In this document: positions 1-24,000 of the stretch, in pieces
Position numbering within the stretch: the stretch's first letter is position 1
Layout of the letters: the number at the start of each line of letters is the position of its first letter
Translations under genes and position numbers: made by a program
Notes under the pieces: model-generated
Seen by the model: only the letters and a program-made list of their open reading frames with translations
Databases searched by the model: none
Told to the model about the DNA's origin: nothing
Source of the DNA: Promethearchaeota archaeon
GTDB lineage: Archaea; Asgardarchaeota; Lokiarchaeia; Sigyniarchaeales; SOKP01
Assembly (NCBI GenBank): GCA_019058365.1
Contig: JAHPZE010000005.1
Location: 225,619 to 249,618 of the forward strand
Length of the DNA stretch: 24,000 nt
Direction: 5' to 3'

Positions 1-2
1 AG

Positions 3-1850
3 CAAAATACTGATTTAACCTTTCGATTTTATATTATAGTTTTTATTGACAAATCGATTAATGATATTTTAAAATTTGTTAATAACTTTTTCTGGGAGAA
101 ATATGGTAGGAAAACCTTGTTTAAAAGTTTAGAACCTCAGATATTACCATTTGAGAATAATGTTTACGAAGGTTATATGGCTTTATTTGAGCGACATAAG
201 TTTTGGGGAGATTTTAAAATAAATGAGGTAGAATGCGGGGGAATTTGGTTTAGGTCTTGGGCAGGAAAGTATAAAAAACCTATTGAATTCATAAAGCCTG
301 AGAGGTTAAGTGAATATAGAAATAAAAGCACCTCTGGATTGCCAAGTTCACAATCAAAGGCTACAGATATGATAAACGATCTACAATATAACCCAGAAAA
401 AGTTAAATGGTTTGATAAATATACACGGAAAAGAGCTTATATTCATAGAACTGCTGAAATTTGGAATAATGCCTTTTTTCTAAATATGAGAACAGCTTAT
501 GGATTAAGATATTTTGGAGAATTATGGAATAATCAAGGTCTTAAAGATAAAGGAATCAGGATATTAAATACTATATTAAGTTTACCTCGAATAAGAGGAG
601 TATTTCCAAGTGTTATTTTTCCCGCATCTTTAAATTCTAATGTAATATCAACTATTAATGGTCTTAAAGCGTTCAGTTATACAGATGATTTTCATATAGT
701 TGATTCTTGCCTTGTTATGTATTGGGCATTACAATATTATCAAGATTTTAAGGCAGAGGAGAAAATTGTTGAGATGTGTGAAAAATTAGTAGATCTTATT
801 GAGGATATTCAAATGAATAATGGAGAAATTCCAAGTTATATAAATTTTAAAGAAGATGTAAGAAAACCTATAATAAGTGATATTTTGATGAATTCGGCAA
901 GTTCAGGAGCATCATTATTATTTCTGGTGGAATATTATAAAGTTTCAAAAGAACCAAGAATAATAGAAATTGTTAAGAGAATTACAAATTTTATCAATAA
1001 TGAAATTATTCCCATAAATAAATGGCATGATTTCGAACCTTTCTTTAGCTGTAGTCAATATCCATTGGATACTTTTGATAATTATACAAATAGTCACATT
1101 ATAAATACCTTATGCATTTATTGGTGTGCAGAGGGATTTAAAGAATTATATAAGGCAACGAAATACAATAAATATTTAAAAATTGGTGAACATGTATTAG
1201 CAATATTATCCTTATTTCAACAAGTATGGAATATGCCCTACATTAGTATTAATACATTTGGAGGATTTGGGGTACAAAATGCGGATGCTGAGTTAAATGA
1301 TGCTAGACAAGGATTATTTATTCGTACATATATGGATTATTATTTATTAACTGGAAGAGATGAATACATGGAAAGAGGAATTGCAGCATTAAGAGCATCT
1401 TGGGTATTGCAACTACTGCCAGAGAATGAAATTCAAAGTCCTGGCAATTTACAAGGAATTGATACTATTGAAGGTGTAGATAAAGGAGTTGTATATGAAA
1501 ATTATGGCCATACTGGAAGTGATTTTAGAACTCCAGGACATATAGCTTTTGATTGGGGTGTTGGAACTGCTGCAACTGCAACTGCATATGTAAAAAAGCA
1601 TTTTGGTGATTTGTTCATAGATTTTAAGGAAGAAAAAATATGGGGTATTAATGCTTTGTTAATACAACATTATGAGTTTTTACAAGATAGAATTACAATA
1701 GATTATTCTAAGATTCCTAAGAAAAAACATATTCTCATCAAAGCTAGAGATGCTCCTTCTTATCAAATAGAAATTGTAATAAATAGTAATTCAATAGGGT
1801 TGTATGATAAAGAAACATTAGAAAAAGGATTTAGAAAAGAATTTGAGTAA
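3..1850 (+). CDS. Large hypothetical protein, probably 5'-truncated by the window edge (at least 615 aa); family not recognised
   Basis: This frame is open from nt 3 to the TAA at 1848-1850. The ORF-track start at 117 is a TTG. The 38 codons upstream of it (QNTDLTFRFYIIVFIDKSINDILKFVNNFFWEKYGRKT) have no stop, although stops are frequent in this AT-rich DNA. There is a 4-nt gap to the next gene. The protein is W/Y-rich and looks helical; an (alpha/alpha)-toroid glycosidase-like fold is only a weak guess. Confidence 0.6.
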   Translation, partial: QNTDLTFRFYIIVFIDKSINDILKFVNNFFWEKYGRKTLFKSLEPQILPFENNVYEGYMALFERHKFWGDFKINEVECGGIWFRSWAGKYKKPIEFIKPERLSEYRNKSTSGLPSSQSKATDMINDLQYNPEKVKWFDKYTRKRAYIHRTAEIWNNAFFLNMRTAYGLRYFGELWNNQGLKDKGIRILNTILSLPRIRGVFPSVIFPASLNSNVISTINGLKAFSYTDDFHIVDSCLVMYWALQYYQDFKAEEKIVEMCEKLVDLIEDIQMNNGEIPSYINFKEDVRKPIISDILMNSASSGASLLFLVEYYKVSKEPRIIEIVKRITNFINNEIIPINKWHDFEPFFSCSQYPLDTFDNYTNSHIINTLCIYWCAEGFKELYKATKYNKYLKIGEHVLAILSLFQQVWNMPYISINTFGGFGVQNADAELNDARQGLFIRTYMDYYLLTGRDEYMERGIAALRASWVLQLLPENEIQSPGNLQGIDTIEGVDKGVVYENYGHTGSDFRTPGHIAFDWGVGTAATATAYVKKHFGDLFIDFKEEKIWGINALLIQHYEFLQDRITIDYSKIPKKKHILIKARDAPSYQIEIVINSNSIGLYDKETLEKGFRKEFE

Positions 1851-1854
1851 ATAA

Positions 1855-2721
1855 ATGAATTTAGTAAAATCCCCTATAATATCTTGTAGTCGTAGAACGG
1901 ATATACCTGCATTTTTGATGAATTGGGTTATTCAACAAATGAAAATTGGATACGTAGATGTAATAAATCCCTTTAATCGAAAACAAATATCTCACATTTC
2001 ATTAAAACCAGAAGATGTTAAATGTTGGGTTTGGTGGTCAAAGAATTTTGAGGATTGGATAAAAAAATTCAATGAGAATAAAAATCTTTTTAGAATATAT
2101 AGAGGTCATTCATTCCAATTTACAATAAACTCCCCATCTGAGTTAGAGAATAATGTAAAAATTTCTTTAGAGAATAGGTTTAAGCAACTAGCGTGGTTAA
2201 TAAAAGAATTCGGTTTATTAGCAGTTAATTTTAGGTTTGATCCAATAATCTTATACAAAAAACACAATTCTAATAAAGTATATAGTAATTTAGATCATTT
2301 TGAATACATTATCAAGAATGTTTCAGTTTTTGGGTTGAAGGAAATGATTTTTTCCTTTGCCACCATCTATCCAAAAGTAAAAAGTCGAATGTATACAAGA
2401 GGGTATATTCCAATAGATCCTACCTTCGAAAAGAAAAAAGAGATTCTCGATAATATGATAGAGATTTGTGCCAAATATGATATTAAAATGAAAGCTTGTT
2501 GTCAACCAGATTTACTTGAAATAGAGGGAATTGAGCAAGCACATTGTATTGATGCTTACAAAATTGAAAGGATTGTAAAGGAACCAATTCCTAAAATTAA
2601 GGATACTGGCCAAAGGGATCATTGTGGCTGTTCTAAGTCAAAAGATATTGGGGGATATTCAGGAATTTTTCGATGTAAACATAATTGCGCTTACTGTTAT
2701 GCTTCCCCAGCAAAAAGATAA
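1855..2721 (+). CDS. DUF1848 family protein (Cys-rich C-terminus, probable Fe-S protein)
   Basis: The N-terminal SCSRRTDIPAF...NPFN motif and the C-terminal CGCSKSKDIGGY...CKHNCAYCYA cysteine cluster are the hallmark of DUF1848. It is likely co-transcribed with the upstream ORF (4-nt gap). Confidence 0.75.
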   Translation: MNLVKSPIISCSRRTDIPAFLMNWVIQQMKIGYVDVINPFNRKQISHISLKPEDVKCWVWWSKNFEDWIKKFNENKNLFRIYRGHSFQFTINSPSELENNVKISLENRFKQLAWLIKEFGLLAVNFRFDPIILYKKHNSNKVYSNLDHFEYIIKNVSVFGLKEMIFSFATIYPKVKSRMYTRGYIPIDPTFEKKKEILDNMIEICAKYDIKMKACCQPDLLEIEGIEQAHCIDAYKIERIVKEPIPKIKDTGQRDHCGCSKSKDIGGYSGIFRCKHNCAYCYASPAKR

Positions 2722-2722
2722 T

Positions 2723-2743
2723 AAAAAAAGCTATTTTTTTTTT
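2723..2743. terminator. A7-GCTA-T10 hairpin / oligo-T tract between convergent genes
   Basis: AAAAAAAGCTATTTTTTTTTT lies directly after the TAA at 2719-2721. The T10 run is an archaeal-type terminator for the + strand operon, and the A7/T7 arms can pair. Confidence 0.45.
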
Positions 2744-3043
2744 ATATGAGATATAATTGTATGATTCCTAGAGGGATGTACAACTGAGAGTTCAAAAAAT
2801 ATGTCATAAAAGCAAAACATGCCCCATTGATCAATAATTTTACCTTTGGAATTTATATATAATATTCTTAAACCCTCAAATGCTGCTTCTTTCCCTGTAT
2901 ATAGGTTGAAAACCCTAACCTTCTCCTAAATGTTTACCATGTCCTTTATAGCGAATCCATACCTTATATTCCTCTCTTTTTCTCTCAACTTTTTCGTATT
3001 TTAAATTGGGAAATAATATTTTTTCAGTTTCTTCAACCTTCAT
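2731..3043 (-). pseudogene. Split small ORF (about 104 codons in two frames), unknown function; frameshifted gene or recoding candidate
   Basis: From the ATG at 3043, frame 1 reads MKVEETEKILFPNLKYEKVERKREEYKVWIRYKGHGKHLGEG* (stop at 2915-2917). The +1 frame is open from 2925 and reads EKVRVFNLYTGKEAAFEGLRILYINSKGKIIDQWGMFCFYDIFFELSVVHPSRNHTIISHIKKK*, stopping at 2731-2733. Both pieces read like protein, and each is below the ORF-track length cutoff. Confidence 0.3.
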
Positions 3044-3217
3044 ATTATATCATAATAAATTTATTTTTTAAATAAAAAATAGAGTTATAAATTTTAATAA
3101 AATCTAATATTTTGAATATTAAAGAAAAACCAAAATAATTATTTTGTAAAAATTTTTCAATTCTGATATTATAGATCATATTAATGTTGAGGTTTTAATT
3201 AAGAAAGAGGTATTATT

Positions 3218-4102
3218 ATGCCAATATGTAAATTTTACATAGTAGATGTGTTTGCTGAAAGGAAATTTGAAGGGAATCAGCTTGCTGTGTTTATCTGTGA
3301 TGAAGTACTCTTTGAAGCTGAAATGCAGAAAATAGCAAAAGAAATTAACTATTCTGAGACAACCTTTATTACATCAAAAGAAAATTATGATGTTCGGATA
3401 TTTACTCCCGAAGTAGAATTGGCTTTTGCGGGGCATCCGACATTAGGAACTGCTTTTGTGATTCAACAAGAATTAATTAAAGAAAATGTTAAAACTTTAC
3501 TTTTGAATCTCAAGATCGGTCCAATTCCGGTGTTATTTAAATACAAATCAGGAAAGCCTGATATTATTTGGATGGAACAAAATCCACCAATATTTAGTAG
3601 ATTCTTTGATACAGAAACAATTTCATTGATATTAAATTTAAAGGAAAGTGATATTGATGATAGGTTTCCAATTCAAGAAGTCTCTACAGGGGAACCTTTT
3701 ATAATTGTACCATTAAAAACCTTAGATGCCTTAAAAAGAGCTAAAGTAGATGTGGAGAAATGTCTTGACCTTGTGGAGAACACTGAAGCAAAGTCAATAT
3801 TGATTTTTTGTCCTCAAACACATAAAAAAGGAAATGACTTAAGTGTACGAGTTTTTGCTCATTATCAAGGAATACCAGAAGATCCTGCAACAGGTTCAGG
3901 AAATGGATGTCTTGCAGCATATCTAGTGAAGCATCAATATTTCATTAAAAATAGCATAAATGTCAGAGTTGAGCAAGGATATGAAATCAACCGTCCTTCA
4001 TTGCTTTATTTAAAGGCTGAAGAAAGTGATGGTGGTACAATAAGTGTTTCAGTTGGAGGGAGAGTTTTTCTTATTGCTATAGGAGAATTATCTCATGATT
4101 AA
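3218..4102 (+). CDS. PhzF-family (phenazine biosynthesis-like) isomerase/epimerase
   Basis: The 294-aa product begins FYIVDVFAERKFEGNQLAVF and contains YSETTFI, FAGHPTLGTA and DPATGSGNGCLAAYL blocks typical of PhzF/DAP-epimerase-like proteins. A GAGGT ribosome-binding site sits about 8 nt upstream of the ATG. Confidence 0.85.
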   Translation: MPICKFYIVDVFAERKFEGNQLAVFICDEVLFEAEMQKIAKEINYSETTFITSKENYDVRIFTPEVELAFAGHPTLGTAFVIQQELIKENVKTLLLNLKIGPIPVLFKYKSGKPDIIWMEQNPPIFSRFFDTETISLILNLKESDIDDRFPIQEVSTGEPFIIVPLKTLDALKRAKVDVEKCLDLVENTEAKSILIFCPQTHKKGNDLSVRVFAHYQGIPEDPATGSGNGCLAAYLVKHQYFIKNSINVRVEQGYEINRPSLLYLKAEESDGGTISVSVGGRVFLIAIGELSHD

Positions 4103-4131
4103 AAATTTACTATACGAATAATTAAAAAATT

Positions 4132-5250
4132 TTAAACGCTAGTTCTATATGCTTTAACTTTTTTTACTAACGCATTTACCTCTTTAGAATGAGAAAATAA
4201 AGCACATGGAGAGCCATTAGTTTCTAATAAATGTTCACTTTCTCGAATTATCTTGAATAATTTGCTATTTAAACCTTCCCTTAATGTATTTTTAGTTAAA
4301 TTATGAGTTGCAATATTAGAAACTGGACAAGGTGTCAAATCACCTAATGGTGTTATATGAGCAAATCCTCTGCCTGCTGAGACACATCCACTCATATATT
4401 CTTCATCTCCGGGAGAATGTATAAGAAATATTTGTTTAGTTTCTCGGTATTGTAAAACTTTTTCTCTGAATTCTTTACTTTCTTCATTAGTAAGCATCAA
4501 TTCTGTATCATTATCTACTGGAATATATTCAAGAAGGAAAGCCAAACGAACACCTTTAGACATCAGATCATCGATATTTTTGGGGTTCATCCAAAATTTT
4601 ACATTTTTTCGATTTATCGTCACTGAAATCCCACTAATCACTCCCTTACTATCTAACTCGTTAATGGTATTAATGGCTTTTTCGTAAACTCCTTCACCTC
4701 TTCGTTTATCAGTTAAATCTTGATCTCCTTCAATACTTACCATTATTATTGTATTTCTTAATCGTTTAAGTTTTTCAATATATTGAGCTTGTAAGATTGT
4801 TCCATTTGTAAAAATCAAGAATAACCTATCTTTGAATTCCTCATTTATTTTTAATAAATCAGGCATTAAGAAAGGTTCCCCACCCGCTATTATAAAAGCA
4901 AACACACCTAGTTCTTTTGCTTCTTGAATTATTTTTATCCATTGTTCCAAAGTTAGTGAATTATTAGTTTTCTGGTAACATAATGTACCTGTTGCTGCGG
5001 CATAGCAACCAGCACATTTAAGATTGCAATTTGACGTTATACTTAATATTAGGAATGGAGGTACTTTTAATCCTTTAAGCAGCTCTTCTCCTCTTATATT
5101 TCGAGACTTTCTATACGCTTTCGCTAATCTTATCATTGTATACATACTTTTTGGATGTTTTAAAATCCAAGGCATGAAGATTTTAGCCATTATTGGATCA
5201 ACTTTCTTTAGAGTGCGGTTAATATAATTAGTATTTTTTTCGTCCATCAT
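4132..5250 (-). CDS. Radical SAM protein with SPASM-like C-terminal Cys cluster
   Basis: It has a CX3CX2C motif (SNCNLKCAGCY), a GGEPF glycine-rich SAM motif, and downstream cysteines (SGCVSAGRGFAHITPLGDLTPCP...SPCALF). Confidence 0.8.
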   Translation of the reverse strand: MMDEKNTNYINRTLKKVDPIMAKIFMPWILKHPKSMYTMIRLAKAYRKSRNIRGEELLKGLKVPPFLILSITSNCNLKCAGCYAAATGTLCYQKTNNSLTLEQWIKIIQEAKELGVFAFIIAGGEPFLMPDLLKINEEFKDRLFLIFTNGTILQAQYIEKLKRLRNTIIMVSIEGDQDLTDKRRGEGVYEKAINTINELDSKGVISGISVTINRKNVKFWMNPKNIDDLMSKGVRLAFLLEYIPVDNDTELMLTNEESKEFREKVLQYRETKQIFLIHSPGDEEYMSGCVSAGRGFAHITPLGDLTPCPVSNIATHNLTKNTLREGLNSKLFKIIRESEHLLETNGSPCALFSHSKEVNALVKKVKAYRTSV

Positions 5251-5500
5251 TTATTCAATTTTCCTTTATCGTATTAGATTATAATTTTTAAATTCATTGT
5301 ATGATTTTAAGGAAAATATTGCTTAACTTATAATTTCAGTAGTCCATTATTTATTAAAAATAGAAGTTTGCTACACAAGTGTTTAAGAAACTCTTTTAAT
5401 CATATTTATAACTATTATCTCATAAGTTTTAAAGAAAGTCTTGTTTTTAGTTTATTTTATATTCAAAAATTTTTATAAGCAATCTAAAATTTTAAAAAAA

Positions 5501-6007
5501 ATGAATAAGCTAAGTGAAAAAAAGGCTGAAGAGAAAGTTCCATTAATAGGAATTGGTCCTAAATTACTAATAATAATGTGCCCATTTTTTGTTTTATTTG
5601 GAGTTTTAACTTCAATTTTTTATCCAATTTTTCAAATCCCGATAAATTTTTATCTATTAGTTATTATTGGATCTATTTTAATAACATTTGGACTTTTTGT
5701 GTTTATATATTCTGAGAGAATTTTAAGTATGGCTTATAATTCATCAGAATTAATCACAATAAAAACTTATGCATATGTAAGACATCCAATGTACGCTTCT
5801 TGGGGTTTAGCAACACTTCCAGGTATTTTCTGCTTACTTAATAGCTGGATTCTCTTCATAATTCTTGTTATATATTATTTATTTGTTAGAATTTTATTAC
5901 AAAAGGAAGAAAGATATTTATTAGAAAAATATGGTAAAAAGTATGTTCATTATATAAAAAATGTGAATGCCTTCTTTCCAAAATTGAAAAAGTATAAACC
6001 AGAATAA
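5501..6007 (+). CDS. ICMT/PEMT-family membrane methyltransferase (isoprenylcysteine carboxyl methyltransferase-like)
   Basis: It has multiple hydrophobic helices and a YAYVRHPMYASWG motif followed by EERYLLEKYGKKY, typical of the ICMT/phospholipid methyltransferase family. I prefer the ATG at 5501 (MNKLSEKK...) over the TTG at 5441 given in the track. Confidence 0.7.
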   Translation: MNKLSEKKAEEKVPLIGIGPKLLIIMCPFFVLFGVLTSIFYPIFQIPINFYLLVIIGSILITFGLFVFIYSERILSMAYNSSELITIKTYAYVRHPMYASWGLATLPGIFCLLNSWILFIILVIYYLFVRILLQKEERYLLEKYGKKYVHYIKNVNAFFPKLKKYKPE

Positions 6008-6016
6008 AATCATTAA

Positions 6017-7465
6017 ATGATTAGCATGGATATCAAATTAAAGTATGCGGTTATTACACTTTGTATAATTTTATTCCAATCAGGTTTAAAGTTAATTGGC
6101 GTGTTAATTACTAGAAGTTTGAGTTTTTTATCTGAAACCGTAGATACTTTAGTAGATATACTGTTTGTCTCTATAACTTTATATTCATTATATTATAGTC
6201 AAAAACCAGCTGATTACGAACATATGTATGGGCATAGTAAAATTGATTCTATTTCAGGATTGATTCAGGGAGTTATATTGATGAACGTTTATGTTGTATT
6301 AATTTATAATGCGATTCAAGTAATTATATTAAGTGAATTTGATATTACAAATCCTGAAATTGGTTTAATTATATTAATTACTTCATTTATTGTAAATTTA
6401 ATTTTCTCTAGAATACTCATTTCAAAAGGAAAGCAACAAAAAAGTATAACCATGGAAATTCAGGGTCTTAACTTATTTCAAGATTCTATTAGAGCTATCA
6501 TAGTTCTATTCAGTTTTATCTTTGCATATTTTAACGTTATTTTTCTTGATCCAATACTTAGTATTGTTCTTTCTGTATGGATAATAATAGGTGCACTTAA
6601 ATTGGCTAAACAAGGTGTTAAAGAACTCACAGATACGAATCCAATAAGTTCAATTATCTTTGAAGAATTAAGACAGAATATTTTTACCTTAGAGCATGTT
6701 ATTGGGGTACATGATATCAAAATACGAACTAGTGGAAAAGCTTTATTTTTAGAAGTTCATTTATCAGTTGAAGATCACATTTCCATTATCCATGCAAATG
6801 AAATCATAAAGTCAATAAGAAGCATGAGTGAGAAGTTATTTCCATTATATGAAGTAGAGTGTATTGTAGAAATGAATCCTATAGCCGGTGAAAAATCAAT
6901 AGGGGAAGGGTTAATAAATCTAATTTTTTCAATGAAATTAGAATATCCAGAAATTCAAGATTTTAAAGATCTTAATATATTTAGAATTGAGAATGAATAC
7001 TTTATTTCTTTAATTGTTATGGTCGATGAAAATCTTTCACTTACCGAAGCGCATGATATATGCTCTAGTTTTGAAGATGAGATAAAAATGGAAGCTCCTT
7101 TAATATCAAGAGTGATTACTCATATTGAAAGCCGACCTCATAGTGCAGTTCTTATACCGAATCAAATAAAATGTGCTGAGGTAGGATCAGAGATGATCCA
7201 ACAAATAAGGAAAGAAGTAGAAGAGGTGCTAAGAGCGCATTCTCAAGTTAAAGGATATCATGGATTAGAATTTTGGGCGACATTGGATTACTGCATCTTA
7301 GAAATTCATGTATTTTTTGCTGGCTCGCTTAATATTTCACGAACACATGAATATATAACAGAATTAGAAATTAAAATTAGAGAAAAATTAGGGATAGATA
7401 ACTTGGATACAATTTTCCTTCATTCTGAACCAATTGAGGGCAGAAAGGAAGGGATTATCTTTTAA
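6017..7465 (+). CDS. Cation diffusion facilitator (CDF) family metal efflux transporter with an extended, repeated cytoplasmic tail
   Basis: TM2 carries DTLVD (DxxxD), followed by YGHSKIDSISGLIQG, and TM5 has a QDSIRA segment. After the membrane domain come three successive ZT_dimer-like segments. The protein is 482 aa, against roughly 300 aa for a typical CDF. Confidence 0.8.
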   Translation: MISMDIKLKYAVITLCIILFQSGLKLIGVLITRSLSFLSETVDTLVDILFVSITLYSLYYSQKPADYEHMYGHSKIDSISGLIQGVILMNVYVVLIYNAIQVIILSEFDITNPEIGLIILITSFIVNLIFSRILISKGKQQKSITMEIQGLNLFQDSIRAIIVLFSFIFAYFNVIFLDPILSIVLSVWIIIGALKLAKQGVKELTDTNPISSIIFEELRQNIFTLEHVIGVHDIKIRTSGKALFLEVHLSVEDHISIIHANEIIKSIRSMSEKLFPLYEVECIVEMNPIAGEKSIGEGLINLIFSMKLEYPEIQDFKDLNIFRIENEYFISLIVMVDENLSLTEAHDICSSFEDEIKMEAPLISRVITHIESRPHSAVLIPNQIKCAEVGSEMIQQIRKEVEEVLRAHSQVKGYHGLEFWATLDYCILEIHVFFAGSLNISRTHEYITELEIKIREKLGIDNLDTIFLHSEPIEGRKEGIIF

Positions 7466-7478
7466 TAACAATTCTTAT

Positions 7479-8618
7479 TTAAAAGGGAAAGTCGTAGTGA
7501 TCTAATCCAAGTTCTTTTTGCATTACTTTAATATCTTTTTGCAAACTTTTATTTATTGGAATCCCTGTATTTCTTCTTTCCAATTCAGAATAAAATTCTT
7601 TTTCCCCCGCTGTGTAGATTTTTTCTTTCCCTGGTGCTTTTTTAGAACTCCTCAATTCTCGCATGATATTGCCAGTTATTTCTTTAAAACGATCGATTGG
7701 AATGAAATTTTGAATGTTTATTACCAAAAAGAAATGCCCTACTTTTAATCTTTCTTGACCTTCTTCTATAACACCAGCTGTATCTTTAAGATATACTCCA
7801 TCCTGTAATGCAGAACATAGTATTTCAGCAAATGTTGCATAACCATATCCTTTATGACCCGAAGTATCTTCCCCTTTACCTCCTAAAGGTAATAATGCCG
7901 CAGAACGGTTAACTAATTTGTCTAATACAATACGGGGATCTGTTTTTGAATTACCATTATTAGAAATAATTAATCCCTCTGGTAAAGGCTTATGTAATCT
8001 GTTATATACTTCTACTTTACCTCTTTGAATAATAGAGGTTGCGCAATCTAATAAAAATGGAAAGTCTTCATCTGTAGGAGCACCATATGTTAGTGGATTT
8101 GTTCCTAACATTGGTTCTGCTCCAAAGGTAGGTGGGACAGAAGGTCGCGTATTTGTAGTGACAAAACCTATCATTCCCTCTTTGATTGCCATGAGTGAAT
8201 AATAACCAGCGATCCCAAAATGAGAACTATTACGTACTGCAACTGCTCCAAGACCGTAGTTTTTAGCTTTTTCAATAGCTAATCTCATTGCACGATATGC
8301 AATAACATGTCCCATTCCATAACCTCCATCTAAAACTGCTGTAGTAGCATCATCTCTGATAACTTGAATATTTGTTTTTGGATTATAAATACCCTGTTTA
8401 ATTCTATCATAATACATTTTACATCTTTGAATACCATGTGAATCAATACCCCTCAAATCGGATGTAATAAGAACATCAGCTATAATTTCTGCATGTTCTT
8501 CAGGAACTTCCAACTCAATGAAAACATCTTTTATAAAATCCTTAAGAGTATCGACATCTACATAAACTATGTCTTCTGTGTGATTTAAGGGTGGTTCCTC
8601 AAGTAGTTTTTCTATCAT
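7479..8618 (-). CDS. Ldh_2 family oxidoreductase (malate / L-sulfolactate / L-lactate dehydrogenase type 2)
   Basis: SDLRGIDSHGIQR, NSSHFGIAGYY, GTNPL and GHKGYGYA blocks match the Ldh_2 (MdhII/ComC) family. The substrate cannot be assigned from sequence alone. Confidence 0.8.
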   Translation of the reverse strand: MIEKLLEEPPLNHTEDIVYVDVDTLKDFIKDVFIELEVPEEHAEIIADVLITSDLRGIDSHGIQRCKMYYDRIKQGIYNPKTNIQVIRDDATTAVLDGGYGMGHVIAYRAMRLAIEKAKNYGLGAVAVRNSSHFGIAGYYSLMAIKEGMIGFVTTNTRPSVPPTFGAEPMLGTNPLTYGAPTDEDFPFLLDCATSIIQRGKVEVYNRLHKPLPEGLIISNNGNSKTDPRIVLDKLVNRSAALLPLGGKGEDTSGHKGYGYATFAEILCSALQDGVYLKDTAGVIEEGQERLKVGHFFLVINIQNFIPIDRFKEITGNIMRELRSSKKAPGKEKIYTAGEKEFYSELERRNTGIPINKSLQKDIKVMQKELGLDHYDFPF

Positions 8619-8867
8619 TTTCTTAAAGTACCAAAAAAAAAGTTGATAGAAATAGATTAGGAACCTTTCTATTTAATCAAAATCCTATTTAATATAAGGT
8701 GAATAATAGTGATTAAGAGGTTGTTTTTAATATTTTATTTTGGTTTTTTTAATAATTTAATATGTTTATAAAGAGCTAAAATTTTTATATCAATTTACCA
8801 ATTTATAATTTATAGGCAGAAATTTTCTTAAAATGAAATTAAAAAGTAGTCAATTTGATAAAAAAAA

Positions 8868-8983
8868 GGCTCCTGTCAACCCTGGATTTTTGTCTTTTGG
8901 TTGTGTAAGTAATTACACAAGAAAATAACCTACTTTACCTTTTTAAAATTTTTGCCTTGTATTGAGGCTTATTGGCAGGAGCC
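8868..8983. ncRNA. Candidate structured small RNA or 3'-UTR element (116 nt), class unknown
   Basis: A 12-bp closing stem joins GGCTCCTGTCAA (8868-8879) and TTGGCAGGAGCC (8972-8983). Inside are a perfect 8-bp hairpin, TTGTGTAA-GTAA-TTACACAA (8901-8920), and a 4-bp hairpin, GCCT-TGTATTG-AGGC (8954-8968). The element is flanked by an A8 run (8860-8867), which is T8 on the minus strand. Strand is ambiguous (see finding). Confidence 0.3.
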
Positions 8984-9021
8984 TCCTCTATTAATTTGTA
9001 ATTTCAAATAATTTTTATGTT

Positions 9022-9030
9022 AAAAAAAAA
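9022..9030 (-). terminator. Oligo-T (T9) terminator downstream of the 9062..9892 gene
   Basis: The A9 run on the + strand is T9 on the minus strand, 32 nt past the stop codon. Confidence 0.45.
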
Positions 9031-9061
9031 GATCTGAATCTCTATAGAGACTAATTTTTCT

Positions 9062-9892
9062 CTATAATAAAAGAAAAGTTCCTAACAGATATGTATCCAA
9101 ATTCAAATCTTTTAAGAGTTTCATATTGTTATAAAGATAAGCATAAATGTTTTCCTCGCTAAAATATTTAAAACACGAATTGTTCCCTTTTACTTCCCTT
9201 AAGATATTTACAATTTGAGTGAGTATAGTTTTTAGATTTTTAATAACCAAATCAGTATCACTTTTAATTAAATTAATGTCTTTAATATTAAACCATGATT
9301 CTTTGCTAAATGAAATATTCTTTAGCTCAGGTTTATCTTGCATATCTTTATGGTTTTTGAAATTAATGCAAAAGTTTTCAATTTTCTCCAGAATAAAATT
9401 TTTTGATTTGGTATACATTTTATTTTCTATTACATTTCTCAGCATTATTAAAATTTTTTGAAAAATACCTAAAATATCAAAAAAGTCAGCTACTTTTCCT
9501 AAATTTTCCACTTCTCCCCATTGGTCGTAATAATCTTCAATCTCATTAAGAAACGGCAGAAAAATATTAATATTTCCATCCCAATTATGCCCTTTTTTCT
9601 CCCAAACAGGATCGAATTGTTTTACAAAAGCGTTTTTAATAACATTTAATCTACCTAATAAAAGTTCAGTTTTTATATGTTTTGTGTCTGCTGCCACAAA
9701 AAGCAATTTATATTTCTCTTCTAATATATAAACCCATCTTAACCCACCCATTTCTATCGAATCTAATGATTCTTTAAATTCTACCATTGAAAAGTGGTGG
9801 AATGCTGTTAAAAAACCAGAAACTATATCTTCATCGGCATCTGTCTTCAAAAAGGATTTATATAATAATTTAACTCCGGATTCCGCATCCAT
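9062..9892 (-). CDS. Hypothetical protein with possible longin-like (AP-sigma/SNARE-like) N-terminal domain
   Basis: This 276-aa ORF has no competing frame. The N-terminal 100 aa (IVSGFLTAFHHFS...GGLRWVYILEEKYKLLFVAADTK...LLLGRLNVIKNAFVKQF) follow the beta-beta-alpha-beta-beta-beta-alpha pattern of longin/adaptor-sigma folds. The domain call is a weak visual match only. Confidence 0.55.
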   Translation of the reverse strand: MDAESGVKLLYKSFLKTDADEDIVSGFLTAFHHFSMVEFKESLDSIEMGGLRWVYILEEKYKLLFVAADTKHIKTELLLGRLNVIKNAFVKQFDPVWEKKGHNWDGNINIFLPFLNEIEDYYDQWGEVENLGKVADFFDILGIFQKILIMLRNVIENKMYTKSKNFILEKIENFCINFKNHKDMQDKPELKNISFSKESWFNIKDINLIKSDTDLVIKNLKTILTQIVNILREVKGNNSCFKYFSEENIYAYLYNNMKLLKDLNLDTYLLGTFLLL

Positions 9893-9962
9893 GATCCAAA
9901 TAATAATGAGCAGCTACACCTCCATTTGCTAATACAACGCTTCTTTTTATGAGGAACTAAAT

Positions 9963-10046
9963 ATGCTAATCTTATAAATTATTTTAAAATTGAGAATCAA
10001 TAAAAATGTTAATCTTATAAATTATTTTAAACTTGAGAATCAATAA
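9963..10046. repeat. Tandem direct repeat, 2 copies of a 43-bp period, in a divergent promoter region
   Basis: Copy 1 is ATGCTAATCTTATAAATTATTTTAAAATTGAGAATCAATAA (9963-10003). Copy 2 is ATGTTAATCTTATAAATTATTTTAAACTTGAGAATCAATAA (10006-10046). They match at 39 of 41 positions, and each carries a TATA-like TTATAAAT. Confidence 0.9.
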
Positions 10047-10183
10047 TAGCTAGAGGAAGAAACTTTTAAACTTTGAATTGCTTCAGTTCAATTGTTTTGT
10101 CATTAAATTTTTTAAATAATGAATCTTACAAAACCGTCAATAATATTATTTACTTGGTATTTTTATAATTATTTACAAACTTT

Positions 10184-10444
10184 ATGTTTATGAGAGCTAT
10201 TTTTAATATATCTACTAATTACTATTGCCCGCGATGTAATTCAACTGAAATCGTTGATCATGGGGAATATATCGAATGTTCAAAATGTTGTTTGGATTTT
10301 TTTAAGGATCATTTTGGAGAAATAAATAATGAAAATATTTTAGCAGAGGAAGAATTAAAGGGTGTTATTGATTCATTTGAGGGTCTAAAAGATAAAAAAA
10401 TACGTAAGGTGTTTTTAAAATCTATAGAAAATGATAATTTTTAG
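10184..10444 (+). CDS. Small zinc-ribbon protein (CPxC...CxxC), paralog of 18783..19025
   Basis: The core is YYCPRCNSTEIVDHGEYIECSKCCLDFF, followed by a conserved tail ENILAEEELKGVIDSFEGLKDKKIRKVFLKS. It is about 50% identical by eye to the second copy. Confidence 0.6.
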   Translation: MFMRAIFNISTNYYCPRCNSTEIVDHGEYIECSKCCLDFFKDHFGEINNENILAEEELKGVIDSFEGLKDKKIRKVFLKSIENDNF

Positions 10445-10480
10445 TTAGGAATGTATTGATAATTTCTTAGATCATTTAAG

Positions 10481-12121
10481 CTAATATTCCTCCTTCCCAT
10501 TTTCCCTTATTATGAACTTTTTATTAAAATATATACATGTAAGTCGATTCTTAAAGATCCAATCCTTTCCGAATTCATTCCAATATTCCCTAAACAAATC
10601 ATTAGTAAGAAACTTAGATTTTTCTGCCTTTGCAACTTCTAGAACATATTCATCGGCTTTTGTTCCTGCTGGAGACTCTATTACAATTCGATCTCCAACT
10701 AGTTCTTTATAAAGGCTTCTATCATCCATTTTATGTTTCGTAGAAGCATCTGCTATCATAGTGGGAGTATATCCTACTGAGATAACTGCTCTATGTATTT
10801 TAATGATATTCTCAACCTTCAATTTTTGATTTTCATTCTTATCTAAGTGCAAGATATTTGCTAAATCAACTACGACCATTTTATTGGGATTTTGAACAAT
10901 AATGTTTTCATCTTGATTAATTTTTGTGTCGATTACTTCTTTTTTATTAAATAAAGTATCCAATTCTGAAATTTTTTCTAAGAAATAAGAGTAATCTTCA
11001 GGAGATAAGATTATTTTTGAAGTACTATATCGTTCTAAATCATCTAAACATTTAAAAATCCATTGCTTATATTTATTCCACTCAGCATTGAAGGAAGGCA
11101 TTTCTTCTGATGTGATTTTCTTAGTAGTTCTCTTAATTTCAGATATATTAGGTTTTGGTAATGATGGTTTCTTTTGTATATCTAACTTTTTTAAGATCAT
11201 TTCAAAGTCTAGTTGGTCTGATTCAATTAATTGATAATTTGATATATTCATTTGTTTCCATTCATTTATGAAATTCTCGGGAATACCGTTTTGCCAATGA
11301 TGATTTCGCAAATAATTATAGAGTTTTTGAGGATTATATAACTCTTCTAATTCTAAATGGGCAGGGTTCACTCTTTTGGAGCGAAAATTATGAAGAAGTT
11401 GAATAAATTCTTTTCCAATTTGTCTATTTGTAGTTATAATTATATCATATTCATCTGAAAAATCTTTTAATGCTTTTCGTGGTTTAGATTTTATGTTGTT
11501 AATATCGGGAATATTGATGTCATAATAGCGCCTTGTAAAATCCAAAATTGAATTCCAATATTCTTTATCATACTCAATTAATATTTCGGGAAGCCTTTCC
11601 AAATTTCCGCTTTGATTTAACTCCTTAAAAATTCTACTAGCAACAATCTTAATTTTTTGAATGTTTTCTTGTAAGAGAGCTTCATCTTGCGATGTTGAGA
11701 TAAGATACTTTTCAAATTCTAAGTCAGAATCATCAATATCATAATTTAGAAATTGATTATTCTTCTTATTAAAGAAAATAAATCTACTCCCGTTTGCTAA
11801 ACTGCCAATATTTTCATTTGAATTTATCACACATCGAATCCCTTCTAAATTCATTAGTTCGTTCACTTTATCTCGATTTGCATTATATATAAAATAAAGG
11901 GTGGGATTTTGAGAATAAGAATTGGTTGACTCAAACTCCAATATTTCTTTAAGGTTGTGTAGGGCTGTAGATTCAAGATCAACAACGTTATATCCTGCGG
12001 TAAAAATTTCAAGACCATGAAGGTGCTTCATATCAATATAGGGAAATATCACTAGATTTCTCTGTTGAAAAAAAAGAATATTTAAAAACTCTGGTCGAAT
12101 GAAATCTGAGCTTGTATCCAT
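10481..12121 (-). CDS. 546-aa protein with C-terminal NYN / Zc3h12a-like (PIN-like) ribonuclease domain; N-terminal 410 aa unknown
   Basis: The C-terminal 133 aa (nt 10484-10882) contain VVVDLANIL, TKADEYVLEVA and FLTNDLFRE. These parallel the Regnase-1 NYN motifs VVIDGSNVA, CYDDRFIV and VVSNDTYRD, so the acidic catalytic positions appear to be retained. A GGTGAAGGA ribosome-binding site lies in the 22-nt spacer after the GTPase gene. Confidence 0.7.
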   Translation of the reverse strand: MDTSSDFIRPEFLNILFFQQRNLVIFPYIDMKHLHGLEIFTAGYNVVDLESTALHNLKEILEFESTNSYSQNPTLYFIYNANRDKVNELMNLEGIRCVINSNENIGSLANGSRFIFFNKKNNQFLNYDIDDSDLEFEKYLISTSQDEALLQENIQKIKIVASRIFKELNQSGNLERLPEILIEYDKEYWNSILDFTRRYYDINIPDINNIKSKPRKALKDFSDEYDIIITTNRQIGKEFIQLLHNFRSKRVNPAHLELEELYNPQKLYNYLRNHHWQNGIPENFINEWKQMNISNYQLIESDQLDFEMILKKLDIQKKPSLPKPNISEIKRTTKKITSEEMPSFNAEWNKYKQWIFKCLDDLERYSTSKIILSPEDYSYFLEKISELDTLFNKKEVIDTKINQDENIIVQNPNKMVVVDLANILHLDKNENQKLKVENIIKIHRAVISVGYTPTMIADASTKHKMDDRSLYKELVGDRIVIESPAGTKADEYVLEVAKAEKSKFLTNDLFREYWNEFGKDWIFKNRLTCIYFNKKFIIRENGKEEY

Positions 12122-12143
12122 TCCTTCACCATTAATCAGCTAA

Positions 12144-12806
12144 TTATTCTTTAAAATAGTTAAAAATAACTTGAAGTATTAAATCCTTAAAACTTTGTAC
12201 AACATTCTTTCCTTGCAATGCCTCAGCTGGATAAATTATATATGATCCATCTGGATATCTCTCTTGAAGCGGAAGCCCTAATTGAAGTTTAAAATCTTGA
12301 ACGGGGATTGCATCTTTTAAGTCTCGTTTATTTAACTGAATTAAATATGGGATTTCTTTTTGTTTGGCAAAACTCACCAGCTCTCGAAAACTTCTTTTGT
12401 TTTGTTCTATTTTTTCTGGATCTGAATCACCGATAAACATAATCCCATCAGCTCCATCCAATACGTATTCTCGAGTGGAAAGGAAACGCTCTTGTCCTGT
12501 ACACGTGACTACATGGCAAATGATATTAAACCTGATATCATGTAAAGTAAATTTAAATAGTAAATAAAGAGAATCTTCCCATAATGTCCTTCCTTCAGTA
12601 GTTTCAATTGAATACCCATGAGTTAGTTTGAGTAAATCGAACTTTTCACGTAATCTGAAGAAATTGGTGGTTTTTCCACTTTCTCCAGGCCCCCAATAGA
12701 CTATCTTGAACTGGATCATATTTTCTGTATCATTAAAATCAAAATCTTCGCTTACCTCAACTTTTACCTTATCTAACTTACCTAGATTTCTCTGTTGTAA
12801 TCCCAT
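12144..12806 (-). CDS. MglA-like small Ras-superfamily GTPase
   Basis: The P-loop is KIVYWGPGESGKTTN, G3 is TCTGQ (Thr in place of Asp, as in MglA TxxGQ), and G4 is NKRD. The overall block order matches Myxococcus MglA (KIVYYGPGLCGKTTN...TVPGQ...NKRD). An AGGTGAT ribosome-binding site lies in the 23-nt spacer. Confidence 0.85.
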   Translation of the reverse strand: MGLQQRNLGKLDKVKVEVSEDFDFNDTENMIQFKIVYWGPGESGKTTNFFRLREKFDLLKLTHGYSIETTEGRTLWEDSLYLLFKFTLHDIRFNIICHVVTCTGQERFLSTREYVLDGADGIMFIGDSDPEKIEQNKRSFRELVSFAKQKEIPYLIQLNKRDLKDAIPVQDFKLQLGLPLQERYPDGSYIIYPAEALQGKNVVQSFKDLILQVIFNYFKE

Positions 12807-12829
12807 TTAATCACCTGAGAGGATGTATG

Positions 12830-13378
12830 TTAAGAGATAGATCCAATTTTATCTGAGAATATTTGCTTTTTTAAATCTTTGATATGTTCTTTAATTTCCT
12901 TCTCCGGCATTCTTAAGACATTCTTCATATGTTCATTTCTTTCAATTTCTTCTTTAATTTTTTGAGCGAATTTACTCATTTGGAGGATCATCACACCTAA
13001 ATTTACCTCATTGTCTGTTAAGAGAACAATAAGAATATCTCGTTTTCCCTTCTTTTGAAGTTCAATGGCTCCAATCGATTTTACAAACAATCGCATATCG
13101 TTATAAATAATAGTCGCACGCTCTAAGGATTCTGTCTCAAAGAAATCTTGACCCTGCCTTGCTACACCATATAAAGCCGCCCCTATTGAACTTAAATCCC
13201 AATAGTTGAGTTTTCGATCAAATCGAGAATCAATAGCAATAATTTTTGCGTCTTGATCGATTGCAATTAAACCATATATATAGCCCCTTCGTGTTAATTT
13301 ACCATAATTATATCTAATATCGTCTAATACTTCTGTTATCTTATTTTCATACAACACTTTTGGTATATGTGTTATCAT
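12830..13378 (-). CDS. Roadblock/LC7 (MglB-like) domain protein, first gene of the GTPase operon
   Basis: YGLIAIDQDAKIIAIDS...SSIGAALYGVA...ATIIYNDMRLFVKSIG...ILIVLLTDNEVNLGVMILQM follows the Roadblock/LC7 alpha-beta-alpha pattern, with a charged C-terminal helix. It sits immediately upstream of an MglA-like GTPase. Confidence 0.7.
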   Translation of the reverse strand: MITHIPKVLYENKITEVLDDIRYNYGKLTRRGYIYGLIAIDQDAKIIAIDSRFDRKLNYWDLSSIGAALYGVARQGQDFFETESLERATIIYNDMRLFVKSIGAIELQKKGKRDILIVLLTDNEVNLGVMILQMSKFAQKIKEEIERNEHMKNVLRMPEKEIKEHIKDLKKQIFSDKIGSIS

Positions 13379-13600
13379 CTAATTTTTTCCTCTATATTAT
13401 AATTTTGTTGATAAAATGTAGTAAGAGGAGTATATAAAGAAAAAATTTATGATAACAAGAAACAAAAGCTAAAGTTCTAAATAACTGAAGATTTAAAGAA
13501 TTATCTTTATAAGTGTAACTAGAGACAAAAAAATCTATCAATTCAATTTTTGTGAGATTAAACAAAATGAAAAGGAATGTTTCAATTAATAAGTAAAAGT

Positions 13601-13640
13601 AAAAAGAATTGCGAGGTAGTTAAATAAACTGACCCACCTC
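13601..13640 (-). terminator. Hairpin plus T5 downstream of cysK
   Basis: The minus strand reads GAGGT-(18 nt)-ACCTC followed by GCAATTCTTTTT, about 30 nt past the cysK stop codon. Confidence 0.3.
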
Positions 13641-13667
13641 TTTTCTTACTTTTAAATTTAAATCAAT

Positions 13668-14603
13668 TTAATCATTGTACAACTCAGTTGACAAGTATCT
13701 TTCCCCTGTATCACACGTAATAAATACAATATTCTGCCCATCTTCAAATTCTTTTGAAACTATATTTATTGCTGCCCAAGCTATTGCACCCGAGCTAATT
13801 CCTGAAAAAATTCCTTCTAATCTAGCTAAATCCCTTGCTGTTTTAATAGCATCTTCATATTCTACTTGAATAACTTGATCATAGATCTTTGTATTAAGAA
13901 CATCTGGTACAAACCCGGCACCAATACCTTGAATTTTATGTGGTCCTGGAATTCCCCCTGACAAAACAGGAGAGTCTTTTGGTTCTATAGCGTACACTTT
14001 CAATGTTGCACCCACTTTTTCTTTTAAAACTTCTCCAACTCCAGTAATAGTTCCTCCTGTACCTACACCCGCTACAAAAGCATTAACTTGACCATCTAGA
14101 TCATTAAATATCTCATTCGCTGTTGTTTTACGATGAATTTCTGGATTTGCTAAATTTTTAAACTGTTGAGGAATATACACTTTCCCTTTTTCTTTAGCGA
14201 TTTCTTCAGCCTTGGCTATTGCACCCTTCATTCCTCCTTCTTTTGGAGTTAAAATTACTTTTGCCCCATAAGCTTTCAAGATTTTCATTCTTTCAATTGA
14301 TACATTCTCAGGCATAACAAGAATTAATTTATATCCTTTTGCAGCACAAGTAAGAGCCAATCCAATACCAGTATTGCCAGAAGTAGGTTCAACAATAATT
14401 GTTTCATTATTTATTATCCCTTTTTCCTCAGCTGTTTGGATCATAGCAATTCCTATCCTATCCTTTACACTTCCTCCAGGATTAAAATATTCTAATTTAG
14501 CATAAAGGTTCGGTTTAGGATTTATATTTTCAACAATTCTATTCAATCTAACAAGAGGTGTTTTACCTATTGTTTCAAGTATACTGTTATAAGTGTTTGT
14601 CAT
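13668..14603 (-). CDS. cysK: Cysteine synthase A / O-acetylserine sulfhydrylase (PLP-dependent)
   Basis: KLEYFNPGGSVKDRIG contains the PLP lysine, and SGNTGIGLA and GVGTGGTITG are also present. I prefer the ATG at 14603: GGAGGGGG lies 8 nt upstream, and the cysE stop is 1 nt away. The track start at 14630 would overlap cysE by 26 nt. Confidence 0.9.
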   Translation of the reverse strand: MTNTYNSILETIGKTPLVRLNRIVENINPKPNLYAKLEYFNPGGSVKDRIGIAMIQTAEEKGIINNETIIVEPTSGNTGIGLALTCAAKGYKLILVMPENVSIERMKILKAYGAKVILTPKEGGMKGAIAKAEEIAKEKGKVYIPQQFKNLANPEIHRKTTANEIFNDLDGQVNAFVAGVGTGGTITGVGEVLKEKVGATLKVYAIEPKDSPVLSGGIPGPHKIQGIGAGFVPDVLNTKIYDQVIQVEYEDAIKTARDLARLEGIFSGISSGAIAWAAINIVSKEFEDGQNIVFITCDTGERYLSTELYND

Positions 14604-14604
14604 T

Positions 14605-15450
14605 TTAAATTCCCCCTCCGTGTTTTCCATAATATATTTCTATATCCTCGTGCCTCTTTTTAGTGTTATTTAAGACTCTCGTTTCTAATTCTTTTATTCT
14701 TTTATCTAAACTAGAAACTGCAATTGCGATTGGATCGGGTAGATCTCCATGCCTTAAGTCAATTTTTTCGATTTTTTCTCCTTTTTTAGAAATAATTTTA
14801 CCGGGTACTCCAACCACTACGCAATGTGGTGGAACATCTTCTACTACCACGGAATTAGCTCCGATTCTAACATTATCTCCGATTTTGATAGGTCCTAAGA
14901 TCTTTGCTCCCGCCCCTATTACCACATTATTACCAATAGTTGGATGTCTTTTCACTTTTTCTAAACTAGTTCCACCCAGCACCACTCCTGAATATAAAGT
15001 GACATTATTACCGATTTCTGTTGTTTCGCCAATTACAACACCTGATCCATGATCGATAAAAAATTCTGCTCCAATGTCAGCTCCAGGATGTATTTCAATT
15101 GCAGTTAAATCTCTTGCTATATCCGAAATATATCTAGGGATAAAAGGCATTCTTAATATCCAAAAGAAATGAGCTATTCTATATAAAAGGACTGCTTTCA
15201 CTCCGGGATAACCAGCCAGTACTTCAATTAAAGTATTTGCTGCGGGATCTTTATTGAAAGCAGCATTGACATCTGATATAAAAAAATCTAAAATTTTTTG
15301 TAAATTTCTATCAATTTCTCTATTATCTAAATCTTCAGTTTTAAAATTCAAATTTAATAGACATTCAGTACATTGAGTTTGAACATGTTTAGATTTAGGA
15401 CCTAAGGTTTTACCACAGTTTAAACAACGAAGAAATTCATCCATTTCCAT
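14605..15450 (-). CDS. cysE: Serine O-acetyltransferase with N-terminal zinc-ribbon extension
   Basis: It has the SAT N-domain ([27 protein letters not shown]) and a left-handed beta-helix hexapeptide region ([38 protein letters not shown]). It is preceded by about 50 aa containing CLNC...CTEC. Confidence 0.9.
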
Positions 15451-15633
15451 AATTTTTCACATGAATTATTTTTAGAAATCTCAATTCGAATTAATTAATT
15501 AAAAAATTTTGAAATTTCATAAAATTTTTGGTTATAAATAATATATTGTAGAGAATAAAGGTTTATGTTTAGCTTGGATTCTTGTTTATTTAAATTATTT
15601 TTCTCCAAAGCAAAAACTTGTTAGCTAAAAGTC

Positions 15634-16557
15634 TTAAATAACTTCTAATATTGTTCTTTTCGTAGAACTAAGCTCTTTTTCATTAGAATAAGTATATTCT
15701 TTTATTATTACATTGGATAATTTGATACTATTACCATCTTCAATCTTTTTAAAGCATTCCACAGCTTGCAACCCCCAAATATTAACTCTAATTGAGCTTG
15801 TATCATCGCTTAAAATGAACTTCAATAGAAAAGATTTCTCACCATTCTTTAATGTTAATTCTTTAAATTCTTGAACTTGAACAATACCCTTGACAAAATG
15901 TATAAAACCTTCCTTACTATATAATTCCTCTATGGTGAATTTAGAGGAGCCTGGTTTAGAACCCTTTTTTTCAATAGACTTGGAGTGATCCACATTCTTA
16001 ACTTCGGGTAAAAAAATTCCCTTTGGAGCCAATAATAGCTTTCCTTGCTTACTTAAATGCACTTCTAAATTATCCTTAATTCCTTTTTTAGAATAAGCTC
16101 CAACAACTTGGATAACCTCTCCTGTCTGAAAAAATTGATTAGAAATAATCTCTGTTTGGTCGTTCCACAACACAACCTTAACACAATCAGATTGATCACA
16201 AATTTGAAATGAGCCAACTGTTCCTAGAGTACCATCTTTCCTTAAAAATTCTTTTTTCCCATGAATTTCAATTATCCTTCCCGCTATGACAATATTTCCC
16301 ATATTTTCAGTAATATTAGAGATAGGTATTGCGAAGTCATTATAATCTATAATATCTTCTGTTATGCGATCTAAAATCTCATTATTTTCTGAAGAATCAA
16401 CTTTGACTCCATTCTCTTTTGCTATTAAATATAAAATTGTTTTTTTATTCATGGATCCTTGGAATTCAATTTCTTTTTCATTGATTTGCGCCATAAGTTC
16501 TTCCTCACTAATTCCAGCATCCAACAACGCCTGATAAATTTCTTCAGTTCTTTCCAC
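15634..16557 (-). CDS. RPA-like single-stranded DNA-binding protein (two OB folds, N-terminal helical domain)
   Basis: It starts at a GTG. The N-terminus (EEIYQALLDAGISEEELMAQINEKEIEFQGSMNKKTILYLIAKENGV) resembles archaeal replication factor A N-termini. Two OB-like units follow (IVIAGRIIEI...VKVVLWNDQ and FVKGIVQV...IRVNIWG). Confidence 0.6.
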   Translation of the reverse strand: MERTEEIYQALLDAGISEEELMAQINEKEIEFQGSMNKKTILYLIAKENGVKVDSSENNEILDRITEDIIDYNDFAIPISNITENMGNIVIAGRIIEIHGKKEFLRKDGTLGTVGSFQICDQSDCVKVVLWNDQTEIISNQFFQTGEVIQVVGAYSKKGIKDNLEVHLSKQGKLLLAPKGIFLPEVKNVDHSKSIEKKGSKPGSSKFTIEELYSKEGFIHFVKGIVQVQEFKELTLKNGEKSFLLKFILSDDTSSIRVNIWGLQAVECFKKIEDGNSIKLSNVIIKEYTYSNEKELSSTKRTILEVI

Positions 16558-16763
16558 TATATTCTTTCACACTATTCTATTTTATTCTTAAATAAAAGGA
16601 AAATTACTTTATCTATTATTCACATTTCTTCTTCCATAAGAAATTATACTTCTAAATTCATTTTCAAATGAAATTTTATATTACTTCTTTTTAATTTTAG
16701 AATTATTCTGGAAGAATATTACTAAGAGTTTATATAAAGAAAAAAATTAAATACAATTTTCAA

Positions 16764-17372
16764 TTAATTTGATAAACATTTGATAAATTTAGAAGTTAAA
16801 CCAATTTTATTCCGGGTTCTATGGAAGGCGTAGGCAGAACAACTACACAACGCTCTCAAATTTGACTGAATTATTTTTTGAGGTTCACTTTTGTCAAGTA
16901 AATCAGTTATAAATATCACAATTGTTAATTGAGTCATTAGTTGCGGCCAAAAAAATAACATATCTAATTTTTCTTTTAATCTTCGAGCATTTTCTTTTGC
17001 TCGTTTGTAATCGAACACCGGTGCTAATCGATAAAATCTATGTAAAATGATGTTAATAAATTGGTTTTGATCTCTAGCATGAAGTACATTTGGATTTTTA
17101 TTGATAAATTTTCTGAAATTTAACAGACCTACTAAAAATTCACTGATAACCTTATGAACAAGTTTAATTGGAATGGTTAAGGCTTCACTTATATGGACAC
17201 TTTCGGAAGCTGTTAATGTTCTTACTTTTTCTCTAATTGTTAAAAAAGAAACATTCCGGAATAAGTAATTTAATACAATTGGCTTTAATTTGTTCTGAAA
17301 TTTATAATACTTATTATAATAATCATTAATACTGTCTACTTCGAAAGATTCCTTTTTTAACGTTTGAGTCAT
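16764..17372 (-). CDS. Hypothetical helical protein (possible cyclin/TFIIB-like fold), between the RPA-like gene and fen1
   Basis: This 202-aa ORF has no competing frame. The second half (PQLMTQLTIVIFITDLL...IIQSNLRALCSCSAYAFHRTRNKI) loosely resembles a TFB cyclin repeat. No zinc ribbon is present. The function call is weak. Confidence 0.5.
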   Translation of the reverse strand: MTQTLKKESFEVDSINDYYNKYYKFQNKLKPIVLNYLFRNVSFLTIREKVRTLTASESVHISEALTIPIKLVHKVISEFLVGLLNFRKFINKNPNVLHARDQNQFINIILHRFYRLAPVFDYKRAKENARRLKEKLDMLFFWPQLMTQLTIVIFITDLLDKSEPQKIIQSNLRALCSCSAYAFHRTRNKIGLTSKFIKCLSN

Positions 17373-17478
17373 GATTTCCTCAATATTTCAATTAAATCTT
17401 AATAAATGTTTATAACAAGTGTATTTAAACAAAAAATAAGTGTAAGTGCTAAAGGCTTTTCATATTAAAAGAAAAAAT

Positions 17479-18573
17479 TTAGAGAAGATGATCTAATGTA
17501 ATTTGGAGTTTTCGCGATTTTTGTCTCTGATGGATAAAAAATTCCCTAGAAGTAGTATAATTTTTTTCAAACATATCCAAGTTTTTCTCAACACGTTCTT
17601 TATTGAGATAATGTTCTTCACATAATAAAGATAATACTCTTGCTTTATTTGCTGGATTCCAAAATATATTGTCAATTTGTTCATTTATATCAGGAAACAA
17701 AAATATTTTTCTCACTTTTTTTATTATAACAGGATTTAACTCACTAAAATCGTAATTATTATATTCTTTTAGAATAAGGGTCTCAATGGATTTGTATTTT
17801 CGAATAAGTTGTAATGCTTTTTTTGATCCAATACCATCAATCCCTGGAAAATAATCGATACCAACTAATATCCCAATATCAATAAGTTGAAAAATTGAAA
17901 TCCCTAAATTCTTTAAATTCTTCTGTAAATCAATTGAGACTGGTTGTATCTTTTGGTATCTCCATTTTCCCTGAATTTTCCTTTTTAACGATTTCGAGAG
18001 ATTTTGAATAACATAAGGGCATCCAAATAAGAGTGAATCGAAATCTTGGGAATTTGAGAAATTTGCGATTTTTTGTTTTACTAAGAATGCACATTGAGAT
18101 TCTGCCGAAGCGGGAGAATCTATATAAGGAATACCCAAAGCCCCCAGAAGTTGTTTGGATTCTTCCATTATATTCTGCCACATATATTCTTTACTTAAGG
18201 CAATTTGTCTTGCTAAATCTCTATCATTCTTTCTTAAAGCTTGCTTATACCATTTTTGAATAAAAAGAAAATCTTTAAGTTGATCTTTTGTAATCACTTT
18301 TTTCAGTACAGAAACTTTTCCATCAAAACAAAAAATAGGAAATATTCTCTTACTATAATAAAAATTCACTCGATACAACAAACCATATAAGTGTGATATT
18401 GGTCGCTGAGTTCGGTCTAAAATTAATCCCGCGTCAGTTCCGTTTGAGCTTTTGCGCCTAAAGTTGAACAATCCCATTATGATATTCGGAGCATCAATCG
18501 CTATAATTTTACACTGTAAATCTTGATATTCAAGTTGCTTTCGAATTATAATGTTTTGAAGTTTAACTCCCAT
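17479..18573 (-). CDS. fen: Flap endonuclease 1 (FEN-1, XPG/Rad2 family)
   Basis: The N-terminus is MGVKLQNII...LQCKIIAIDAPNI. GLLYRV...FCFDG, SPASAESQCAFL and an H3TH region (GIDGIGSKKALQLIRKY) are present. The C-terminal QITLDHLL (17482-17505) fits the PCNA-interacting PIP box QxxLxxLL. Confidence 0.9.
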   Translation of the reverse strand: MGVKLQNIIIRKQLEYQDLQCKIIAIDAPNIIMGLFNFRRKSSNGTDAGLILDRTQRPISHLYGLLYRVNFYYSKRIFPIFCFDGKVSVLKKVITKDQLKDFLFIQKWYKQALRKNDRDLARQIALSKEYMWQNIMEESKQLLGALGIPYIDSPASAESQCAFLVKQKIANFSNSQDFDSLLFGCPYVIQNLSKSLKRKIQGKWRYQKIQPVSIDLQKNLKNLGISIFQLIDIGILVGIDYFPGIDGIGSKKALQLIRKYKSIETLILKEYNNYDFSELNPVIIKKVRKIFLFPDINEQIDNIFWNPANKARVLSLLCEEHYLNKERVEKNLDMFEKNYTTSREFFIHQRQKSRKLQITLDHLL

Positions 18574-18782
18574 GATTAAGAAATCTACCTCGTGTAAATA
18601 TAAAAAGAAAAAATGAATTTTAAAATTAAATTACCATCCCTTTATGAGATGATATAATCGAAAAAAGATTGTAAAGATATTTAACTTCTTCAGTTTCATA
18701 GTTCACCTATTATATATTTTTAAAGGTGAACAATTGATTGCATGAGAATATATAAATAAAAAATTGAGATTATAAAAAGGGG

Positions 18783-19025
18783 TTATTTATTAATATCGTC
18801 TTTGAGTGATTTTAAAAAAGCTTTACGTATTTTTTTATCTTTAAGCTCATCAAATGCATCCACAACGCCACTTAATTCTTCCTCTGCTAGAATATTTTCA
18901 TCTTCGATGTCACTCTCAAGATCTTCAATAAAAAAGTTCAAGTGACATTGATTACATTCAATATGATCATCATATACGATGACATCTTCCGATTTACAAC
19001 TTGGACAGTAATATTCTGAAGGCAT
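18783..19025 (-). CDS. Small zinc-ribbon protein, paralog of 10184..10444
   Basis: From the ATG at 19025 it reads MPSEYYCPSCKSEDVIVYDDHIECNQCHLNFF...ENILAEEELSGVVDAFDELKDKKIRKAFLKS. The 28-codon hydrophobic extension in the ORF track (to 19109) has no counterpart in the paralog. Confidence 0.6.
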   Translation of the reverse strand: MPSEYYCPSCKSEDVIVYDDHIECNQCHLNFFIEDLESDIEDENILAEEELSGVVDAFDELKDKKIRKAFLKSLKDDINK

Positions 19026-19357
19026 TCTAAGTATGAATATTATACAAAACTGGATAGTTACTAATATTATTATAACTAAGAATTTAAAATTATCATTACA
19101 AACAATCATAAAGCTTAAAAAGGGGAATTTGATGGGAATTTTTTCTCACCTTCTAAAACAGATTAATTTTTAGAATTATTTCATCTTTTTAAATAAAAAT
19201 CGAATTTTGAGAAGATGGCTTTTTTCTTTAAAAATATGTGAAGAAATTATTTTATAAAATTAGTACATAAAAGTGGTGAAACATCATCTCTAAAAAAAGA
19301 TATTATGACTCAATTGAAGTATTATATGATCGAAAGGCAACGTCACGAACATTAATA

Positions 19358-19672
19358 ATGATTATTTTTGGGATTGCTATATTTATACTTATATTTTTTC
19401 CATTCTATGGTTTTACTCTCAGATTTCATTTAGGATATATAACGAATAAAATTTTTGATACAATTGGGAGATTTTCTTTAATAGGGGGAGTATTTTTAAT
19501 AACATTATGTATTATCAGTCTAATTTTAGGAAAAAAGATTAGAGTGGGGTGGTTTATCGTGGCAATAGTGTTGCTATGGGTAGGATGTTGGTGTACAGGA
19601 ATAGTTCTTGACATCTGGGGATTTACTATTGGCAATCCTCAAAATACTGGAGGAGGAAGTGGATATTACTAA
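19358..19672 (+). CDS. Small integral membrane protein (3-4 TM), Gly-rich C-terminus
   Basis: The 104-aa product is almost entirely hydrophobic helices and ends in NTGGGSGYY. No family was recognised. Confidence 0.45.
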   Translation: MIIFGIAIFILIFFPFYGFTLRFHLGYITNKIFDTIGRFSLIGGVFLITLCIISLILGKKIRVGWFIVAIVLLWVGCWCTGIVLDIWGFTIGNPQNTGGGSGYY

Positions 19673-19727
19673 TTAAGTTCAAAAAAGCAATTATATTTGG
19701 TTTTTATTATATTTATTATTCACGATA

Positions 19728-19946
19728 TCAATAAATTCGAAAATATCTCAATCCTGTATTGATCCCGCAGACTGTTAGTAGAACAATTGAGACTACCACA
19801 ACACCTATCATTTTATGGCGCTGAAATTGTCCTAAAAATAGCCATCCAAGAATCCCAATAATCAATCCAAGCAGTCCGATTATTGAACCTATTGCCAATA
19901 GAAATTTAATTGCTTCTCCTATCTGATCAAAATAATCAAACATCAT
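19728..19946 (-). CDS. Small membrane protein (2 TM, 72 aa)
   Basis: I prefer the ATGATG at 19946/19943 (MMFDYFDQIGEAIKF...) over the track start at 20045. A TATA-like TATTTATAAATATAGG is centred about 27 nt upstream, consistent with a leaderless mRNA. Confidence 0.4.
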   Translation of the reverse strand: MMFDYFDQIGEAIKFLLAIGSIIGLLGLIIGILGWLFLGQFQRHKMIGVVVVSIVLLTVCGINTGLRYFRIY

Positions 19947-20063
19947 TATACTACTTAATAGGAGCCTATATTTATAAATAAAAAAACAAAGGGTTGATTT
20001 TTTTTCTTTAAATATTTGAGATTTACTTAATGTGTAAACAATCAAATATCTTGTAGATCTCGT

Positions 20064-20381
20064 ATGAGAAAACTATATGAAATTGGAATTTGCCCTAATT
20101 GTGATTGTACTATTTCAATTTTTAAAACTCAAAATTTTAAACGGTTTGCTAAATGTGAAATCTGTGGACTGTCTTATACTTTACCAAAAAGAGGGTCGAT
20201 TTCTAACTCAGCTTTAATTTGTTCAAAAAATAATTTTCCGTTATTAATCATTGAAAGACAACTTCAACCTGCTTACTTTTGGACAGATGGTCCATGTTTT
20301 AGCTGTGTAAAATATGATAAATGTGAAAATGTGAAAGAATTAATTACTGAATTTAAAGAACTAAAGGTGTATGGGTATTAA
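20064..20381 (+). CDS. Cys-rich zinc-finger protein (topoisomerase-type C4 zinc-finger-like)
   Basis: ICPNCDCTISIFKTQNFKRFAKCEICGLSYTLP resembles the CPxC...F..C..C pattern of zf-C4_Topoisom. A second Cys cluster (CFSCVKYDKC) follows. Confidence 0.45.
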   Translation: MRKLYEIGICPNCDCTISIFKTQNFKRFAKCEICGLSYTLPKRGSISNSALICSKNNFPLLIIERQLQPAYFWTDGPCFSCVKYDKCENVKELITEFKELKVYGY

Positions 20382-21438
20382 GAAGGTAATGTCTATAAAA
20401 AATTCTAAGATTGTAATAATACTATTTATAATTATATCTTTCATCTCGCCAACAATTCTCACTAATTCTATTAGAAACTTTAGTCTTAAAAACAGAGAAT
20501 CTGTTGAGAAACTACAACCACGTATGAGTGACGGTGAAAAGTTAGTGGATAAAGTTTTTAACTTTACAACTGACAGAGATTATGTGACCTTCTCTAATAA
20601 TATCTATTTCATTAAACCATATATCTATTATATCTCATTTCAAATCGTGACACCTCATGAATGTGATATGAATATTTCTTTATGGGACCCTGAAGGTGAT
20701 ATATATGATATTTATGATAGTCGTCCGAATACAACTCTGCTAACACAATTCGAATATCAAGAGATCCCCTTCGGAGTTGCTCTAACTGGAAATTATACAA
20801 TAAAATTCCAAGCTCATCTCACAGAAAATCTTAATATTCATATCAAAATTATAAATAGTGACTTACAATGTCTTCAAGATGTCATTGAGCCATCAGCTTT
20901 TAACAATAAAATTTTTTATCAAGCAAATAAGTTTAAAAATGGGGGGAATAACCCATTGCATAATGTAACTCTTAAAACGGATACTCTCTATAGATTCTAC
21001 TTTGGACGATATTCCCCTATAGCAGATCTAGCTCAGAGTGAGACAAGAATCTACTTTAATATAACATCCTCTATTGATATTCAATATAAAATCTATATAA
21101 ATAAAACATTACTAGGTGTTTGTCAAATAGAATTCTTTGATTTTGGAACTGCCGTCGATGGTGTTTATATTATTAATATGACAATTTATTGTATGGTATC
21201 TTGTGTAAATATTGCATATGCAATTGTAGAGGAAAGTAAAATTGCAGATGGTACTGATCCAAACGATCCCGATCCTCCACCTGATGATCCTGTGAATAAT
21301 ACTAAAAGTGGAATCGAAGTTAGTATTCCCGTCGAATTCACTGTCGGAACATTAGCATTCATAGGATGTATCGTAAGCATACCAATTATAATTGTAGTGT
21401 ATCAAAAACGAAAAAATCTATCAGGATTGAGTAATTAA
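20371..21438 (+). CDS. Predicted surface glycoprotein (N-terminal signal/anchor, C-terminal TM anchor)
   Basis: It has an N-terminal hydrophobic segment (IVIILFIIISFISPTIL), about ten N-x-S/T sequons in the ectodomain, a Pro/Asp-rich stalk (DPNDPDPPPDDP), and a C-terminal TM helix followed by a basic tail (VYQKRKN). It overlaps the preceding gene by 11 nt. An alternative ATG is at 20389. Confidence 0.6.
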   Translation: MGIKKVMSIKNSKIVIILFIIISFISPTILTNSIRNFSLKNRESVEKLQPRMSDGEKLVDKVFNFTTDRDYVTFSNNIYFIKPYIYYISFQIVTPHECDMNISLWDPEGDIYDIYDSRPNTTLLTQFEYQEIPFGVALTGNYTIKFQAHLTENLNIHIKIINSDLQCLQDVIEPSAFNNKIFYQANKFKNGGNNPLHNVTLKTDTLYRFYFGRYSPIADLAQSETRIYFNITSSIDIQYKIYINKTLLGVCQIEFFDFGTAVDGVYIINMTIYCMVSCVNIAYAIVEESKIADGTDPNDPDPPPDDPVNNTKSGIEVSIPVEFTVGTLAFIGCIVSIPIIIVVYQKRKNLSGLSN

Positions 21439-21546
21439 ATATAAATTAAAAAAATAAATTTCCTCCGCTTCTCAAGGAAATTGAAGACATCATAAAGAGG
21501 GGAATAGAAAAATAGAAAGAAATTGAGTGGATATGAACATAGATGA

Positions 21547-21927
21547 TTAAACTTTGCCATTCAATTTCAGGGCCGTATTCTGGATGTTGAATAAAGAATT
21601 GCTGGGATCTGCTTTAGGCATGATATAACACACAAGTATCCCTCCCTTAAATGGAGCTAACACAACATGCCCATTCCCTGCATTGTTTGTTCCTATTATA
21701 GCTTCAGGAGTATTATAAATCACCGCAAAATCCACTCCCATTAAATTGAGGGAGTTTCTACCCTTGAGTGCATTCAGAACAGTCTTTGATTCGTTGGTTA
21801 AATCCCAATTAGCACCTTTTTGATAAATAATTTTCCCTTTACTCGACATAACGGAAACAGCAGCTACTTTATACCACTCGAGTTCCACTAATTCATCAAT
21901 GATCTTTTCAACGTCAGTAATTACCAT
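21547..21927 (-). CDS. Profilin-like protein (Asgard-type profilin candidate)
   Basis: The 126-aa product has an N-terminal helix (EKIIDELVELEW), then VAAVSVMSSKGKIIYQKG, MGVDFAVIYNTPEAIIGTN and GNGHVVLAPFKGGILVCYIMPK, and a C-terminal helix (LFNIQNTALKL). This matches profilin size and secondary-structure order. The call is by eye only. Confidence 0.55.
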   Translation of the reverse strand: MVITDVEKIIDELVELEWYKVAAVSVMSSKGKIIYQKGANWDLTNESKTVLNALKGRNSLNLMGVDFAVIYNTPEAIIGTNNAGNGHVVLAPFKGGILVCYIMPKADPSNSLFNIQNTALKLNGKV

Positions 21928-22033
21928 TTGTAATTAACTCAAGGTTATCATCGTTTTTAAACCTATTATAAATAAAATGTAGCGAAATTCAATGGATTTA
22001 AATTAAGAAAAAATCTTTTAGAAATTCTTCTTA

Positions 22034-22537
22034 CTACCTAACATTCCACTGCATTGCACACTCTCCAACTCCACCTTTCTGGACACCTTCAAATCGAAGG
22101 TTTCTAAAACCAAACTTCCTTTTTACCTTAGATAAAATTCCCATCATGACCTGGGGAAACATACAAGCTGGACTCCCAAAATCATGGTACCTATAATATG
22201 TATTAGCAAAACACATTTTACAACTGTCTTGGTAAGCAAAAATCTTTAATACATTTCCTTTTTCATCTATTTTAACATCTACTTTCGCATTATCTGTGAT
22301 TGCCCATTCCTGCTCCAAAAATTCCCGTAATCTTCGTAAAAAATCATCAATAGTCTCGATACCATCCTCATTGAATTCTTTTCCAATAGTCCGCCCTATT
22401 TTCGTTAAAATCTCATCCTTTTTGTCAGCAGGAAGAGCTTTCTGTAAGGCATACCACAGTTTAAAAAAGGTGCCATAAGAAACCGTATCAAATTTAGTTG
22501 GTAAGGCATTAACCTCATCTTTCGTTAAAGTTCCCAT
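22034..22537 (-). CDS. V4R / TRAPP(Bet3)-like domain protein
   Basis: The C-terminal half has the V4R-type Cys pattern (DSCKMCFAN...GSPACMFPQVMMGILSKV...GVGECAMQW). Confidence 0.5.
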   Translation of the reverse strand: MGTLTKDEVNALPTKFDTVSYGTFFKLWYALQKALPADKKDEILTKIGRTIGKEFNEDGIETIDDFLRRLREFLEQEWAITDNAKVDVKIDEKGNVLKIFAYQDSCKMCFANTYYRYHDFGSPACMFPQVMMGILSKVKRKFGFRNLRFEGVQKGGVGECAMQWNVR

Positions 22538-22730
22538 TCTTATATATCACATTAAATTTTTAATTTATTTATTTAGATGATAAGAAGATCAAATCTTAAG
22601 GGTTCTGATTATTTAATATTAAAATTTATGGCTAAATGATTAAAAATATTGTGTATCTCTAACTGATTTTTTATGGTTTGAAAATCAAACAATTTTTAAA
22701 AAATTTTAATAAAATTAAAAAAAATTAGAT

Positions 22731-23186
22731 TTAAGAATTCATTAATGCTTTTGCATTATTTTGCCAATCGTTAATTGTCTTTGCTGAAGCTCCTGAGATA
22801 CTTGCTGAAAGTTCCTCTGGATCTGCTGATAATAAATCTGAAATTGTTTTTATCCCCTGAGAGTTTAAATTCTCTACTGCTCCCTTTCCGATACCTTTCA
22901 CTTGAATTAAAGGAACTTCTTCACTTGATTGTTGATTCGAAGCGTCATTAGATTCTTGTTTTTCATCATCTTCATATAAAGTTTCAACTTCAAAGTCTAA
23001 TCCTGGCGATTCAGGAGGTTCTACTTTATCTGTGTCAGCAACTCCTGCTCCTGTAATATAGAACTCTGCTTCTTCTGGTGGCAAATCTGGGGCATCTACT
23101 ATTACAGCTCTACGTTTCAATGAATTATTAGAAGAAAATCCTTTTGTTTTAAACATGACACGAAAGTGGCATCCGTGTGCTACTAT
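22731..23186 (-). CDS. radA: RadA C-terminal segment (in +1 frame relative to the N-terminal segment), followed by an acidic linker and a second HhH domain
   Basis: From 23186 this frame reads IVAHGCHFRVMFKTKGFSSNNSLKRRAVIVDAPDLPPEEAEFYITGAGVAD, the conserved RadA/Rad51 C-terminal block. Next comes an acidic stretch (DFEVETLYEDDEKQESNDAS), then LIQVKGIGKGAVENLNSQGIKTISDLLSADPEEL. The track reports only the part from the internal ATG at 23156. Confidence 0.8.
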   Translation of the reverse strand: MVAHGCHFRVMFKTKGFSSNNSLKRRAVIVDAPDLPPEEAEFYITGAGVADTDKVEPPESPGLDFEVETLYEDDEKQESNDASNQQSSEEVPLIQVKGIGKGAVENLNSQGIKTISDLLSADPEELSASISGASAKTINDWQNNAKALMNS

Positions 23187-23217
23187 TTAGAAGTGATTTA
23201 TGAAATATAAAATCACA
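23187..23217 (-). other. 31-nt intervening sequence inside radA (hairpin; candidate BHB-type mRNA intron, or a frameshifting insertion)
   Basis: The minus strand reads TGTGATTTTATATTTCATAAATCACTTCTAA. It lies exactly between the AAT (Asn of GGN) and ATA (Ile of IVAH) codons. Its length is not a multiple of 3. It contains a 7-bp inverted repeat, GTGATTT/AAATCAC. Confidence 0.6.
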
Positions 23218-24000
23218 ATTCCCTCCTATCGCGTCATCAGCTGAAAACATTCCCATCATTTTGGTGGCGACTTGATTTGTCAATAAAACAGCGCAATTAT
23301 AAGTTTCTGCAATACGGGATAATCCATGAATCATATTATTTAGAGCTGCTTGTCGAGGCGCCAGTTTTCCGATTCCAATATATTCTGCCCTCAATAATGC
23401 CATTAAGCTGTCAATTACTATGAGTCGCACATTTCGAGTCTTACAGAGTGTTTCTGCTTTTTGAATCATTTGAGATTGATGATCTGAAGAATAGATTCTG
23501 GCATGAAATATTTTTGAAAGCACATCCTTAGGATTCAATTCAAATCTTTTGGCAATTCGTTTAATCTTCTCTTTTGAAAAGGTATTTTCAGTATCAATGT
23601 AGGCGACAGAACCACTAATTCCCTCCCTCCTCTCTGGTAATTGCACTGTAACTGATAACGTGTGAGCCAATGCTGTTTTTCCAGACTTAAATGGTCCATA
23701 CACTTCTGTTAGTTTTCCAGTTTGAAATCCTCCTCCTAAGATGCAATTTAGTTCCGCAGAACCGGTTGTAAAATATTCGACATTTTCATCAATCTTAGCC
23801 GCAGGAGTAAAATCAGTCATACCTAGTGCGTTTCTTGCATTCCAGATGAGTTTTTTAGCAGTCTTATCACCTAATCCATCAATTGTAGCAACAGTTGAAT
23901 GAGGACTCATTGCTAAAGCTTCTGCTGTGCTTATACCATTCTCTTGTAGTAGTTTTATCTGGCGTGAGTTAATTCCTTTTACTTGATCTAAATCTGCCAT
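23218..24000 (-). CDS. radA: RadA/Rad51-family recombinase, N-terminal segment (HhH domain plus ATPase core up to ...AIGGN)
   Basis: The ATG is at 24000-23998, at the window edge. The N-terminal HhH is LDQVKGINSRQIKLLQENGISTAEAL, Walker A is GPFKSGKT, Walker B is RLIVIDSLMAL, and the L2 region is LTNQVATKMMGMFSADDAIGGN. After GGN this frame loses RadA similarity and stops at 23149. Confidence 0.9.

Follow-up and report, generated by a model that had tools for sequence, protein, structure and literature searches.

[quoted passage not shown] In that text, the third protein has about 400 aa and the GTPase, termed 'Rab-like', is not of the Rag family. The operon is among the few conserved neighbourhoods of Asgard "eukaryotic signature" proteins and was used to argue for folliculin/Rag-like regulation before eukaryotes. 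The study of Liu et al. reportedly appeared in Nature in 2021. Three minus-strand genes in the window, the 24,000-nt stretch of Promethearchaeota DNA analysed here, have the same gene content and order and appear to represent this operon; their GTPase, in contrast to the 'Rab-like' label, is of the MglA type. A sequence-only reading of the window had regarded the triad as an unrecognised arrangement, a view superseded by the accessible text of the preprint. The undescribed part of this known operon is the intact NYN domain on the third protein, with a HEPN domain or nothing in close relatives. The words 'NYN', 'RNase' and 'nuclease' are absent from the accessible text of Liu et al., and searches found no literature combining Asgard, DENN and NYN and no published description of RNase-module swapping at the Asgard triad.

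Organization of the triad and its flanks

The triad consists of genes encoding proteins of 182, 220 and 546 aa (Table 1). The 23- and 22-nt spacers with a GGTGA motif in each, and the 289-nt length of the upstream region (13379-13667), had been read correctly from the sequence and were borne out by the ORFs. Co-transcription, also proposed earlier, is likely because the spacers are tiny and the gene order is conserved. In the upstream region, T-runs directly follow the stop of cysK, a TATA-like TTTATATA occupies 13438-13431 and GAGG lies at 13392-13389, before the gene 1 ATG; archaeal TATA-box spacing suggests a promoter within it. A sigma-70 promoter scan of the window yielded 22 sites versus 23.7 expected and, like the intrinsic-terminator scan, showed no enrichment, these models not being applicable to an archaeon. 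Scanning the window for Rfam families and tRNAs gave no matches, and an NCBIfam search of the operon proteins and their neighbours returned nothing useful.

Table 1. Features of the triad and its immediate surroundings in the window.
Feature	Position	Strand	Basis
Gene 1, Roadblock/MglB-like, 182 aa; core ~aa 30-145, charged C-terminal helix	12830..13378	-	ORF
Gene 2, MglA-type small GTPase, 220 aa	12144..12806	-	ORF
Gene 3, 546 aa	10481..12121	-	ORF
Gene 3 aa 1-315, conserved family core	11177..12121	-	AlphaFold2 models, orthologue identity
Gene 3 aa 342-391, conserved 'IPS...W..FK.W' helix and second helix	10949..11098	-	Alignments, model
Gene 3 aa 414-541, NYN (PIN-like) RNase domain, Zc3h12a-type	10499..10882	-	Pfam, Foldseek, residue conservation
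Gene 1/gene 2 spacer, 23 nt; AGGTGA at 12816-12811, 4 nt before ATG	12807..12829	-	Sequence read
Gene 2/gene 3 spacer, 22 nt; GGTGA at 12130-12126	12122..12143	-	Sequence read
Intergenic region upstream of gene 1, 289 nt, probable promoter	13379..13667	-	Sequence read
Zinc-ribbon ORF, 86 aa, CxxC...CxxC, convergent	10184..10444	+	ORF

The 3' end of the operon was marked by the convergent 86-aa ORF, whose stop lies 36 nt from that of gene 3. Its zinc ribbon, noted earlier, was confirmed by the CxxC...CxxC pattern, but the longin-like nature ascribed to the 276-aa flanking protein was not, the only longin match being sub-threshold (Fuz_longin_1, E 0.009). Homologues of the 86-aa protein were present in the flanks of 13/76 loci, at variable position and in variable orientation. 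In 20-29 of the 76 loci, the triad was preceded on its own strand by genes for FEN1, an RPA-like OB protein and a protein of 202 aa; in this window, cysE and cysK lie between the OB gene and the triad.

The GTPase, the Roadblock protein and the core of the third protein

The GTPase contained a P-loop (G39PGESGKT46), a G3 motif T101-C-T-G-Q105 and N159KRD162, and R73/T74 in switch I, where R73 is the intrinsic Arg; the role of this residue follows MglA papers quoted in PMC10933270. Its best PDB match was Thermus thermophilus MglA (3t12; phmmer, E 2.1e-23), followed by other MglA structures at about 6e-20; a Thorarchaeota Rab reached 8e-9 and Arf structures no better than 1e-6. Pfam assigned the protein to Arf (E 2e-9). 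Judged by the PDB E-values, the protein thus appears closer to MglA than to Rab, Arf or Rag. In the alignment with 3t12, TCTGQ paired with TVPGQ, with Thr replacing the G3 Asp and the catalytic Gln kept, and GRTLWED paired with ERTLFFD, with the switch-I Arg followed by Thr and a downstream Asp. The MglA signature recognised in the sequence-only reading (Thr in G3, intact P-loop, NKRD) was thereby borne out. All motifs were invariant in an alignment of 5 sequences, and the GTPase was 76-87% identical in 6 other loci.

The Roadblock/LC7 assignment proposed for gene 1 was supported by the annotation of its homologues, but Pfam was silent. Near-identical homologues are annotated as Roadblock proteins by NCBI, JGI (Roadblock/LC7/MglB family, a COG-type name) and UniRef (Roadblock/LAMTOR2), and on the strength of these annotations from other pipelines gene 1 is a probable member of the family. 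The gene 1 product and 16 homologues gave no match in Pfam, even at E 10, and the PDB search returned a weak match to the Roadblock/LC7 protein 9jue_D (E 0.16 with the single sequence, 0.72 with a profile). Gene 1 homologues were 80-99% identical across >120 clusters, and the gene adjoined and was co-oriented with its GTPase gene, with a median gap of 23 nt in 64 loci.

In AlphaFold2 models, the core of the third protein (pLDDT 78-81) comprised a five-strand alpha/beta domain (aa 1-125) and an all-helical domain (aa 131-312), and it was 47-67% identical among orthologues. The two helices at aa 342-391 were flanked by low-confidence linkers at aa 318-337 and aa 393-412, and short-form orthologues stopped shortly past the conserved first helix. 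In solved DENN modules, a five-strand alpha/beta domain with strand order B-C-A-D-E precedes an all-helical domain; gene 3 superposed weakly on them. Foldseek against the PDB matched the core weakly to the folliculin C-terminal domain (3v42, 6nzd, 6ulg) and DENND10, with E of about 0.7 and TM of at most 0.39, and with the full-length model it yielded loose AAA+/clamp-loader-like matches. Pfam DENN, Folliculin, SMCR8 and Avl9 were not detected in 60 family members at E 10, or in 10 distant family members at E 1, and no DENN protein was found in a PDB profile search with the gene 3 family. The probability from hhalign against the folliculin C-terminal profile was 0.1%, both with the single sequence and with a 17-sequence profile, and its sensitivity was limited by profiles lacking a secondary-structure term and by a metazoan-only folliculin alignment. 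A longin (uDENN) domain was absent from the N-terminus in the model, where the alpha/beta domain begins at residue 1; a longin-like fold could come in trans from the separately encoded Roadblock protein. Given weak fold matches and a negative profile comparison, DENN homology of the core was not reproduced. The N-terminal 410 aa had earlier been called unassignable. About 370 of these residues can now be placed as the conserved third partner, DENN-like in the literature.

RNase modules at the C-terminus of the third protein

The C-terminal domain of the third protein is, as judged from sequence and fold comparison, an intact Zc3h12a-type NYN nuclease, in agreement with the sequence-only reading. 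Pfam PF11977 matched aa 414-537 with E 1.9e-9 (37.9 bits, cut-off 23) and was also matched by 22/60 scanned family members. Neither the complete 546-aa protein nor its isolated NYN segment had a match in PDB sequence searches, and a fold search was needed; Foldseek matched the domain to the PIN domains of ZC3H12C, Regnase-1, MCPIP1 and KHNYN with a probability of 1.00 and a TM of 0.67 (7ndi, 5h9v, 6sjd, 3v33 and 8wzc, target-normalised TM 0.62-0.71, rmsd about 3.3 A). The acidic catalytic positions were retained, as had been claimed: D419, N422, D490, N507 and D508 were invariant in 24/24 NYN-bearing homologues, D458 was present in 23/24, and position 512 (E512 here) was acidic in 21/24. We take the catalytic residues to correspond to D141, N144, D226, D244 and D248 of MCPIP1. 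In the AlphaFold2 models, the domain was joined to the core by long low-confidence linkers.

The order Roadblock, GTPase, third gene was kept in 64 of 66 species-representative loci with enough upstream sequence (median gaps 23 and 31 nt), and it was also seen in loci found through individual homologues. The triad arrangement is therefore not due to chance, and the neighbourhood conservation expected of it across archaeal genomes was found, nearly all loci coming from Lokiarchaeia-type Asgard archaea. Among distant paralogues of the third protein (17-24% identity), the triad was not kept and the neighbours differed; these paralogues adjoin TFIIB-like and DUF1922 zinc-ribbon proteins and are uninformative about the operon.

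In contrast to its steady core, the third protein had a variable C-terminus, which was short, carried NYN, or carried one of three RNxxxH types (A, B and C). The 70 complete orthologues included 43 without a nuclease, 16 with NYN and 10 with a HEPN-type RNxxxH domain; one was not classed automatically. On the core tree, module types were intermingled and changed at least 14 times; the basal clades and most orthologues lacked an effector domain. In syntenic loci with the same neighbours (a 281-aa protein, Ldh_2 and a cation efflux protein), the third gene carried NYN in the window, HEPN type B in L007 and nothing in L001. A check for split genes found no separate NYN ORF near short-form loci, and no enzyme class other than RNases was found at the C-terminus among the sequences examined.

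Most long members without NYN contained RNxxxH (RNxxxxH or RSxxxxH in a few), with R and H fully conserved in the alignments of types A and B; three homologues (P0069, P0070 and P0077) had a shortened REAH in place of the motif. The type A profile matched HepS (9oij) with E 0.0094 and 19 bits, its R, N and H aligning on R100, N101 and H105 of HepS. Type C matched Pfam HepT-like with E 1.8e-4 and 21.6 bits, below the cut-off of 23.5. Type B matched none of the HEPN families and was homologous to the C-terminus of the PADLOC candidate-defence protein PDLC02907 (E 5.5e-24). When types A, B and C were compared with hhalign, only the RNxxxH motif aligned, at low probability. The three triad proteins of the window matched 0 families each in PADLOC-DB v2 at E 0.01.

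It is the N-terminal ~370 aa that form the conserved third partner, the RNase being an accessory C-terminal module. Since 43 of the 70 complete orthologues have no nuclease, the core function needs no RNA cleavage, and the triad is not defined by its RNase, which the sequence-only reading had taken for a dedicated operonic effector. The functional tie between GTPase and RNA cleavage implied there is plausible, and it gains strength from the finding of HEPN, an RNase type unrelated to NYN, at the same place in orthologues. The swapping of modules speaks for a functional connection of the GTPase module with RNA cleavage.

Possible roles of the RNase modules and related systems

On balance, we lean towards reading the locus as an Asgard triad, mainly of Lokiarchaeia, whose switch recruits or activates an RNase, RNA cleavage being one exchangeable output. 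As in MglA/MglB, taken here as the analogy, a Roadblock dimer would set the nucleotide state of the GTPase, acting as a GAP or as a platform, and the third protein may be a GEF-like regulator or an effector of the GTP-bound form. The NYN RNase, tethered to the third protein by flexible linkers, would be recruited or activated by the GTPase switch, with RNA cleavage as the exchangeable output. We infer complex formation, the GAP, GEF or effector assignment, the gating of the RNase and the RNA target. A bolder and more tentative reading is that the triad, at least in crown Lokiarchaeia, is a GTPase-gated RNA-cleavage switch and not a forerunner of eukaryotic membrane trafficking and nutrient signalling; here, the Roadblock-set nucleotide state of the MglA-type GTPase would govern the tethered endoribonuclease. 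If this is true, small GTPases would have a type of effector output not described before. The finding may point to a new mode of enzyme control by small GTPases. The alternative RNase domains are the first concrete, testable clue to an output of the switch, RNA cleavage, and they warn against transferring the function of the eukaryotic system to the archaeal module.

The triad could also be a folliculin-like GTPase regulator in nutrient or membrane signalling, with the RNase an unregulated add-on independent of the GTPase cycle. The RNase would then merely travel along, serving co-localisation or general RNA turnover, for instance. The many orthologues without a nuclease (43/70), the strong conservation of core, GTPase and Roadblock protein whatever the C-terminal module, the long low-confidence linkers to the nuclease and the interpretation in the accessible text of Liu et al. 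agree with this proposal. We nevertheless consider it rather unlikely, as RNase folds of two or three unrelated kinds came repeatedly to occupy exactly this position, with other enzyme classes unseen among the sequences examined, a pattern in favour of a specific functional tie to RNA. Were the RNase an unregulated passenger, the finding would amount to no more than a remark on the domain architecture of a known operon.

An anti-virus or abortive-infection system, with GTPase and Roadblock protein as the sensor switch and NYN or HEPN as a toxic effector exchanged under arms-race selection, would match the effector-like swapping between close relatives, the resemblance of HEPN type A to the Abi nuclease HepS and the type B domain shared with a PADLOC candidate-defence protein. 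It is improbable in view of the lack of PADLOC matches for the three window proteins, the identities of Roadblock (80-99%) and GTPase (76-87%) across species, judged to be above that of the neighbouring Ldh_2 at 84%, the fixed genomic position beside the housekeeping genes FEN1, RPA-like OB protein and Ldh_2, and the basal clades and most orthologues being without an effector. We give very little credence to a role in DNA replication, repair or other nucleic-acid processes with the third protein as a degenerate AAA+/clamp-loader-like adaptor and not DENN-like. The same-strand genes for FEN1, the 202-aa protein and the RPA-like OB protein upstream (20-29/76 loci), the neighbours of the distant paralogues and the Foldseek matches of the full-length model to clamp-loader delta, Rif2 and MgsA (E 1e-3 to 1e-2) favour it, but these matches had rmsd values of 15-20 A and TM values of 0.14-0.27, the core lacked Walker motifs, and the synteny may be inherited gene order, interrupted here by cysE/cysK.

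Among known systems, MglA/MglB of T. thermophilus (3T12/3T1Q) and Myxococcus xanthus share with the triad the G3 Thr, switch-I Arg, catalytic Gln and NKRD of the GTPase, and the Roadblock-family gene immediately upstream of the GTPase gene. The bacterial mglBA operon lacks an equivalent of the conserved third gene, the Asgard Roadblock protein is too divergent for the Pfam model, and the Asgard operon has no known motility link. In the eukaryotic folliculin-FNIP/Rag-Ragulator system, a longin and DENN GAP complex with Roadblock scaffolds, Roadblock-fold proteins likewise occur with a small GTPase and an alpha/beta plus helical (cDENN+dDENN-like) protein. In contrast, no sequence-profile similarity to it was found, the third protein lacks an N-terminal longin domain and the GTPase is not a Rag. 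We know of no eukaryotic DENN protein with an RNase domain.

In RNase L and Ire1, a HEPN RNase is controlled through an attached sensor or nucleotide-binding module. Orthologues of the third protein carry RNxxxH domains comparable to those of HEPN RNases with such modules (HepS, HepT); these domains are present in relatives and absent from the window protein, and their match statistics were marginal for type A (E 0.0094) and type C (21.6 bits), type B being placed here by its motif and its homology to the PADLOC protein C-terminus. With the endoribonucleases Regnase-1/MCPIP1, ZC3H12B/C and KHNYN, the NYN domain of the third protein shares the fold, PF11977 and the acidic Mg-binding residues. 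It differs from them in the absence of a CCCH zinc finger and in an identity of 17-20%, and it is fused to a GTPase-associated core and not, as in Regnase-1-type proteins, to RNA-binding modules.

Gene order and neighbourhood of the triad

The window was AT-rich (G+C 25–38%). On re-reading of the DNA, all coordinates and motifs given in the sequence-only reading were correct, and its three-gene observation was real and correctly described (see the table below). A TATA-like sequence, TTTATATA, was read 53 nt ahead of the first triad ATG. Downstream lies a convergent 86-aa zinc-ribbon ORF, whose stop and that of the third gene are 36 nt apart.

Features of the triad and its neighbours in the window, and domain layout of the third-gene protein in the AlphaFold2 model
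Feature	Position	Strand	Length	Remark
FEN1/XPG, unannotated protein, RPA-like OB-fold protein	15634–18573	minus	364, 202 and 307 aa	upstream, same strand
cysK-like (PALP) / cysE-like (hexapeptide) pair	13668–15450	minus	320 and 281 aa	26-nt overlap; between RPA-like OB gene and triad
Intergenic region upstream of triad		minus	289 nt	T-runs past cysK stop
Rbl (Roadblock) ORF	12830–13378	minus	182 aa	
Rbl–GTPase spacer		minus	23 nt	AGGTGA at 12816–12811, just 5' of ATG
GTPase ORF	12144–12806	minus	220 aa	
GTPase–third gene spacer		minus	22 nt	GGTGA at 12130–12126, just 5' of ATG
Third-gene ORF	10481–12121	minus	546 aa	
Protein downstream of triad	9062–9892	minus	276 aa	
Third-gene alpha/beta domain	aa 1–125			five strands
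Third-gene all-helical domain	aa 131–312			
Third-gene disordered linker				between helical domain and helix pair
Third-gene helix pair	aa 348–391			
Third-gene second linker				between helix pair and NYN domain

The neighbourhood held up in other Asgard archaea. With each species represented by one genome, 76 loci were recovered, 66 of them with enough upstream sequence, and the order Rbl, GTPase, third gene was kept in 64 of these 66 (median gaps 23 and 31 nt). Loci reached via individual proteins had the same order. Conservation was graded across seven loci compared, with identities of 80–93% for Rbl, 77–87% for the GTPase and 47–67% for the third-gene core; the neighbouring Ldh_2 enzyme was 84% identical, in the two closest loci only. 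Homologues of the third gene were found in Asgard archaea, mostly labelled Promethearchaeota or Promethearchaeia (Lokiarchaeia-type), with a few labelled Thor-, Hod-, Hermod- or Odinarchaeota. The family is small: at the 50% identity level it comprised 134 representatives in a set of 1.84 billion proteins. Two contigs of the MAG 'Patescibacteria group bacterium AMOR_Bin_1762' carried this Asgard family, one with a full triad (L027, JANBVM010000009.1) and one with a third gene truncated where the contig stops (L071, JANBVM010000035.1); their label probably reflects mis-binning or mislabelling. Four locus pairs (L046/L050, L054/L056, L044/L059 and L065/L068) represented two third-gene copies in one MAG, all short forms, and may be paralogous triads inside one genome or else strain mixtures.

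A cysK homologue flanked only 3 of the 76 loci, so the cysK/cysE pair looks like a lineage-specific insertion in an otherwise conserved gene order. Homologues of the RPA-like protein (matching tRNA_anti-codon, REPA_OB_2 and DUF2240) lay within the flanks of 29 loci, and roughly half of these had it immediately 5' of the Roadblock gene, while the 202-aa protein and FEN1 had homologues in the flanks of 20 and 21 loci, respectively. Such a neighbourhood might reflect synteny by descent or a functional association. For the 276-aa protein, read earlier as longin-like, only a sub-threshold match to Fuz_longin_1 was obtained (E 0.009; 16.6 bits vs a cut-off of 26.1). Its identity in the two closest loci was 77–80%. 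Homologues followed the triad in 13 of 76 loci, at L007 on the same strand and just 73 nt beyond it. In many short-form loci (L040, L042–L045, L049 and L051–L053), a conserved zinc-ribbon protein of ~128 aa (C..C...C..C, then 'YNMF.AFGGYFG' and 'LH.AFLYGI.P.Q') was encoded ~11–130 nt past the third gene, directly after it on the same strand. In such lineages the operon may thus have a fourth gene; its product looks unrelated to the 86-aa zinc-ribbon ORF of the window.

Roadblock protein, GTPase and third-gene core

The first-gene protein had no Pfam match, and among solved Roadblock/LC7 proteins it matched 9jue_D only weakly (E 0.16). Its homologues (80–99% identity, nearly all exactly 182 aa) are labelled Roadblock/LC7/MglB or Roadblock/LAMTOR2 by NCBI, JGI and UniRef, and on these names we accepted it as a predicted Roadblock protein. 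The best solved relatives of the GTPase were MglA proteins (Thermus thermophilus 3t12, E 2.1e-23; Myxococcus, ~6e-20), with a Thorarchaeota Rab (E 8e-9) and Arf proteins far behind. Alignment to MglA placed the P-loop at G39–T46, switch-I R73–T74 on the ERT of MglA and G3 (T101-C-T-G-Q105) on TVPGQ, and NKRD lay at 159–162; none of these motifs varied in five orthologues aligned. The MglA-like assignment was thus borne out, and 'MglA-type' is a better name for the GTPase than 'Rab-like'. Asgard MglA groups have been recognised before in the literature.

The strongly conserved part of the third-gene protein was its N-terminal ~370 aa (55–76% identity), whereas the C-terminus was variable. The conserved partner in the triad is therefore the N-terminal region that the sequence-only reading could not assign. 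The whole protein was modelled at pLDDT 78. [quoted passage not shown] Its Foldseek matches included DENN modules of folliculin (3v42_B, 6nzd_H, 6ulg_L) and DENND10 (8p0v_M) over ~230 aligned columns, but with E values of 0.66–1.8 and TM ≤0.39. In the most diverse alignment of the core, only P27, N118, K120, F124, P264, L271, R272 and W276 were nearly invariant, so the core has no obvious catalytic constellation; a part in binding surfaces is the likelier explanation for these positions. Distant core paralogues (L085 279–3419; L087 2594–6123) shared 17–24% identity and had no adjoining Roadblock or GTPase genes. They adjoined a 435–449-aa zinc-ribbon/TFIIB-like protein, related between the two loci (BLASTP 1e-10), and a DUF1922 zinc-ribbon protein.

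Exchangeable C-terminal RNase domains

The only Pfam match of the third-gene protein was Zc3h12a-like NYN (aa 414–537, E 1.9e-9, above cut-off). Foldseek matched this domain to ZC3H12C, Regnase-1/MCPIP1, ZC3H12B and KHNYN at probability 1.00, with target-normalised TM of 0.57–0.71 (≥0.62 except for the KHNYN exPIN entry) and rmsd of ~3 Å. Across 24 NYN-bearing homologues, D419, N422, D490, N507 and D508 were invariant; D458 and the acidic character of position 512 were nearly so. Given the fold match and the invariant residues, the window's nuclease is very probably active; the RNase described earlier is genuine and intact. Elsewhere, P0019 (546 aa) had 'ANY' in place of the NYN-family invariant 'ND', and in P0069, P0070 and P0077 (585 aa) 'REAH' replaced RNxxxH, so that some lineages may retain inactivated nuclease domains. 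The JGI name 'ribosomal protein S8' for the NYN-bearing P0071 (512 aa) is almost certainly an annotation error.

The NYN RNase is, however, just one among several RNase modules that replace each other at the C-terminus. Its earlier description as the dedicated operonic effector was not supported. Automatic classification of 70 complete species-representative orthologues gave 43 short forms, which stop soon after a conserved 'IPS...W..FK.W' helix, 16 with NYN, 9 long with RNxxxH and 1 'other long' (L027). The L027 sequence looks like a type B domain interrupted by masked bases, and counting it brings the HEPN-type total to 10. A wider census of database matches counted 57 short, 43 NYN and ~22 with the RNxxxH motif. 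No separate NYN gene was found hidden at short-form loci.

The RNxxxH-bearing domains were of at least three types. The profile of type A (e.g. P0042, WFNNIRNKIAHS) matched the solved HEPN anticodon nuclease HepS (E 0.0094); its invariant R and H and nearly invariant N aligned with R100, H105 and N101 of HepS, which have been validated experimentally (PMC13043305). Type C (P0274) matched Pfam HepT-like just below cut-off (E 1.8e-4). For type B (e.g. P0056, motif 'RNPRTHNK') no HEPN match was found; it shared homology with the 170-aa C-terminus of a protein that PADLOC lists as a defence candidate (E 5.5e-24). In that match, P0056 aa 378–549 (L007 5001–6767) aligned with the last 170 positions of PDLC02907 ('TPR', 864 positions), so this candidate anti-phage defence protein ends in the unannotated RNxxxH domain of type B.

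The loci between which domains are swapped are orthologous: downstream neighbours (Ldh_2 84% identical) were common to the window, with NYN, to L007, with type B, and to L001, with no domain. In a neighbour-joining tree built from the core, C-terminal types were interleaved, requiring at least 14 parsimony changes, with sister pairs of unlike type and basal clades that were all short.

Possible role and relation to a published Asgard operon

If the triad works like MglA/MglB, the GTPase would be acted on by a Roadblock dimer, serving as GAP or platform, and would be bound by the third protein, either its regulator or its effector. An attractive speculation is a split 'longin-like + cDENN + dDENN' arrangement in which Rbl would give the longin-like fold in trans. 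Since unrelated RNase folds have repeatedly been recruited to one tethered position, where no enzyme class other than RNase was seen, the most economical reading is that RNA cleavage is an output coupled to the GTPase switch, which would recruit or activate the RNase. In general, HEPN nucleases are active only as dimers, and a Roadblock-mediated dimer might supply this state.

The RNase might instead ride along, itself unregulated, on a folliculin-like regulator, as its absence from most orthologues would suggest. A role in defence or abortive infection, with effectors that can be swapped, is harder to reconcile with the very high conservation of the triad, its fixed housekeeping context and the basal forms without effector, and the window proteins had no PADLOC matches. 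For a role in replication or repair, the only hints were the FEN1, 202-aa and RPA-like synteny and loose AAA+-like fold matches.

The text of Liu et al. (bioRxiv 10.1101/2020.10.19.343400) makes no mention of a nuclease, a literature search for Asgard, DENN and NYN together found no paper, and the interchangeable RNase modules are, as far as we could find, without earlier description. In MK-D1, a cultured Lokiarchaeon, small GTPases generally lie outside operons with Roadblock genes (Tran et al., PMC10933270), to which the triad is thus an exception. The triad itself has probably been published already: in gene content, order and conservation, it agrees with the Asgard Roadblock, small GTPase and DENN operon as presented in the text of Liu et al. 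On these grounds the two are quite probably the same operon, which Liu et al. liken to the folliculin complex and for which they propose a GEF-like role.

Follow-up and report, generated by a model that had tools for sequence, protein, structure and literature searches.

In the window (the whole stretch of DNA analyzed here, 24,000 nucleotides from a genome of the Lokiarchaeia, Promethearchaeota, within the Asgard archaea), the minus-strand radA gene extends from 24000 to 22731 and is interrupted by a 31-nt insert, TGTGATTTTATATTTCATAAATCACTTCTAA, at 23217–23187. The part of the gene downstream of the insert is read in the +1 frame with respect to that upstream, and mechanical ORF calling renders the gene as two ORFs of 283 and 141 aa. 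How could such a locus yield a complete RadA? A sequence-only reading had proposed a candidate bulge-helix-bulge (BHB) intron spliced from the mRNA by an endonuclease, and had given a +1 frameshift, a recently inactivated gene and an assembly error as alternatives. We assign a probability of about 0.85 to the 31 nt being an archaeal BHB intron, which would be cut out by EndA, the endonuclease of tRNA splicing, with ligation by RtcB. The gene is composed of the following elements.

23218–24000, minus strand: radA exon 1 (Met1–Asn261), with the N-terminal HhH domain and, through the L2 loop, most of the RecA/Rad51 ATPase core; ends in AIGGN
23187–23217, minus strand: predicted 31-nt BHB-type intron, UGUGAUUUUAUAUUUCAUAAAUCACUUCUAA, based on a covariance-model match and its absence in close intronless alleles
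22731–23186, minus strand, stop codon at 22733–22731: radA exon 2 (Ile262–Ser412), IVAHGCHFRVMFKTKG..., with an acidic linker and the C-terminal HhH domain

Interrupted and uninterrupted radA genes

The last codons of exon 1 are GGA GGG AAT, with the Asn codon at 23220–23218, and the sequence from 23186 reads ATA GTA GCA CAC GGA TGC CAC TTT (IVAHGCHF). Without splicing, the ORF comprises 283 aa and terminates with GGNCDFIFHKSLLNSSTRMPLSCHV followed by a stop. Removal of the 31 nt results in a single ORF of 412 aa, in which the Pfam Rad51 domain spans residues 75–312 uninterrupted (E = 7.8e-70). The spliced product is full-length, as judged from 120 uninterrupted Lokiarchaeial RadA proteins, among the matches listed, with 75–89% identity over 99–100% of the query. 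Exon 1 is 80–89% identical to its orthologs, and both GGN and I-AHGCHF are invariant in 12 aligned sequences. The junction in the 412-aa RadA would thus read GGN^IVAH (the caret marks a junction throughout), with MMGMFSADDAIGGNIVAHGCHFR as the predicted peptide across it. The coordinates of the insert and the lengths of both the 283-aa and the 412-aa ORF, as given in the sequence-only reading, all proved correct when checked against the window.

The insert is found between codons 261 and 262 in 53 other contigs, consisting of 7 loci from a genome collection and 46 metagenome contigs. The 54 insert-bearing contigs, including the window, derive from more than 10 independent assemblies and contain 42 distinct variants of the insert, of which 41 are 31 nt long and one is 30 nt. 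The tblastn segments stop at residue 261 in every intron-bearing locus. Both exons are intact in all of these loci except one (L063), which has two in-frame stops within exon 1. Exon 2 is under purifying selection in its own frame, as it is in intronless genes: pN/pS is 0.146 for exon 2 and 0.148 for exon 1 in intron-bearing genes, and 0.155 and 0.132, respectively, in intronless genes, all at near-saturated synonymous divergence (pS ∼0.76–0.83). This constraint on exon 2 indicates that excision of the insert is required. An inactivated gene, or an artefact of assembly or sequencing, would fit the breakage of radA into 283-aa and 141-aa ORFs, as well as the stops in L063. However, such an explanation is extremely unlikely in view of the same-site insert in many independent assemblies, its 42 variants, the intact exons elsewhere, and a pN/pS of exon 2 equal to that of intronless genes. 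Of the alternatives raised earlier, assembly error is excluded by the number of contigs and assemblies, and recent inactivation by the pN/pS of exon 2.

Intronless alleles with 88–98% nucleotide identity lack exactly 31 nt (GGCGGAAAT^ATAGT...). Removal of the insert at 23218^23217 and 23187^23186 reproduces the junction of 40 distinct intronless sequences, as well as that of near-identical intronless alleles. Four traced uninterrupted proteins (P0121, P0122, P0131 and P0135) are 96–99% identical to intron-bearing loci, and the uninterrupted near-identical genes L099–L103 are located on multi-gene, two-strand contigs. Since the traced genes reside on such contigs and differ in their nucleotides, they represent genomic intronless alleles rather than cDNA; an origin of the intronless near-relatives from transcripts was thus ruled out (nucleotide difference 2–19%). 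A transposon-like insertion was also rejected, as no target-site duplication restores the intronless sequence and the border ambiguity is only 1 nt, where intron position 1 is an A, identical to exon-2 position 1.

Intron-bearing and intronless alleles are interleaved in a tree of Lokiarchaeial RadA. The intron is old and patchy in distribution. There is a jump in sequence identity where the intron is located, suggesting that its presence or absence is spread by homologous recombination. The alignment of related radA genes, a check proposed in the sequence-only reading, thus revealed an insert that is present in some relatives, exactly absent in others, and covarying.

RNA fold of the insert

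The predicted fold of the window variant contains the following elements.

23220–23223, minus strand: 5' strand (GGGA, exonic) of the central 4-bp helix H, paired in 42 of 42 variants
23189–23192, minus strand: 3' strand (UUCU, intron positions 26–29) of helix H, with pair types GU/GC, GC/GU, AU/GC/GU and AU
23217–23219, minus strand: 5' bulge A-U^U, predicted cut between 23218 and 23217; bounded by H and the intron hairpin, with the junction placed by homology
23186–23188, minus strand: 3' bulge A-A^A, predicted cut between 23187 and 23186; AA^A in 41 of 42 variants
23193–23216, minus strand: intron hairpin h', with arms 23216–23207 and 23201–23193 and a 5-nt loop at 23206–23202 (AUUUC); 91% paired
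23179–23232, minus strand: possible imperfect exon-exon outer helix, 23232–23226 (GCGAUAG) with 23185–23179 (UAGUAGC); 5 of 7 pairs formed in the window

The central helix is formed between the exonic GGRA and intron positions 26–29 (UYYY) in all 42 variants, and one of its pairs is A-U in 35, G-C in 6 and G-U in 1. In the window, GGGA and UUCU are joined by two Watson-Crick and two G-U pairs and are flanked by bulges AUU and AAA, as described previously from the sequence. This variant departs from the usual one by a U instead of an A at intron position 1 and by a G-U at one central pair. In all variants, the 5' bulge (A-U followed by A or U) has a closing helix on either side. On the 3' side, AAA comes after the central helix in 41 of 42 variants, and its only closure is an exon-exon helix that is weak and ambiguous in register. 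Both junctions defined by homology fall after the second nucleotide of a 3-nt bulge. In the crystal structure of EndA with a BHB substrate, the scissile phosphate is that of the third bulged nucleotide, such that the cut lies between the second and the third (PMC12397907). The cut positions predicted for radA follow from this known cleavage position, which agrees with the endonuclease geometry suggested earlier.

The exonic strand of the central helix is encoded within the Gly-Asn codons of radA, and consequently places a constraint on a synonymous site. The wobble base of the Gly codon (23221), which faces intron position 27, is A in 35, G in 7 and a pyrimidine in none of the intron-bearing variants, compared to A in 16, G in 3, T in 15 and C in 6 of the intronless genes (pyrimidine in 21 of 40; Fisher p = 7e-9, uncorrected for phylogeny). 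This exonic synonymous site is constrained only when the intron is present.

The intron hairpin h' is an interrupted 9-bp helix with 91% of cells paired, and both sides have changed at 7 of the 9 pairs (e.g. GC in 15, CG in 13 and UA in 13 variants at one pair). The covariation score is 0.329, compared to 0.171 in shuffles (0 of 500 reach the observed value) and to at most 0.09 with slid partners. The single 7-bp helix proposed earlier, GUGAUUU with AAAUCAC, can be formed in the window; the family consensus, however, has two segments of 5 and 4 bp, a single bulged base and a loop of 5 nt (i2–6 with i21–25, and i8–11 with i17–20). The apical loop is conserved beyond the needs of pairing. A covariance model of the family (R1) assigns 57 bits to the site (E = 1e-10), while the next match in the 24 kb has 15 bits (E = 0.15). 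The latter, at 6978–7010, is antisense within a cation-efflux gene and was taken as a chance match. In searches of the window with filters off and of 0.53 Mb of related loci, only radA sites were scored by this model, with no further intron copies in other genes. Neither Rfam at gathering thresholds nor ARAGORN produced matches in the window.

The minimum free energy (MFE) fold of the window is a shifted alternative hairpin of −11.2 kcal/mol, and the BHB fold is less stable (−4.5 kcal/mol). Folding of the region was also suggested in the sequence-only reading; the BHB arrangement is supported by covariation in the family, but not by the MFE of the window itself.

An outer helix is less evident. 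In the offset 7-bp register, pairing reaches 84% of cells but involves codon letters that are invariant, and the frequency of wobble pairs does not exceed that in intronless genes; in the contiguous register, 41% are paired with no covariation. No selection was detected relative to intronless genes for these two registers or for a GCCAU.GGC/GCC.AUGGC variant that some of the MFE folds contain. As the outer helix h is not conserved, the 3' bulge is poorly closed and the motif is of the relaxed type (HBh') rather than strict hBHBh', consistent with the weak outer helix noted before.

The lack of a strict outer helix could be accounted for if the insert were excised at the RNA level by a different route, for example by another structure-specific RNase and a ligase. 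The coding evidence requires excision, for which EndA and RtcB are the proposed enzymes. However, the insert corresponds exactly to an EndA substrate in its 4-bp helix and in the position of its junctions, behind the second bulge nucleotide, and it has opposed 3-nt bulges, the 3' one being weakly closed; moreover, 31 nt is far below the size of group I or group II introns. In addition, BHB/EndA is the archaeal route named in the literature searched for introns of tRNA, rRNA and cbf5 mRNA (PMC8707768; PMC7714728). Thus, another excision route appears very unlikely. The compensatory changes, including those between the exon wobble base and the intron, support a candidate endonuclease-spliced BHB intron.

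Translational alternatives to excision

In a programmed +1 ribosomal frameshift, the insert would be read as 10 residues (C/S-D-x-I-F-x-x-S-L-L) and the ribosome would shift at CUA-A-AUA into IVAH. None of the 36 distinct 31-nt inserts closes the exon-1 frame, as this model requires; however, such a result is expected by chance, since a stop appears in 5.5% of resampled inserts and the probability of none in 36 is 0.13. The peptide encoded by the insert looks loosely conserved, and several compensatory changes are located at third codon positions of the exon-1 frame, but the amino acids at codons 3 and 7 are hypervariable, yet these codons covary as base pairs. In the exon-2 frame, TAA is the last codon of 28 of the 36 inserts, such that a frameshift would be possible at a single position only. 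The P-site codon at this position varies (CUA, CCA and UCA) without +1 re-pairing, the next codon, AAU, is a common one, and a conserved shift-prone codon pair with a 3' stimulator was not found at the radA site. The conserved structure is 5' of the shift site, where the ribosome would melt it. Added residues might be tolerated at the end of the flexible L2 loop, where the insertion is located, but the exon-intron pairing constraint and the BHB geometry would be left unexplained. In the 30-nt variant (L097), the frame is interrupted by TAA and TAG. However, exon 2 of this variant continues into unrelated sequence and the contig may be chimeric; for this reason, it is not taken as decisive evidence against frameshifting. 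The frameshift put forward in the sequence-only reading is very improbable.

The two ORFs could also be translated separately and then assemble as a split protein, given that an ATG at 23156 opens the 141-aa ORF in the exon-2 frame. However, the 10 codons between the insert and this ATG (IVAHGCHFRV), which no start codon precedes, are conserved and vary almost only synonymously, apart from a few variants with a conservative exchange of Val and Ile, indicating that they are translated. The take-off site of T4 gene 60 has a hairpin, which the insert superficially resembles, and the ribosome could similarly bypass the 31 nt. Yet the take-off codon is AAU, whereas UAA or CAA stands before the point of resumption, and the one AAU that would match (A^AU, spanning the 3' junction) leads back into an incorrect frame. 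The probability of a split protein or a bypass is close to negligible.

Proposed splicing and comparison with known systems

In the proposed BHB splicing, the GGRA at the end of exon 1 would pair with intron positions 26–29 (UYYY) to form the central 4-bp helix, and intron positions 2–25 would fold as a hairpin, leaving a 3-nt bulge on each strand (A-U^A or A-U^U, and A-A^A). EndA would cut each bulge between the second and third nucleotides, the RNA ligase RtcB would then join the exons to give GGN^IVAH and the 412-aa RadA, and the excised 31-mer would be released, probably as a circle. The EndA of Asgard archaea is of the broad-specificity (α-β)2 type. No EndA, RtcB or intron-bearing tRNA was found in the 24-kb window or in 50 related loci scanned, where ARAGORN detected no tRNA of any kind.

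The BHB motifs of archaeal tRNA and rRNA occur in a strict form, hBHBh', and in relaxed forms, HBh' and hBH (Marck and Grosjean 2003), of which the relaxed ones are processed only by (α-β)2 or ε2 enzymes, in the account of two reviews (PMC6379350, PMC5829648). The radA intron shares with them the 4-bp central helix, the opposite 3-nt bulges, although the 3' one is weakly closed, the predicted cut site between bulge nucleotides 2 and 3, and the internal helix h'. It differs in that the host is an mRNA, with no tRNA body aiding recognition.

A BHB intron in the cbf5 pre-mRNA of Crenarchaeota was reportedly described by Watanabe in 2002 and Yoshinari in 2006, and introns in endA mRNA of Thaumarchaeota are said to have been found by Tocchini-Valentini in 2011. 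The cbf5 introns of Aeropyrum and Sulfolobus (Yokobori 2009, PMC2738675) are, like that of radA, short BHB-type introns in a protein-coding gene. Their hosts possess a heteromeric, broad-specificity (α-β)2 EndA, as does the host group of the radA intron. Both introns are patchy, with gain and loss among relatives, and in both cases annotation splits the gene or mislabels it as frameshifted. The radA intron is present in a different gene and phylum (Lokiarchaeia/Asgard vs. Crenarchaeota), with no sequence relationship. While the cbf5 introns were verified by cDNA and in vitro cleavage, the radA intron is predicted from sequence.

The HVO_1309 mRNA of Haloferax volcanii has a BHB intron in its 5' UTR (Schwarz 2020, PMC7714728). 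EndA acts on this mRNA, a type of host it has in common with the radA intron, and removal matters for expression. This element is in an untranslated leader of a euryarchaeon with an α'2 EndA, whereas the radA intron breaks the reading frame, making splicing obligatory for a functional protein. Besides the Haloferax element, cbf5 was named in 2020 as the only BHB intron reported earlier in mRNA (PMC7714728). BHB introns that break a coding sequence are very rare. Our full-text literature search found no report of a BHB intron in radA or in an Asgard mRNA, in agreement with the sequence-only reading, which knew of none in radA; this would be the first BHB intron reported in an Asgard protein-coding gene.

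Asgard archaea are the closest known relatives of eukaryotes. A conserved, covarying radA intron would extend protein-coding BHB introns to this group and to the gene orthologous to Rad51/Dmc1. In these genomes, radA is broken up or shortened by gene callers, with consequences for estimates of completeness, counts of pseudogenes and the phylogeny of RadA/Rad51. The 42 variants, together with both allele types, constitute a natural data set on the constraint that a BHB exerts on exon codons and on intron loss or spread by recombination.

The HAC1 and XBP1 mRNAs undergo unconventional cytoplasmic splicing by IRE1 and a tRNA ligase or RtcB, and the XBP1 intron has 26 nt. As proposed for radA, a small mRNA intron with stem-loop sites is removed by a protein endonuclease and a tRNA ligase, with a frame change that leads to an active protein. 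The differences are the use of IRE1 instead of EndA, the twin 7-nt loops and regulation by stress. It is conceivable, though rather unlikely, that the radA intron serves as a frame switch, in which full-length RadA would be made only after processing by EndA and RtcB and the unspliced mRNA would yield the truncated 283-aa product. If so, the lineage closest to eukaryotes would possess an archaeal equivalent of the RtcB-dependent frame-switch splicing of XBP1/HAC1. Such a switch would fit the conservation of the apical loop beyond pairing, as well as the long-term retention of the intron beside intronless alleles that recombine at the site.

The radA gene and its 31-nt insert

The window is AT-rich (29.7% G+C), and its radA gene is divided between two frames of the minus strand:

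24000-23149, minus strand: unspliced radA ORF, from start (24000) to stop (23149), 283 codons
23217-23187, minus strand: radA insert, 31 nt, TGTGATTTTATATTTCATAAATCACTTCTAA

The 283-codon ORF resembles RadA/Rad51 as far as ...MMGMFSADDAIGGN, which ends with the Asn codon at 23220-23218; past it, the ORF reads CDFIFHKSLLNSSTRMPLSCHV*. The +1 frame continues from 23186 as IVAHGCHFRVMFKTKGFSSNNSLKRRAVIVDAPDLPPEEAEF... to a stop at 22733-22731, and removal of 23217-23187 yields a single ORF of 412 aa. Checked against the window, the coordinates of the sequence-only reading were all correct. In the spliced protein, the Pfam Rad51 domain is found in one stretch (residues 75–312, E 7.8e-70), with helix-hairpin-helix (HhH) domains at either end. 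Among the matches listed, about 120 uninterrupted proteins share 75–89% identity with it over 99–100% of the query; those with a named source are mostly RadA from Lokiarchaeota, Promethearchaeota or other Asgard MAGs. G259, G260, N261, I262, A264, H265, G266, C267, H268 and F269 are invariant in a 12-sequence alignment. The junction lies opposite GGN/IIAH (slash, junction) of human RAD51, which we take to be the end of the L2 loop.

The second HhH domain (HHH_5; 22758-22910, minus strand, residues 354–404) is preceded by an acidic, variable linker and is common to all close Lokiarchaeial RadA orthologs, unlike canonical RadA/Rad51, which have the N-terminal HhH only. Some radA loci with 75–89% identity to this gene (L001, L009, L010, L021, L023, L045 and others) come from MAGs whose labels read Hermod-, Odin-, Thor-, Hod- or Bathyarchaeota, or even Neomarinimicrobiota, probably through bin contamination or loose submitter taxonomy.

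Other genes of the window include:

10481-12121, minus strand: 546-aa protein with a C-terminal Zc3h12a-like NYN RNase domain, adjoining the Arf-family GTPase
12144-12806, minus strand: Arf-family small GTPase
15634-16557: OB-fold protein
17479-18573: FEN1/XPG

This gene content is typical of Asgard archaea and fits an Asgard genome. No gene for the tRNA splicing endonuclease EndA, the RNA ligase RtcB or a tRNA was found within the 24-kb window.

Recurrence of the insert and selection on radA

Of 52 radA loci found by scanning species-representative genomes, tblastn shows seven interrupted after residue 261, the match resuming at residue 262 in the +1 frame beyond a 31-nt gap: Loki_b32, Loki_b31 (two contigs), ABR02, CSMAG_2517, a binchicken MAG and 33X4. 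A degenerate pattern (42 nt of exon 1, any 10–40 nt, 23 nt of exon 2) matched 46 metagenome contigs, 45 with a 31-nt insert and one with 30 nt. Including the window, the insert occupies the same site in 54 contigs from many independent projects, comprising 42 distinct junction sequences and 37 distinct inserts, which excludes an assembly or sequencing artefact. The comparison with related genomes that the sequence-only reading had suggested reveals an insert that recurs, is absent in some genes, and has covarying helices.

Gene inactivation is likewise refuted. Both exons are free of stops in every intron-bearing contig except L063, and exon 2 is under purifying selection. Where the intron is present, pN/pS averaged over sequence pairs comes to 0.148 across the final 100 codons of exon 1 and 0.146 across the opening 66 of exon 2; the same stretches of intronless genes give 0.132 and 0.155 (synonymous divergence 0.76–0.83). 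Exon 2 has therefore long been translated in its own frame with the insert present. The first ATG of the 141-aa ORF is preceded by ten codons (IVAHGCHFRV) that vary almost purely synonymously, with a conservative Val/Ile change in a few variants; their conservation rules out two separately translated polypeptides. L063 has two in-frame stops in exon 1, at residues 180 and 187, where Gln and Lys are otherwise conserved (MI*KAEQLC*T); the rest of this intron-bearing gene is well conserved, and it is either a pseudogene or a case of sequencing errors.

RNA structure and alternatives to splicing

The 42 variants were aligned with 15 nt of either exon. In the central helix, GGRA (exon positions -6 to -3) pairs with intron positions 26–29 in all 42; its successive pairs are G-U 28/G-C 14, G-C 36/G-U 6, A-U 35/G-C 6/G-U 1 and A-U 42. 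The intron hairpin (positions 2–6/21–25 and 8–11/17–20, with one bulged base and a 5-nt loop) is 91% paired, with both-sided changes at 7 of 9 pairs (e.g. G-C 15/C-G 13/U-A 13). The covariation score, 0.329, is reached in none of 500 column shuffles (0.171 ± 0.009), and sliding the partners by 1–3 columns brings it to 0.09 at most. RNAalifold independently recovered both helices, and single-sequence minimum-free-energy folds contain at least 10 of the 11–13 scored bulge-helix-bulge (BHB) pairs in most variants. For the window variant, the minimum-free-energy fold is a shifted hairpin (-11.2 kcal/mol, versus -4.5 kcal/mol for the BHB fold).

The window variant (23172-23232) is atypical: intron position 1 is U, compared to A in the other 41, and it alone combines GGG with UUCU, giving a G-U pair in the central helix. 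The hairpin apex (23202-23208; alignment columns 25–33) is conserved beyond pairing needs as A-Y-R-Y-U-U-M-R-U. Three intron positions, 10 (A), 15 (U) and 18 (U), show the same base in all 42 variants, a conservation that a BHB intron does not need.

The strongest single result for RNA structure comes from the exon. Opposite intron position 27 is the wobble base of the Gly codon that precedes Asn, a synonymous site whose composition differs with intron presence:

Base at the Gly-codon wobble position
Intron-bearing (42 variants): A 35, G 7, T 0, C 0
Intronless (40 orthologs): A 16, G 3, T 15, C 6

The contrast has a Fisher p of 7e-9, with phylogeny uncorrected; like the other statistics here, it counts related sequences as independent. 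Of the seven variants with G at the wobble base, six have C at position 27 and one, that of the window, has U. The Ile codon opening exon 2 (23184-23186) is ATA in 24/42 intron-bearing versus 6/40 intronless genes, the latter favouring ATT, a difference that may be another intron-linked bias at a synonymous exon site.

The bulges left by the two helices are A-U/A on the 5' strand (A-U/U in the window) and A-A/A on the 3' strand, separated by 4 bp; the 3' bulge is poorly closed. Homology requires junctions after 23218 and after 23187, and close intronless alleles, lacking exactly these 31 nt, confirm both; as the sequence-only reading proposed, each follows the second bulge nucleotide. Most variants leave the border ambiguous by 1 nt, whereas that of the window is unambiguous. 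A crystal structure of an archaeal endonuclease and a BHB RNA shows the bulge A13-U14-A15, in which A15, the third nucleotide, carries the scissile phosphate (PMC12397907). The junctions from coding evidence therefore agree with the enzyme's rule.

The contiguous outer helix proposed earlier did not hold up (41% of cells paired, no covariation), while its description as weak and relaxed did. An offset 7-bp exon-exon helix (GCNAUHG/UHGUNGC) appears in many single-sequence folds and is 84% paired, with five pairs stemming from invariant codon letters; its wobble pairs are not enriched relative to intronless genes (17/42 and 19/42 versus 15/40 and 14/40). Lacking a conserved outer helix, the motif belongs to the relaxed HBh' class, for which efficient cleavage is confined to endonucleases of the (alpha-beta)2 and epsilon2 types (PMC6379350).

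A +1 ribosomal frameshift through the insert would be compatible with an exon-1 frame that is open across all 36 distinct 31-nt inserts, but resampled columns and pairs give a stop in 5.5% of inserts, so that none in 36 has P = 0.13. At codons 3 and 7 the amino acid is hypervariable, yet the bases covary as pairs. Since 28 of the 36 end with TAA in the exon-2 frame, a shift could take place at one position only. The P-site codon there is variable and unable to re-pair, the A-site codon is a common one, and the conserved structure is found 5' of this position. Frameshifting also offers no account of the exon-intron pairing constraint, and we consider it highly improbable. The sole 30-nt variant (L097, 246-340, minus strand), a perfect 9-bp stem without the bulged base, contains in-frame TAA and TAG and could be rescued at the RNA level only. 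We give it little weight, since its exon 2 departs after ...ITAAGI into an open reading frame of unrelated sequence (YFYRKLTVHRKF...TAHEVVEILNDYLSTMTEAVF), the contig being either chimeric or rearranged. Translational bypass fails for want of a landing codon that both matches the take-off codon and is in frame.

Relation to known introns and distribution

In mechanism, the radA insert is a predicted archaeal BHB intron, whose splicing and enzymes we infer from sequence. The closest known case is the crenarchaeal cbf5 pre-mRNA intron (PMC2738675), described as of 2020 as the sole reported mRNA BHB intron besides the Haloferax HVO_1309 5'-UTR element (PMC7714728). A radA intron is not mentioned in the open-access full texts searched or in a 2025 survey of Asgard RadA. 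We therefore rate it as a known kind of intron whose host gene and phylum are both new.

A neighbour-joining tree of 80 RadA sequences does not separate genes with the intron from those without it; the two kinds are intermingled. The nearest relatives of the window RadA (88–89% identity) are intronless, and intron presence differs in pairs as close as 96–99% amino-acid identity. Two related loci, L089 and L101, one allele with the intron and one without, share 97.6% nucleotide identity over 679 nt upstream of the intron site versus 81% over 452 nt downstream. These sequences suggest a mosaic radA whose recombination breakpoint is at or close to the intron, which points to homologous recombination there as one way in which presence or absence may spread. 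Identity also changes abruptly at the intron site in two more such pairs of alleles, L061 and L101, and L065 and L103. Searches of the window and of 0.53 Mb of related DNA with a covariance model gave no further copies, so the intron is not a dispersed element.

Downstream of one intron-bearing radA (L038, 4431-6112) lies a 427-aa ORF rich in CxxC/zinc-ribbon repeats, followed by a second, diverged radA 3' end (a 102-aa ORF, ~55% identical to residues 285–412). This arrangement looks like an insertion that duplicated the end of the gene.
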